From: Methanotrichaceae archaeon
GTDB taxonomy: Archaea; Halobacteriota; Methanosarcinia; Methanotrichales; Methanotrichaceae
DNA: 64,000 nucleotides
Direction: 5' to 3'
Assembly (NCBI GenBank): GCA_963803145.1
Contig: CAWDLW010000008.1
Location: 128,001 to 192,000 of the forward strand
The position numbers were made by a program, and so were the translations under genes. Each line of letters opens with the position of its first letter. Position 1 is the first letter of the stretch. Positions 1 to 64,000 of the stretch are shown here, one piece after another. Below the pieces are notes generated by a model. That model searched no databases. It was given only the letters and a program-made list of their open reading frames with translations, and was not told the DNA's origin.

Positions 1-700
1 CAAATCAAAAATACTTCCTATGGCAGTGTTGGCGCTCTTTCGACTTGGTGCTTCTGGTTCAACAAGGATCATTAATTTAGGTTCTGAAAAAAATTACGGA
101 AACGCAGGATCTGAAGCATGGCCATTTAGTGCGTTTAATAATGTACAAGAGATAGGAGCGTACGAAGAAACTTATTCTCTCAATGCAGAGGAAATTCGGC
201 ATCTTCAGAATTCCTGGCAAAATATGCGCAAAATCATGGAATCAGACAACCATTATCTGAGGCTACCAGCACAACGATTACTAGAAGGAGGGCTTAGAGA
301 GCGACCAGAGGACGCAATACTAGACTACGCAATAGGCCTTGAGAGACTATTGACGGAAGGAGATAAAAAGGAACTTGGCTATAGATTTGCTCTTAGAGGA
401 GCAACGGTTCTTAGTTGGAACGGTGGAAATAAGAAAATTTTCTTTGATAGGTTAAAGAAATTTTATGATGTCAGGAGTTCTATAGTTCATGGAAGCCGAG
501 TAAAAGAGAATGAACTCAGTGATTCTTGTGTAGAGGGAGAAAATTATCTCCGAAAGATATGGTGGTGGTACTTCGAACACGGCTTTATTCAAGAGAAGGG
601 CTTAAAAAAAGGAACTGATGAAATCGAAAAAAGAATTTTGAGTAATTCTATAGGTAATGTATCATGCCGAGGGAGCAGGTATGAGGAAAAATCACTTTGA
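1..700 (+). CDS. HEPN-domain (Apea-like) protein, probably 5'-truncated by the window edge
   Basis: ORF 20..700 has 'ILDYAIGLERLL...ELGYRFALRGA...FYDVRSSIVHG' with an intact Rx4H HEPN motif. Confidence 0.75.
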   Translation, partial: KSKILPMAVLALFRLGASGSTRIINLGSEKNYGNAGSEAWPFSAFNNVQEIGAYEETYSLNAEEIRHLQNSWQNMRKIMESDNHYLRLPAQRLLEGGLRERPEDAILDYAIGLERLLTEGDKKELGYRFALRGATVLSWNGGNKKIFFDRLKKFYDVRSSIVHGSRVKENELSDSCVEGENYLRKIWWWYFEHGFIQEKGLKKGTDEIEKRILSNSIGNVSCRGSRYEEKSL

Positions 701-732
701 TACTGGAACTAGAATTTCGGCTCCATCTTAAC

Positions 733-832
733 CCTCCACCCCAAAAGATGGCATCAGCTCCTCCAAGGTCTTGAGATGTCCCAGGGCCTCAAGCCCTTTT
801 GGAGTAAGTTCTATAATATACATACCGAAAAG
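733..832. repeat. Degenerate ~95-bp direct repeat, copy 1 (3' remnant of a winged-helix gene on the minus strand)
   Basis: Shares 'gcctcaagcccttttggagta(a)gttctataatata(c/t)ataccgaaaag' and upstream sequence with 1731..1824; minus-strand translation 'ELTPKGLEALGHLKTLEELMP' resembles a wHTH C-terminus. Confidence 0.8.
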
Positions 833-845
833 GTCGCATCCAAAA

Positions 846-1015
846 TGCTCTGCCCCCGCTGCCATCTCCATGAGCTCTCCGATGATGAGGATATCTGCCT
901 GGACTGCTACCTCTCGGATGCAAGGGCCGAACCATCGGAGATTTCTAGACATATATTTTCGTCGCTTCAATATGGTTCTATGATATTTTTCAGAATGCTT
1001 ATGCCTATGATATGA
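846..1015 (+). CDS. Possible small Zn-finger protein
   Basis: Within ORF 776..1015: MLCPRCHLHELSDDEDICLDCYL carries two CxxC pairs. Confidence 0.3.
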
Positions 1016-1124
1016 TGCGAAAGTTTTATAGGATAGTAGCCAGATGGATTATAAGGAAAAACCTGCGGGAAGGCGAACCAAAAGGTCTCTGGCGCTTACG
1101 CGCTCGCATTCCCGCCATAAATAC

Positions 1125-1667
1125 TCAAGGCCCAATTTTATCAGGATATTTTGTAAGAGAGATATAACCTAAAGAAGTATCCCTAAGCTTATCTGCGCAG
1201 TGGCTATCAAAACTGGCGACATAGATCTCTTTTCCCATCTCCTTAACACCCTCTACAGCGCGGAAGAAATCAGCATCGCCTGCGCAGATTATAGCTACAT
1301 CAAAAGCATCCCTTGACGCCAGCAATAAAAGATCTGTTACGAGGGCTACATCAACCCCTTTTTCGTATTTATCCTTCACTTTGCCAGACTCATCATATAC
1401 AACTTTCAGATCAAAGGTCTTGACATCAAACTTGATGAAGCTATTGAACGTAGCATATAATCTTTCTTGATCTCTTGCCCTTTCTTCGGGTTGCGATCGA
1501 TCCACGGCGCAATATATAATAGCTCTTGTGAAATCATATTTCTCCAGGCGCTCAATACCTGTATCAGCGAGGAAATCCACCAATTTTTGATAGTCGAATC
1601 TAATGCTCTCGTGTCGTGATCCTCGGAAGATATTGGAGTTATCGATGAAGATCATCAGGCGTTTCAA
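1125..1667 (-). CDS. NYN/LabA-DUF88 (PIN-like) domain protein
   Basis: Motifs FIDNSNI, EKGVDVAL and AGDADF. Confidence 0.9.
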   Translation of the reverse strand: MKRLMIFIDNSNIFRGSRHESIRFDYQKLVDFLADTGIERLEKYDFTRAIIYCAVDRSQPEERARDQERLYATFNSFIKFDVKTFDLKVVYDESGKVKDKYEKGVDVALVTDLLLLASRDAFDVAIICAGDADFFRAVEGVKEMGKEIYVASFDSHCADKLRDTSLGYISLTKYPDKIGP

Positions 1668-1730
1668 TGAACCACCTTGAGGGCAAATTCTTTCTTGAGG
1701 TTAAGTAGCTAACTATTGATGTCTAAGTCT

Positions 1731-1824
1731 CCTCCAATCCAAAAGAGGGCATCCTTCAGTGCATTGAGGTGCCCCAGTGCCTCAAGCCCTTTTGGAGTAG
1801 TTCTATAATATATATACCGAAAAG
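1731..1824. repeat. Degenerate ~95-bp direct repeat, copy 2
   Basis: Similar to 733..832, with indels. Confidence 0.8.
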
Positions 1825-1941
1825 TATCAATCCCGTCAAATTATCCCTGGGACGAAGGCACCCTTCAGCTCCTCAAGACAATCCATGTCGAGAATGTGAC
1901 CTAAAACACTTAAATCCCATTGAGCTGTATAGAGTCTCGAT

Positions 1942-2202
1942 ATGTTTGCTGAGTATATTGAGGCTGCTTTAGAAAGGGCGGTCTATAAAACTCTCGAAGA
2001 CGAGGAGGAGCCTATCTTTGTCTCTGTTCCCGAGCTTCCTGGCGCCTGGGCGACAGGCAAGACCATTGAAGAGGCTCGGAAGGAGCTTATCTCAGTTATT
2101 GAAGGCTGGATTGCTTTGAGGCTAAGGATGGGCCGATCGATACCACCTATAGGCGGACACGTGATAACTGCGTCTACTGAACCGGTGAGTATCGCTGAAT
2201 AG
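1942..2202 (+). CDS. hicB: HicB-family antitoxin
   Basis: 'VSVPELPGAWATGKTIEEARKELISVIEGWI' is the HicB signature. Confidence 0.9.
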   Translation: MFAEYIEAALERAVYKTLEDEEEPIFVSVPELPGAWATGKTIEEARKELISVIEGWIALRLRMGRSIPPIGGHVITASTEPVSIAE

Positions 2203-2263
2203 ACTTACACCGATCTCACGGCCTGAGCTTATCAAGCGTGATGAATGGCTCTCGGTAGCTTAA
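2195..2263 (+). pseudogene. N-terminal remnant of a HicA toxin
   Basis: Overlaps the hicB stop; translates (L)NRLTPISRPELIKR and then loses similarity and stops. Confidence 0.5.
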
Positions 2264-2308
2264 TCAAACGCTTTTTCGTCCGATGATCGCACTCTGACTG
2301 AAGGATTT

Positions 2309-2590
2309 TTACAATCGATCAATCAATTCTTCTCTTGTAATCCCCGCTTGCTTCATGGATTCAAGCAATAGACCTTTCCTCATCTCTCTCTTGTCTTCTT
2401 CCACGGGAATCTCTAACCCTCTGGCGGCCAGGCTCTCTATGTAGCCCTCAATAGCTTCTTTTGCCATTCCAATAGCCTCCTCTACAGTTTCGCCAGATGT
2501 CAGACAGCCTGGTAGAGCAGGGACGATAACTGTATACGAGCCGTCATCCTCTTTTATTAGTTGAATTTTGTAACGCAGAGTCCTCATCAT
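2309..2590 (-). CDS. hicB: HicB-family antitoxin with a HicA-like C-terminal tail
   Basis: 'YTVIVPALPGCLTSGETVEEAIGMAKEAI' followed by 'REMRKGLLLESMKQAGITREELIDRL'. Confidence 0.8.
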   Translation of the reverse strand: MMRTLRYKIQLIKEDDGSYTVIVPALPGCLTSGETVEEAIGMAKEAIEGYIESLAARGLEIPVEEDKREMRKGLLLESMKQAGITREELIDRL

Positions 2591-2830
2591 CCGTTATACA
2601 AGTCTTTTGATGTATTTATGCTGTGCCATGACATAGAATTGTGAGCGTGAGTCGACCAACCAAAAGCGTTTTCGCCTGATCCTTAATAAAGAGAAGATCT
2701 TGAAAAGCTTGATTAAAGTGATGCTGATGCAGGGATTCGCTTAGTGACTAATAGAGCTAGGCTAATAGATATGGTTGCTCTCCAAATTCCGTCTTTAGCA
2801 TGTAGCGAATTAAGTCCGATGGCTTTGATC

Positions 2831-3634
2831 TCATAACTTCACAAGATCAAAGGCCCATCGGCTCACGCGTGGTGCAACGTTGCCCGATCTGCGGTAAAAC
2901 TGAACTTCAAAATTCATGCTTCTATATTTCTCAATGAGTCCTTCTATCTGATGACGCTTCTTAAATGTGTAGAAGTGTATCAACCCTCCTTTTTTTACAA
3001 CAGGGCTTACGATCTCCAGGATATCATCTCTCCCATAAGGCGTTGGGATAATTGCCCTGTCGAACCTCAGCTTAATCATTCTTGGAATAAGAAAAGCATC
3101 GCCATTTATTATCGTAATGTTATCTTCAACGCCATTGAGTTTAGTATTCTCTGCCATCCATCTGCATGCCTCGCTATTGCTCTCTACAGCAACAGTTTTT
3201 GCGCCTCTGGCTGCAACAGGTATCGCAAAAGGGCCGACACCGCAGAATGGAACCAGCAAATGCTCTCCCGGCTTAGTCATCAGGGCTATCCTTCTCCTCT
3301 CATAGCTAAGGCTGCTGTTGAAGAAAACTTTGGTCACATCTAAGTGATATAAGTATCCAAGCTCTTTATGTACTGTAACTGTATCCTTGCCTGCCAGAAC
3401 CTCAAAGCTGGCAACTCTTCTATCTCCATCAAGTTTGGATACTTTATTGAGCACGGTCTTGATATCTCTTCTATTGGCAATCAATGACTCTGATATTGCC
3501 CGCTTATAATCGCTCAACTCAGGAGGAATGGAAACGATGGCGATATCTCCAATGGTGCGAAAATGGTTTGAGATTTTATTTATCACTGTTTCGGGAAGGC
3601 TTTCTTGTAGATGGTCCCTCAAGTTCATTAGCAA
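2831..3634 (-). CDS. Trm5/Tyw2 (Met-10+)-like class I SAM-dependent tRNA methyltransferase
   Basis: Motifs IGDIAIV, TVHKE.G..YHLDVTKVFF and PFCGVGPFAI. Confidence 0.85.
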   Translation of the reverse strand: MLMNLRDHLQESLPETVINKISNHFRTIGDIAIVSIPPELSDYKRAISESLIANRRDIKTVLNKVSKLDGDRRVASFEVLAGKDTVTVHKELGYLYHLDVTKVFFNSSLSYERRRIALMTKPGEHLLVPFCGVGPFAIPVAARGAKTVAVESNSEACRWMAENTKLNGVEDNITIINGDAFLIPRMIKLRFDRAIIPTPYGRDDILEIVSPVVKKGGLIHFYTFKKRHQIEGLIEKYRSMNFEVQFYRRSGNVAPRVSRWAFDLVKL

Positions 3635-4820
3635 ATTAAAGCCTGAACAAATATATCAAGAGATCTGAGGCTGAACTTTAACTTTCGTCTTTGCGATGAT
3701 TTGATATTTAATTTAAAATTGTTTATTCATTAGATACTATTATTTCTCTCTAATCCTTGAACTCTCACTTTCGGTCAAGAGGCCTAATAATTAACGGTTA
3801 TTTTAGTGATATCAAATATAAATATAATTTAGATATTATTTTTTCCATATTTCTATTATGATTCTTGTTAAATTTTTAGTTATTTTCTTATGATCATAAA
3901 TTAGTATATATCATCAAGTGATATGTTAATTATATTTAACAATATATGTATAATCTTAAAACCAAAAACTATACATATCTTTATATTTATAACTTTAATA
4001 TAGATATACGTTTAAACTGCTGAATATAAATTATCTAAACAGTTTTATAGAATACTTTTGACCATAAAAAGTCAATACTTTGTATACAGGAATAGTATTT
4101 ATAAAATTACTCCAATTCTTCTTAGCACCTATATATCATTCTTATAGTAATTGGGAATCAATTCGTTCTTTAAACCATTATATCGTTTGAGGAGTATTTT
4201 GACCTAGTTAAGGGAGGGTATGCGCGCCAAGGACCCCATATTCATATAGTATTTGGAATAACTGAGCTAACAAAATCGTAGTTTAGTTTGACAGCATTAA
4301 CTCTGTTACCATAGTGTATAAGAATAGATTAATACCAGGCTATTATACCGGGAAGAAACCTTGAGGAGTGACTTAGAAGTTACTCTTCTGAATAGCGGCT
4401 GAAATTCTCTAAGGCGAGTTAACTAAATTGAATGTCGGATCTAGAACATTTTAAGAATTACTTTTCAATAAATACTATAATAACTAATAAAGACTAATTA
4501 TTTAATATTTTTCAATGATCTAATTGTTAAATTATTATGTTACATTTTCTTAGTACACAAAATAAAATTAAATAATTATAACAATTAAAATCTTAAATAA
4601 TCAATTCATTATCAAATAATCTATTAATATTATCATTTTAGTCCTATATTTATTGTTTTCCCGGTTTAAAGAACGAAAAGTGAGGATTAAGATATCAATA
4701 ACATAATATAAAAGTTAAAAGATTTCGTAATTCGAAATAAAATATGTTGATGCCTAAAACTATCAGAGATTCTCGATTTAGGAATTAGGCCGTATTAACC
4801 CAAAGCTATGGCTTCTCCAA
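3635..4820. other. 1.2-kb very AT-rich non-coding region with a perfect 15-bp inverted repeat (4162..4176 / 4663..4677)
   Basis: No ORF of 60 aa or more in the track; TTCGTTCTTTAAACC ... GGTTTAAAGAACGAA. Confidence 0.75.
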
Positions 4821-4830
4821 AGTGAGAGCC

Positions 4831-5595
4831 TCATTCGAACCCTTTGATGAAGCTCTTAATATTGTACTGCAGGTCAGGATGGTATCCTCCCTCAAGCACA
4901 GCAAATCGCTTTCCATGACACTTCATAGAGCCTTCACGGATTACACGGCCTATTCTTTCATAATCCTCAGTCCGGAGAAGCCCGCCCCAATCTTCAATGT
5001 ATGTATCGAAGCCCGCAGATACGCCTACGATATCGTATTCAAAATCGCGGAAGGCATCCTCTACTTGCCGAATGTAGCTGCTGCTATCCAGGCTTAAATA
5101 GTTAAAGTCCAGATCTACTGACCCAGGGTTAACGATCTTTACGTTCTCATCCCCGCGGAATATACTCACAGTTCCATCGCCAAAGTGGAGATCGATATCG
5201 ATTATCAGGACACGTTTTGCCTGATGCCTAATCTTTTGCACAGCTATTGCCATATTGTTGAAGAAACACATTCCCCATGCTCTATTGGCTGAAGCATGGT
5301 GCCCAGGTGGCCTGATCAGTGCAAAGGCAGGTTCTCCCTTTAGGGCAAGTTCAGCAGCGCAAACGGCTCCGCCTGCTGCTAAGCTGGCGGCCTCATAAAG
5401 GCTTCTATGCCGCACTGCATCAATATGATCGGTCCCATGAACTAGGCGTATATCCTCGAGGTTGGCGGACTTCGGCTGAATAAAATCATAACCTTCTTTT
5501 TGCAACTCTAACGCCGGCAGTATAACTCGATCAGCATCCTCTACTGGATTTGTCGGATATCTATCTCCGAATTTAGCGCTATAAACTACCTTCAT
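4831..5595 (-). CDS. Histone deacetylase/AcuC-family deacetylase
   Basis: Motifs RPPGHHA, GMCFFNN, IDIDLHFGDGT, SAGFD and LEGGY. Confidence 0.95.
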   Translation of the reverse strand: MKVVYSAKFGDRYPTNPVEDADRVILPALELQKEGYDFIQPKSANLEDIRLVHGTDHIDAVRHRSLYEAASLAAGGAVCAAELALKGEPAFALIRPPGHHASANRAWGMCFFNNMAIAVQKIRHQAKRVLIIDIDLHFGDGTVSIFRGDENVKIVNPGSVDLDFNYLSLDSSSYIRQVEDAFRDFEYDIVGVSAGFDTYIEDWGGLLRTEDYERIGRVIREGSMKCHGKRFAVLEGGYHPDLQYNIKSFIKGFE

Positions 5596-5720
5596 TATTA
5601 GACCGATAGAGCATGTATTATTACTGTATGAGATTTAACTTATTCTTCTGAAATTCCAGTGTTCCTTTCTGGGACTCGGCTGAAAAGCTAGATATTCTAC
5701 ATCTTCTAAGCAAATATTGC

Positions 5721-6065
5721 ATGCCTAATTTCAAAGTCCTGCTTGAGGGTGCCTGGCTGGTCAGAGATGTCAAAACCGCTGATGATGCGATCGGCGTTGC
5801 TATTTCTGAGGCGGGCAAGCGGTTGAACCAGAACAAGATGGATTTCGTTGATGTAGAGGTCGGTCAGCTGGATTGCCCTGGCTGCGGCGAGGCATTGGAT
5901 GCCATCATCCTCGTTGCAGGCACAGCTCTAGTGGGCTTGCTCTTTGAAATAAAAATATTCAATGCAGAAAGCGAGGAGCATGCTGGAAGGATAGCTAAAT
6001 CAATGATAGGTAAGGCGCTAGGATCTATTCCCCTGAGGGTTGTTGAGGCGACAGAATTGGATTAA
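5721..6065 (+). CDS. DUF555 (UPF0212) protein
   Basis: 'AWLVRDV...DDAIGVAISEAGKRLN...CPGCGE...FNAESEEHA'. Confidence 0.85.
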   Translation: MPNFKVLLEGAWLVRDVKTADDAIGVAISEAGKRLNQNKMDFVDVEVGQLDCPGCGEALDAIILVAGTALVGLLFEIKIFNAESEEHAGRIAKSMIGKALGSIPLRVVEATELD

Positions 6066-6119
6066 TGCAAGATTAATGCTTATATCTTATATAATCCAAC
6101 TCAGGGCTTATCCTCGCGC

Positions 6120-8429
6120 TCAATGATTCCTATTGCCAGAACCCTTCAACTGCTTAGTCACTGTGCGCTCTACACCTAGCTTTTGTGCCAGAATCCTAAG
6201 ATCTTCTCTCACGCTTTTAGAGCGCTTAGTTCTTTTTTCGGGGTCCTTCTTTGCCACTTCGGCATTTTCAATATGTACTGCAGGTGCAACGGCACCCCAA
6301 TCCTTTATTTTATTCTCTATGATCTTTCGGCCTGGGGCTGCACTTACTACTGTCAACTCGTCTCGAACCCATACAGGCAGGAACTGATTCACACTGCCAA
6401 GTCCATCGCCTCCGAATCTTCGATCACAGAATAGGAGAACTCCGCGCTCCGACTCCGCACGTATCACTCGGCCTGCGGCCTGGAGTGCTCTGTTTATCGC
6501 TGGAAGAGTATAAGCAATAAGCATGCCATTTGTCTTTCCATACTTTCTGATATAATAGGCGTTGACCTCTTTTTGGATATCATCGTAAACAGCCAAAGGC
6601 AGGCCAATAACAGCAACGCCGTTCAGAGCCTCCCCCTTGTAATCAATGCCTTCTGCAAGCTTTCCTCCGCAGACGCCCATGAGCACACCACCGCCCTCGC
6701 TCCCAAGACGGAAAAACATCTCCAGAAGTTCTGTTACTCCCTCAGAGCCTCTGGGCTCGATACAGAGCTTTTTTCCGGCCTTCTTCGCGGATGTAAGGCA
6801 GATGCTTCTATAGTTATTCATCATCGGATAGGATGTGAAGAAAACAGCCACATTTCCCGGCACACATTCTATCAGCGATTGTATATGCTCCGATATCTCG
6901 CGTTTGTTATCGGCATCCTCTCTGGATTCAAGTTGAGTCGTTGCCTTTTCCGAGGCTATTAGAAGCCTGTTCTCTCTGGGAAATGGATTGGGGAGGCTAA
7001 GCTTCATTGCTCTGTTCTCCTCACCTAGACAGTAGAGCTCATAGGCATCCTGCGGCGAAAAGGTACCGCTCAGCATAATGGTTGCATTTATGTTATCGAC
7101 TATGCGTCTGATCGTGGATGCCGGATCTATTTTGTTTACCTCGAGCCTAGCCCATTTCCTGCTTCCACTGACAGTTACAACAATCTTTCTCTGGTAGGAT
7201 TCATCTGTTTCAGCCTGCTCTATATCTCTCAGAAACAGAAGTACAAGCGCTAGACTTGGCTGGATATCTCCCTGCAAATTCTCGCGATCGCCTTCAGATA
7301 GGTTTAGCTCGGCAACTGCCACTGCCACATCTGAAAAATAGGACAAAGCCTCGTCGATATCCTTTATTCCATCATACAGAAAGGTCCTGAAAAGGTCTGC
7401 GTCCATTAGCGCCTCTCCTTCCTGCATTCTGGCCTGTCGGCTCAAAAGGAACTTCTTCAGCCTCGGCAGAAGGATTCGTATAACTTTTATGCCCTCACGC
7501 CTCCAGGATGATTCAGTCTTTGTCTCCTCAAGCCTGGCCTGGCCAAGTGTCCCCTCAAACTTGTCAACCTCGCGCTCTGCCAGATCGATCATGTGAGTCG
7601 TCAGGGTTCGAGCACTCATTGCCCTGATCATATCGCCTAAGTTATGCGCCTCGTCTACGATCAGCGTAACATTATCGCGTTCAATCTCCAGCCACTGGAA
7701 GATTATATCCTGGAAGTCGGGGCTGAAGATATGGGAGTAGTTTACAATTACGATATCGCTGTTCTTAGCGTAAAGGCTCATGACCTCATATGGGCAGACT
7801 CCCTGGCAGGCATCAGCAAGCTCTGAAGGCGGAGTAACCTTGTCCTTCATTTTATCAATGATTTCCAACGCCAGTCCCGAGCGGCGAAAATGTACCTTTC
7901 CATTAAGCTCGAAGGCCTCGCGGCTTTTTAGATAATAGGGACAAAATGTTCTGTATCCTGGCTCTTCCTCAGGTATGCTGTCCTTAGAAGGATCATAAAC
8001 TCTCGCCTCGGATTTATTTATTCTCGAGGATACAAAATTCTTCGTCCATTCCCTTAGCCGGGAGCATCCGGAATATACGCTCTCGTCGTGGAACTCCCCC
8101 TCGATAGGACACATCTTCTGCTTGCCGACCATGTAGGAAATCTCAGGATGGTGACGTGTTCTGGACCAGATTTTATTGATTTCATTAATGTAAATGCCAA
8201 TCTGCGATACAGTTCTGACGGCTACCATAATCTTCCCAGGGCTCGCGGCGAGTGCAGCACTGATACAGCTTGTCTTGCCCGTTCCCGTCGGCGCATCTAT
8301 CATTAGAACGCCGTGATCTCCCTTGCTGACGCACTCGTATACGGCATCAAGCATCCTATCCTGGTGCGGTCTCAGAGATTCATAGGGAAAATAATCCAGG
8401 TACACGTGCGATAATCTGCTCCCGGACAA
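6120..8429 (-). CDS. XPD/Rad3/DinG-family Fe-S DNA helicase
   Basis: Walker A APTGTGKT, DEAH, MLSGT, EGIDY, QAAGRVIR and Cys ligands (CP...CPY). Confidence 0.92.
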   Translation of the reverse strand: MSGSRLSHVYLDYFPYESLRPHQDRMLDAVYECVSKGDHGVLMIDAPTGTGKTSCISAALAASPGKIMVAVRTVSQIGIYINEINKIWSRTRHHPEISYMVGKQKMCPIEGEFHDESVYSGCSRLREWTKNFVSSRINKSEARVYDPSKDSIPEEEPGYRTFCPYYLKSREAFELNGKVHFRRSGLALEIIDKMKDKVTPPSELADACQGVCPYEVMSLYAKNSDIVIVNYSHIFSPDFQDIIFQWLEIERDNVTLIVDEAHNLGDMIRAMSARTLTTHMIDLAEREVDKFEGTLGQARLEETKTESSWRREGIKVIRILLPRLKKFLLSRQARMQEGEALMDADLFRTFLYDGIKDIDEALSYFSDVAVAVAELNLSEGDRENLQGDIQPSLALVLLFLRDIEQAETDESYQRKIVVTVSGSRKWARLEVNKIDPASTIRRIVDNINATIMLSGTFSPQDAYELYCLGEENRAMKLSLPNPFPRENRLLIASEKATTQLESREDADNKREISEHIQSLIECVPGNVAVFFTSYPMMNNYRSICLTSAKKAGKKLCIEPRGSEGVTELLEMFFRLGSEGGGVLMGVCGGKLAEGIDYKGEALNGVAVIGLPLAVYDDIQKEVNAYYIRKYGKTNGMLIAYTLPAINRALQAAGRVIRAESERGVLLFCDRRFGGDGLGSVNQFLPVWVRDELTVVSAAPGRKIIENKIKDWGAVAPAVHIENAEVAKKDPEKRTKRSKSVREDLRILAQKLGVERTVTKQLKGSGNRNH

Positions 8430-8526
8430 GATAAAGTCTATCCATGGGCCGAAACTGAGCTGGTAGAAAACTTAAAATTGTATTGATATATAGAAGATAC
8501 TTCAGCAATGAATGAGGGGGAACTAA

Positions 8527-9054
8527 ATGAAACTAGTTGTTACAGCTCTGTTCATGCTTATGACAGCAGCTGTTGTAATACAGGTGGTATCCTCAACCGC
8601 CTTTGACTTCAACGGTCATTTGCAGGCAGCTGACCCTGATGCGAAAAGTATGGAGATGAAAATAGCAGAGACTCTCCATAATATTGCTTCAGCTTCTCCA
8701 TCCGGCCAACCCAATGGGGGAACGACGAACCAAAGGGCGAATGAACCTTCAGTCAATTCATCCGCATTTAACCTATCAATCAATGCTACGTCACATAATT
8801 CATCTATGATAAACAGCTCAGCAAAGCTGAGTAGCCCGGGCAGTTCAGCAATTACAGGCGGTTCGGCGATTACAGATGGCACTACAGTCTCCTCTCAGGA
8901 GATGGGTTCCAGCAGCAAGGGTGTATCCAATGGATTTTGGGGAATTCAAGCAAGCAAGCACGTCATGGGCCAAAGCGATATCAAATCCCAGATGTTCCTT
9001 AGCGGCACCTTTGATGTCGATAAGACTGTGAAGTTCTCAGACCGAGGATCATAG
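8527..9054 (+). CDS. Secreted Ser-rich hypothetical protein
   Basis: Signal peptide and low-complexity Ser/Asn middle. Confidence 0.7.
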   Translation: MKLVVTALFMLMTAAVVIQVVSSTAFDFNGHLQAADPDAKSMEMKIAETLHNIASASPSGQPNGGTTNQRANEPSVNSSAFNLSINATSHNSSMINSSAKLSSPGSSAITGGSAITDGTTVSSQEMGSSSKGVSNGFWGIQASKHVMGQSDIKSQMFLSGTFDVDKTVKFSDRGS

Positions 9055-9055
9055 G

Positions 9056-10633
9056 ATGGAGCGAAATCTGCCGAAGCTATCCTGTTATCTGGCTATTCTC
9101 TTCATTCTTTTTATTACCCTCGCATCAGGAGTTCAGTATAACTGGAACAGAACCTTTGGAGGGATTCACGGAGACGGAGCCTGGTCGCTTCAGGAGACCA
9201 ATGATGGCGGCTATATAATCGCAGGCTATACCTGCAGCTTAGGAGAGCGCGGCGACCTTTGGCTGATTAAGACCGATTCGAACGGAAGAGAGGAGTGGAA
9301 CAGGACATTTGGCGGATCTGATGAGGATGTAGGATATTCGGTCAAGCAAACCAGAGATGGAGGCTATATTGTCACAGGCAGCACCAGATCCTACGGAATA
9401 GGTGAGGAACGCTTATGGCTGCTCAAGACCGATTCTAGCGGTAACAAGGAGTGGGATAGGACCTTCGGAGGCTTCGTATCCTCATCTGGTGATGGTGGCT
9501 GGTCCGTTGATGAAACTGATGATGGCTATATCGTTACAGGCTATACAAGATCCTATGGCATGGGTGGGAAGGATCTCTGGCTGATAAAAACCGATTCTCA
9601 TGGAGTAGAGCAGTGGCAGAAGACCTTCGGCGGATCTAAGGATGATGTAGGCATGTCGGTCGCACGTGCGCAAGATGGAGGATATATCGTCGCAGGAAGA
9701 GCGGCATCCTTCAGCCAGGGGGATGATGATATCTGGCTGCTGAAGGTTGATTCGAGCGGTAGAGAGCAGTGGAACAGGACTTATGGCGGACAAAAGGATG
9801 ATGTATGCTTCCAGGTGGTCTGTCTTGAGGATGGATATGCGCTTACTGGAAGAACAGAGGTTACTGGCGGCAAGAAGGCATTCCTCCTAAAGACAGATCT
9901 TCAGGGAAAAATGAAATGGGAGAGAACTTATGGTAAGGACAGCACAGGCATTTCTTTGCAGAGAACGGATGACGGAGGATTCATCATTGCCGGCAGCACG
10001 GATACTGCAGATAACGGAAAAGATGCCCTGCTGATAAAGACAGATTCAACTGGAAAAGAACAGTGGATGCTGCCTTTTGGCGGTCTGAGGGATGATATCG
10101 GCACAGCTATTGTAGAGAGTAGTGATGGCGGATATGTCCTCGCCGGAATAACAAACTCTTTTGGAGCAGGGGCAGAGGATGTGTGGCTGGTCAAGCTAAC
10201 GTCTGATAATAATGCTGGAATTCTCTCACCCGAGAATGCTATATTAGGAAGCGCGACATCGGAAAACGCCACACATGGAAACATCACATCAGAAAGTGCC
10301 ATACCAGTAAGTGCTGCATTAGGGAATGCCGCATTAGGAAATGTCACACTAGGGAATGCCACATTAGAGAATATCACAATGGGGAATGCCACATTAGAGA
10401 ATATCACAATGGGGAATGCCACATTAGAGAATATCACAATGGGGAATGCCACATTAGGAAATTCAACGATATCAAGGAATGCAACAGATATAGTAATCCC
10501 AGAAAATACATCCAAAGATATTCCCGATACCAGGATAATAGCCAATACCGTGAGCTGGAACATTCCCAAATTGGCAGTCGATAGATTATCTTCCATTCCT
10601 CTTGCATTCCGATCGGCGAAGGTGAGGACATGA
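9056..10633 (+). CDS. Secreted beta-propeller repeat protein with an N-glycosylation-rich stalk
   Basis: Signal peptide; about 7 repeats of 'WNRTFGG..DD.G.SV.QT.DGGYI..G.T......D.WL.KTD'. Confidence 0.85.
   Translation: MERNLPKLSCYLAILFILFITLASGVQYNWNRTFGGIHGDGAWSLQETNDGGYIIAGYTCSLGERGDLWLIKTDSNGREEWNRTFGGSDEDVGYSVKQTRDGGYIVTGSTRSYGIGEERLWLLKTDSSGNKEWDRTFGGFVSSSGDGGWSVDETDDGYIVTGYTRSYGMGGKDLWLIKTDSHGVEQWQKTFGGSKDDVGMSVARAQDGGYIVAGRAASFSQGDDDIWLLKVDSSGREQWNRTYGGQKDDVCFQVVCLEDGYALTGRTEVTGGKKAFLLKTDLQGKMKWERTYGKDSTGISLQRTDDGGFIIAGSTDTADNGKDALLIKTDSTGKEQWMLPFGGLRDDIGTAIVESSDGGYVLAGITNSFGAGAEDVWLVKLTSDNNAGILSPENAILGSATSENATHGNITSESAIPVSAALGNAALGNVTLGNATLENITMGNATLENITMGNATLENITMGNATLGNSTISRNATDIVIPENTSKDIPDTRIIANTVSWNIPKLAVDRLSSIPLAFRSAKVRT
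10322..10457 (+). repeat. 30-bp coding tandem repeat (GNATLENITM)
   Basis: gggaatgccacattagagaatatcacaatg, about 3.5 perfect copies from 10352 plus a degenerate copy upstream. Confidence 0.95.
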
Positions 10634-10691
10634 TCGTCTTAACTTTGCACATCTCAAAATATTCTTAAACGGAGACAGCGATAACCTCTTA

Positions 10692-11411
10692 ATGCCTCCT
10701 TTGGTCAGGATCTCGGACATCGGCCTCTACCTCCGCTGCCCGAGGCTGATTTATTTCGATGTTCTTGGAACGCTTCCAAGAAAGATCAATCCAGAACAGA
10801 TTCTTCTGCGCAGTCTGATGCTCTCACTTTCACAATGTGAAACCGATGTCGAAAGCCAACTTAATTCCATACTTGCAAAGCTGGAGATGGAATTGCCGCT
10901 GATCTATGAGATTGAGCCCAAAAAGCTTGAAACAGCATCGGGAAATATAAGAGCAATTATACCTGAGATCGCAACTGGACTGTCCTCTCATCTAGGCAAG
11001 CTTTTTCCAAGCGATGTTGAAGTGGATCTGCGTTCAGATAGGCTTGGCCTTTCTGGCAGGCTGGATAGGCTCATTTCTTATCGTATTCCATCCATAATAA
11101 GAACAGGCAGTGCGCCCGAAGAAGGTATCTGGAAGCGTGATAGGCTTATGCTGGCAGGCTATGCCATTTTGCTTGGAGAAAAATGCGGTACTATACTAGG
11201 TCGAGGAAGGATAGAGTACCCGCGAATGGGAGAAGTTCGCGAGATTCAGATTCACGGGGTTGACAGAGGCAAAGTCCTCAGGATCCGGGACCGGGTCCAG
11301 CAGATAAAAGACGGCCAGCTGCCCGATAAACCAGAAGGTGCCAATTGCAGCACGTGTGAAGTCCGTGAACGATGTGAAACTCGACACTCGTTTGTCTCAA
11401 AATTCTTTTGA
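10692..11411 (+). CDS. Solo Cas4/Dna2-like RecB-family Fe-S protein
   Basis: N-terminal CPR, GLSGRLDR and C-terminal CxxCx5C; no CRISPR array or other cas genes nearby. Confidence 0.8.
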   Translation: MPPLVRISDIGLYLRCPRLIYFDVLGTLPRKINPEQILLRSLMLSLSQCETDVESQLNSILAKLEMELPLIYEIEPKKLETASGNIRAIIPEIATGLSSHLGKLFPSDVEVDLRSDRLGLSGRLDRLISYRIPSIIRTGSAPEEGIWKRDRLMLAGYAILLGEKCGTILGRGRIEYPRMGEVREIQIHGVDRGKVLRIRDRVQQIKDGQLPDKPEGANCSTCEVRERCETRHSFVSKFF

Positions 11412-11546
11412 ATTTTCAGGAAAAATAGATTAATCAATCAATTGTGGCGAAGATACCTGTAGGGGAATAGTGGAGTTGCGTTTGGCTCTACATCTGAGAT
11501 CACAACTATCAGAATCATTAAATCCTATCCGGCTGTTGGGCTACTC

Positions 11547-12458
11547 ATGTTCACTCAGAGGCATGTGCTCTCCATGCGGGACTTCTCCAGGGATGAAATC
11601 GATTCAGTACTCGATCTTGCCGCATCACTTGAGCCATATGCCCGCGGGAAAAAAAGCGATATGCTCTCAGGAAAGATACTTGCTCTACTATTTTTCGAGC
11701 CATCTACGCGCACTCGGATGTCCTTTGAGACTGCTATGAAGAGGCTTGGCGGCTCAACGATAAACTTAGGCTCATCTGAGGCAAGCTCAATTGCCAAAGG
11801 CGAATCTCTGGCAGATACTGTGCGCGTTATCGGCGGCTATGCGGATGCTATCGTGATCAGACATCCTAAGGAGGGCTCTGCACGCCTCGCATCTGAGTTC
11901 TCACCTGTGCCCGTTCTGAACGCTGGCGATGGCGCAGGCCACCATCCGACTCAAACTCTTCTCGATCTTTATACAATTAAAAAGGAAAGCCACCTGGAAA
12001 ATCTGAGCATCGCACTCGTGGGCGATCTCAAATACGGCAGGACCGTTCACTCATTAGCTTATGCTCTTTCCCTATACGGAGCGGATATTAACCTTGTATC
12101 ACCGTCCACTCTAAGAATGCCGGAGCAGATCAGAGATGATCTCTCAAGCAAGGGAACAAAGGTTCGCGAGACATGTGATCTTGGAGAGGTCGTGAACAAT
12201 GTAGATGTACTCTATATGACGCGCATTCAACGCGAGCGCTTCCCCGATCCAGTGGAGTACAAGAAGGTAGCACGAAGTTACAGGATAACTCCCGAGTTCT
12301 TGGCCAATGCTAAAGGTAACCTCATAATCATGCATCCCTTGCCGCGTGTAGATGAGATTGCGCCCTCAGTAGATTCGACACCCCATGCTCGCTACTTCCA
12401 GCAATCCTTCTATGGCGTGCCGGTAAGGATGGCGCTACTGAAGATGCTGGTAGGTTGA
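11547..12458 (+). CDS. pyrB: Aspartate carbamoyltransferase catalytic subunit
   Basis: Motifs [13 protein letters not shown] and MHPLPR. Confidence 0.98.
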
Positions 12459-12497
12459 TAGATGGCTAGGTGAATAGATGGCTAGGTTGATAGATGG
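12451..12497 (+). repeat. About three copies of a 16-bp tandem repeat between pyrB and pyrI
   Basis: taggttgatagatggc / taggtgaatagatggc / taggttgatagatgg. Confidence 0.85.
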
Positions 12498-12518
12498 ATA
12501 ATGCCGACGGTGATCAAG

Positions 12519-12983
12519 ATGGCAGAAGTTGAGCTGAAGGTCAGACCCATAACGAACGGCACTGTGATAGATCATATCGCGGCAGGTCAGGCATTGAATG
12601 TCCTGAAGATCTTGGGCATATCGGGAACTGCAGATGCAACGCTATCCGTTGTCATGAATGTCGGAAGTGAAAAGCACGGCAAGAAAGATATTGTCAAAGT
12701 CGAGGATAGGGAGCTGATGGAGGAGGAGGTGGACAGGATTGCACTGATTGCACCTGCAGCTACTATCAATATTATCCGCGATTACAAAGTGGTTGAAAAA
12801 TACCTCGTAGATCTGCCGGATGAGATAGTAGGCGTTGTTCGCTGTCAGAATCCAAGCTGCATCTCCAATACATCAGAGCCTATCAAATCAAGAATGCTCG
12901 TTAACGCAAAGAACCCCGTGCTTCTGAGATGCGTTTACTGTGAGCAGCCTATCACAGAGAGAATAGCAGATTACTTAATCTAG
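12519..12983 (+). CDS. pyrI: Aspartate carbamoyltransferase regulatory subunit
   Basis: GTVIDHI, KDIVKVE and CQNPSC...CVYC; GGTGA SD before ATG 12519. Confidence 0.97.
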
Positions 12984-13056
12984 AAGGTAATCGAATTGTT
13001 CTACCAAAGGTTAAAAGAGATGATCTATTGAACCCAATAACAGGACGGAGTTCAAG

Positions 13057-13842
13057 ATGGCTGTAAAAAATGGCGATTTCATTAAGATCGATTACACCGA
13101 GAGCGTTGACGGACAGGTAATAGCAACAACAGATGAGGCCCAGGCAAAAGAGAAGGGCATTTATGATCAGGAAACCCAATACGGTCCGCACCTCGTAGTA
13201 GTTGGAGCAGGTCAGCTTGTTAAGGGCTTTGAAGACGACCTCATAGAGAAGGATGTAGGCTACTCGGGCAGGGTCGAGATACCTCCAGAGAAGGCATTTG
13301 GCACGCACGATCCAGAAAAGATGGAGACCGTCCCAATTACCAGATTCAAAGAGGAAAAGCCTCTTGTAGGAATGCGTGTAGGAGTCGAGGGCAAGTACGG
13401 CATCGTTACAAGAATAATTGGGCGGAGAGTAACGATCGATTTCAATCATCCTCTGGCGGATAAGACTTTAGTATACGATTATAAGATCGTAGAAGCGGTC
13501 GATGACCTGCAGGAGAAGCTAAAGAGCCTGATAAAGACCTTCGCTCGCATGGATCTCGAATCCAAAATCGAGGACAATAAAGCGATAATTACCGTTCCAT
13601 GGGAGATGAGCTACTATAAGGAGTGGTTCATGATCAGGCGAGGGTTAGCAGATATGATCCTCAAGCATCTTGGTCTAACCGAAGTGGACTATGTTGAGAC
13701 GCATACAGGCGAAAAGGTAAAGGCTGAGTTGATATCTCCGCCAGAGAAAGAAGGCGAGACCGAATCTGGGTCTGCTGCTGAGGCCGAGCAGCCTACAGAG
13801 CAGCCTGCTGAACAGGGATCTCAAGAATCTACATCTGCCTAA
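13057..13842 (+). CDS. Long-type archaeal FKBP peptidyl-prolyl isomerase
   Basis: GDFIKIDYT, IPPEKAFG and IDFNHPLA. Confidence 0.93.
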   Translation: MAVKNGDFIKIDYTESVDGQVIATTDEAQAKEKGIYDQETQYGPHLVVVGAGQLVKGFEDDLIEKDVGYSGRVEIPPEKAFGTHDPEKMETVPITRFKEEKPLVGMRVGVEGKYGIVTRIIGRRVTIDFNHPLADKTLVYDYKIVEAVDDLQEKLKSLIKTFARMDLESKIEDNKAIITVPWEMSYYKEWFMIRRGLADMILKHLGLTEVDYVETHTGEKVKAELISPPEKEGETESGSAAEAEQPTEQPAEQGSQESTSA

Positions 13843-13931
13843 ACGGCAGATGATCTTTTCTTAATTTCAAACTCCAGAGCAGGCTTGAGGAAAAAGCTGG
13901 GCTGTAGAGCATATGGCGGCCATAGCCACAC

Positions 13932-15854
13932 CTATATTTGCGATTTAGATGGAGACACCTTCAGGCCGAATTCGCTCAGAGATCCCTCAATTTCTTCATA
14001 AGATAGGTACAGCTCGTCCTTCTGGCGTTCTACTTGGCTTAAGCGTGGATCAGCAGAGAGCCATATCTGTAGAAGATCTCCACGGACCATCTTGATGCAG
14101 GCCATCATATCAGCCTGAGAGAGTCGGTAGACTATATGGCTTCCAGTGGGAGTGTACCATCTGGAATATGCCCCTTTGAGCCGCTCTACATAATCATCCC
14201 ACTTAAACTCTCTAGAAAGAGGCGAGCCCTCTGCCCTCACGGGCCGGAGATCTATGGAGAGGTTCAGATGGGCTCTATCGCCGGAGATCTTCTGATCTAT
14301 ACTCCCAACCACATGGCGATATAGGGTGCTATCCTTATTCACTTGGAGGCTCTGGCCTCTGAAGACCTCTTTTGCCACTTCGGGGAAAAAGGGTGCCAGC
14401 CTAATCTTTTCTGTAGGCGATGTGGCCAGGGATACTCCTATGAAGAATATGGCACTGAGAGATAGCCCCACAAGGACACCATGCTCTGTTAAAACTGGCG
14501 AGATAGTATCTAACGATTGATGTAGCCAGAAGATCTCATAGGAGATGAGAAAGATCTGGGTGCCTCCTCCGACGATAAGAGCAGCGAGCGCACCCCATTT
14601 GGTGGCACGTCTCCAATAGAGGCCGCCAATTATGGGGAAGAAGTATGATGTAGTGCCTATGACTGTGGATATGATCACGGCATCCATTATGCTATCCATC
14701 TTCAGGGCTATGAAAGCGGAGGTGGCGATCATAGCTATGACAAGAACTCTACTTATGATCATCATCTCTTTCATGGTGGCGCCGGGCTTGATATGCCTCT
14801 GTATCAGATCTCTGGAGATGCAAGAGGCGCCCGAGGTGGCAAAGGTAGAGGTGCATGACATGCATGCTGCAAGGAATCCTATGGCCAGGAAGGCCAGGAG
14901 CATGGGGGAGACGTTATCGCTGATGAACTTTGGGAGAAGCATCTCCGCCTCCACTTCGCTTGTTGGCATGTGATATAGAGCACTAAGACCGAGGGCCGTC
15001 AGGAAGCAGCATAAATATATTAATGCCATAAGGGCGGCTCCTAATATCAGGCCCCTGTGGGCGGATTTTTCATCGCGGGCGGCCCATATCTTCTGCCAGG
15101 GATCCTGCTCGGCAATCCAGCCGGGCAGAAGGGCCATTTGAAACACCAGCGCGCCCATGAGTCCGCCCATGGCAAAGAGATTCCACCAATCAGGACCCAG
15201 AGCCATGGCTGTTGCTGTGAGGGATATGCCCTCTCGGATGGGAAGCAATAAGGCCATGACGGCGACGGATACTGCAAGCCCCGCCAGCAATGCAAACTTC
15301 GGCAGATCTGTCCAGACTACAGCCTTAAAGCCTCCGATGCTGACAATGAAGGCTACTGAGACGGCCATGATAAGGACAGCATAGAAAGGCTGGATGCCGA
15401 AGAAGGTGCCCAGGACCAGTTTGAATCCTATAAAATCGGTCACCGAGAAGAGGATCATCATGATTGTAATGGCCACAGCGATAGGCGCCCTGATCAAAGG
15501 ATCATATCTTATTTCCATAAGCTCTGGCTGAGTCAGGGCGGGGATATTTTTGATTCTTCCTGAGATGGCCGCTATTATGATAAGGGCGGCAATGTTCGGA
15601 AAGACCCAAACCCATATGGAGCCAACGCCGATAAGAATGAATAAGCCGGTTGCCAGCAGCAGTGCGCTTGCATCGATCCAAGATGCTGCTGTAGATAAGC
15701 CTATAATTCCCGGGCCCAACACCCTTCCGGCAAGCCAGAAGTCAGTAACAGACTTCTGCCTGCGAGATGTGAACAGGCTGATACCTACGAGCATCGCTAT
15801 ATACAGCACAAGGAAGACCAGGAATAGATGATACGCGTCCAACTGACTCACCAC
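13932..15854 (-). CDS. Sodium:solute symporter with a C-terminal soluble extension
   Basis: DFWLAGR, GGFKAVVWTD, multiple transmembrane helices and GLYWRRAT. Confidence 0.92.
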   Translation of the reverse strand: MVSQLDAYHLFLVFLVLYIAMLVGISLFTSRRQKSVTDFWLAGRVLGPGIIGLSTAASWIDASALLLATGLFILIGVGSIWVWVFPNIAALIIIAAISGRIKNIPALTQPELMEIRYDPLIRAPIAVAITIMMILFSVTDFIGFKLVLGTFFGIQPFYAVLIMAVSVAFIVSIGGFKAVVWTDLPKFALLAGLAVSVAVMALLLPIREGISLTATAMALGPDWWNLFAMGGLMGALVFQMALLPGWIAEQDPWQKIWAARDEKSAHRGLILGAALMALIYLCCFLTALGLSALYHMPTSEVEAEMLLPKFISDNVSPMLLAFLAIGFLAACMSCTSTFATSGASCISRDLIQRHIKPGATMKEMMIISRVLVIAMIATSAFIALKMDSIMDAVIISTVIGTTSYFFPIIGGLYWRRATKWGALAALIVGGGTQIFLISYEIFWLHQSLDTISPVLTEHGVLVGLSLSAIFFIGVSLATSPTEKIRLAPFFPEVAKEVFRGQSLQVNKDSTLYRHVVGSIDQKISGDRAHLNLSIDLRPVRAEGSPLSREFKWDDYVERLKGAYSRWYTPTGSHIVYRLSQADMMACIKMVRGDLLQIWLSADPRLSQVERQKDELYLSYEEIEGSLSEFGLKVSPSKSQI

Positions 15855-15955
15855 GTTCCTAGAATGAGATATATTATTTAAGGTTGCTTAAAAAATTAGG
15901 TTTACCAAAAGGTAAGCTGACTTGATTTGCAACATTCTGCCTGCGCAAGTTAGCC

Positions 15956-16180
15956 ACGAGAAGGAGCTTTGAGAGCGTGAGGATGGCCGTTAAGGATGTA
16001 CCGGCAAGGTGGCTAAAGGCATCAAGGTCGCTCAATAAGGAAGGTCAGGTTTACGGGCAAATGATTGCTGAAATGGCTAAGAAGCACTCAAGCAAGGCAT
16101 TCTATGCGCTGGATGATCCTCTGGAGGCGGCGGTTTTTTCGGTGTTGGTGGAGATTACAAAGCTAGTACTAGCTGAATAA
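15956..16180 (+). CDS. Small conserved-looking hypothetical protein; apparent start codon is ACG
   Basis: Frame is open upstream of 15977 as ACG-AGA-AGG-AGC-TTT-GAG-AGC-GTG ('xRRSFESVRM...DDPLEAAVFSVLVE'). Confidence 0.5.
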   Translation, partial: TRRSFESVRMAVKDVPARWLKASRSLNKEGQVYGQMIAEMAKKHSSKAFYALDDPLEAAVFSVLVEITKLVLAE

Positions 16181-16247
16181 ACTTAGCTGAAGGGTAACTT
16201 ATAGATAATAAAACATAATAAATCATCCGGTTAGTGCCGGTGTAGAA

Positions 16248-19200
16248 ATGGCGATTGATAACCTTTCTCAAAGGATCTCTGAGCTTTCACAGCGATTAGA
16301 GGAGCTCCAGGCAAGGTGCGTGAACAATCCGGAATATGCGCCCGAAGTCCTATCCGATGCCCTGGATAGCCTCCAGGCCAGCCTTGAGGAGCTATCGGCT
16401 GCGGATGAGGAGCTTATACAGCAGAATGAGGAACTCAAGCACGCTCAATCGACGCTGCAGAAGAGTGAGGAAAAGTTCCGACTGGTTGCCGATTTCACCT
16501 ATGATTGGGAAACTTGGATAGACCCTAAGGGGAACTATGTTTATGTTTCGCCTTCCTGCGAGCGAATAACCGGATATTATGCCGAAGAATTCATAGAGAA
16601 TCCCTCTCTTTCCATAGACATAATACATCCAGATGACAAGGAAGCTTTTAAACAGCATCAAAATGTCCATTTCGATGAACAGACTGATAGCGCGCAAATC
16701 GATTATCGTATTATAACAACGAAAGGAGAGATCCGTTGGATCAGTCATATCTGCCAACCGGTATTCGAAAGGAATGGGGAATGGCTTGGGCGTAGGGCAA
16801 GTAATAGGGACATCACAGAGCGAAAGCGGGCCGAGGAGGCTTTGCGCAAGAGTGAAGCGAAACTCCGCGCCGTCTTTAGATCCCTCTCAGAAGGCATCGT
16901 CTTCCTCAACACTAAAGGCGATGTGGAAGAGGTTAACGAAGCTGTACAACGCATACATGGCCATACTCTGGAGGAGTTAGCTGACCCCAAACTCGATCCA
17001 CGTTGGCAAATAATCCGACCAGATGGCACACTTTTCCCGGTTGATGAACAACCAGCGATAGTAGCGCTTCGTACTGGGCAGGCTGTGCAGGATGTTGAAA
17101 TGGGTGTCCCAATGTCTGATGGGAAGTTAAGATGGCGACTTGTGAACGCACAGCCGGTATATGATGATAGCGAAAACCTGCTTGGGGCAGTGGCGTCGTT
17201 CTTCGATATCACCGAGCGCAAGCAGGCTGAGGAGTTGCTTCGCCAATCGGAGCAGCATTTCCGACTGCTGTTCGAGACCATGCTTCAAGGGGTGGTCTAC
17301 CATGATGCGGATGGCACAATTCTCTCAATGAATCCCGCAGCCGAGAAGATACTCGGCAAGACCCGAGAGGAGTTTCTGGGCAGCTCTTCCGTAGGTCAAG
17401 AGCACTTTACCATAAAAGAGGACGGTTCTCCCTTCCCTGGTCTAGAGCATCCTGCCATGGTTTCTCTTCGCACAGGGCAGGAAGTGCATAACGTTATGAT
17501 GGGGGTTTACAATCCTCGAAGGGGCTGTTACCGCTGGATAAGCATCGATGCGGTGCCCATCCTCCGGCCTGGGGAAGATAGGCCATATCAGGTTTACACA
17601 ATCTTCGATGACATTACCGAGAGGAAGAAGGCCGAGGAGGCGTTGAGGGAAAGCGAAAAGAAATATCGGCATATTGTGGATTATGCGCCCACAGGCATCT
17701 ATGAAATTGACTACGCCGGTCCTCGATTCAAGCGCGTTAACGATGCCATGTGTCAAATCCTTGGCTATACTCAAGAGGAGTTAATGGCGACGAACCCCTT
17801 AGACCTTTTGGATGAAGAAAGCCAACAGCGATTCCAGGAACGAATTCAGAAGGTGTTAGCTGGGGAGCCTATTGATGAGTCCGTCGCATTCCGTGTATTC
17901 GGCAAGGATGGCCGAGAGATGTGGGCTGCCCTCAATGTCAAACCAATGTATACCGATGGTAAACTGGATGGCGCCTTGGTCGTTGCGCATGACATTACTG
18001 ATCGGAAACGGATGGAAGAGGCGCTACGCAAATCGAAGGATGAGCTTGAGCAACGTGTCCAGGAGAGGACATCCGAGCTATCCAATGCAAAAGAGAACCT
18101 TGAAGCGATCAACGAAGAGCTTCAGGTGGAGATCTTAGAGCACGAGAAGACAGAGAAAGAGCTTTTGAAAGCTAAAGAGGCTGCAGAGGCCGCAGTCGAG
18201 GCCAAGGCTGCGTTCCTGGCAAACATGAGTCATGAGCTCAGGACACCTCTGAATGCTGTTATAGGTTTCTCAAGCCTACTCTTGGAGGATAACCTTACAC
18301 AGGATCAGAAGGAGAGCATCGAAAGAATCAGGAACGGCGGCGAAGCTCTCCTCTCCCTAATCAGCGATATCCTTGAGTTCTCGAGGGCAGAAAAGGAGAA
18401 GATAACGCTGGAGCATCAGCCGTTAAGCCTCAAGCGTTGTATCGAGGAGTCTATGGATATGGTGGCGGTGCAGGCCAACGATAAGGGCCTGAACCTTGCT
18501 TATACTATCAGCTACGGCACACCAGATACAATCATCAGTGATCCCGGAAGGCTTAGACAAGTTCTAGTCAATTTGCTTAGTAATGCTGTTAAATTCACTG
18601 ATGAAGGAGATATATCGGTATCTGTTTCCTCAATAATTATTGAGGGCAATAAGCGCAAAATAACTTTTGCGGTCAAGGATACTGGCATTGGCATGCCTCA
18701 AGATAAGATGGATAGACTCTTTAAGCCCTTTACACAGCTTGAATACGTAATAAGCCGCAAGCGTGATGGCGCAGGACTTGGACTCGCCATAAGCAAGAGG
18801 CTTGTCGAACTCATGGGCGGAGAGATATGGGCTGAAAGCGAGGAGGGCATAGGCTCGACCTTCAGATTCACTATTCCCGTAGAGACAATCCCTGGAAAGC
18901 AACTGGACTTAGGCGAGAAGGATAGAGTTGAGTATGAGAACCTCTCTGCTCAAAAGCCCCTGAGCATTCTTGTGGCCGAAGACAATCCTTCAAACCAGAG
19001 GGTTCTCGTTGAGATGCTGAAGCGATTGGGCTACAGGGTGGATTCTGTGGCTGATGGTGTCGAGGTTCTGCAGGCCCTCCAAATCCGTCCTTACGACCTG
19101 ATATTCATGGATATCAAAATGCCAGAGATGGACGGCCTCACGGCCACCAGGGAGATACGAAAGCTATGGCCTGAAAACGGACCGAAGATTATAGCTATCA

Positions 19201-19316
19201 CAGCCTTCGCAATGGATGGCGATCGTGAGAAGTGCCTGGAAGCTGGCATGGATGACTACATCGCAAAGCCTGTGAAAGTGGATGATCTTGCGACGCTACT
19301 ACACAATTTGGCATAG
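16248..19316 (+). CDS. Hybrid sensor histidine kinase (4 PAS, HisKA, HATPase, receiver)
   Basis: DITERK PAC motifs, FLANMSHELRTP, GLGLAIS and FMDIKMPEMDG. Confidence 0.96.
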   Translation: MAIDNLSQRISELSQRLEELQARCVNNPEYAPEVLSDALDSLQASLEELSAADEELIQQNEELKHAQSTLQKSEEKFRLVADFTYDWETWIDPKGNYVYVSPSCERITGYYAEEFIENPSLSIDIIHPDDKEAFKQHQNVHFDEQTDSAQIDYRIITTKGEIRWISHICQPVFERNGEWLGRRASNRDITERKRAEEALRKSEAKLRAVFRSLSEGIVFLNTKGDVEEVNEAVQRIHGHTLEELADPKLDPRWQIIRPDGTLFPVDEQPAIVALRTGQAVQDVEMGVPMSDGKLRWRLVNAQPVYDDSENLLGAVASFFDITERKQAEELLRQSEQHFRLLFETMLQGVVYHDADGTILSMNPAAEKILGKTREEFLGSSSVGQEHFTIKEDGSPFPGLEHPAMVSLRTGQEVHNVMMGVYNPRRGCYRWISIDAVPILRPGEDRPYQVYTIFDDITERKKAEEALRESEKKYRHIVDYAPTGIYEIDYAGPRFKRVNDAMCQILGYTQEELMATNPLDLLDEESQQRFQERIQKVLAGEPIDESVAFRVFGKDGREMWAALNVKPMYTDGKLDGALVVAHDITDRKRMEEALRKSKDELEQRVQERTSELSNAKENLEAINEELQVEILEHEKTEKELLKAKEAAEAAVEAKAAFLANMSHELRTPLNAVIGFSSLLLEDNLTQDQKESIERIRNGGEALLSLISDILEFSRAEKEKITLEHQPLSLKRCIEESMDMVAVQANDKGLNLAYTISYGTPDTIISDPGRLRQVLVNLLSNAVKFTDEGDISVSVSSIIIEGNKRKITFAVKDTGIGMPQDKMDRLFKPFTQLEYVISRKRDGAGLGLAISKRLVELMGGEIWAESEEGIGSTFRFTIPVETIPGKQLDLGEKDRVEYENLSAQKPLSILVAEDNPSNQRVLVEMLKRLGYRVDSVADGVEVLQALQIRPYDLIFMDIKMPEMDGLTATREIRKLWPENGPKIIAITAFAMDGDREKCLEAGMDDYIAKPVKVDDLATLLHNLA

Positions 19317-19410
19317 AACTGTGTGATTTCAACACAAACCTCGAAATAAGTAGCTCTCTGTCCAGCCATCCACCTCTCGCCAGTCAAAGCTATGCAAAAG
19401 CCTGGCAAGG

Positions 19411-19482
19411 GTTTTTTATAGAACTTAAGCTCAACCTCTAATCATGACACAGAATTCTTCTGTGAGGGATTGCCTTCTATGA
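19411..19482 (+). promoter_or_regulatory. TATA box plus 12-codon leader uORF (MTQNSSVRDCLL*) upstream of leuA
   Basis: TTTTATAG at 19414..19421; ATG at 19444 lies at the expected TSS distance; ends CTT CTA TGA at 19474..19482. Confidence 0.6.
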
Positions 19483-19483
19483 T

Positions 19484-21007
19484 ATGAGGGCGCTTAGTGG
19501 TGCCGAAGTAAGAATCTTCGATACGACTCTTCGTGACGGCGAACAAACACCGGGCGTCTCTCTGATGCCTGATGAAAAGCTCATTATCGCGAGACAGCTT
19601 GATAAACTCGGTGTAAACATCATCGAGGCGGGTTTTCCGATATCCTCTAAAGGCGAGTTTGAAAGCGTTAAGGCAATCGCCCATGAGGGACTCTCTGCGC
19701 AGATCTGCGGCCTCTCAAGGGTCATCATCAAGGACATCGATGCCAGTCTTGATGCAGACGTCGACCTCGTGCATGTTTTCGTTTCTACCTCAGATATACA
19801 GATAGCCCATACCATCAAGAAGAGCTATGATGAGATCGTTGCAGATTCGGTGAAGGCTGTTGAGCATGTCAAAGATCACGGCAGGATCTGTCTCTTCTCT
19901 GCAATGGATGCCACAAGGACATCGCCTGAGTTTCTTAGAAGAATCTTTGGGGCTGTAGAGGAGGCTGGAGCAGACATAATCAATATTCCGGATACTGTAG
20001 GCGTATGCGTGCCTTCTGCTTTTTACCGCCTCGTCAAGGAAATCTGCGATAACACCCAAAGGATGACTGTAGATGTCCATTGTCATAACGACTTTGGCCT
20101 TGCAGTTGCCAACAGCCTTGCAGCCTTCGAGGCTGGCGCTAGGGAGATCCAGGTCTGCGTCAATGGCCTTGGCGAGAGGGCAGGGAATGCAAATCTTGCC
20201 GAGACTGTGATGAGCCTTCACTCAATCTATGGTGCAAAGACGAGCATAAAAACTGAGTATCTCGTTGAAACTGCAAGGCTTGTTGAGCGGCTCTCCGAGG
20301 TCAGGATTCCAATCACAGCTCCGATCGTAGGCGAGAATGCGTTTTCGCATGAGAGCGGCATTCACAGCCATGGGGTGATAGAGAATAGCAAAACATTTGA
20401 GCCTGGGATCATGACGCCTGAGATGGTCGGCCATAAGAGGCGCATAGTTCTCGGAAAGCATACAGGCCGCCATGCTGTCCGGCAGGTCCTTGGAGAGGCA
20501 GGCTATCACCCCACAGAAGACCAGCTTCAGGATATTCTCAACAGGATCAAGGAGCTTGGAGATAAAGGCAAGCAGATTACGGATGCAGATCTTCAGACGA
20601 TAGCAGACGTGATTATCGGAGAGGTCGCAAAGGGACGCCAGGCTGTAACCCTGAAGGAGGTCTCTGTCATGACAGGGAACATCATTACTCCTACGGCGAC
20701 AGTCAAGGCTCTTGTTCGCGGCAAGGAACGCGTCCTCGCAAATACCGGTGTAGGCCCAGTGGATGCTGCAGTAAAGGCAGTCCAGGGCCTCCTTGACAGC
20801 GATACATCTATACATCTCTGCGACTTCAGGATCGATGCAATATCAGGCGGATCTGATGCCCTGGCAGAGGTAATAATCGGCGTCGAGGATGACCGCGGCA
20901 GGAAGGTCAGCGCACGATCGGCCCGCGAGGATATCGTCATGGCGTCTGTCGAGGCGCTTGTCAGTGCCATCAATCGATTAATGCTTTTGGAGGAAGAGAA
21001 AAGTTGA
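19484..21007 (+). CDS. leuA: 2-isopropylmalate synthase (DRE-TIM plus regulatory domain)
   Basis: [30 protein letters not shown] and GVGPVDA; the paralogue cimA cannot be fully excluded. Confidence 0.8.
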
Positions 21008-21768
21008 TACGTTGGGAAATAATCGACTCCCATTGCCACCTCGATTTCAAGCAGTTCAATAAAGATAGAGAGGCTGTGATAGAGCGGGCCCGGGACTGCG
21101 GCATCGTGCTGATGATCAACTCTGGGATTGATCTTGCGAGCAACATAAGATCGCTCAAGATGGCAGAAGAGAACGAATTCATATATCCCACATTGGGGCT
21201 GAACCCCAACTCTTTGGGAAGCCTGAGCGATGATGACCTGAATGCCACGTTAAATCATATGAAGGAGAACGCCGATAAAACCCTAGGGATAGGTGAGGCA
21301 GGGCTGGACTATTACAGATGCTCAGATCAAGCGAGCCGAAGCCGTCAGGCCGATGTCTTTGGACGGGTAATTGAGGTCGCCAGGTCCCTCGACCTTCCTT
21401 TAATCATCCATTCCCGTGACGCCGAGCAGCAGGCTCTTGAGATGGTCAAGGATCTTAACAAGGTCATATTCCACTGCTACGGCGGAACCCTCGGCACAAT
21501 GAAGGAAGCTGTTGACCGCGGTTTTTACATCTCCATAGCGACTGTTATCTGTCATTCGCCTCATCATCAGATCCTGGCAAGAAATGTTCCTCTTGACAGG
21601 CTGCTGGTAGAGACCGATAGCCCATTTTTATCGCCTAGAAAGGGCAGAAATGAGCCGTCTTATGTCCTTGATTCAGTTAGGCTTATAGCGAAGATAAGGG
21701 GCATGCAGCCGTCGGAGATAGCCCGGATAACTAGCGAAAACACAAGGAAGATCTTCGATATTCGCTGA
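21004..21768 (+). CDS. tatD: TatD-family hydrolase
   Basis: DSHCHL, IGEAGLDY, IIHSR and VETDSPF. Confidence 0.95.
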   Translation: MIRWEIIDSHCHLDFKQFNKDREAVIERARDCGIVLMINSGIDLASNIRSLKMAEENEFIYPTLGLNPNSLGSLSDDDLNATLNHMKENADKTLGIGEAGLDYYRCSDQASRSRQADVFGRVIEVARSLDLPLIIHSRDAEQQALEMVKDLNKVIFHCYGGTLGTMKEAVDRGFYISIATVICHSPHHQILARNVPLDRLLVETDSPFLSPRKGRNEPSYVLDSVRLIAKIRGMQPSEIARITSENTRKIFDIR

Positions 21769-21832
21769 TTGTATTAATAGATGGAAAATTATAAGAGATA
21801 GTCGGGCAATACCATAATGGATCAGTGATCTG

Positions 21833-22321
21833 ATGGCAATACACTTCGAACACATCATGAGATATCTGGGCTCCAAAAAGGAAAAAGGGAGAAAGAAGAT
21901 AGGTCTTCTCGTGGACGGCCCCAACATGCTTAGAAAGGAGTTCCAGATGGATCTTGAAGAGATCAGGGACATGCTAAAGGATTACGGCGATATCAAGATG
22001 GGAAAGGTCTTCCTGAATCAGTATGCATCCGATAAGCTTGTCGAGGCTGTGGAAAATCAGGGATTTGAGCCCGTCATCTGTACAAGCGATGTGGATGTGC
22101 GCATGGCAGTTGAGGGCGTGGACATGATCTATAATCCTGTCATAGATACTATTGCCCTCGTCACAAGAGATGCAGATCTCAAGCCAGTGCTCATGAAGGC
22201 AATGGAGCACGGCAAAGAGACGATAATCTTTGGAGCTGAGCCCGGGTTCTCCGTAGCCCTAAAGAATTCGGCGGATTATGTCATAGTTTTACGCGACGGT
22301 CAGTATGTGACGGACGCGTGA
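21833..22321 (+). CDS. Archaeal NYN-domain protein (TIGR00288-like)
   Basis: LVDGPNMLRKE, DVDVRMAVE and TRDAD. Confidence 0.9.
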   Translation: MAIHFEHIMRYLGSKKEKGRKKIGLLVDGPNMLRKEFQMDLEEIRDMLKDYGDIKMGKVFLNQYASDKLVEAVENQGFEPVICTSDVDVRMAVEGVDMIYNPVIDTIALVTRDADLKPVLMKAMEHGKETIIFGAEPGFSVALKNSADYVIVLRDGQYVTDA

Positions 22322-22390
22322 TTAATGGACGCATGATCGTTCAGACGAACGCTTTTTAATGATATCGAGTAGATTTATTTAGGAGCTAAA

Positions 22391-23161
22391 TTGAGTCACA
22401 CTATAAATCAGGGAAATCACGCCCAAGGCATAATAAATGGTTCCTATAGCTTTGACTGGCGCTTGCGTCTCTCAGGCTTCTTCCCCTCTTTAGCTCCTAT
22501 CGGACAGAGAGTTGACTACCGACACAAGAACGGGGATAACTCCAGGCCCTGGGAGAGCTCGAGCTGGCGGGATAGGATACCATCGGTACCTGGTCTGCCT
22601 GTGTCTTATACAGGCGTGATCTTACTATTATGCGTAATAGTATTCTTCATAAGCCTAATAGCCCCAGGCTTTGTTTACACTAATCTTGCACTGAACCCTG
22701 CCGATCTAATGCAGAAGCCCTGGACGATTATAACACACATGTTCGTCCACGCAAACTTTGATCACCTTTTCTGGAATATGCTCTTCTTATTTTTCTTCGG
22801 AACTGAACTTGAGCGGCGTATCGGAGAAGGTAAATTCTTAGGAATATATCTATTATCAGGGATAGTGGCAGCTACTGGTCAAATACTTCTTGTGCCCACA
22901 GGAACGCTTGTAGGTGCGAGCGGTGCATTATATGGCGTTCTCGGATGCCTGGCTATAATTGCGCCTGAAATTCGTGTATTCCTTTTCTTTATCATACCTA
23001 TGACCATAAGGTGGGCAGTTGTGCTCTTTGCAGTTATTGATTTCCTGATGTCCGGGACATCGGATAACATAGCTCATGCAGCCCACCTGTCGGGGCTGGC
23101 TTTAGGATTGATAATCGGTTACATGATGAAGAAAGGGCAGCCTAGTTATTATCATGTCTAA
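22391..23161 (+). CDS. Rhomboid intramembrane serine protease
   Basis: HMFVHA..HL..NM, GASG and AHLSG; true start uncertain. Confidence 0.93.
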   Translation: MSHTINQGNHAQGIINGSYSFDWRLRLSGFFPSLAPIGQRVDYRHKNGDNSRPWESSSWRDRIPSVPGLPVSYTGVILLLCVIVFFISLIAPGFVYTNLALNPADLMQKPWTIITHMFVHANFDHLFWNMLFLFFFGTELERRIGEGKFLGIYLLSGIVAATGQILLVPTGTLVGASGALYGVLGCLAIIAPEIRVFLFFIIPMTIRWAVVLFAVIDFLMSGTSDNIAHAAHLSGLALGLIIGYMMKKGQPSYYHV

Positions 23162-23188
23162 GCATTGATCCCAAACAAAGATCGAGAA

Positions 23189-23341
23189 ATGAGAAAACCT
23201 ATGATACCTGTAAATGGGATGAAGACGCAGGAGGAGAATTTAATCACTGGAATCACTAAGGGTTTAGAGGACTTCATCGAGGGCCGATGCATGTATTTTA
23301 AGAACGATGAGGAACTGGAAGCCTACCTAATAAGCTTTTAA
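23189..23341 (+). CDS. Small orphan antitoxin-like ORF (50 aa)
   Basis: Manual translation MRKPMIPVNGMKTQEENLITGITKGLEDFIEGRCMYFKNDEELEAYLISF. Confidence 0.4.
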   Translation: MRKPMIPVNGMKTQEENLITGITKGLEDFIEGRCMYFKNDEELEAYLISF

Positions 23342-23416
23342 ATTCATAATTCTAGATCTATTATTAACTAATAATTTAAGCAGACCACTAAAAGCTCATC
23401 GAAAAGGTCTATGTAA

Positions 23417-25225
23417 TCAGCGCCCCCAGAAGGGCTCTTTCTTGCGTTTGATCTCCAGGAACTTCTCCAGCACCTCACGCTCGTCCTCATTGAGCTTTGG
23501 CTTCAGCTCCTGTTCAACGATTCGTGCGTGCTTCTCGGGAATATTGATGTAAAGTATATCTCCCTCATGGATCTGACGGCCGACGGTCGGGCCGTCAATG
23601 GATATCGCAATCTCCTGTCCGACGGTCGCAGATCCTACATTCTCATTGTGCGCCTGAATTCCCTTGATGGCTCCAACGTTTGCGCCATCTTCTCTCATGA
23701 GGTTTGTCTGTGTCCTGATCACTCCGCCGATGACCTGAACGCCAACGATTGCAGGCTTTGACTGCCTGAAGACGCAGTCGGGCAGAAGGCGTACAGCTCC
23801 AGGTCGTATGACAGCCTCGAGCCGTTCCTGTTCAATCTTCATCTTCTGCGCATCAACCCAGGCGCTATAATCATCGATCAGAGAGTAGATGATGTTGCTT
23901 GTGAAAACAGGAACATCGGTCTTCTGAATCTCAGATATCGCATCAGGCAGAATCTCAACATTGAATGCAAGGATAGCTTTCAGAAGCAGATCTTTGATGG
24001 AGTTTGCCCTTATAACATCTCTGCGGGTTATCGGGCCGACATCTGCCATATGAATAGGAATCTCTTTGTCCCTCAGCTCGCCAACGATGGCTTCAAGTGT
24101 GCCGATGGTATCTGTCTTCAGGATCACGCCTTCTATCCCGGTGTCGATCCTGACAGATTCAAGCTCTGACTTCATCTCTTTGGATATCGCCTCGACATCA
24201 TCCGATGGGCCGACTACCCTGATCGTCGATCCTGCAAGAGCGCCCTCCAGCTTTGGGGCTGAGATCTTGATTCCGCTTGCTGCAACGACATGTCTCACAG
24301 GCATGAACTTCTCCTCGTTCCTGATCTCTGAGAGAGGCTTTGGCTTGAGAAGTGCACGCACTTTAGTAACCATCGGATCACGGGCAGTCCCGACGATTAC
24401 AGTATCGCCTGATCTGATCTCGCCGTCGTATAGTATGACATCCAGGGTAGTTCCAAGGCCGCGCTCCTCCTTGACTTCGAGTATTGTCCCAACGCCTGGA
24501 CCTGATGCGGTGACTCGCAGGCTATCTTTCAAAAATCTCTGGGCAAGGCCTACCAAAACCATAAGCAGGTCGGGCACGCCTTCACCTGTGACTGCGCTGA
24601 TAGGGACGATGCCTACTGTCTTTGTAAAATCGCGGATTCTGTCATATCTGTCGGCATCAAATCCATACTTGTAAAGCTCTCCGACCAATTCATATATTCT
24701 TCCATCGAGCTCTTCGACGACCCTCTCACTCTGGTTCTTCATGCTCTTTGCAAACGGTGCATTTTCAATAGGTCGCCAGCCGCTTATTCGATCTATCTTG
24801 TTGGCCGCGACAACAAAGGGCGTCTTATATCTTTTGAGGATATTCAGGGATTCTATTGTCTGGGGCTGGAAGCCCTCGTTCACGTCGACTATGAGAACAG
24901 CCAGATCAGCAAGCGATCCCCCGCGACTCCGCAGTGACGTGAATGCCCTGTGGCCTGGCGTGTCTATGAAGAGAAGTCCTGGAACCTGTAGTTCGGCTCC
25001 AAAGTGTGCACCGCAGAAATCCTGTATCAGATCCAAGGGAACCTCTGTTGCCCCGATATGCTGGGTGATCAGGCCTGCCTCAAACTTAGCCACAGTAGTT
25101 CCGCGGATTTTATCGAGCAGCGTAGTCTTTCCGTGGTCTACATGTCCCATTACTACTACTATTGGGGTTCTCAGGTTGGTTTCCTGCATGCCCTTTGATT
25201 TGCTGCCCTTCTTTGACTTCTGCAT
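23417..25225 (-). CDS. infB: Translation initiation factor aIF5B/IF-2
   Basis: GHVDHGKTT, ITQHIGA, DTPGH and NKID. Confidence 0.98.
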   Translation of the reverse strand: MQKSKKGSKSKGMQETNLRTPIVVVMGHVDHGKTTLLDKIRGTTVAKFEAGLITQHIGATEVPLDLIQDFCGAHFGAELQVPGLLFIDTPGHRAFTSLRSRGGSLADLAVLIVDVNEGFQPQTIESLNILKRYKTPFVVAANKIDRISGWRPIENAPFAKSMKNQSERVVEELDGRIYELVGELYKYGFDADRYDRIRDFTKTVGIVPISAVTGEGVPDLLMVLVGLAQRFLKDSLRVTASGPGVGTILEVKEERGLGTTLDVILYDGEIRSGDTVIVGTARDPMVTKVRALLKPKPLSEIRNEEKFMPVRHVVAASGIKISAPKLEGALAGSTIRVVGPSDDVEAISKEMKSELESVRIDTGIEGVILKTDTIGTLEAIVGELRDKEIPIHMADVGPITRRDVIRANSIKDLLLKAILAFNVEILPDAISEIQKTDVPVFTSNIIYSLIDDYSAWVDAQKMKIEQERLEAVIRPGAVRLLPDCVFRQSKPAIVGVQVIGGVIRTQTNLMREDGANVGAIKGIQAHNENVGSATVGQEIAISIDGPTVGRQIHEGDILYINIPEKHARIVEQELKPKLNEDEREVLEKFLEIKRKKEPFWGR

Positions 25226-25417
25226 ACTTGTTCTCTTATGCTTTTTACATTCTTTACGTTCTTATTCTTTGGTACTCTTATGCCTTTTTCTTTGATACCT
25301 TTGAGCCTTAGGATATTTCTTGGATATTTTTTCTCTAAAAATAGGTTTTATTTCTGGAATTTAAAGTCTCTGTAAGAGACGGCAAGTCCGATCTGCCTTC
25401 CCTTACATTACTTGTGC

Positions 25418-25867
25418 TTACTCGTAGAGCCAGGCTTCGTCTATCCGCTTGTAATCGATTATCTCTGATTTATCAAAATGAAGCGCAATTTCGCGAGCTG
25501 CGGATGTGAGGGAGTCTGAGCCGTGAACTACATTTCGTCCTGTCTCAATTCCAAAGTCGCCTCTGATTGTGCCAGGAGCAGCCTCAGCAGGATTTGTCGA
25601 GCCGTTCATCTTCCTCATCGCAGCTACTACACCCCTGCCTTCGACAACCATTGAGACAGAGGGGCCCGAGGTTATGAAGCCCACAAGATCGCCGAAGAAC
25701 TTCTTGCCTTTATGCTCGGCATAATGCTCCTCGGCCTTCTCCCTGGACATTGTGGCGAGCTTCATGGCCACAATCTTAAAGCCCTTTCTCTCAATCCTCT
25801 GGATTATGTTGCCGACCAGCCCGCGCTGAACTCCGTCTGGCTTGACCATCACAAAGGTCCTTTCCAT
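25418..25867 (-). CDS. ndk: Nucleoside diphosphate kinase
   Basis: [17 protein letters not shown] and NVVHGSD. Confidence 0.98.
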
Positions 25868-25906
25868 TTCTGCAGCCAGGTTCTATGCCCCCTTAAACTT
25901 AAGCAC

Positions 25907-26089
25907 CTATGTGTTCTTAGCTGTACCCTTTCTGGCCCATTTGATGCGTCGGGTCACGCGGCCAAGTCGCACATTGTTCTCGCATTTGGATGAGCAGAAA
26001 TAATAAACAGTACCGTCCTTCTTGGCATAGAGCTTGCCTGTTCCCGGCTCGATTACTCTGCTGCAGAAGGAGCACTTTCTTTCTTCCAT
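25907..26089 (-). CDS. rpl24e: 50S ribosomal protein L24e
   Basis: CSFC..IEPGTG...FCSSKC. Confidence 0.97.
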
Positions 26090-26096
26090 CTCTTCT

Positions 26097-26309
26097 TCAC
26101 CTGCTGGTCAGCTTCTTGGCCTCTCTGGCGGTCTCCAGCAGCATTAGAACATCTCCCATACGGATGGGTCCCATACAGTTCCTTGTTATGATCCGTCCTT
26201 TATTGCTGCCCTCGAGAATCCTGCATTTGATCTGGGTCGCCTCGCCATGCATGCCGGTAACACCAATGATCTCGATAATCTCTGCAGGAACGCCTCCTTC
26301 ATCTTCCAC
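26097..26309 (-). CDS. rps28e: 30S ribosomal protein S28e
   Basis: [15 protein letters not shown]...LLETAREA. Confidence 0.97.
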
Positions 26310-26319
26310 TGTTAATCAC

Positions 26320-26688
26320 CTACTTCAGAGCCTGTACCTTTTGGATGATCTCTTCGACCAGCTCTTTTCCCTTTCCGGGCTCGACGATGGCGGCGGCTGC
26401 GCTCTTAACGCCGAGGCCTGCAGCGGAGCCTATCTCGCTCTGTTTTTTGATGTAGATATAAGGCGTTTTCTTCTCTTCGCAGAGTGCAGGAATATGAGCT
26501 ACAATTTCGGGGGGCTGAACATCCTCGCCAATTACGACCAATCGGGCAACGCCGCGCTCGATGGCCTTGGTGGCCTCATTGGTCCCCTTCTTTATTCTGC
26601 CTGTATCACGAGCCAGCTCAAGTGCCTCGATGGACTTTGCAGCGAGCTCAGCTGGAACATCGAATCTTACGTATATCGGTCTAGCCAT
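26320..26688 (-). CDS. rpl7ae: 50S ribosomal protein L7Ae
   Basis: [14 protein letters not shown] and [11 protein letters not shown]. Confidence 0.98.
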
Positions 26689-26701
26689 AACTAATTCTCC
26701 T

Positions 26702-26761
26702 TCAGGGCGCGAATAGGCCCATCATCATTCATCGTTAGTCTAAAATCGTCTTAAAGACTAA
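26702..26761 (-). promoter_or_regulatory. Putative K-turn (box C/D-like) L7Ae autoregulatory element in the 5' UTR
   Basis: Minus strand ATGATGA-TGGGC-N8-GCCCTGA sits immediately before the AGGAG SD; upstream hairpin TTAGTCT...AGACTAA. Confidence 0.7.
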
Positions 26762-26823
26762 ATGAGGCTGATCTTTCTCCTGTAAAAAGGTTGCGCTACA
26801 GCCTCATGAGCAGCCTCGTAAGC

Positions 26824-27693
26824 TCACGGTTTCATGAAAGCCTGGAGCGCATTCTTTAAGCTGCCGTCCGGAACTGTACCCGAGACCTCTGTCAGGGAGC
26901 CCTTATTCGAGAGGAACAGGCCATACTGCCCTGCAATTCCCTTGATTTTATCCAAAGCAGCCGTGTCCGGGCTCAAGTATTTGGCATCGAGGCTGTATCC
27001 GCTATCGATCTTGCTCACTCCCAGGTAGAACTCCTTATATCCGCCGCCAAGCGTCACGTTCATACCTCCAGTGCTTTTGCCGAGAGCAGCAAACTGCAGA
27101 TCTGCGATCTCGCCCTGAGGAAGTGTGAACTTATCTGAGGATAGGTTACTTCCTGAAATAACGTTAATTACGTTCTCAAGGCCCTTATTAGGCCCGAAGA
27201 TTGTCGGCCTTCCCATTACTGCGGAATAATCTGCGGTGCTGGGGATCAGCATGTAGCCCTGGTAGGGCAATACTATGCCGTCATAGCCCACATGGAACGG
27301 CCTGATCCAGTGGAACTCAGCGAATGTGTTGTTAAAGTAGGCGACTGCAAATCTTTCGATACTGACTGGATAAAGCTGCGACCCATAGCTCAATGCGAGC
27401 GATGGTGGGAGGGCTGCCTGGGCAGCGCCCGTCAGATTTTGACTGGCGCTTGTGTTCAGCCAATATGCCATTGTCGTGTTCTCAGGACACATCGCAAGTG
27501 TATCTTCCAAGCTATTGAAGCTCGAATCTACAAGACTGCCTTGTACTCCAAAGGTGTCAAGGGACACCGGTCCTGCTGTAGCTACAGCGTTCACGCCTTG
27601 ATCGTTGCCTCGAAGAATGAAGCCCGCGAAGGCCGAGAGGACCATTATTCCCCCAACGAAGATCGCAAATACCTTCTGATTCATCTTGCACAT
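26824..27693 (-). CDS. Secreted or membrane-anchored hypothetical protein
   Basis: N-terminal hydrophobic helix; 289 aa. Confidence 0.7.
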   Translation of the reverse strand: MCKMNQKVFAIFVGGIMVLSAFAGFILRGNDQGVNAVATAGPVSLDTFGVQGSLVDSSFNSLEDTLAMCPENTTMAYWLNTSASQNLTGAAQAALPPSLALSYGSQLYPVSIERFAVAYFNNTFAEFHWIRPFHVGYDGIVLPYQGYMLIPSTADYSAVMGRPTIFGPNKGLENVINVISGSNLSSDKFTLPQGEIADLQFAALGKSTGGMNVTLGGGYKEFYLGVSKIDSGYSLDAKYLSPDTAALDKIKGIAGQYGLFLSNKGSLTEVSGTVPDGSLKNALQAFMKP

Positions 27694-27711
27694 TCGTGGG
27701 GTCCTTATTAT

Positions 27712-29160
27712 TTATCTCTTTTCTGGCAGAATTGGCTCATCCTGGACGAACCCTCTTCCTAAGGCTAAAGCAATCTCAGCCTTCTCGAGCTCTCGGCCAA
27801 GGTAGCCTGCATGATCCAGCCGCGAAATTAGCTTTCGGTCTATAATATTATTCAAAATGTCTCTCGAATTTGTGCCTACAATCCTTACCCTCGCATGCTC
27901 TGCTACAATCAATCCCTCCGCGATGAATATCCTGAAGCTGCCCATGGGATCGGGCTCATACTTATGTGAGCCTGATGCCTCTACGAAATCATCCGGAATC
28001 GCCTCTTCGAATCTGCGCCTTTTCTCTTTTAAGATAAGAAGATCTATACCAAGATCTTTGGGAGGAGCTTTACGCCAGCTCGCAAGCTGCATCATGTCAG
28101 CTGCAGTCTTAAGCTCGCTAACACTTCCCTTGGCCTTCTGGCTATACTCAGGCGTGAAGAGAATACTTGCCCCCATCTCTGCGCCGAGAGCTGTCAGGAG
28201 CGCGTTTACTCCTTGAGAGTCTGCGTCCATTAGCTCTGTAACGTTTCCAGCTCCAAAGAAAAGCGGTACATCAGGATGATCCCTTTTGAATTTGATGTAG
28301 CTTTGTAGAGATGCCGCGAGTCCTTGAAGCGGCGGGCTCAGCACAGGATCCGCTATGGTCTTTATGCCCAGGGCTTGTGCAGCCAATAAGTTTTCTTCCA
28401 GGCTGATTTGGCCAGGGCCCGGTATTACAACTGCTATTGTACCTGCTTTTGCAATGGCGTCTCCCACACGCGGCAGGTTCTCGCCGTTCAGACTTAAAAT
28501 GAGATCTGCGCCAGCGAGAGCGCCTGCGAGGATTAAATCAGGCCTGACGGCATCCACACTTATCGGCAGATCCGTTGCGCCTCTAGCGGTTTTGATAGCT
28601 TCAGCGACCCCATTAGGCTCCGCATCCAGAGGCAGGCCGAGGTCTATCATATCTGCCCCTTGATCCTCGTAGTAGCATATTTTCCTCACAAGATCATCGT
28701 GATCAAGCCTTGTCGCATCGACTATCTCTGCCAGAACTTTCATCCTTGAACTGCCGCCGATTTTGACGTTTTTTATCATAAGATTTTGAGTTGCCTCAGA
28801 CTCAAGCTGCTGAAGCGCAGACTTTGCTTCCCTTTTCAGTCTCTCCTCAAAGAGGACGCAGGCAGGCACAGTGTGCGAAAGCTCAATCTCGTCCAGGTGT
28901 GCGAGAACAAAGCCCAGGTCGGCAGCATGTTTAGGGCCCAGCCTGATCTTTGTATCAAGAGCTTTCTCGGCCTTTGTGAAGTCGGCGGTAATGGCTCCCG
29001 GAACAAGGATGAGATCATAACCCTTTGGGGCAGAGGAAACAAGTATCTCAGGAGTTATGAATGCAGCTATATCCAGGTCGAGCACGAGTACATCTGTCCC
29101 ACGTGCTGAATCCATTACGAGATCTTGGGCGAGCCTTCCCGTGACGACGAGAATCTTCAT
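27712..29160 (-). CDS. Dihydropteroate synthase-related protein with a C-terminal DUF4346-like domain
   Basis: MKILVVTGRLA, GADMIDLG, GNVTELMDADS and HAGYLGRELEKAE. Confidence 0.88.
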   Translation of the reverse strand: MKILVVTGRLAQDLVMDSARGTDVLVLDLDIAAFITPEILVSSAPKGYDLILVPGAITADFTKAEKALDTKIRLGPKHAADLGFVLAHLDEIELSHTVPACVLFEERLKREAKSALQQLESEATQNLMIKNVKIGGSSRMKVLAEIVDATRLDHDDLVRKICYYEDQGADMIDLGLPLDAEPNGVAEAIKTARGATDLPISVDAVRPDLILAGALAGADLILSLNGENLPRVGDAIAKAGTIAVVIPGPGQISLEENLLAAQALGIKTIADPVLSPPLQGLAASLQSYIKFKRDHPDVPLFFGAGNVTELMDADSQGVNALLTALGAEMGASILFTPEYSQKAKGSVSELKTAADMMQLASWRKAPPKDLGIDLLILKEKRRRFEEAIPDDFVEASGSHKYEPDPMGSFRIFIAEGLIVAEHARVRIVGTNSRDILNNIIDRKLISRLDHAGYLGRELEKAEIALALGRGFVQDEPILPEKR

Positions 29161-29382
29161 GCGCTTGGGATATACCTCAAGGCTAAAAACCCTATCCGAA
29201 AACGAAAGAGGCAGATGAATTTGGCCTATTTTGTTATAGAAATTTAGTCATGACGATACCAGAAGAGAGATAATACTAAATAGTTGGATACTTAATTAAT
29301 GAAAAATTAAAGAAGCTATTGCTTTTCGGCTGACATAACAGAGCTGTGAGGAAGCCCAGGAATACAGCTGGCTCTCCTTGCT

Positions 29383-32056
29383 ATGGAGAACGCCGCGGAT
29401 CACAAAGAGCTGTCTTCGTTCGCAGGGAGGGCAATGAAGGATAAAACCAAATCGGACCCTGACAACAACTTGTGCCAGCAGCCAGAGGATTATTTAATGA
29501 ATGGCAGAAATAATCCAGTCGGCTCTGAGGAGGAGGCGGCTAGCAAAGATGCCCTTGCGCTTGTTCACAAGCTGGAGGCACACCAGATTGAGCTTGAGAT
29601 GCAAAATGAGGAGCTGAGGCTGTCAAAGCTTGAGATGGAAAATGCGCTGGCAAAGTACTCAGATCTCTATGACTTCGCGCCTATCGGATTGTTCACCCTT
29701 GATGAGAATAGGCAAATCCTTGAGGTCAACATTGCTGGGGCGGAACTCCTAGGAATGAAAAGGGGCAGCCTATTGAACGGGCGTTTTGAATTATTTGTTG
29801 CACGGGAGGATCGTCAATCCTTTGTCGCTTTCTGTGAATCGGCGTTTGAGACCTCTGCCAGGCAAACCTGTGAGCTGAGTCTTCTCAGGGATGAAGTACC
29901 TGCAGTCTATGCCTGTATCGAAGGCATGGCCGCTGGATATAGCATGCCGGACGGAAGACAACTCAGGATCGCAGTTATGGATATCACTGAGCGCAAGCAA
30001 GCGGAAGATAGTTTGCGCCATGAGCGAGGAAAAGTTCCGGCTGGCATTTGAAAATGCACTTGTAGGAATAGCGCAGACAGATGCTGATAAACGGATATTG
30101 CAGATCAATCAGGAGTTCTGCCGGATGCTGGGCTATACGAAAGAAGAGCTTCTAGGCCGACGCATATTTGATTTTGTCCACCCTGACGATCTAGGTGCCT
30201 GTATCGTCGAGTCAAACCGTGTAAAAAACGGGGCGATCCCAAAGGTATCATTTCAAAAAAGGTATCTTCGCGGGGATGGAGCCCAGATTTGGGCCGATGT
30301 CGCAATTTCAGTGATCTTTCAAGACAAAAGCAAATCGCAGCTCAGTTTAGTTGTCGCCCGGGACATAACACAGCAGAAGATGGCCGAGGAGGCTCTTCAT
30401 GAGAGCGAAAAGAGGTTCCGGGATGCAATTGATAATTTTCCCAATGTCTTCGTAATCTACGATGAGGATAGAAGGGTTCGGTTTGTCAACTCCAAGGGCC
30501 TTCAGATATTAGGGCTCTCAGAGAAGGATGTAGCAGGACTGAAGGATGAGGAGATCTTCCCTCCGGAGATGATCGACTCATACCTTCCGGCACTTCTCCG
30601 CGCTGTTGAGACAAAGACGCCTCTGACTTTGGAGCGCACCAGGCCTAAAAGCATGGGCGGTCAGGTAATTATGATAAACATCATACCTTTGCTTGATGAG
30701 CACGGGATGGTTCGCAGAATCCTCGGCATAACCCACGATATCACCGAGCGCAAACTGGCGGAGGATGCGTTGAGACGAGCGAGGGACGAGCTGGAGCTGA
30801 GGGTTGACGAAAGGACAGCTGAGCTCATTAAGATCAACGAAGATCTGATAAAAGCGAAGGAAGCTGCAGAAGCTGCAGATGTAGCCAAATCTCAGTTCCT
30901 TGCTACAATGAGCCATGAGCTAAGGACACCCCTGAACGCTGTCATAGGCATGACATCCCTCCTTTTGAATGAGCGTCTGCCGCCTGAACAGATGGACTCC
31001 ATTGAGATAATCAGGACCAGTGGAGAAGCCCTCCTCGCCCTTATCAATAAAATTCTAGATTTCTCGAAGATGGAAAAGGGCAAAATGGATCTGGAGAGAC
31101 AGCCCTTTGAGCTGCGAAGGTGTATCGAGGAATCCGTCCAACTCCTTACGGGAGAGGCATCCAATAAAAATCTGAAGCTGGCTTACCTGATAGATGGAGA
31201 TGTTCCAAATATAGTCATAAGCGATCAAATGAGGCTACGCCAGGTGCTTGGAAACCTGCTCTCCAATGCTGTCAGGTTTACGGATAAAGGAGAGGTTACA
31301 ATTTCGGTCTCAAGCAGACAGAAGATGTGGGATCTTTATGAGTTTCACTTCTCAGTCCGTGATACGGGCATAGGCATCCCACATGATAAGGTGCATAAGC
31401 TCTTCAAGCCCTTCAGCCAGGTAGATGCATCTAACACACGCAAGTATGGCGGCACCGGCCTTGGTCTTGCTATCTGCAAGAACCTCGTCGAGATGATGGG
31501 CGGAAGGATCTGGGCGGAGAGCGAGACCGGGAAGGGATCGATCTTCCATTTTACGATTTTTGCTCAAGCCTTTCCAAACGGGAATTTTGTTACTCAAGGA
31601 TCTGAAATGCAAAATCTTGATTTGCAAAAGCCTGCACTACAGGAGGACGATCTCAAAAAAGATCTGGATAGGAATCTGCGCATACTGCTGGCAGAGGATA
31701 ATCTGCTGAACCAGAAGGTGACAATGAGAATGCTTAGTAAACTCGGCTATCCTGCAGATGCTGTGGCGGATGGACGGGAAGTTCTTTCGGCACTGGAGCG
31801 CCAGCCCTACGATGTTGTGTTCATGGATATGCAAATGCCTGAGATGGACGGCTTGGAGGCGACCAGAATCATCCGCCGGAAGTTGGGGATAGTGAAGCAG
31901 CCGAGGATAATAGCACTAACTGCACATGTCCTGGAGGGAGACAGGGAGCGGTGTATTGAATCCGGGATGGACGATTATATCGCCAAGCCCGTAAATATTG
32001 AGGCGCTGAAGGCGGCTCTAAAGCGCTGCCGGCAATCTGCTGACAGAGTGCTATAG
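29383..32056 (+). pseudogene. PAS hybrid histidine kinase split by a single-base frameshift near 30019
   Basis: ORF 29383..30051 ends DITERKQAEDSLR; removing one C in 'ttg cgc c atg agc' joins it to MSEEKFRLAFE...MSHELRTP...receiver. Confidence 0.8.
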
Positions 32057-32400
32057 AGTCAGGAAGTATATTATGCCAGGGATAGCGCCGTTCGTAAGGG
32101 AGGAAATTGATCGTTTTGATTGAATCCGCTTTATGTGGATTTTAATATAACAGAGATCGCCGAGGGAGCGAATTTATCTCGGCAGGCTGCGATTCCTATA
32201 GTAAAAAAATTTCTTAAGCCTTTTCCCCCAGGTGCCGCCTCTGAAAGAAGTTCTAGAGGATATGGAGAAATAATACGGATCTGAATCACGATTAATAGAT
32301 GATGGAACCTTAGGGGCAAAAATAATTATAGTAAGCCGTCACAGTATGATTAGATTTAAAGAGACAGCGGTAATATGCCAAGCTCGGCCTGCTGCCTAAA

Positions 32401-35400
32401 GTGGAACCCCACATGAGCCCAGATGATAAAGATTCAAAAGATGATGATTCTCTAGAAACATCAGAACCTCCACAAAAGGAGAGCGGATCCAGCGATAACG
32501 GACAAAAGAAGCCCCTCTACATCGTTGGGATGGGCGGCTCAGCCGGGGGATTAGAGGCATTCGAGGAGTTTTTCAAAAATACGCCTGAGGACACGGGACT
32601 TGCATTTGTGCTTGTGCCCCATCTTGATCCGACTCACAAGGGCCTCATGCCCGAACTGCTCCAGCGCTTCACGCCAATGAAGGTAGTGCAGGTAGAGGAC
32701 GGGATGAGGGTTGAACCTGATCACGTCTACATAATCCCGCCGAACAAAGATATGGCAATCATGCATGGGATCTTGCAGCTGCTCGAGCCCGCCATGCCTA
32801 GGGGGCTTCGAATGCCGATCGACTCCTTCCTCCGGCACCTGGCCCAGGATCAGGGAGAAAAGAGCATTGCCATTATACTTTCAGGAATGGGAACCGACGG
32901 AACTTTAGGTATCAAAGCCATCAAAGAGAAGCTCGGGACTGTGATGGTCCAGGATCCAGAGTCCGCCAAGTACAATGGAATGCCCCAGAGCGCTGTCTCC
33001 ACCGGTCTCGTGGATTACATCGCACCTGCGTATGAGCTGCCTGATAGGCTGACAAAGCATGCGAACCAATACTATCAGATGAGAGAGGTGCCTCCTGCCG
33101 AAAAGAAGGTGGCGCTCGGAGCGCTTCAAAAGATCTTTTCGCTCATCCGGGCTCAGACAGGAAACGACTTCAGCCTTTATAAAAAGAGCACAGTTCGCCG
33201 TCGAATCGAGCGGAGGATGAGCGTTCACCAGATCATCGATATAAATACTTACGTCCGATTCCTTCAGGAAAATCCCCAGGAGATCGATCTGCTCTTCAGA
33301 GAGCTCTTGATCGGAGTCACGAGCTTTTTCAGGGATCCTGAGGCATTTGATGCCCTGAAAAAGGGTGCCTTTCCTGAAATGATGAAGTACAAGCAGTCGG
33401 AAGAACCCATTCGAGTCTGGGTGGTCGGATGCTCGACAGGAGAGGAGGCATATTCCATTGCAATCCTCCTCAAAGAGTATCTATCGGAGATAAAAACGAA
33501 GAACAACTTCAAGATCCAGGTATATGCTACGGACCTGGATAAAGGGGCAATTGATGTAGCTCGCCAGGGCGTTTATCCTGCCAACATTGCCCAAGATGTA
33601 ACATCGACGCGTCTGGAGAGATTCTTTATAAAAGAGGATGACCGCTACCGCGTCAAGAAGGAAATCAGAGAGATGATTGTATTTGCGGTCCAAAATGTTC
33701 TCGTCGATCCGCCTTTCACAAAGCTGAATATCCTGAGCTGCCGAAATCTCCTCATCTACCTGAGCTCAGAGCTCCAGAAGAAGATGATGCCTCTTTTCAA
33801 TTATTCCCTCAATCCCGGAGGCATTCTGTTTCTGGGATCATCAGAGTCTGTAGGCAACTTCACAGACCTTTTCGAGCCACTGGATAACAAATGGAAGATA
33901 TTCGAGCGCAGGGAAACACCCCTCTCCCGAAGACCACAGATTACTGATTTCCCGATATTGCCGATACCCTATGAGCCCAGGATAAAGGATGGAAAGGAAG
34001 AGAAAAAATATTCCGAGTCCAAAATTGTAAATGAAGTCCAGAAGATCATAATTCAGACAATCGTACCGCCTGTTGCGATCATAAATGATCGCGGCGATAT
34101 TATATACACCACGCGTCGAACGGGTAAATACCTTGAGCCGTCTGTTGGAAAAGCGAACCTGAACATATACGCAATGGCCCGCGAGGGACTCCGGGCGGAG
34201 CTCGGTATTGCCATCAGAAAAGCGACTACAGATAGGCAAAAGGTGATCCTGAAGGGGCTACGGGTCAGAACGAACGGCACAGATCAGACGATAAACCTGA
34301 AGGTCACGCCCTTGAATGAGCCTGATGTCATGAGTGGGCTCCTCATGATCGAGTTCGAGGATGTAGAGCTGCCATCCCGGGAGCCAAAAACATCCGGGGA
34401 AGAACCAGGATCTGCCACACAGCCGGAGCCGGAGAGCACCAACAAGGCGCTCGAAAAGGAGCTTCAAAGCACCAAGGAGCATCTTCAGACGGTCATCGAG
34501 GAGATGGAAACATCACAGGAGGAGCTGAAGTCGGCAAACGAGGAGCTGCAGTCGACAAATGAGGAGCTTCAATCTACAAACGAGGAGGTTGTGACCTCCA
34601 AAGAGGAACTGCAGTCGCTCAATGAGGAGCTGACAACCTTAAACTCCGAGCTCCAGTCAAAGAATGATGAGCTCACTTTAGCCAACAACGACATGACGAA
34701 CATCCTCAACAGCACTCAAGTCCCCACCATATTTGTAGATAATAACCTGAATATCAAGAGGTTCACACCTCAGGCTAGTAAGATCATCAGCCTGATACCA
34801 AGCGATACAGGCCGTCCGATAACCGACATCTCAAACAATCTGAAATATGAAGGTCTGGAAGACGATGTAAATGATGTGCTTTCGAGTCTGGTGCCCAAGG
34901 TGGTTCAGGTAGAGACAAAGAGCGGGGGCTGGTATCGGATGCATATCGTGCCCTATCGGACGACTGAAAATGTCATCGATGGCGTTGTGATCACATTCCT
35001 GGATATCACAGAATCGAGAAGGGCAACGGAGGGCCTGAAGGAGCGCAGTGAGCTTGCAGAGGGAATTATCCGCACGATCAGAGAACCGCTGATAATTCTG
35101 GATGGCGAGCTAAAGGTTATTTCAACCAATCCGTTCTTCTATAAGGTATTCAAAGTGGCGCCCCAGGAGACCGTTGGGAAACTTTTTTATAATCTTGGAA
35201 ATGGACAGTGGGATATCCCTGAGCTCCGGAAGCTTCTGGAGGATATCCTTCCAAAGAACACGAAGGTTGAGGATCTCCTGGTCGAGCACGACTTTCCAAG
35301 GGTTGGTCACAAAAAGATGCTGCTTAACGCTCGAAGAATAGTGTTTGATGAAAAACAAAAGCAGCTGATCCTCCTTGCCATAGAGGATGTTACGGATAGA

Positions 35401-35436
35401 AAAGAGCTTGTTCCTCAACCTGGGGGGGGGGGGTGA
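32401..35436 (+). CDS. CheB methylesterase-CheR methyltransferase fusion with coiled coil and PAS domains
   Basis: CheB triad GGSAGG, VPHL and SGMGTDG; CheR motifs [17 protein letters not shown] and SCRNLLIY; (EELQS[TA]N)n heptads. Confidence 0.95.
35422..35433 (+). repeat. G12 homopolymer at the cheBR stop, overlapping the downstream SD
   Basis: cct-GGGGGGGGGGGG-tga-agaagc-atg. Confidence 0.9.
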
Positions 35437-35442
35437 AGAAGC

Positions 35443-37578
35443 ATGAAGCCAGATCCGAAGGATGATTTACGCCGAAAAGCAGAGGATCTTTTGAATGAGA
35501 GAACCGATCAGGTCGGTTCCAAAGAAATGAATGAAGAAGATTCTCTGGCGCTGATCCATGAATTGCAGGTCCATCAGATTGAGCTGGAGATGCAGAATGA
35601 GGAGCTTCGGAAGGTGCAGGCAGAACTTGCAGTATCCGAGAGTAAGTATCGGGATCTCTACGAGTTCGCACCTATCGGCTATTTAACCCTGGACGGTTCC
35701 GGTAAGATTCTGGAGGCAAATCTCGCAAGTGCCTCTCTCTTGGGAACTGAACGGATATATATGGTGAATAACAGATTTCAGGCATACTTAGACAGGAATT
35801 ATATCCAGAAGTTCGATGCCTTCTGCAGTCGTGTTTTGGCCTCGGGCGAAAAGCAGGCCGCTGAGTTCGAGCTGAAATACACCGTAAGGGACCAGGAAGT
35901 CCATCGTTGGGTGTTAATTGAGGCTCAGGCGATACAGGGGGACATCTGCCAGATCTTCCAGATGGCAGTTATCGATATCACAGAGCGCAAGCTGATGGAG
36001 AAGGAGCTTATGGCAGCCAAGGATGCCGCTGAAGAGGCTGTCAGAGCAAAGGCAGCATTCCTGGCCAACATGTCTCACGAGATCAGGACGCCCATGAACT
36101 CTGTGATCGGCTTCACCAGTATACTGCTTGAGGAGCCTCTGACGCCCGAGCACAGAGACTGGATTGATAGCATAAGGATCAACGGCGAGGCACTCCTGGC
36201 CCTAATTAACGATATTCTTGACTTCTCGAAGCTGGAGAAGGAGAAGACTGAGCTTGAGCTTCATCCCTTCGACCTGCGCCAGCGCATTGAGGAGTCCCTG
36301 GATCTGGTATCTACAAAGGCGGCCGAGAAGGGGCTCGATCTGGCATATACGATCGACAGCAATATTCCCGAGACGATCATCACAGATTCAGGGAGGCTCC
36401 GTCAGGTGCTTGCCAACCTGCTCAGCAATGCAGTCAAATTCACAGATGCCGGGGAGGTCATTATTTCTGTCTCTTCGAAGCCCGGAGAGGAAGACCATGA
36501 AATTCATTTTGCTGTTAAGGACACCGGCATAGGCATGCCCCAGAGCCAGATGAGCAAGCTCTTCCAGCCCTTCAGCCAGATCAATACCTCGATCTCAAGG
36601 CCTAATGAGGGCACGGGGCTTGGTCTTGCTATCAGTAAAAAACTTGTTGAGCTTATGGGCGGCAGAATTTGGGTTGAGAGCGAGACGGGCAAAGGCTCGA
36701 CATTCCATTTCACGATCAAGGCAAAAGCCGTGCCTGAAGATAAGGCCGGAAAGCTTCCTGCTGGGAATCAGCCCGAGCTAGCTAATAAAAGCGTGTTAAT
36801 CGTGGATGATAACAAAAACATCAGAAGAATCCTGGCCCAACAGATTCACTCATGGGGCATGATACCCATCATCGCTTCATCAGGCTACGAGGCCCTCGAC
36901 CGGGCTCAAAAGGGTATCATTCTGGACGCTGCAATCCTGGATGTTAGTATGCCTGATATGGATGGCATAACCCTGGCAGAGGCGATCAGGAAATATAGAA
37001 AAGATCTGCCACTGGTTATGCTTACATCTGTAGGACAGCATATTCCTCCGGATCTCTCTGCCGTCAGTCTGGCGAAGCCGATCAAGCCAATGCATCTGTA
37101 CGATACCCTCACCGGTTTATTTGAGGGACGGCCCCTGCAGATGCAAGAACATATCCAAGCAGTGAATTCAGCCAGCATTACCCCTCTTCGAATACTTCTG
37201 GCAGAGGATAACGTATCGAGCCAGAAGATAACTCAAGGGATGCTAAAGAAGCTTGGCTGCAGGGCGGATGTCGTTTCCAATGGCATAGAGGTTATTCAAG
37301 CACTGGAACGCCAGCCATATGACGTCGTGTTAATGGATTTAAGGATGCCTGAGATGGACGGCTTCACTGCCACAAAGGAGATTCGCGAGCATTGGCCAAA
37401 TAATGGGCCAAGAATCATCGCTATTACAGCCTACGCTCTGGATGGCTTTCGGGAGAAGTGCACCGAAGCCGGCATGGATGACTATATCGCAAAGCCTGTG
37501 AAGATGGAGGAGCTGAGGGAGGCGCTGGCAGGCATCAGCCCACGCTTGGGTGAGGGCGGAAAGGGAGATGGAACTTAA
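35443..37578 (+). CDS. PAS hybrid histidine kinase with two receiver domains
   Basis: LIHELQVHQIELEMQNEEL, MSHEIRTP, LDVSMPDMDG and MDLRMPEMDG. Confidence 0.95.
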   Translation: MKPDPKDDLRRKAEDLLNERTDQVGSKEMNEEDSLALIHELQVHQIELEMQNEELRKVQAELAVSESKYRDLYEFAPIGYLTLDGSGKILEANLASASLLGTERIYMVNNRFQAYLDRNYIQKFDAFCSRVLASGEKQAAEFELKYTVRDQEVHRWVLIEAQAIQGDICQIFQMAVIDITERKLMEKELMAAKDAAEEAVRAKAAFLANMSHEIRTPMNSVIGFTSILLEEPLTPEHRDWIDSIRINGEALLALINDILDFSKLEKEKTELELHPFDLRQRIEESLDLVSTKAAEKGLDLAYTIDSNIPETIITDSGRLRQVLANLLSNAVKFTDAGEVIISVSSKPGEEDHEIHFAVKDTGIGMPQSQMSKLFQPFSQINTSISRPNEGTGLGLAISKKLVELMGGRIWVESETGKGSTFHFTIKAKAVPEDKAGKLPAGNQPELANKSVLIVDDNKNIRRILAQQIHSWGMIPIIASSGYEALDRAQKGIILDAAILDVSMPDMDGITLAEAIRKYRKDLPLVMLTSVGQHIPPDLSAVSLAKPIKPMHLYDTLTGLFEGRPLQMQEHIQAVNSASITPLRILLAEDNVSSQKITQGMLKKLGCRADVVSNGIEVIQALERQPYDVVLMDLRMPEMDGFTATKEIREHWPNNGPRIIAITAYALDGFREKCTEAGMDDYIAKPVKMEELREALAGISPRLGEGGKGDGT

Positions 37579-37618
37579 AATATCTTAAAGCTAAGAAGTT
37601 ACCGGAAAAGAGATCAAA

Positions 37619-37918
37619 TTAAATCTCCATTCGCTTGAACTCTTCAAGTTCTTCGGGCGTCATCATCTCCCACCACTTGAGTGGCTCGACGAGCAGCACG
37701 CCTCTTCCTCCACGCATCTCTCTTTTGACCCTTATCATCTTATCTTTTTCCAGCCGTATTACCGCACTGTGGGTTCTGCCGTGTGTCCAGCCTGCAAGCT
37801 TCGCCAGCTCATATACGCTTACGCCTGGGTGATCGCTGATAATTTCATAAAGTTCATAATCAGTATCTTCACCCAGCTCACGGCGTGCCTGGGATGCTCT
37901 AGCTGTTTTGCTTTGCAT
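37619..37918 (-). CDS. Small winged-helix DNA-binding protein
   Basis: HPGVSVYELAKLAGWTHGRTHSAVIRLEK. Confidence 0.75.
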   Translation of the reverse strand: MQSKTARASQARRELGEDTDYELYEIISDHPGVSVYELAKLAGWTHGRTHSAVIRLEKDKMIRVKREMRGGRGVLLVEPLKWWEMMTPEELEEFKRMEI

Positions 37919-38032
37919 GCTCTCTTATCTGTATGCCATACTTAAAAACGTTTCGGGATATCCTATATATAGATAAAATATCCTAACTCACCAATCAAAG
38001 CTTTTATATTGATATAGGATATCCTAATTACT

Positions 38033-38284
38033 GTGCTGAGAGACTTCGAGCGCCAAGTTCTAGCGGAGATCTGCAAGGCGAACAATATGAGCAAGTCATC
38101 GCATGTACCAGAGCATGCATTCGTAAATAGGTTCCCAAATGCAAAGCATGCTAAGAAGGCACTGAACAAGCTCGTGACGCGAGGGTATGTTGCGAGGCAT
38201 CCAACCGGCAGCGAGATGACATATCAAATGACTCAACTGGGGTGGGAGGAATGCAAGAGGATGAAGGCCGAGATTCCAAAATAG
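38033..38284 (+). CDS. Small basic winged-helix-like protein
   Basis: KKALNKLVTRGYV...TYQMTQLG. Confidence 0.6.
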   Translation: MLRDFERQVLAEICKANNMSKSSHVPEHAFVNRFPNAKHAKKALNKLVTRGYVARHPTGSEMTYQMTQLGWEECKRMKAEIPK

Positions 38285-38309
38285 GGACTTCCGAACGTTA
38301 TCAATTATA

Positions 38310-39590
38310 TCATTGCATCCCAGACCCTATATGCTCCACCATCTGGGTTATCCTGAAAGATCCATCAAGGATTTGCAATTTGAGCGCTTCTGCTAGCTTA
38401 ATCGCCCTAGCTCTATCGGACTCACGGAGAAGAATCGGAATTTTCTTGCCTTCAAAGTTGATAGCGCCCAGATTGCCTTTAAAGGCTCCGCCGATACATT
38501 GCGAAACGCAGAGGCCGCAGTTGAAGCATCTCTCTTTATTTCGCATGACCCGGCCTTTCTCAAAGGTTATCGCTCTCATAGGACAGACAGGTTCCACAGT
38601 ACAGCTCTTACAGTTGATACATTTGGATGGATCGAACCCTATCTCCAAATCTGCTCCACCCCATACATCCTCATAGTTTGTCTTGCAGACCGTCTGCCGT
38701 ATATTTACATCCATGATTGGTAGAGATATATCTCTGTCAAGCTTCTTTATGTTCTCCAGGATGGATTCGTTCAATACAGGGATAGGCACAGCCCAGGAGC
38801 CGATGCACTCCGGCCCCGCCGACGTCACAAAGCCTCCCATGTACTCCGGGTCCATATGATGCATATCTGCAAGCCCCAGGAGATTGGGCCTCGATGTCAT
38901 GCTGCGTGTGCCGGTGCCTACTACAAACCCCTGAGCACCGTTTAGGAGAACACGTGTGCCTACCCCTATTGTTTCCAGATATGGATCGTTTTTGACAGGA
39001 TTAAGTTGACCGCATCCCGAAACGGTGGCACAAGTCAAGCCTGGAGGGAAATCCATAGCGTTGAAGATTGTTGAAACTCGGGAGCTTCCAGGGTTGACGA
39101 AAGCTACATAGTTCTTGAAAGCATTGCGTGTAGAGAAGATGCGAGCATAGGGGATATCTTTTAACTTTATAACCTTTTCAAAAGAATTGCCTTCACCGGT
39201 CTCAGCCTTGGCTTGAACTTCCTTGCCTTCAACAAGATCTCTGAATAGGTGACCGCCACCATAATCTGGCTTCTCTTTACTGTGTGATGTACCAAAGACC
39301 ATCAGATCGATGATGCCAAGACGCTCGTTAGGGCATGGCCCAACGCTTGCAGGAACGCCATTGACGAGTGCATGCTCTGCACGGACAAATGAACAAGGTT
39401 CGGCCATGGGGAACGATAGCACAGCATAGGTACCGCTCATGATGGCTCGTGTTGCAGTGGTGACTACATCTACATCTTTAAGGTCAAGACTTTCGCCGCT
39501 CTTTACAATATCGCAGACTTCTTGAGCAGTCAATACAACTGCATCTCTACGCTCTATTTTCTCATTTATCTCTGCAATCGTTCGTCTCAC
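38310..39590 (-). CDS. Methanogenesis marker 16 metalloprotein (DUF39 plus ferredoxin)
   Basis: RTIAEINEKI, DVVTTAT..MSGT, GPCPNERLG and two CxxCxxC motifs; likely start is GTG at 39590. Confidence 0.85.
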   Translation of the reverse strand: MRRTIAEINEKIERRDAVVLTAQEVCDIVKSGESLDLKDVDVVTTATRAIMSGTYAVLSFPMAEPCSFVRAEHALVNGVPASVGPCPNERLGIIDLMVFGTSHSKEKPDYGGGHLFRDLVEGKEVQAKAETGEGNSFEKVIKLKDIPYARIFSTRNAFKNYVAFVNPGSSRVSTIFNAMDFPPGLTCATVSGCGQLNPVKNDPYLETIGVGTRVLLNGAQGFVVGTGTRSMTSRPNLLGLADMHHMDPEYMGGFVTSAGPECIGSWAVPIPVLNESILENIKKLDRDISLPIMDVNIRQTVCKTNYEDVWGGADLEIGFDPSKCINCKSCTVEPVCPMRAITFEKGRVMRNKERCFNCGLCVSQCIGGAFKGNLGAINFEGKKIPILLRESDRARAIKLAEALKLQILDGSFRITQMVEHIGSGMQ

Positions 39591-39862
39591 GATTATTGTC
39601 CTCTTGGAACCTACGCTAAGAATTAAACCAATATATATTGGAAGATTCCGATTGATTTTCCATCTTCGTAGTGAGCACCCAAGCTCCAATCCAAGATATC
39701 TGAGCATAGATTGCAATTTGAACCTATACTTTTTTTGGGGCTGCTACTAACGATCATTATAGCGCGCTTAGTCTCCGTGCAGTCATGAAAAATGTAATCA
39801 GGCTTATAATGCCCTCACACCACAGCTTCCCCGAAAAATCAAATTTAAAAGAAAGCGGCGCA

Positions 39863-40270
39863 TCATCGAGCGTCGCAATACCTGACCTCTTCCACATCCA
39901 GTCTGAGCGGAGCTCCGATCTCTCCAACCTCCGGCACTGCAGCCCGTTTGACGCGCCCGATTCCAACTAAGTGTAGCTGCACCCTGGCCGCCTGTGCCTC
40001 CCTCTCCTCGTAGTAGTCTTCGCTCGACTGTATAACGCGGTGAGTTACCACCTGAAGCGCCTGCACATCCGTAATCAAGCCGCTTGTGCCGCTTATAACA
40101 TCTGTTGGGCTTGATTCTGTCAGGAAGATCTTATCTCCCGGCTGGATGTTAAGGAGTGCAAAGAAGTTGTTCGGGCTTCTGATCTCCACAGTTCTGACCC
40201 TGGCTGCAAGAATCTCCTTCATCACATGCCTAGCTATCCCAGTTAATGCGGTGTAGATCATCACAATCAC
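39863..40270 (-). CDS. DUF473 protein
   Basis: ALTGIA...RTVEIRSPNNF...GDKIFLT. Confidence 0.8.
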   Translation of the reverse strand: MIVMIYTALTGIARHVMKEILAARVRTVEIRSPNNFFALLNIQPGDKIFLTESSPTDVISGTSGLITDVQALQVVTHRVIQSSEDYYEEREAQAARVQLHLVGIGRVKRAAVPEVGEIGAPLRLDVEEVRYCDAR

Positions 40271-41022
40271 CCGTACATCGGGAACTCCTTCGGAAGCTGC
40301 TGCTGCTCCTCCCCAGGTGTCGCAGCCTTGAGCTGCTGTGAAAGCTGCCGCATCTGAGTCTCAATCTGCTCAGTCTGCTCCTCGAGCTTCTTGGTGCTGA
40401 CTCCGAGATCGTATACTTTATTCAAGGTTTCAATGGCCGCAATCGCCGCCCTCGGATCGGGATCGGCGCTGGCCGTCTCTCCAAGGAAGCATATGGCAGG
40501 CAAATTTTTTATTTTACATTCGTTCATTATGCTTCCTGTTATGCCAGTTATTGTGCCGAGCTCGAATACCTCAGCCATTCCCTTGATCTTATCGAGAAGC
40601 TCTTTCTTGCTCACAGCTGCAAAGACCCTGTGCTGCTCGCTCATCACAGTTATCCCTGCGAGACACACCATCTCTTTCGCGTTTATTGACTCGGCCCAGG
40701 ACACGATCTCCTTCCCTATATCGTATGAGGCCAGTGGATGGACAGGAATGTCTGCGGTCAGAACTACCAAGTTCTTCTCAACATCCTCGTATATTCTTAC
40801 AGGCATATTCACGATCCCGCCAAGCAAGACCGCAAGCGGCGGGAAGAACCTTGAGTTCATCGCCCCGAGGTATGTCATCTTACGTTCATTTACTATATAC
40901 TGACTTGCGATGTTTCCTACCAGGCCGATTCCGGGGAAACCTTCGATCACAACAGGGTTTTTTATCGATGGTTCCTTTTCAAGAATGACCTGGACAATAT
41001 CCTTATCCATATCCTTGTCCAT
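40267..41022 (-). CDS. PAC2-family proteasome assembly chaperone
   Basis: IEGFPGIGLVGNIA, PDPRAA and C-terminal MYG (HbYX). Confidence 0.92.
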   Translation of the reverse strand: MDKDMDKDIVQVILEKEPSIKNPVVIEGFPGIGLVGNIASQYIVNERKMTYLGAMNSRFFPPLAVLLGGIVNMPVRIYEDVEKNLVVLTADIPVHPLASYDIGKEIVSWAESINAKEMVCLAGITVMSEQHRVFAAVSKKELLDKIKGMAEVFELGTITGITGSIMNECKIKNLPAICFLGETASADPDPRAAIAAIETLNKVYDLGVSTKKLEEQTEQIETQMRQLSQQLKAATPGEEQQQLPKEFPMYG

Positions 41023-41167
41023 GAAAAAATATAGGCTTTTATGTGAGATAAGAGCATCGCTCTAGACCAAGATATCCATCAGTGCGTGCTAATTTCAATG
41101 CAAAAAGTTTATGAGCACTACGCGTTAGAAATGATCATCGATACGATCATAAATTCTGGGATCGAAA

Positions 41168-43252
41168 ATGGCAGAATCATTGAATGAAATCATAAATCAT
41201 GCCCGAAGCGAGGGCAGAAGCTATCTTATGGAGCATGAGAGCAAAGCAATTCTGGAAAACATTGGGGTTTCAACATCAGGCTCCAAAGTAGCGAGATCTG
41301 AGGAGGAGGCTGTCAAGATATTCAATTCCATCGGCGCACCTGTGGCGCTGAAGGTGCTCTCTCCTGAGGTCGTTCATAAATCCGATGCAGGCGGAGTCAG
41401 GCTCAATTTGAAGAGCGAAAATGATGTGCGAGATGCTTATCGCAAAATCGAGTTAGCCTTCAGCGATAAAAAAGCTGTAGCCATATCAGTCCAAAGAATG
41501 GCAGAGCCAGGGCTAGAGGCAATCATCGGCGTTGCTCAGGACTCGACATTCGGCTCAATGTTGATGTTTGGCCTCGGCGGCATCTTCGTCGAGGTTCTCA
41601 AAGATGTATCATTCAGATCGATTCCTATTTCGGAATTGGATGCTTCAGATATGATAGAGGAGATCAAAGGTTATGCCATACTCAAAGGATATAGGGGGCA
41701 TTCCGCAGATATCCCCGCTCTGAAGCAATTGCTGCTGCAGATATCAGACCTTGTAGCAAAGCACCCTGAGATATCGGAGATGGATCTGAATCCAGTTTTC
41801 CTTTATCCCGACGGCTACGTCGTAGTCGATGCCAGGATAATCTTGGGAGTTGAGCATAAGCCGGTTTCTCAGCCTTCGGCATCTGCAAAGCAGGATCTTC
41901 ACGACCTCTTCTATCCGAGAAGCGTCGCTGTCATAGGTGCCTCAGGCACTCCAGGAAAGCTGGGCTGGAACGTGTTCACCAATCTCGTCAGCCACGGTTT
42001 CAAAGGCAACCTCTATCCCATAAACCCGAGAGCAAAAGAGGTCCATGGGATCAAGGCATATCCGAGGATTAGCGATGTCCCTGGGCCTGTGGATGTGGCG
42101 ATAATACTTGTTTCAGCAGGCATGACGCCTGATGTTGTCGAGGAGTGCTGCGAATGTGGCATTCGCTATATCGTAGTCGAGTCTGCAGGCTTCGCTGAGC
42201 TCGGGCAGTCAGGCAAGGAGATTGAGCTGCAGATGAAGGATATTGCCGACAAATACGGGGCACGCCTGCTCGGTCCGAACTGCTCAGGCATCATAAACAC
42301 CCACTGCAGCATGGTCCAATCGATAGGCATAGTTGATGCCCTGAGCAAAGGCAACATCGGCCTAGTCTCGCAGGCAGGCGTCTGCGCTGCAGGAATGCTC
42401 TGGGGGCTCCGGCATATCATGGACTTCGGCATAATCGCGACTATCGGCAACAAGCTGGATATCAATGAGACAGATATGCTTGATGCAGTCAGCAAAGACG
42501 AGAACGTGAACGTCATCTGCATGTATCTTGAGTCCGTCAAGGGCGGAAGAAGGTTCATCGATGTTGCCAAGGATGTTACCCTGGAAAAGCCTGTTATAAT
42601 CCTGAAGTCAGGCCGAACCGATGCCGGCAAGAAGGCAGTAGCGTCTCATACAGCATCGCTAGCAGGAAACGACCTGATCTTCAGTGCTGCATTCCGTCAG
42701 GCTAGAGTTATACGCGCCAGGGATTATGAGCATATGTTCAACCTTGCCAGAGTGATATCCAAGCAGCCCTTCCCAGATCGTGAGGGCGTTTTCATAATAA
42801 CCTATGCAGGCTCCCTGGGAGTAATCTCAGCAGACGCAATAACTGATAACGGAATGAGGCTTGCTGAGCTGAATCCTGAACTGAAGGCAAGGCTGATGAA
42901 GCTTCTCCCCGAGTATGTCGGAGGCCTCAATCCAGTGGATTACACCTTCAGCCAGAATGCGGATATCGTCAAAAAGACGATAGAGATCGGAGTGGAGAGC
43001 GATGATGTGGGAAGCTTCATCGTCGTGTTGCAGGCTGAGATACTCGGCAGCTATGTCGATGCTTTGAAGAGCATCGATTACGAGGGCAAGCCTATAATAG
43101 CCTGCGTTGCTGGCAAGGAGTTCGCCCTGGATGACGTCATAAAGCTGGAGAAGGCCGGGATACCTGTCCTATCTACGCCTGAGCAAGTTGCAGATGCGCT
43201 TGCAGTGATGTACAGGCATAGAAAGAGGATCGAGAGGGAGCAGTCTATCTAA
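41168..43252 (+). CDS. ADP-forming acetate/acyl-CoA ligase, fused beta-alpha subunits
   Basis: ATP-grasp (HKSDAGGV, DLNPV) followed by CoA-binding (VIGAS, GPNC) and phospho-His SHT. Confidence 0.92.
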   Translation: MAESLNEIINHARSEGRSYLMEHESKAILENIGVSTSGSKVARSEEEAVKIFNSIGAPVALKVLSPEVVHKSDAGGVRLNLKSENDVRDAYRKIELAFSDKKAVAISVQRMAEPGLEAIIGVAQDSTFGSMLMFGLGGIFVEVLKDVSFRSIPISELDASDMIEEIKGYAILKGYRGHSADIPALKQLLLQISDLVAKHPEISEMDLNPVFLYPDGYVVVDARIILGVEHKPVSQPSASAKQDLHDLFYPRSVAVIGASGTPGKLGWNVFTNLVSHGFKGNLYPINPRAKEVHGIKAYPRISDVPGPVDVAIILVSAGMTPDVVEECCECGIRYIVVESAGFAELGQSGKEIELQMKDIADKYGARLLGPNCSGIINTHCSMVQSIGIVDALSKGNIGLVSQAGVCAAGMLWGLRHIMDFGIIATIGNKLDINETDMLDAVSKDENVNVICMYLESVKGGRRFIDVAKDVTLEKPVIILKSGRTDAGKKAVASHTASLAGNDLIFSAAFRQARVIRARDYEHMFNLARVISKQPFPDREGVFIITYAGSLGVISADAITDNGMRLAELNPELKARLMKLLPEYVGGLNPVDYTFSQNADIVKKTIEIGVESDDVGSFIVVLQAEILGSYVDALKSIDYEGKPIIACVAGKEFALDDVIKLEKAGIPVLSTPEQVADALAVMYRHRKRIEREQSI

Positions 43253-43402
43253 ATTCCCGATTATTATTTATTGCTCCCGGGTCTCCGAGAGATAAGCTGG
43301 CACTGAAGCAGCTTACTGTAATGATCCAATTCTTTTTAGCTTTGGATTAGTGTAAATAAGACTAAGAAAAAAAGTGATATCTTGTAAACCGATTAAATCT
43401 TC

Positions 43403-43840
43403 TCAGATCAGCCCGGGGTTATTTAGGTTTGCCCAGGTTCCGCCCTGTCCTACTCTCAGCGATGACTTTGACTCGGCGTATTTCAGATTGTTCTCCATGC
43501 CCCCGCTGAATGTTATCTGAGGTGGAGTGCTGTCAAGTTTCCCAGAGCTCCCAAGCGAAACCACTGTCGTCTTACTCTGATCTTGACCCGAGGAAGTGTT
43601 TATAGAGAACCCATGTCCGAGCATTGGAAATAATGGTGAGTTTATGATCTCAAATGGGGATAGATCTAGTGGCTTGAATGTGCCGATAGGGCTAGATTGA
43701 GACTGATATCCAAAGGAAGTGGCAGTAGTGCCTGATGGAAGTCCACTAAAGAATGTCGGATCGGTGTACAGCCACATTGTTCCGCTGGAAAGTCCAGCGA
43801 GCACAAAGAGCATAGCAATTGGAATTATATATCTTCTCAT
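43403..43840 (-). CDS. Secreted hypothetical protein
   Basis: Signal peptide; Ser/Gly-rich. Confidence 0.65.
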   Translation of the reverse strand: MRRYIIPIAMLFVLAGLSSGTMWLYTDPTFFSGLPSGTTATSFGYQSQSSPIGTFKPLDLSPFEIINSPLFPMLGHGFSINTSSGQDQSKTTVVSLGSSGKLDSTPPQITFSGGMENNLKYAESKSSLRVGQGGTWANLNNPGLI

Positions 43841-43908
43841 AGCTCTAGGGTCCTAACTGTGGGGGATTTAAATGTTTCTAATCATACCCCATAGCCTGAA
43901 AATATATT

Positions 43909-44379
43909 CTAAAACTGCTTAGATATTCTCATAATGCATCCATTTTCGGTGTTCTCACATTCCATCTTCAAGTTGAGATTAGCGAAAACCTTTCTCCAAT
44001 GGCTCTCAGCGCAAGTTTTGCAGTGCTCCTTGGCGATCAGTGTTGCCCCTATCTTGGCAAAGGATTTTGCTCCATCGACCAGTCCGCACTTAATGCGCCT
44101 GATCTCCGTAAAGTCTTCTCCCTCTATTACTTCGATATTGCTGCCGAAGAGGTTTTTATCATTGGTAGCTATCGCCAGAGCGATCTCTCCTGGCTCTGTC
44201 AAACCAAGCTTCTTGAAAGTAGCCGCCACCTGGTGCGCCCCCTGGTCTTGGAACTCGCGCAGCCCTTTTTTGCCTAGTCTGCGTGCCACATAGCCACTGC
44301 TTCCATAGAAGCTTCCCATCCACATTGCAACAACACGCTGCTGGATCTGCTCCAAGGGTATATCCGGAACATCTGTCAT
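43909..44379 (-). CDS. Hypothetical protein, possibly V4R/ligand-binding fold
   Basis: Likely start MTDVPD at 44379; C...CxxC...C pattern. Confidence 0.6.
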   Translation of the reverse strand: MTDVPDIPLEQIQQRVVAMWMGSFYGSSGYVARRLGKKGLREFQDQGAHQVAATFKKLGLTEPGEIALAIATNDKNLFGSNIEVIEGEDFTEIRRIKCGLVDGAKSFAKIGATLIAKEHCKTCAESHWRKVFANLNLKMECENTENGCIMRISKQF

Positions 44380-44592
44380 GTGGTTACAGCCTTTTCCTAA
44401 AATGATATAATCCTTCCGAGCAAATTTCGCAGTAATGTGAGCCAACATTTGCAATAAATTCATACTCAAGAGGATAATTTCTACAAAAGCAGCTTGAGCC
44501 TATCGAAATTCTTATGAAAAAACTATAAATAGTTGCGGTTACTAAATTATACATATCGGCTATATTATAGTCGATATAGAGGTGATATATAA

Positions 44593-44748
44593 ATGGCAAG
44601 TCTACTTTATTTGGCTATAATATTCTTTATATTAGCCATTATAGCAGCAGCGCTGGGAGCACGTGGAGTCGCCGGAGTATCGATGGATATTGCTAAATGG
44701 TTGGTAATTATCTTCATTGTGCTGGCAATTATATCGTTGATACTGTAA
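44593..44748 (+). CDS. DUF1328 (UPF0391/YtjA-like) small membrane protein, not in the ORF track
   Basis: [51 protein letters not shown]; GAGGTGA SD upstream. Confidence 0.9.
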
Positions 44749-45422
44749 TAGTGTCAATGTTTAAGCTTCAATGCTAAAATTTTTATTTTTCCATTGGTCT
44801 ATTTCTCTCTATATTTATCAAGCTCTATCAAGCCCAAGAAACATAATTATAGCTGAACACGACTCTTGTTAAATTGCTGGTGATCCTACGGCTAAAGACA
44901 CGCTGAAATCCTATCTTAAAAAGAGAGACTTCAGCATCACGCCTGAGCCCCGTCCCGATAGCATGCACAGTTCCGAGAGTATTTTCGTTGTACAGAAGCA
45001 TGATTCCGAGCGGCTTCACTATGATTTTAGGCTTGAGGCGGGAGGAGTTCTCAAATCATGGGCAATCCCAAAAGGGCCTTCAAAAAATCCATCGGATAAA
45101 AGGCTGGCAGTTGAGACTGAGGACCATCCCATAGGATACGCTGACTTTGAAGGCATCATACCTAAGGGCCAATATGGAGCAGGAGCTGTAATAGTCTGGG
45201 ATAGAGGCCCTTACAGGAACCTGACCCAAAAGGATGGAAAAGAATTTTCTATAACTGATGCCCTAAAAGATGGCCATGTCGTGATATGGCTTTACGGCAA
45301 GAAATTGAAGGGTGGATATGCCTTCATTCGCACGAAGATGGGTTGGATATTGGTTAAGATGAGAGATGAGGAGGCAAATTCCTCATATGATATACTCAAG
45401 ATGGAGCCGGAATCTCTTATAA

Positions 45423-46982
45423 CCTTAACTCCGCATTACGTGGGGAATAGATTTAGTTTAAGCCTTACATCTAGATCACGAACTTTCTTAGGAATTTCCA
45501 TAATAGCGTCCTCTTCACCAAAGTCGATATGATATATTTTGCTAAACTCGAATAGTAAATCCATTGGTGTCATAGTTCTATTTAGATTGGCTTTCTTTAA
45601 TAGAGATTCGATTTTACAATATGCGTAGAGAGATAAAAATCCAATAAATACATGTCCGAAAACGCTTTCATCGTTATGTAGGTATAATCTATCTGCATAC
45701 AAAGTTGATTTATAGGTATCGAATAATTTCTCGACAACGTCCCTTTTCTTGTAGAATTCATAAGCTTCCTGCTCAGACATCTTTCGATTTGACAGAATTA
45801 AAATCCTTCCAGCTTTTTTAAAATTTTTATCAAACTGATTTTTATCAATCTCACCTTTATCAAGTTTATCGTAAAGGGTATTACGCTCTTCAAGCAAGAG
45901 TTCTTGATCTTCAAATAGATAGAGATACTTGTCTTTGCACATTCTGCTACCACATCGAATTAGCCGCTTACGGTAGCGAAAGTGACTATTTAGGTGAATG
46001 CGCGTATCATAATAATGGCTATTTCTTTTCGCCGGAATAAGGTATGAGATATCAAGTTCATTTAAATCCGAAAAGACATCTTCTGAGGAGAAACCTCTAT
46101 CCAATATGAGCATCTTGTTTTGGATATCAAATTCAGAAAGGGATTTTCTCAGGGTTGCTATGTCTTTGACACTGCCTGGAAGTGATCTTATCATAGTTGG
46201 CAGCCCAGTTTCAGCGTTACAAAGTAGCACTATGTTAATTTGAGGTAATTGAATTTTATCTTTATTATAGCCCTTTTCTGCTTGACGTATGCTCACAGAA
46301 CGCGAAAATATATAACTTAAATCGTATACAAGCTGTTCACTTTGATCGAGAAGGCCCTTAAATAATATGCTCTGACCTTTGCGGTTGCCGCCAATATCTT
46401 GCATTACTTTAGAGAGATGTTGAGACTTGAGATTAGGTTCAATGGATTCCACATTATAGAGCTTTTGCCATGCGCTTTCAGCTCTTTTTAAAGGGACATT
46501 TCCCATAACTCTCAACATAGAAAGCGAATAAATTTCCGACCAATTGTTAGGAAAACCTTCCATCAATAGCGGTTTTATGTCTTTCATGGCTTCGTGAAGC
46601 AAAAGGGCATTGCCGTACTCGGTAATGCTTCTAACCTTTGTTGATTTTTCAACCTTTACATTTTGGCTATCTTCTTCATGGGACCTTATTAAACCGCGCT
46701 CTTGATCAAGTTTACCAATATATTTTGAGGTCTTTATCGCTTTATTTTGAGTTTTATCCCAATGTGTCGTGGAATGGTAAACATAATGCTTAGCGCCATG
46801 CTGTTTTATTTCAAGGCATTTAACTCCTTTATTTCTTTGATCCTCTAACCACTCTTTAACCCAAGTCTCCATATTCACCATATGGGGGATAAAGGTTAAT
46901 TAAGCTTTCGCTCAAATAAGAATCTAGAGCCGAAATAACCACTTAAAAGCCCAATTTATTCCCCATATTCGCGGAGTTAAGG
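45423..46982 (-). mobile_element. IS1634-like insertion sequence, 1560 bp
   Basis: Terminal inverted repeats CCTTAACTCCGC/GCGGAGTTAAGG, imperfect to about 27 bp; 6-bp target duplication TTATAA at 45417..45422 and 46983..46988. Confidence 0.93.
45436..46881 (-). CDS. DDE transposase (IS1634-like)
   Basis: VYDLS, GYNKD, ILDRGF and YKKRDVVEKLF. Confidence 0.93.
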   Translation of the reverse strand: MVNMETWVKEWLEDQRNKGVKCLEIKQHGAKHYVYHSTTHWDKTQNKAIKTSKYIGKLDQERGLIRSHEEDSQNVKVEKSTKVRSITEYGNALLLHEAMKDIKPLLMEGFPNNWSEIYSLSMLRVMGNVPLKRAESAWQKLYNVESIEPNLKSQHLSKVMQDIGGNRKGQSILFKGLLDQSEQLVYDLSYIFSRSVSIRQAEKGYNKDKIQLPQINIVLLCNAETGLPTMIRSLPGSVKDIATLRKSLSEFDIQNKMLILDRGFSSEDVFSDLNELDISYLIPAKRNSHYYDTRIHLNSHFRYRKRLIRCGSRMCKDKYLYLFEDQELLLEERNTLYDKLDKGEIDKNQFDKNFKKAGRILILSNRKMSEQEAYEFYKKRDVVEKLFDTYKSTLYADRLYLHNDESVFGHVFIGFLSLYAYCKIESLLKKANLNRTMTPMDLLFEFSKIYHIDFGEEDAIMEIPKKVRDLDVRLKLNLFPT

Positions 46983-47176
46983 TTATAAGTGGGATGACAA
47001 TCGAGGAACTCTGGGAGCGGGCAGGGGGCAAAAGTCCCAAGAGTTCAAATTTAGGCTGGAAGGTTTAATAAAAATAATAGAAGAATCCAGCGGTAGAACG
47101 ATGCTGGACCTATCTTAGACCTATATATTATAACGCAAACATTAATTTATAGCTTATTGGATGGCAGAGGGAGCGT

Positions 47177-47374
47177 TTACCTCTCTAGCTCTCCCCTTGC
47201 CCTCTTTCCTTCCTCTATAAGCTCCCTAACCCTCTGGCCGCCCTTGTGGCCTATCTCCTCATAGAACTCTCTGCCATGGGTTTGAGCTGTCTTCTCTCCG
47301 CCTTTCCTCCCGGCTTCCTGGACGGTCATTGATCCCTTTCCTTCTCTGCTCATTCTTCTTCTCTCTTCTGGCAT
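47177..47374 (-). CDS. KGG-motif (GsiB/Em-like) general stress protein
   Basis: MTVQEAGRKGGEKTAQTHGREFYEEIGHKGG. Confidence 0.92.
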   Translation of the reverse strand: MPEERRRMSREGKGSMTVQEAGRKGGEKTAQTHGREFYEEIGHKGGQRVRELIEEGKRARGELER

Positions 47375-47415
47375 TATTATCTCTCCAAATATAAATGTTA
47401 GTTTTACCTATAGCT

Positions 47416-47628
47416 TTATGTTCTCTTCTTGGCCTTGGCTTCGGTGCCTTCAGCCTGCTTTCCTTCCTCTATGAGTTCCTTTACTCTCTGGCCGCCCTTG
47501 TGGCCTATCTCCTCATAGAACTCTCTGCCGTGGGTTTGAGCGGTCTTCTCTCCGCCCTTATGTCCAGCCTCGGCAACGGTCATCTCGCCCTTTCCTTCCC
47601 TCTCCGTCCTTTTTCTCTCTCCTGCCAT
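47416..47628 (-). CDS. KGG-motif general stress protein
   Basis: Same KGG motif. Confidence 0.92.
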   Translation of the reverse strand: MAGERKRTEREGKGEMTVAEAGHKGGEKTAQTHGREFYEEIGHKGGQRVKELIEEGKQAEGTEAKAKKRT

Positions 47629-47660
47629 TGCTTAATCTCCTTTTATTGCAATGAGATCAT

Positions 47661-47843
47661 TTATTTGGTTTCAGCTTTTTTTCCTTCCGCAATGAGTTCC
47701 TTTACTCTCTGGCCGCCCTTATGGCCTATCTCCTCATAAAATTCTTTGCCATGGGTTTGAGCGGTCTTCTCTCCGCCCTTATGTCCAGCCTCGGCAACGG
47801 TCATTCCGCCCTTTCCTTCTTTTCTCATTCTCTCTTCAGCCAT
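47661..47843 (-). CDS. KGG-motif general stress protein
   Basis: Same KGG motif. Confidence 0.92.
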   Translation of the reverse strand: MAEERMRKEGKGGMTVAEAGHKGGEKTAQTHGKEFYEEIGHKGGQRVKELIAEGKKAETK

Positions 47844-47876
47844 TATTTACATCTCCTTTTATTATAATGATATTAT

Positions 47877-48035
47877 CTACCTGTTTTCAGATCTTTTCTT
47901 TCCTGTTTCAGTGACTTCGGCTTGCTTTCCTTCCTCAATGAGTTCCCGGACCCGCTGTCCGCCCTTGTGGCCAGCCTCTTCGACGGTCATGGAACCCTTT
48001 CTTTCTCTCTCGCTTCTTCCTCGCTCTTCAGCCAA
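47877..48035 (-). CDS. Short KGG-motif protein (52 aa, TTG start), not in the ORF track
   Basis: MAEERGRSERERKGSMTVEEAGHKGGQRVRELIEEGKQAEVTETGKKRSENR. Confidence 0.85.
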   Translation of the reverse strand: MAEERGRSERERKGSMTVEEAGHKGGQRVRELIEEGKQAEVTETGKKRSENR

Positions 48036-48089
48036 TTCAATCAACTCCTAAACCTAGTTATCCTCATGCATTAGGCTTTTCTGCCGATT

Positions 48090-48313
48090 TCATAGGTTTT
48101 TATCCTTAAACGCTTCTGATTTTCGCTTTTTCCCTTCTTCTATCAGCTCTTTAACTCTTCTTCCGCCGATCTCCCCGCCTTTATGTCCGATTGTTCGATA
48201 GAACTCGTGTCCATGTGTACTTGCAGTCCTCTGGCCGCCTTTTTGCCTGCCTCTGAAACGGACATGGATCCTTTTATAGTGTTCTCATTTCTTTTGGGCA
48301 GCTTTGTATCCAT
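48090..48313 (-). pseudogene. KGG-motif gene with a one-base deletion in an A-run near 48240..48244
   Basis: MDTKLP...MSVSEAGK / GGQRTASTHGHEFYRTIGHKGGEIGGRRVKELIEEGKK. Confidence 0.8.
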
Positions 48314-49200
48314 GTGATCTCTCCTGGCTTTTTATCACAGACCTAAAGGACATTTAGCTTTGAATTAGCAATAGCATTCATGTTCGCTTGGATTCCTTCG
48401 CTTATACTCCGGGGGTGCGTTCATTTATCTCTAAATCAGCAGCGATTTATTTCATCGGCACCTATACTATTATTACTTCTTTCAATATTTATGTTTTACG
48501 CTAAATCATAATTTTAAAAAAAGTAAAAATTTCCGGACGCATGCGACTAAAATGCTCTTCAAGACTGTTCATAAAATATGAAGAAAGTTAAAATCCCCTC
48601 AAAGTATTAGCGATTCGTTATGATACCCTCGTCGAACGGAAGATGCCCGTATACAAATTTTGGACTTTGCCAGCGGGATGTAAACTCAAATCCCTTCGGA
48701 CCTTCTACGCTTTCTGCCATCCATCAACCGCAAATTCGTAAGTTTTATCCTTATTAACAAATATGACTGTGTTAATCGTAAGTATGGATCGTATTTACAA
48801 TCCTGGATAGTATTCAACATAACTAATAGTAATCTGTAAATTAAATGCTGTAATGATAAGCAGAAAACCGCTACTCATATAGATCCTGTCAGATCAGCTC
48901 ATTCAGGGCAGCGCCTATATCCATCGGTGGATATGTGATATTCAGGCCAATTAAATTGGCAAAACTGGTGATAATTGCCTGCCTATTGTAAATAGGTCAT
49001 CTAATATCGATTATCACTGGAATCAGCGATAGGGTGAGATACTATCCTTTGCCAATTGGGCAGTTTTATAGAGAACTTCTTCTAGGCATATGTACGCCGC
49101 GGGTTTGGAAGAATGATCCTAGGCCCGAGAATTACTCTTTACGGCTGTTATCTACATACTTGCCCCTCGAGTCCCTTCAATCATAGATTATAAAGCCCTT

Positions 49201-51123
49201 TTAGCCCCCATCCCCTCCCGTACCCCGAAATCTCATGCGCATCTCATAAGTCCCCTCTTCACGCCTCTTTTCGATATCAAACCCCATCTTCTCAAAGAGA
49301 TGCATCATCGGCCTATTCTCCACAAGCACCTCTGCTGTGAATCCGAGCAATCCCTGTCTTCTTGCAAGGAACGTAAGATAGGAAAGAAGCTCTGTGCCCA
49401 CGCCTTGATTTTGGTATTTATCGTGAACAACTAGAGCGACCTCTGCGGTATGCATGTCTGAGTTCAGCTCATATTGCCCAAGGCCTATTATTGTCTCCTT
49501 CTCCTTATCCTGGAGGACGGCAAGTATCTCCATCTTCCTGCTGTAATCAACGGCCACAAAATCCTGAAGCCTCTGATGCGGCATATCCTTTCTTGTTGAG
49601 AAGAATCGCAGATACATGCTATTTTCTGAAAGTTTGTAAAAGAAGTCCTTCAGCAAAGGCTCATCAGTGATCTTCACTGGCCGAAGAAGAATACTAAGCC
49701 CTGTGGATGTGGTCCTATAAGTCTCCAGCTCTTCAGGGTACACTCCCTTCTCTCCGGGTATGAAGATCTGATCTTTATAGATTAGAGTCCTCTTCCTAGC
49801 GGCCTCTATCAGCCATGGCCTGAACTTTGGATGAGCTATGGCTATAAGATCCATTGCACGCTCACGGATATTCTTTCCATAAAGATAGGCTATGCCGTAC
49901 TCAGTCACAACGTAGTGAACATCTCCACGTGTGAGCGTGACTCCTGCGCCTTCCTGCAAGGTAGGAACTATTCTGGATACTGTATCATTGAGGGCTGTGG
50001 AAGGTAAAGCCAGAATAGTCTTTCCTCCAGGTGCGAGAACTGCACCACGCATAAAGTCCGCCTGACCGCCTATACCGCTGTAAAATGTTCCTCCTAAAGA
50101 TTCGGCTGTTGCCTGGCCTGTCAGGTCTATCTCCATTGCGCTATTGATTGCAGTCATGAGGTTGTTTCTGGCTATAATCATTGGGTTATTGGTATAGTCG
50201 ATCCTCTTGAACTCAACTGTTGGATTCTCATCGAGGAAATCATAGGAATCCCTGCTGCCCATACAGAATGATGCTATCGTCTTGCCGGGATTATGTTCTT
50301 TCTTTGAGTTATCGGCGACACCTTGCTTCATAAGGTTCACTATGCCGTCGCTTAAGAGTTCGGTATGTACTCCCAAGTGCTTCTTGTCCATCAGGTTGGG
50401 GACAACTGCATCCGGTATTAGGCCATAACCAACCTGAATAGTCGAGCCATCCTCTATTATGCGTGCTACATATTTTCCTATTCTCTGAACAATATCATTG
50501 GGCGCTTTGATCGCATACTCGAGCAATGGCTCATCCTTGTTGATAACGAAATCGATATCTTTTAAATTTATGAATCCATCACCCTGTGTCCTCGGCATAT
50601 TGGAATTTACCTGGGCGATGATGATATCTGCCTTCTCTGTAGCAGCCTTGACTATATCGACGCTTATGCCGAGGCTTACATAGCCGTGCTTGTCCGGCAG
50701 AGAGGTTTGAATGAGAGCTACATCTACAGGTATCAGTTCTCTGCGGAAAAGCTCAGGGACAGCCGAGAGAAATATAGGAGTATAGTCTGCCTCGCCATGG
50801 TTAACGGCGTTTCTAGTGCTGTCTCCGACGAAGAAGGAGTCGAGCCTGAAGTTCTCCTGGAGAGTTTCATCGGTATAAGGTGCCACTCCCAGCGTCCAAA
50901 CGTGGATCAGCTCTGCATCGAAGAATGCCTTGGGATGGCTCTTTGTGTAATCCACAAGGGCATGGATAAGGTATTGAGGCTCGCCGCAGCCCGTTCCTAT
51001 GAATATTCTATCACCGGCATGAATATGGCTGAATGCCTGATCCTCAGGCACGAACTTCTCAGGATAGCTCTTCCGGAAGTCCTCTAGGAATGTCTTATCT
51101 TTCATACCAATCGATCCTGGCAC
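49201..51123 (-). CDS. Acetyl-CoA hydrolase/CoA-transferase fused to a GNAT acetyltransferase
   Basis: GVHTELLSDG, DLTGQ, GGQADF and VVTEYG; C-terminal AEVALVV.DKYQNQGVG. Confidence 0.92.
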   Translation of the reverse strand: MPGSIGMKDKTFLEDFRKSYPEKFVPEDQAFSHIHAGDRIFIGTGCGEPQYLIHALVDYTKSHPKAFFDAELIHVWTLGVAPYTDETLQENFRLDSFFVGDSTRNAVNHGEADYTPIFLSAVPELFRRELIPVDVALIQTSLPDKHGYVSLGISVDIVKAATEKADIIIAQVNSNMPRTQGDGFINLKDIDFVINKDEPLLEYAIKAPNDIVQRIGKYVARIIEDGSTIQVGYGLIPDAVVPNLMDKKHLGVHTELLSDGIVNLMKQGVADNSKKEHNPGKTIASFCMGSRDSYDFLDENPTVEFKRIDYTNNPMIIARNNLMTAINSAMEIDLTGQATAESLGGTFYSGIGGQADFMRGAVLAPGGKTILALPSTALNDTVSRIVPTLQEGAGVTLTRGDVHYVVTEYGIAYLYGKNIRERAMDLIAIAHPKFRPWLIEAARKRTLIYKDQIFIPGEKGVYPEELETYRTTSTGLSILLRPVKITDEPLLKDFFYKLSENSMYLRFFSTRKDMPHQRLQDFVAVDYSRKMEILAVLQDKEKETIIGLGQYELNSDMHTAEVALVVHDKYQNQGVGTELLSYLTFLARRQGLLGFTAEVLVENRPMMHLFEKMGFDIEKRREEGTYEMRMRFRGTGGDGG

Positions 51124-51312
51124 CTTTGTGATCCTTGCTAATCTATGTTTTCTAGGGTAATTAGCATGACGCGTATTTAGGTATTGATTATGTCCATGTT
51201 AATACAACTTTTATTCGGCGATATGCTAGGTGAAGGAAACTAATTTAAGCGATTAATCATTAGGCTTCAATTAGCAGACAATCTCCATGAGTGAAGGATA
51301 TAGGGTTGGTGG

Positions 51313-53526
51313 GTGAATAGAATGAGGAATATATATCTGGCCATAATAAGCATATTTGCCTTATTGGCTGTTTCGATCTCCCTATTTGGATTAACTGGCG
51401 CTCAGCCGCAAGCGGATTTAGCATCAATAAATAGCAATATTATCGCTCACGCCTTAGAAAAGCCAAATAAAGAATTGCCGACGGGACAAGGCACGTGGGG
51501 CCTCGATAATCAAACTCGAACTCGAACTCAACCGAAATCTGAATCATATATCAGACCTGCAGTTCTAAACCCAAAAATCCATCCTGTACTTCCAATGCAG
51601 CCCATTGCGCCTGTGGTGATCGGCTTTGAGGATTTATCAAACGGAGACAATGTTTTCCATCAATATGCTTACCAAGGAATTGAATTCAATTATCCAAGGA
51701 TTATTGATTATTCTGAGGAAGCAGCTTCTTGGAGATATCAGGGATTTGCACATTCAGGCACAAAAGCCATTGAGCAATGCTATGGCGAAGAATTCTGTAC
51801 CAAGCCCATTCAGATGAATTTCACTGAGGGACAGAAGCACGTAAAGATCTGGGTGGGCTATTCTGATAACCTCGCTGCCCAGAAAACGGTGATAATGCGT
51901 GCTTTCGATTCGTCAGGCGAACAAGTAAACCAGACGACAGTAGTATTCCAGCCCAGCACTAGCCCTATATCTATTCATACACCTATGGAGATCACATCAG
52001 ACAGTGCAAATATCAGAAGCGTAATTGTAAATTTTGCACCTCAAAATTATGGCGAATCACAAACAAATCATCTGGCTGTTGATGATGTCGAGTTTGATTC
52101 AAGCGGACCTGCACCATTATGTAATACTACTGAAGCACCAGTCGTGACGCTCGCACAGCCGACATCTGGGCAAGTTGTAAGGAGCAATGTATTCAGTTTA
52201 CAGGGTACGGTTGTCACCACAGCTCCGCTTGAGAGCGCTACATTAATTGTAACAGGGTCAGGCGGCAGTAATTCGATGAATCTTTTAAGCGACAATACAT
52301 TCCCACGGAGTGGAGGCACTTTTAGCGTTAATGGAATCCAGGATATGTTGTCTATGGGTTCCAACTCGATTACAGTCAGAGTTCAAAATTGTGCAGGTTC
52401 TGGAGAGAGTAGTGCAACATTAAATCTTCAGCCATGTGACAGCACCACGAGTCCAACCGTAACTATAACTGAGCCTAATCCATCAAAGCCAGGTGGTACA
52501 GTCATATCTGATCAGTACTGGAAATTGACGGGCAAAATTAACTCTTCGTCTAAGATAACAAATGTTGCCGCAACTGTGACTTCGGGGCTGCCGGCAAATA
52601 CCGGTATTCATCAAATAAACAGCATCCCAACCTATGATAATTCTTTTGGGGCGATTTTAGAAAGCGGCGGTCGTGAATATCCGCCTCCTGACCAAAGTCT
52701 ACTGTGGCCAGGTCCCAATACTATTACAGTCACAGCAACAAACAGCGAGGGTTGTTCAGGCCAGGCCAGCATATCAGTAGTATTCGAAAAAAGGGTATTC
52801 AAACGCATTTCCGGAGAAAACTACTTCCAATTAGCACAAGGAGACTCCAATGACAAGTATACAGCAAAAAATGGCTACCTTTACGTCTCGCATGATCCGG
52901 GATGTGGCATATCCGGCAATAATGGGGACGATGTATTCTTTTCACCTAATAAGCTCCCGTTCTGGTGCAAACTTGTAGGCGTTGAATTTCACCAGTTCTG
53001 GCCAACAGAGAGGAGACCCGATGATTGTGGCATTGGTGCCGTGTTCGGTGCGGGCTCGTATCTTACTGAGCTCACCCACGGTAACCTCTCGAACGGTTCC
53101 AAAGTGACTGTTCATTGGGAGAATTCGTGCTGCGGCAGATATTCAGGAAAGAACATCGAATACGTGATAAGCTTCATCGTCTCCGTACCAGAAGACTTGA
53201 CGGGATTAGCACTCGGCGAACCTCTATTCAATCTTACGGAAACTCCCGCAAATTCGATTCAGCCACCTAACGGATTTGGCTTATACGAACAGCCCGCACC
53301 CACTGAATCTTCTAATCCAAATCCGCCTGCGATACAGGAACAATGGTTCTTCTTCCAAATGACCAATCCTCAGAGTTGGGTGAAACCATGCTTCCCAATA
53401 GCTGAGCTCGCTCCTGATGAACCAACAGCGGCGAGTATGGCAGAAGCAGAGAATCAACCCTATAAAGCAGAACCAATTAGCTACGAGACGTATTTGCAGG
53501 ATACTACTAATAATGAGTGTACCTGA
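51313..53526 (+). CDS. Large secreted protein with Ig-like repeats
   Basis: Signal peptide; two 'P.VT...P......G....G.N.ITV...N..G' Ig-like units. Confidence 0.75.
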   Translation: MNRMRNIYLAIISIFALLAVSISLFGLTGAQPQADLASINSNIIAHALEKPNKELPTGQGTWGLDNQTRTRTQPKSESYIRPAVLNPKIHPVLPMQPIAPVVIGFEDLSNGDNVFHQYAYQGIEFNYPRIIDYSEEAASWRYQGFAHSGTKAIEQCYGEEFCTKPIQMNFTEGQKHVKIWVGYSDNLAAQKTVIMRAFDSSGEQVNQTTVVFQPSTSPISIHTPMEITSDSANIRSVIVNFAPQNYGESQTNHLAVDDVEFDSSGPAPLCNTTEAPVVTLAQPTSGQVVRSNVFSLQGTVVTTAPLESATLIVTGSGGSNSMNLLSDNTFPRSGGTFSVNGIQDMLSMGSNSITVRVQNCAGSGESSATLNLQPCDSTTSPTVTITEPNPSKPGGTVISDQYWKLTGKINSSSKITNVAATVTSGLPANTGIHQINSIPTYDNSFGAILESGGREYPPPDQSLLWPGPNTITVTATNSEGCSGQASISVVFEKRVFKRISGENYFQLAQGDSNDKYTAKNGYLYVSHDPGCGISGNNGDDVFFSPNKLPFWCKLVGVEFHQFWPTERRPDDCGIGAVFGAGSYLTELTHGNLSNGSKVTVHWENSCCGRYSGKNIEYVISFIVSVPEDLTGLALGEPLFNLTETPANSIQPPNGFGLYEQPAPTESSNPNPPAIQEQWFFFQMTNPQSWVKPCFPIAELAPDEPTAASMAEAENQPYKAEPISYETYLQDTTNNECT

Positions 53527-53539
53527 TGAGATATGAATT

Positions 53540-54583
53540 GTGGAGGGTTTGAATAGTATGTGGTTAGTAAGTGACCATAATAAGCAGAGTATTATAATAT
53601 TATCAGCAATATTTATAATACTCTGCTTGTGTCTGATACCCGTCTTTTGTCTTGAAGACAACACTGATCGTCCAGGTGGCGATTACAAGAAATACGATAT
53701 GACCACTCCTGATCCAAGCTTGTGTCAACAGTATTGTGCAGCAGATCCTGACTGCCAGGCTTTCACTTATGTCAAGCCAGGAATCCAGGGACCTTATTCC
53801 AGTTGCTATCTGAAGAATACCGTGCCTCCTGCAAAATCAGACAGCTGCTGTCTATCCGGCACGAAGACCGCTCAAACAAGCGGATCGCCAGTTCCATTTA
53901 GTACTATGGATTATTCATCTATTCCTGGCCTTGTTTTGCATTTATGGCATAACATGAACCAGCCTGATCCACAATTAGATTCAAACAGATCCGATTTGAT
54001 ATTTTTGCACGGAGGAGATCTTGGGGCCCCTCAGGATTGTGGGTATAGCTGGTGGATGATTCCCGATAATCAAAATGCAGATCCGATGAAATGGAGTACT
54101 CAGCTTCCACCTGGATTAGTTCTATGTCTCAGGCATTCTTCAAACCAGGCGAACGATAACCGGATTACAGTTGGCGGTCAGAACCCCGTTGAAGGTCCAG
54201 ATACATTTGGTGGCCTTGTAAAGCAAAACGGAGGCGATAGAGATGGATCGGAGGGTGAAGGCTACTACTGGTATGAAACTTTTAATCCCAATTTTCAAAA
54301 CTGGGATGACGCAGAAAAAACTTTGCCTAAGGGAACGATCCTAGGTCTGAAGCATTCTATGAACCAGCCAGATAAGACTGTATACTGGCGCGGCCAGGAA
54401 TACGATCCAGTCAAGTGTTTCAGGAGTGCACAAGAGTATCCGTCCCCGCCAACTTTCGCTCCAAGACATGGAGGTGACCGTGGCACTCCCTCTGGTGAAG
54501 GTTACTACTGGTTTGAGAAAGTGGATGGGCCTGATTATTTCAAGCCAGGACCTGCAAGCGGGCCAATATGCGGCGAAGCGTAG
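53540..54583 (+). CDS. Secreted PAN/Apple-domain protein with three internal repeats
   Basis: DRPGGDY...CQQYCAADPDCQAFTY...CYLK. Confidence 0.85.
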   Translation: MEGLNSMWLVSDHNKQSIIILSAIFIILCLCLIPVFCLEDNTDRPGGDYKKYDMTTPDPSLCQQYCAADPDCQAFTYVKPGIQGPYSSCYLKNTVPPAKSDSCCLSGTKTAQTSGSPVPFSTMDYSSIPGLVLHLWHNMNQPDPQLDSNRSDLIFLHGGDLGAPQDCGYSWWMIPDNQNADPMKWSTQLPPGLVLCLRHSSNQANDNRITVGGQNPVEGPDTFGGLVKQNGGDRDGSEGEGYYWYETFNPNFQNWDDAEKTLPKGTILGLKHSMNQPDKTVYWRGQEYDPVKCFRSAQEYPSPPTFAPRHGGDRGTPSGEGYYWFEKVDGPDYFKPGPASGPICGEA

Positions 54584-54636
54584 CATTCCAAATTTCTGCC
54601 TTTTTTATCGCAACATCCCCGCAGCCTGTTGTGGGA

Positions 54637-54969
54637 AGCACCTTAAGGCCGGTTCTTGTAGTTCTTGAAGTCTCGAGCTCTTCAGGATACTCCCTTGGAA
54701 CGTATGCCTGATCAGGGTATATAAGCGATAGCCTTTTTGCCTCCTCTATGAGCCACGGCCTGAACTCTGGATGGGCTATGGCTATTAGATCCATTGCCCT
54801 CTCAAGGATGCTCTTTCCATGGAGATAGGCTATGCCGTATTCGGTGACCACATAATGAATATCCCCACGTGTAAGTGTAGTTCCTGCTCCCGCTGTGAGG
54901 AAGGGAACTATCCTTGAAACCCTTTCATCGTCTGCTGTGGAAGGCAGCGCAAGGATGGTTTTTCCATCG
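54637..54969 (-). pseudogene. Internal fragment of a paralogous CoA-hydrolase-GNAT gene
   Basis: GKTILALPST...YPEELETSRTTRTGL matches the middle of 49201..51123. Confidence 0.85.
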
Positions 54970-54982
54970 AACTCCAGCTGCA

Positions 54983-56700
54983 TTATGGTTTTACTGAAAA
55001 GAATTGCATGGATTTCAAAGCCAGCCTTTTAGCCAGCCATTTGTCGTAGGCGCGATTAAATGCCTCAATTCCCTGTGGGCTGCCGATTATGGCTATTATA
55101 TCTCCCTGCTCTATCATTATGCTTTTATCCGGTCCTGCAATCGATCTTCCTTCATGCTTCATAGCCGCAGCTCTACAGCCGAACATACCCGGCAGATCGA
55201 TCTCTTCCAGGGTCTTTCCTATAAGATTCGATCCTTTTTCAGCTTCGTGAAGCTCCAGCTCCAGATCCTCGTAAAGCAAAGCCAGCTCCTCCTCCTCTTG
55301 CTGGATCACCTTTGCCAGCATGTGACTCGCAACGATCGGCAAAGACGCCACGTAATCAGCACCTGCTCGATAAATCTTCTCAGAAGATTTCGCGAGATTT
55401 GCCCTGGCAACAACGAACGCATCTGGATTGAGGTTCTTTGCAAGAAGCGTCGCATAGACCGCCTCTGAATCATCATCGAGTAGTATCATAGTTCCAACGG
55501 CCTTTTTGATGCCGGCTTTAAGCAGTATATCCTCTGATGTGGCATCGCCCTTTATCTGCTCGAAGGGAATCTCCCCCAAATCTTGTGAATCCACGATGAT
55601 CGGGTTTATGCCTCCCTCACAAAGGATGGCTGCAACATGCCTGCCTACATCCCCATAGCCCAAAATTATCAGAGGGCCTTCTCTCCTAGCGCCCAGCGTC
55701 AGATTTCTGATCTTTGTAACCTGATCTGTCTTACCTACAGCCATCAGCACTGAGTTCGGTATAATCGCCTCCTCCGGCGTTGGGTCAGGCAAAAAATTAC
55801 CTTTCTGCCACATTCCTACAATGCGGGCTCCGGTGGACTTTGTTGAATCTATAGTCAGCCTTTGCTTAATCAGCTTGCTGCCCGGGTATATCGGCAGCTC
55901 AGCCAGAATTAGGTCTTCAAAGAGCTTTATGGCACCAGGAAATACATTTTTCTTGGGAGGTGCTGTGATCTGTGCTAAAAATTTTCCAAGAAGCATTTTC
56001 GGCGAGACAGTCCTGGATGCTCCTGCATAACTCAGGAACCTGGATTGGACATGACCATCCACGAGAGCGATGACTTGCACATCCGAAATGCTGCGAGCCG
56101 CCAGGATGACATCTGCATTCAGTTCTTCTTTCTCATTGGCAATGAGAAGCCTGGCGGAATTGACCCCTGCCTTTAGGAGAATGTTGGTCTCAGATGGGTC
56201 TCCACAGATGGTAGGATATTCACGGTAAATGCTCCTTGCCACATTCTCAGATCTCTCGATAATAATGAAGGAGATCTTCAGCGGTGCCAATCGTTCTGCC
56301 AGAATCTCTACCATTGAACTGTACCCTGAGATGATGATATGATCCTCATTCTTTTCAGGTGCTGAGTTGGGCTTTGCTTTTATCAGGCTCTCGAACCTGG
56401 GAGTAAGCTCCATTGGCAAAATCACTGCCCAGAATATGGCTATTCCAGAAAGAGCCACTATTATGGTGAAGAAGCGGCCGATCTGGCTATGGAATACTAT
56501 ATCACCATATCCTAAGGTGGTTATGGTGACCATAACCCAGTACAGGGCAGTTATCGGATTGATATTCTGGGGCTGGTCCTCAAAGCCCATTAGAATCATG
56601 AAAATGAGGCTATAAACTGCTATCAGCAGGACTATGGCCAGGATAAGCTTGATATTCTTGCGCAGGCATTAGACCCCCGTTTCACTTCTGCTGCAATCAT
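54983..56700 (-). CDS. Potassium channel with TrkA-N/TrkA-C domains; apparent frameshift near 56665
   Basis: TTLGYGD selectivity filter and two RCK domains; first TM helix (LRKNIKLILAIVLLIAVYSLIF) lies upstream of 56599, out of frame with ATG 56700. Confidence 0.85.
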
Positions 56701-56701
56701 A

Positions 56702-57463
56702 TTAAAATGATTTCGCAGTACATACCAGATCTAGAAACCGCTGAACTTGCACACCCAAATGCTCGATTAGATGGGCATCGCCACCCGCAACTGCCATAGT
56801 GGCCCCAAGCCAGCGGCTGCAGTCCAGATTGGCATCGCTGAATCTTAATGTGTATTTCCTGAGACTGGCTTCCATTGCTGTCTCCTCTCCGACCATCTGC
56901 CACCAAAGGACGATCCAGCCTGCCCTTTCTGCAGAGCGCAGAAGGTTCCACGCCTGCTTAATATCGTTCTCATCTAAATAGGGAGGATCGATCAAAACCA
57001 TACCGGGAAGAGATCGATCAAGAATAGACTGGACTCCCATAAAGCCGTCTTCTAATTTGAAGTTGACTCTGGGGTCTCCATACCAGGCGGCAGCTACAAG
57101 TGGATCAATATCCCAAACTTCTACATCAATATTGCAGCCTTGCCTCCTGGCGACATCAAGAACAAGATTTGTTGATCCAGGGTAGCAAACTAGTCCCTGA
57201 GAATTCATATTCTCGATGATTCTAAAATAACAAAAAACATCTAGAGCAGAGATGTGGGGCCAGCATCTGCCTATCCCACATTCCCATTCGCCCGGGGTAC
57301 CTAGGTTATATTTTGGGTAGCCCACATGGCTCTCTGCATAGGTAAGTATCTTCCTCTCTATGAGCAGATAGTCAACTGCCTCAGCCAGGATGAAGTGTTT
57401 CCAGACATCACCTGCATTGCCTGCATGTATTCTATGGTCATAATGCGGCCTTTCAGCCTTCAT
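56702..57463 (-). CDS. rlmJ: RlmJ-like N6-adenine methyltransferase
   Basis: YDHRIHAGNAGDVWKH, YPGS, DGF and LIDPPY match the RlmJ/YhiR motifs. Confidence 0.75.
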   Translation of the reverse strand: MKAERPHYDHRIHAGNAGDVWKHFILAEAVDYLLIERKILTYAESHVGYPKYNLGTPGEWECGIGRCWPHISALDVFCYFRIIENMNSQGLVCYPGSTNLVLDVARRQGCNIDVEVWDIDPLVAAAWYGDPRVNFKLEDGFMGVQSILDRSLPGMVLIDPPYLDENDIKQAWNLLRSAERAGWIVLWWQMVGEETAMEASLRKYTLRFSDANLDCSRWLGATMAVAGGDAHLIEHLGVQVQRFLDLVCTAKSF

Positions 57464-57473
57464 TGCATTAGTA

Positions 57474-57938
57474 TTATCGTTCTATATACATCCTCTTGGC
57501 GATGTTGAATGCCTGAGCTGGAGTTGAAACTGCAATCCTCTGAGACTCATCGAAGGACTGCTTTGCCGCTGCAGCAGTTACCGCAGCAGTCCTCAGAAGG
57601 GACTTATCTACTTCATTTGTCAGCCATCGCGCGCCGCCAATCCCTACTAGGAGAGAGCCTGCCAGAGTCGAAATTGTTATACCAAAATCGCCGGTGCTGA
57701 TACCAGTCAGGGACCCATAAAGCATTGTGCTGCTGTATGCTCCATAGAGCCCCCACGAGATAAACGAAGCCACTGCGCCGAGAATTATGTTTCCTATAAA
57801 GCCCGGTCTGAAGATGCTTACGTTATTGACGTTCTCTTCACGTGGCCAGATGAACCCGTTATCGCTGATAATAGCATTGAATATGCCGCCTACAGCGCCG
57901 CTCAGCAAAATGGCGACTAATACTATTAGTAGTGACAT
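57474..57938 (-). CDS. Small membrane protein (DUF4257-like)
   Basis: GAVGG...PGFIGNIILGAVA; three hydrophobic segments. Confidence 0.6.
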   Translation of the reverse strand: MSLLIVLVAILLSGAVGGIFNAIISDNGFIWPREENVNNVSIFRPGFIGNIILGAVASFISWGLYGAYSSTMLYGSLTGISTGDFGITISTLAGSLLVGIGGARWLTNEVDKSLLRTAAVTAAAAKQSFDESQRIAVSTPAQAFNIAKRMYIER

Positions 57939-58430
57939 TGTAATTTATCCCCTCAAATACATTCGGCAACGAATATCGGATTGCGTTTTGGAAGCTGTTG
58001 CGATATTCATGCTGTATTACCCCCACCCATTATATATCGCTAACTTTTTTAATTAACTCATGTCAATAAGACTATTTAAAATTTGTGCTCATATAAACGG
58101 TTTAGACTTCTGAAAAAGCTAAAATAAATATAAATAGTAGCACTATATCCATGTATTATAGACAGATTACTATACATCCTTCGAATTATCCTTCAGTATA
58201 GTCCTAAGAATAATAGCATGAATATATATAATTAGGCATGCTGCTTTTACTTAAAAGCACAAAGGCTACGGTTAAATCATAAAAAATTTTTAACTACTAA
58301 TTTATCGTAATCCCCTCTGCTTGCGGCCATGTGGCTTCATTCAGCATAGCTGAAGCTATAACGAACGTATTAGTGTACGACAGATCCTACTTGGTGACCC
58401 TGCTGGTATCCGGATCTTAGCGTTCCTGTG

Positions 58431-58461
58431 ATGAAGGGGAGATCTCTAAATCTCCCTTCAT
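58431..58461 (-). terminator. Hairpin downstream of the Cys-rich gene
   Basis: ATGAAGGGGAGAT-N6-ATCTCCCTTCAT. Confidence 0.5.
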
Positions 58462-58472
58462 GCTATCCAAGA

Positions 58473-59390
58473 TCAGTATGCTGTAGCCTTCGAGGACTGG
58501 TCATCAGCTGCAGACTTGGCACAAGTATCGCAGCTCCCAGTAGTGCTCTTGCCCAAATCATTGTTTATATTTATCTTAGCACAGCTTGGGCAGAGTGCAT
58601 CAGTGGGTTTATTTGTATACTCGTAGCAGTACTTATCGCAGTAAACGTAGCAGCATTTATCTAATATAATCTTCTGGTGTGTAGTTTCGCTGTATCCATC
58701 AAAGTAATGGGTATATCCGCACTTATCGCATTTCTCAACGTAGATGAGCGGTGTACCGTCCGTGGGGCAGTTCATGGTGCCATCTGCAGGGTACTTAGCA
58801 TTGCATTTGGGGCAATATGCGTAAGCTTCGCAAGGGTCACCACATTTATCACAAGTGCCGTCACAATAGTGTTTCTCGCCAGTACTTGGATCGAAATCGT
58901 AGATCATGCATTTGAGATAGCAGTTCTCAACGCAATTGTTGTATTCACATGGCTGGCCACACTTATCGCAATTGCCATCGAAAATATGTGTCCAGCCGCA
59001 TTTATCGCACTTCTCGCTTGTATAGCAGGGGCTTCCGCAAAACTTGCAAATGCCAGGCTGATCGTCGCCCTTAAGCTCGTAGGTTATACCGCACTTGGGA
59101 CAATAATTGTACATAGTGCACTTTCCGCCATCATTGGGGCAGATGCCATTATCATAATATACTTTGCCGTACTCAGTACAGTTTGGATTCGTACACTTCT
59201 CATAGGGATAAGTTTTCTCCCAGGAGTTACTGCTATATTTGCTCATGTCTCCTGCCGAAGTCGTTGAAGTTTGCATGCATTGTCCTGTTGCACAGTTATC
59301 ACTTTTTGCTGTTGAATAGCTATCGGAGATTGCCATAGAACAGCCCATAAATATTGCTGCTAGAAGCAATATAATTAAAGCAATTCTCAT
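58473..59390 (-). CDS. Secreted cysteine-rich poly-CxxC protein
   Basis: Signal peptide; about 37 Cys and nine CxxC motifs (manual count). Confidence 0.8.
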   Translation of the reverse strand: MRIALIILLLAAIFMGCSMAISDSYSTAKSDNCATGQCMQTSTTSAGDMSKYSSNSWEKTYPYEKCTNPNCTEYGKVYYDNGICPNDGGKCTMYNYCPKCGITYELKGDDQPGICKFCGSPCYTSEKCDKCGWTHIFDGNCDKCGQPCEYNNCVENCYLKCMIYDFDPSTGEKHYCDGTCDKCGDPCEAYAYCPKCNAKYPADGTMNCPTDGTPLIYVEKCDKCGYTHYFDGYSETTHQKIILDKCCYVYCDKYCYEYTNKPTDALCPSCAKININNDLGKSTTGSCDTCAKSAADDQSSKATAY

Positions 59391-59668
59391 AACATAGCCT
59401 TTCCATATTTGATATTATTTAGAAATGTAACTGATTATATTTAATGTTCCACTATATTTTGATTAGTAGTGTTAATAGTAACATAATATACTATATTTAG
59501 GCACCTAAAGATTGATACTAATAGCTATGCGTCAATGAATCGTAGATTGATCCTGATAGCCTCGTCATATTGCCCTATTCTTCAAGAGTCACCATTCACA
59601 ATGCAACAGTACAGCTGTGATTATATGAAGGATATATTGGGTTTGGATATTGCTAACATACTTTTGCT

Positions 59669-60172
59669 CTATAACTTGGCTGTCTTCACTATATGCTCAT
59701 TTAAGGTTTCGTTTTTGAACGAGGCGACGATTTCAACACAGGTTGTAAAATTATCATTCTTTAAATCTAGAGGTGCAATGACGCCCCAAAGCGCTTGGCT
59801 TCCAAGACGATCTTGCCCTGTCGTGATATATCCATTTCCATAAGGCTGATCAGATATCCTATCGCACATTGCTCCCATAATGCTATCTAGCTCCGTTTCC
59901 AGATCGCTGATAGGGCGAAGACTATCGTGGCCAATTAGATATGCAAAACTTGAGCTGTTCGTATTACGATCTACCATCTTTATATAATGCGTTAATACTC
60001 CGGTGCAATCCTGGTAATCCGGTGCCATTGGTATAACGGCGATGTTTTGTCCTCCGAAGTCCAGGGAGATATTGTGGCTGCCAAGTGGTATAATCTGATA
60101 GCTGCCTAGCGCTGGAGTTACGACCGCCACAATCACAAGCGCCGAGGCAATTATTAATAGATGAGTATTCAT
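59669..60172 (-). CDS. Secreted hypothetical protein
   Basis: Signal peptide. Confidence 0.7.
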   Translation of the reverse strand: MNTHLLIIASALVIVAVVTPALGSYQIIPLGSHNISLDFGGQNIAVIPMAPDYQDCTGVLTHYIKMVDRNTNSSSFAYLIGHDSLRPISDLETELDSIMGAMCDRISDQPYGNGYITTGQDRLGSQALWGVIAPLDLKNDNFTTCVEIVASFKNETLNEHIVKTAKL

Positions 60173-60221
60173 CCACCCCTAATTGCATAACGATTAATTA
60201 AAAGGTAACGCTCGCTGTTCT

Positions 60222-61163
60222 TCACTGGTAATGACCACCTGCATACTGAATAACTAATCCCGCTAAGACACTTATCCCAAACAATAGAAGCAAAATCCTC
60301 AATACGTCTCTCTTGTCCTTTTCTTCTCTAAGTAAGACTAACAATCCCAAACCGCTACTAGCACAGAGCCCAGCAATCACTGAACCATAAGAAATGGCAC
60401 CTTTGAGATACAACACCGTTATTGCGACGGATGCAGCACAATTTGGAATAAGTCCAACTAACGCCACCAGGAATGGTTGGAGAAAACCGTAACCTAAGAA
60501 CAATTTACCGAATGCTTCTTCACCCATCTGGGAAATGATGAAATTTATTGCAAATGAAACACCAAAAATAAAAGCAAAAACCTTGGCGGTATGGATTATT
60601 GGGTGAAGGATAATCTCTTTGGGACTAAATTTTATTGAGGAAGGGCTTGCGCTGTGGCCGCAGCAAGCTTTTTCTTCCAAGATTGTTTCGTGATGATGAC
60701 CTTCATCATCGGAACCTTCTGAATATGCCTTAACATGGGCTAAAGTCTTTTTATTTGATGATCTAAAAGCGAAATCAACAGTATATCCACCGATTAGAGC
60801 AATAATGATTTTTGTCAGGATCAAAGGCACGACGATTTCAGCCTTCTCTGGATCTGAAAGAATTACTGGAATAGCCTCATCTGAAGTGGATAGATAAACA
60901 GCAAGCAAAGTGCCAATTGTGGCTAGCCTTTGCGTGTAGAGAACCGAGGCGACAACTGATATGCCACACTGAGGGAAACTACCTGCTACCGCTCCAATAG
61001 CAGGTCCAGCTGCACCAGCCTTTTGCACCATTTCCCTTATCTTGTTTGCGTATTTATATTCAAATAACTCGATCCCAATATAAATAATAAGAAGCAGTGG
61101 AATCATTTTTGCGCTATCTGTTAAAGCGTCTAAGAAAATATCAGAAAGAGAATCTATTCCCAT
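60222..61163 (-). CDS. Putative metal transporter (DUF2899-like permease)
   Basis: PQCG, STSDEA, His-rich loop and GLIPNCAAS. Confidence 0.8.
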   Translation of the reverse strand: MGIDSLSDIFLDALTDSAKMIPLLLIIYIGIELFEYKYANKIREMVQKAGAAGPAIGAVAGSFPQCGISVVASVLYTQRLATIGTLLAVYLSTSDEAIPVILSDPEKAEIVVPLILTKIIIALIGGYTVDFAFRSSNKKTLAHVKAYSEGSDDEGHHHETILEEKACCGHSASPSSIKFSPKEIILHPIIHTAKVFAFIFGVSFAINFIISQMGEEAFGKLFLGYGFLQPFLVALVGLIPNCAASVAITVLYLKGAISYGSVIAGLCASSGLGLLVLLREEKDKRDVLRILLLLFGISVLAGLVIQYAGGHYQ

Positions 61164-61262
61164 CTTGATGGCCCTACCTAGGAAATTGCACTTAGCTTCC
61201 GGTGAGAAGGAAGATCGATCTTAATCTGCTTGATGGTTCTGCCATTCGTAAGCCCCCTGGAA

Positions 61263-61535
61263 TTATATCTTAAATCTGGTATATAGAAATGCGCATATTA
61301 TAATCAGGGCTGAAGCAATGATTACGTAGGCTACAGGGTTGCCTTCGATATTAAATCCAAATACGCCAGATGGACCTTCTTCCTCTGAATCAGCATGGAT
61401 TCCCACTGCATTGTTAAACCTCTCCTCAATACCCATGTGGCCCGAGATCACATATGCAGCTATGCTCAAGGCTAAAAAGACGAGGATCAGTCCACCAAAT
61501 ATTATGAATCCCCTTTTATCGATTACCTTAGACAT
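61263..61535 (-). CDS. CbiN/NikN-like small ECF component
   Basis: Two TM helices with an acidic loop; overlaps the cbiM stop. Confidence 0.65.
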   Translation of the reverse strand: MSKVIDKRGFIIFGGLILVFLALSIAAYVISGHMGIEERFNNAVGIHADSEEEGPSGVFGFNIEGNPVAYVIIASALIIICAFLYTRFKI

Positions 61536-62184
61536 CGGTTTTCATCCCCGGAAGCATATCCGGCCTCATTCTCTCGATATAGGATACAGCATAGCCAGTG
61601 ATTATCGCCTCTATTACAGCTACACCCATGTTGACTCCTGCCAGAAGCGAGAGTCCATAGAGCATATCCGTGCGGCTCTGAGTTACTCCCTGAATGCCTG
61701 AGATCAATATCACAGCGATCATGGTTATGTTTCCCAGGAATAGGCCGACAAGTGTGGCGGCGCCTGCCCTTGCAAAGGTACTCACCTTTGTTTTGCCGAT
61801 CCATTTGTAGGTGCCAAACGCAGCAGAGACCTCAGTCATATTGACCAGGACATTCGCACCAATCATGCCCCATCCGCCATGCCCAATGGCGGCAGATAAT
61901 ATGTTCACTATGAATACGATAATGCCCCCGACTGCCGGTCCCCCCAAGATGCCTATAAGAGGCGTGAGATTCATGTGAACGCCACCGAACAAAGGAATGT
62001 TAACTTGAAAGATAGCGAATGAGGCTGCAGTACACATCGCGGCAATAGTTATGGTCTTGCTATCGATTCCATTCCCTCTCCTCATCCAATACAGGCATAG
62101 TCCGATCAGAACTATAGCGAGGATCCACCATACGGAGATCCATTGCAGCGTGAAGGCGCCGTCTTCTAGATGTATATGAGCCAT
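61528..62184 (-). CDS. cbiM: Co/Ni ECF substrate-binding component
   Basis: MAHIHLEDG, GGVH and HGG...GAN. Confidence 0.9.
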   Translation of the reverse strand: MAHIHLEDGAFTLQWISVWWILAIVLIGLCLYWMRRGNGIDSKTITIAAMCTAASFAIFQVNIPLFGGVHMNLTPLIGILGGPAVGGIIVFIVNILSAAIGHGGWGMIGANVLVNMTEVSAAFGTYKWIGKTKVSTFARAGAATLVGLFLGNITMIAVILISGIQGVTQSRTDMLYGLSLLAGVNMGVAVIEAIITGYAVSYIERMRPDMLPGMKTDV

Positions 62185-62370
62185 TGATATGACATCCTCA
62201 TACGTTTATGCGAATCATCGTTGAGATTGCCTGATCATTGCCACCGTGGTATTTAAAACTTGGTGTCATACCAAACAAGTTGGTAGATGACCAAAAGTTT
62301 AAATAATCGCAAACATACTGGCAGGTAGTACTAAAATGGAAAGAAATATAATAATTGTTGGAGGGCGACA

Positions 62371-62676
62371 ATGAGAAAGTTAATAATATTCTGCTTAGTC
62401 CTTTTGCTATTGGCGTTGGATTGCAAGGCGACAGCACCAGTACAACTCAGTGGAATTGGTGGCAAGACTATTTTGGCGCAGGTAGCCAGCACGAATATAA
62501 CTAATCAAATAACCAAAGTGTCTGCTGCTGATATCTGGAGCTGGGGCAAGATTCCGCTAAACTATGCATTGAATGGATCGGGAAAAATATTCGAGATACC
62601 ACCGATAGACGACGATAATGTGTGGTTGGGGGCCATATCTCAAGAGTTAGCGTTAAACACAAGTGTGTATACATAA
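62371..62676 (+). CDS. Small secreted hypothetical protein
   Basis: Signal peptide; WSWGKIP motif. Confidence 0.65.
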   Translation: MRKLIIFCLVLLLLALDCKATAPVQLSGIGGKTILAQVASTNITNQITKVSAADIWSWGKIPLNYALNGSGKIFEIPPIDDDNVWLGAISQELALNTSVYT

Positions 62677-62995
62677 GCGTAATTAAGATCGCTATATTTG
62701 ATGTGGCAAGACAGCAAAGCCAGTACCAATCGAGTAATCTTATTGATAGGTAGGAGTTCCAGCCCAAGGCCATGGTCTGGAGCTCGGCTATTTATCCTTG
62801 CCTGTCTGAGGAGTTGTAGGTCTAGCTCAGGATTACTTTGCGTCATATGTGATATAATCAAGTTCTTATCACCTTAGCCTATTTAAATCCAGTATATCCG
62901 CGATCCCTTTAAGGTGATTTGACTTAGAGCCGTATTAAAAGATAAATTTGGCATCAAACCAAAATTAGGCGTATGTATCTATCCGCATCTTTAGT

Positions 62996-63898
62996 TCATG
63001 CTTTGGCAAGGCATCCTACCAGCTCCTCTATGGTTACAGGTCTGCCACCCAGCTTCATTCCCCTGCTTTTGCAAAACTCCTCGTAAATTTGAGCAATCTT
63101 TGGCTTTCTTAGACCTGCCTCTGCAAGGAGTTTGGCATCGTAAAAAATCTCCGAGGGGCTGCCTTCAGCTATAATAGATCCGTCTTTTACGATGCATATG
63201 CGATCGGCAATACGTGCTGCGAGATCAAGGTCATGGGTAGCAATGACTGCGCTTATACCGAATTTATTCTTTAATTCAGTTATTATGTTTTCAACTATCT
63301 CGGCATGTCTGGGATCCAGGTCAGATGTAGGTTCATCCAGTGCCATGATTTTGGGCTTCATGGCCAATATGCCTGCTATGGAGACCAGTCTCTTCTGTCC
63401 GCCGCTGAGATAGTTGGGCATCTTGTTTACGAGCTCCTCTGCACCTACGGCACTTAGAGATTCCAAGGCTACAATTCTCGCATCCTCCTTGCTCATACCC
63501 AGATTGAGCGGCCCAAACATCACGTCATCCAGCACAGTAGGTGCAAAAAGCTGATCATCAGCTCTCTGAAATACTATGCCTACATCTTTCCACAGCTCTT
63601 TTTTGGTCCTAACATCGACCTTTTTGCCCATGATATATATATCGCCTTTCGACGGCAGGAGAAGGCCGTTCAAATGCTCCAAGAGCGTGGATTTACCAGA
63701 TCCATTGGCTCCACAAATCGCGATTATCTCATGCTCTCTGATCCTGAAACATAGATTATGGATTCCAATGCTGTTGTCAGGATAGATATGGCTTACACAA
63801 TCTATATGTATCAGCTCATGAGGCTCAGGGCAAGCATGATCCGGAGCTGGGTCAACATGATCAGTATCTTTTCTATCATCCATGAATTGTAAACTCAC
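62996..63898 (-). CDS. cbiO: ECF transporter ATPase
   Basis: GANGSGKST, DDQLFAPTV, LSGGQK and LDEPT. Confidence 0.93.
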   Translation of the reverse strand: MSLQFMDDRKDTDHVDPAPDHACPEPHELIHIDCVSHIYPDNSIGIHNLCFRIREHEIIAICGANGSGKSTLLEHLNGLLLPSKGDIYIMGKKVDVRTKKELWKDVGIVFQRADDQLFAPTVLDDVMFGPLNLGMSKEDARIVALESLSAVGAEELVNKMPNYLSGGQKRLVSIAGILAMKPKIMALDEPTSDLDPRHAEIVENIITELKNKFGISAVIATHDLDLAARIADRICIVKDGSIIAEGSPSEIFYDAKLLAEAGLRKPKIAQIYEEFCKSRGMKLGGRPVTIEELVGCLAKA

Positions 63899-63905
63899 CC
63901 CTAAA

Positions 63906-64000
63906 TTAATGAATTATTACAAGCAGATAAGCTGCTATGGAGAACGCCATCAGCAGAATGACATAGTCTCTTAGTACCATTGGCTGAACATCTGTTGCTG
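63906..64000 (-). CDS. C-terminus of a probable CbiQ (T component), cut by the window edge
   Basis: ...DVQPMVLRDYVILLMAFSIAAYLLVIIH* directly upstream of cbiO. Confidence 0.55.
   Translation of the reverse strand, partial: ATDVQPMVLRDYVILLMAFSIAAYLLVIIH

Follow-up and report, generated by a model that had tools for sequence, protein, structure and literature searches.

The leuA-type gene in the window (the whole 64,000-nucleotide stretch of DNA that was analysed) is preceded by a short leader that is probably a programmed +1 frameshift site resembling that of bacterial prfB, with a hungry leucine codon in the ribosomal A site as the sensor. A leader of the same build, carrying an isoleucine codon instead, precedes the paralogue cimA. 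It is reasonably likely that the two represent a phylum-wide class of codon-programmable switches, in which the first enzymes of leucine and isoleucine synthesis would be made only through a +1 slip in a leaderless mini-ORF, at one hungry codon for Leu or Ile, aided by pairing with the rRNA tail. The scope of this broader reading is methanogens of Methanosarcinia, Methanomicrobia-like and Methanocella-like lineages together with the haloarchaea.

All elements of the locus lie on the forward strand. The leader ORF (0 frame, MTQNSSVRDCLL*; positions 19444..19482) comprises 12 codons from ATG 19444 to a TGA at 19480..19482, and its sole Leu codons are CTT (19474–76) and CTA (19477–79). Relative to the leader, leuA is read in the +1 frame, which is closed by a TGA at 19463..19465 and open from GGG 19466. 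The change of frame must fall downstream of this TGA, and in this genome its 3′ bound is the leader stop. Overlapping the upstream bound is an internal Shine–Dalgarno-like element of the GGRAUY class (GAGGGATT, 19464..19471), complementary to the 16S rRNA tail, and below it is the proposed shift site CTT-CTA-T (19474..19480), with CTT in the P site, the sensor CTA in the A site and TTC, TAT as the +1 reading. From this TTC the enzyme frame extends through its stop (19475..21007), and its product matches the NCBIfam 2-isopropylmalate synthase model NF002085 with 705 bits (cut-off 517). The trans-frame product is predicted to be MTQNSSVRDCL joined to YDMRALSG..., the exact junction being putative. 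An in-frame, genus-restricted ATG (19484..19486), 1 nt past the leader TGA, opens an ORF of 507 amino acids ending at 21007 and is a candidate second route of initiation or reinitiation. The genome encodes tRNA-Leu(GAG), tRNA-Leu(UAG) and tRNA-Phe(GAA). The coordinates that a preliminary description had given for the TATA element, the leader ORF, its stop, its Leu codons and the leuA frame were all confirmed by re-reading the sequence. The leader motif matches at 297 places in this genome, of which four pass an ORF filter: leuA, cimA and two chance-like cases, so that no gene beyond leuA and cimA carries it convincingly.

Located upstream is a promoter-like BRE/TATA element (GGCAAG...TTTTATAG, 19404..19421), read from the sequence, with TTTTATAG at 19414–19421 separated by 22 nt from ATG 19444. 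The block GGCAA-RR-GTTTTATAG recurs among orthologues of family f1, which includes this genus, and the TATA-like hexamer ends 22–25 nt before the leader ATG in 40 of 44 f1 leaders. Such spacing would place the transcript start at or beside the leader ATG and fits the leaderless ORF that had been thought likely beforehand. A peat metatranscriptome run, sharing 5% of the sampled sequence words, contained contigs of relatives only (85% likeness; no pieces at 99% or above), which cover position 19567 onward and no part of the leader.

The survey of relatives comprised 161 leuA-type and 92 cimA-type records, with leuA sampled from 30 families of the source organism's phylum. The same leader, consisting of a short ATG frame, a 16S-tail-complementary GGRAUY, an NTT-Leu codon pair and the enzyme in the +1 frame, is found in 138 of the 161 leuA-type genes and in 22 of the 30 families; in the remaining alternative frame, which served as control, the count was 7/161. 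On its own, an upstream ORF of 12 codons would attract no notice; it is this conserved architecture, set against the control, that argues that the leader is not a product of chance. The relatives are not independent of one another, and each leader type may have arisen once. The 0-frame ORF begins with ATG in 137 of the 138 leaders, and the shortest, in one lineage, has six codons (MRDRFL). Among named Methanothrix, Methanoperedens, ANME-2 and Methanosarcina contigs the leader is present in 72 of 79, and in haloarchaea it is present in 12 of 12 genomes (L203, L204 and ten further loci), all ending ...CGR-GTT-CTT. The leader ORF, the NTT-Leu pair and the +1 relation are conserved from this family to the haloarchaea, in favour of the switch that the preliminary description proposed.

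From these features we infer a slip, its position at this codon pair and its response to an amino acid, as follows. The leuA mRNA would start at or beside AUG 19444, and ribosomes would read the 12-codon leader. The enzyme frame would be entered only via a one-base forward slip, made with CUU in the P site while CUA is awaited in the A site; peptidyl-tRNA-Leu(GAG) would re-pair from CUU to UUC, UAU would be decoded next, and LeuA would be made as a leader fusion. The GGRAUY element, separated from the P-site codon by 2 nt, may favour the slip or a pause by pairing with the 16S rRNA 3′ tail. With ample charged tRNA-Leu, CUA would be decoded fast and the ribosome would end at UGA 19480, yielding little LeuA; with leucine scarce, the empty A site would leave time for the slip. 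In cimA the same device would operate with an Ile codon as the sensor. On CUU and UUU before a pyrimidine, the P-site tRNA would re-pair well in the +1 frame. By inspection, re-pairing is weak at the cimA sites UUU-A (two of three positions) and, in Methanosarcinaceae cimA, AUU-A (one of three), which counts against a slip.

The cimA gene, which probably belongs to the isoleucine pathway and whose leader had no part in the reasoning of the preliminary description, is preceded by such a leader in 81 of 92 records (control frame, 1/92). Both paralogues pass NF002085, cimA with 636 bits, and they separate on one branch with an SH-aLRT of 98 in a quick tree of 40 versus 28 full-length rows; the second group is named citramalate synthase by JGI and in some NCBI records. 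Paralogue type was assigned from the search that retrieved each locus together with this tree; typing by the first 60 residues was dropped, the identities being too close. Among 16 cimA-type records from Methanosarcinaceae, four have a short frame that either offers CTG as its only possible start or carries one extra G. At the sensor position after NTT, 80 of the 81 cimA-type leaders have an Ile codon and all 138 leuA-type leaders a Leu codon, and since the leader test itself demands a Leu or an Ile codon, it is the split between the two that is independent of the test design. The one exception (L194) is a cimA-type leader with a Leu codon at the sensor position. This exchange of Ile for Leu is, in our view, the strongest argument that the leaders sense amino acids.

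The same contrast bears on the alternative that fares best, namely that the +1 frameshift is constitutive and senses nothing, keeping LeuA and CimA output at a constant low level, the Leu and Ile codons being no more than slow codons or historical remnants. The architecture would look identical in that case, and none of the sensor codons is extremely rare: CTA and TTA are the two rarest Leu codons of this genome yet account for 11% and 10% of Leu codons, a frequency that also speaks against the slip, and ATT makes up 28% of Ile codons. A codon that is merely slow need not match the product of the pathway, however, and the sensor has been kept as Leu through all six codons in leuA and as Ile over 16 families in cimA. 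In addition, a third, homocitrate synthase-like paralogue, which is no enzyme of an amino-acid pathway, has an ordinary ATG and lacks the leader. We consider a constitutive shift unlikely. The preliminary proposal of an amino-acid-sensing +1 switch is strengthened by comparison, including that with the Ile leader of cimA, except for its TGA, which lies outside the conserved device: the short-frame stop falls 1–11 codons past the Leu codon and follows it immediately in only 15 of 138 leuA-type leaders (directly after the sensor codon in 12 of 81 cimA-type leaders).

Complementarity to the rRNA was assessed by duplex prediction between the 12 nt preceding the NTT codon and the genome's own 16S tail (GGAUCACCUCCU). 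Median predicted energies are −8.7 kcal/mol for leuA-type leaders (n = 123), −7.4 kcal/mol for cimA-type leaders and about −3.5 kcal/mol for control windows (n = 2983), of which 3.4% reach the leuA leader median; the string of this locus gives −9.1 kcal/mol. Leaders of family f7 form an exception and lack the rRNA-complementary element (−1.2 kcal/mol). The GAGGG mentioned in the preliminary description proves to be part of this longer, 16S-complementary GGRAUY element. Among the codon choices, Ile is never ATA, Arg is never AGR and Gly is nearly always GGG or GGA, a pattern that indicates a constraint at the nucleotide level. No stimulatory structure was found downstream, the 60 nt past the site not exceeding shuffled sequences in stability (mean z +0.59; 0/128 below −2), and an alifold consensus of the downstream region over 22 families was empty. 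Rfam gave no match to the leader; the sole two matches in 18800–20000 lie elsewhere, far under their gathering scores.

Codon usage at the site itself distinguishes the two frames. The P-site codon of the 138 leuA-type leaders is always NTT followed by a pyrimidine (TTT 67, CTT 64, GTT 5, ATT 2), and the Leu sensor is TTA in 58, CTA in 50, CTT in 26, CTC in 2, and CTG and TTG in one each, while the enzyme-frame residue over it varies among Y, F, S, C, W and L. Where that frame reads F-F, the codon is always TTC, by which the sensor remains a Leu codon rather than Phe. Over the cimA site the enzyme-frame Leu codon is TTA in 80 of 80, as against 10% of the genome's Leu codons. Taken together, the use of all six Leu codons beneath a varying enzyme-frame residue, the invariant TTA and the TTC of the F-F class show, at the level of codon choice, that constraint sits in the short frame rather than the enzyme frame. 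The CGN codon before the site takes T, C, A or G at its third position, which is synonymous in the short frame and gives V, A, D or G in the enzyme frame. Upstream, in codons 2–7 of 59 distinct f1 leaders, column variability has 0-frame periodicity (0.77, 0.54 and 0.92 bits at positions 1, 2 and 3), and downstream of the site it has +1-frame periodicity (0.93/0.68/1.39); the switch from one to the other spans an almost invariant core.

These constraints weigh on the proposal that the frame changes earlier, for instance at RGG-G, so that G-I-[VA]-F-[YF] is the true N-terminus of the enzyme and NTT-Leu a by-product of F-Y or F-F. A motif I[AVE]F[FY] upstream of uncertain LeuA starts, which the preliminary description mentioned, is real and takes the form G-I-V/A/D-F-Y/F in the enzyme frame. 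In the 138 leaders its G (121) and I (125) are highly uniform, followed by V/A/D, by F (138, by construction of the test) and by Y/F (133). Over the upstream element, G and I of the enzyme frame are more uniform than R/G/W and D/N of the short frame, an observation that goes against the NTT-Leu site. An enzyme-frame ATG also lies upstream of GIDFY in some Methanosarcina genomes, and cimA proteins of family f20/f11 begin M-[VT]-A-[LS]-F at the corresponding position. Against an earlier shift, the codon preceding RGG varies (GTG, AGA, GCG, ATG, CTG and others), and the codon choice over GGRAUY points to nucleotides rather than to residues. Selection in the enzyme frame would further leave the 80/80 TTA, the TTC in F-F and the Y/F/S/C/W/L variation unexplained, and would reduce the match of Leu and Ile to their pathways to coincidence. 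We regard an earlier frame change as improbable.

A slip at the NTT-Leu pair would also account for the scarcity of start codons in the enzyme frame. Before the catalytic DTTLRDGEQ, that frame contains no ATG, GTG or TTG in 72 of 138 leuA-type leaders, nor does it in 30 of 81 cimA-type leaders, whereas all 23 leader-less leuA-type genes have an ATG in the open enzyme frame. In haloarchaea, leuA2 (HVO_1510) belongs to a set described as lacking usable start codons (Pfeiffer & Dyall-Smith 2021, PMC8305020). According to the available text of that study, which covers 16 haloarchaeal genomes and handles the matter as an open annotation issue, HVO_1510 peptides were detected upstream of the first usable Met, the junction not being among those reported. 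An out-of-frame ATG with ribosomal slippage was raised there, and dependence on leucine shortage was speculated upon for haloarchaeal leuA2 only. The available text names no shift site, rRNA-complementary element, methanogens or cimA counterpart; the supplement may contain more.

In-frame CTG is among the options given for Haloferax leuA2 in the same source, as far as its available text goes, and LeuA might more generally start at a non-canonical codon of its own frame (AUU or AUC of the GI motif, or CUG), the leader being a separate regulatory or incidental uORF. The enzyme frame does always read AUY after GGR in most families. No candidate codon is common to all of them, however: f7 has CGT-ACT-GTC at this place and haloarchaea GTC/ATC-GAG. 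The enzyme frame is often shut by a TGA directly before GGG, an arrangement common to many relatives; the Shine–Dalgarno-like element would overlap such a start codon, with a spacing of 0–1 nt; and either promoter spacing or a true Shine–Dalgarno sequence (GGTGAT) points to the leader ATG. A non-canonical start carries a similarly small probability to that of the earlier frame change.

A last alternative is confined to this genus: LeuA may come mainly from ATG 19484, by termination–reinitiation or independent initiation, with the leader vestigial. This ATG, one base after the leader stop, could yield LeuA without any slip, would give it an ordinary N-terminus and is common to the three genomes of the genus. 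A start near the uORF stop, as termination–reinitiation demands, is present here and absent in most relatives, among which the stop position varies by up to 10 codons. As the preliminary description had anticipated, the ATG is not shared by relatives: of the 44 f1 leaders, three have it, all from this genus, and the other 41 show GTA, GCA or other codons, with GTA or GCA in the nearest relatives outside the genus. The ATG also has no well-spaced Shine–Dalgarno sequence, as had been noted before (GAGGG at 19464–68 is 15 nt upstream, not a usable distance), and none of the three genomes has lost any of the leader core. A vestigial leader is the least probable of these explanations. A pseudogene or sequencing error is ruled out by conservation across well over 200 genomes, and transcriptional slippage is ruled out on sequence, the T run at the site being 2 long here and 2–6 elsewhere.

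To our knowledge, archaea have no established counterpart of bacterial leader-peptide attenuation or T-boxes for amino-acid control. If the proposed slip is real, these leaders would provide the first programmed +1 frameshift known from a cellular gene of an archaeon. They would also be the first natural example of a reading frame being changed by lack of an aminoacyl-tRNA so as to control biosynthesis of the matching amino acid. Such a leader would be a minimal sensor, re-programmable through one codon, and would explain the unassignable leuA and cimA starts in hundreds of methanogen and haloarchaeal genomes as a systematic annotation error. In its available text, a 2021 review (PMC8211752) counts only a single programmed frameshift, of the −1 kind, among cellular genes of archaea, and our literature search found, besides PMC8305020, no paper on a leucine-sensing +1 leader of leuA. 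Methanosarcina and Haloferax have genetics and Ribo-seq papers, on M. mazei and H. volcanii (PMC11456600 and PMC10117724, whose main texts do not mention leuA, isopropylmalate or frameshift), and the reading could be tested there.

Of the systems with which the leader can be compared, haloarchaeal leuA2 is of the same gene family and presents the same phenomenon. Bacterial prfB has a short 0-frame ORF, CUU in the P site and an internal Shine–Dalgarno sequence, with a UGA sensor read by RF2 and a 3-nt spacer after GGGGG. The archaeal leader shares with it the short 0-frame ORF, the main protein in the +1 frame, the CUU P-site codon followed by a pyrimidine and, a few nucleotides upstream, a Shine–Dalgarno-like element whose pairing with the 16S tail is predicted here; in both, the rate of A-site decoding would report the level of the sensed product. 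It differs in that the sensor is a sense Leu or Ile codon with the stop 1–11 codons further on rather than in the A site, in its 2-nt spacer after GAUY and in being archaeal. As in prfB, the downstream ORF has no start of its own in 72 of 138 leuA-type and 30 of 81 cimA-type leaders; this locus has the genus-specific ATG 19484.

Hungry-codon shifts are laboratory starvation artefacts, and the +1 shift of yeast Ty1 (CUU-AGG-C) is a retrotransposon device set by a rare tRNA. In these, as proposed for the leader, a P-site tRNA-Leu on CUU slips +1 while awaiting a slow A-site codon, and limitation of aminoacyl-tRNA raises the shift; neither is a conserved switch on a biosynthetic gene of the sensed amino acid. 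Hungry frameshifting is described in general terms in the available text of PMC8211752. At leuL, too, the supply of charged tRNA-Leu is read through Leu codons in a short leader peptide and controls the leucine pathway, but this attenuation works by terminator and antiterminator hairpins and several Leu codons, whereas the archaeal leader has no predicted structure and its output would be a different reading frame. Antizyme (OAZ1), covered in part by the available text of PMC8211752, has in common with the leader a metabolite-responsive +1 frameshift that feeds back on the metabolite's own pathway; its shift occurs at a stop codon, with a pseudoknot in many lineages, in eukaryotes, and is induced by excess, whereas the archaeal leader is proposed to respond to shortage.

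Immediately upstream of leuA is a 12-codon leader, MTQNSSVRDCLL, on the forward strand, with its ATG at 19444 and a putative TATA box, TTTTATAG, at 19414–21. Its last two sense codons are CTT (19474–76) and CTA (19477–79), followed by the stop TGA (19480–82). The enzyme is encoded in the +1 frame as a 507-residue ORF (ATG 19484 to 21007), this frame being closed upstream by a TGA at 19463–65 and open from GGG 19466. The preliminary description had given this layout, which matches base for base, and had assigned the gene to leuA, in agreement with a score of 705 bits to the NCBIfam 2-isopropylmalate synthase model NF002085 (cut-off 517). The leader matched no Rfam family. Flanking leuA on the same strand are ORFs of 1,022 residues (16248–19316) and 254 residues (21004–21768, overlapping the leuA stop by 4 nt); with both flankers read as ORFs, no other leucine-pathway gene appears to adjoin leuA. 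The same genome carries a 50% identical paralogue, L002, on a different contig and a third, more distant one.

We gathered 5′ regions for the best leuA-type match and for the second paralogue (cimA-type), with matches in 41 of 41 genomes of the relatives sample, 190 of 201 of the class sample and 260 of 301 of the phylum sample, plus selected further genomes. After removal of other paralogues (L003–L005) and identical duplicates, the set comprised 253 records, 161 leuA-type and 92 cimA-type, each typed by whichever search retrieved the locus; in a quick tree of 68 full-length rows, one branch parts the two types (SH-aLRT 98). To count as a leader, a site needed an NTT codon and, immediately after it, a Leu or Ile codon (the sensor), both 5–20 codons before the catalytic DTTLRDGEQ motif and read in a frame that trails the enzyme frame by one base and has a start upstream. 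Only Leu or Ile codons can pass this test, which does not dictate which of the two goes with which paralogue.

Leaders were found in 138 of the 161 leuA-type records (22 of 30 families) and 81 of the 92 cimA-type records (16 of 19 families, two doubtful), against 7/161 and 1/92 for the other alternative frame. Eight families lack the leader, and all 23 leaderless records, one f16 genome included, have an ordinary ATG 6–19 codons before the catalytic motif. All 12 haloarchaea carry it (L203, L204 and ten extra genomes outside the main counts), as do 72 of 79 analysable named contigs (80 fetched; some species overlap the first set). The shortest leader, at L152 (family f14), has six codons, MRDRFL, with the stop directly after.

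A change of frame is indicated by the enzyme frame itself, which, from the stop that closes it upstream to the catalytic motif, contains no ATG, GTG or TTG at 72/138 leuA-type and 30/81 cimA-type leaders, and no ATG at 94/138 and 55/81. ATG 19484 is found in the genus's three genomes and nowhere else; at that codon the closest remaining relatives read GTA or GCA. ATG opens the short frame in 137 of the 138 leuA-type leaders; in f1, the family of this genome, a TATA-like hexamer ends 22–25 nt before that ATG in 40/44, and a GGTGAT-type SD marks the leader start in other families. Column variability across 59 distinct f1 leaders has the codon periodicity of the 0 frame ahead of the core (0.77/0.54/0.92) and that of the +1 frame past it (0.93/0.68/1.39); the core between them, of 16 nt, is almost invariant. 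As the short-frame stop lies anywhere from 1 to 11 codons past the Leu codon, neither a stop-dependent shift nor reinitiation, which had been raised as a stall-dependent alternative at ATG 19484, can be the general mechanism. Programmed +1 frameshifting at these leaders is, in our estimate, likely.

In the short frame the core reads RGG-GAY-YGN-NTT-sensor. The sensor is Leu in all 138 leuA-type leaders (TTA 58, CTA 50, CTT 26, CTC 2, CTG 1, TTG 1) and Ile in 80 of 81 cimA-type leaders (ATT 65, ATC 15). The sole cimA-type leader with a Leu sensor, L194 (family f29; MSDYFLCR*), has TTT-CTT, and its three nearest counterparts have TTT-ATT. Judging from codon use, it is the short frame that is constrained at the site. 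In the enzyme frame the residue overlying the leuA sensor varies among Y, F, S, C, W and L; all 26 cases with F have TTC as the Phe codon before it, which preserves CTT as the sensor where TTT would encode Phe. Over the cimA sensor the enzyme-frame Leu codon is TTA in 80/80 (TTA makes up 10% of this genome's Leu codons), and a change to TTG there would make the sensor a Val codon. NTT is preceded by CGT, CGC, CGA or CGG, all synonymous in the short frame; the enzyme frame reads them as V, A, D or G.

The GGRAUY part of the core looks constrained as RNA: the enzyme-frame Ile codon it forms is never ATA, and the following short-frame Arg codon is never AGR, though AGR codons are preferred for Arg in this genome. 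The 16S rRNA of this genome has the 3′ end GGAUCACCUCCU. Predicted pairing of this tail with the 12 nt before NTT has a median of −8.7 kcal/mol for leuA-type and −7.4 kcal/mol for cimA-type leaders; control windows give about −3.5 kcal/mol, and 3.4% and 9.1% of them, respectively, reach these medians. In family f9 (L143–L145), AGGTGGTC, which includes an enzyme-frame GTG, replaces GGGATC and is a better, 8-bp complement of the tail (predicted −12.4 kcal/mol). Family f7 (L180, L182, L187, L190, L192) has long leaders of 20 codons and no such element (−1.2 kcal/mol). No RNA structure was predicted downstream of the site.

The cimA-type paralogue L002 (contig C12, minus strand), a 498-residue ORF named citramalate synthase by JGI, is closely preceded by a leader, MNAWDRFIR*, whose site reads TTT-ATC. 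Its enzyme frame has its own ATG 4 nt past the leader ATG (ATGAATG); two relatives (L103, L104) read ATGAACG there and have no enzyme-frame start. At Methanosarcinaceae cimA-type loci (L120–L133, L221, L224, L230) the site is ATT-ATT and an ATG, GTG or CTG immediately ahead of AGG opens the short frame, 4 of 16 records having no canonical start (CTG only); at L224 one extra G puts the upstream part into the enzyme frame. Four genomes (L194, L196, L201 and L202) have a leuA-type gene placed head to head with a cimA-type gene; some 300 bp separate the two, and both are equipped with a leader. A core look-alike, TGGGATTGCTTTTAT, closely precedes the ATG of a 203-codon ORF (beginning MILGISGSPRK) on contig C25 of this genome (minus strand, around 136607); with no short-frame start, it is probably a chance occurrence.

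Passages of a 2021 review (PMC8211752) give a single programmed frameshift (−1, in fucA1) as established in cellular archaeal genes. In passages of PMC8305020, Pfeiffer and Dyall-Smith report major start-codon problems in the haloarchaeal leuA2 (HVO_1510) ortholog set and peptides detected upstream of the first usable Met of HVO_1510; they also mention an out-of-frame ATG combined with ribosomal slippage, and speculate that translation depends on leucine shortage. Our literature search found no follow-up to that article. Neither the M. mazei nor the H. volcanii Ribo-seq paper (PMC11456600, PMC10117724) mentions, in its main text, the genes carrying these leaders. Beyond those passages, new here are the phylum-wide extent of the leader, its defined core, the predicted rRNA-complementary element, the frame-specific codon evidence and the cimA counterpart with Ile codons. 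If true, this would extend autoregulatory +1 frameshifting, a known kind of control, to a domain that had no established example.

From leader anatomy and conservation we infer that shortage of leucine or isoleucine would leave the sensor codon unread and the A site empty, and that the empty A site would allow a +1 slip, switching on the first enzyme of the matching amino acid's branch. After a slip from CUU to UUC, tRNA-Leu(GAG) would pair at all three positions, with one G–U pair, and tRNA-Phe slipping from UUU would re-pair perfectly; genes for both are in the genome. Weak points are poor re-pairing at cimA sites, the Methanosarcinaceae cimA short frames with only a CTG start, the Leu-for-Ile exception, the f7 leaders lacking an SD-like element, a possible shift site earlier than the NTT–sensor pair and the extra in-frame ATG in this genus. 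We lean towards the full amino-acid-sensing model at the NTT–sensor pair, with less assurance than for the frameshift. The leucine-sensing +1 reading of the preliminary description is supported by every comparison proposed there, namely conservation of the upstream ORF, the +1 relation and the position of the site, and non-conservation of the downstream ATG; as to its shift site, CTT followed by a Leu codon is conserved as NTT-Leu, but a stop directly after the sensor is not general.

In bacterial prfB, an SD-like element and a short spacer precede a P-site CUU and an A-site stop codon whose slow decoding reports RF2. The device proposed for leuA has the same arrangement of SD-like element, spacer and P-site CUU, and its A-site codon would likewise be read slowly; unlike in prfB, that codon is a sense codon, which would report charged tRNA-Leu or, at cimA, tRNA-Ile.
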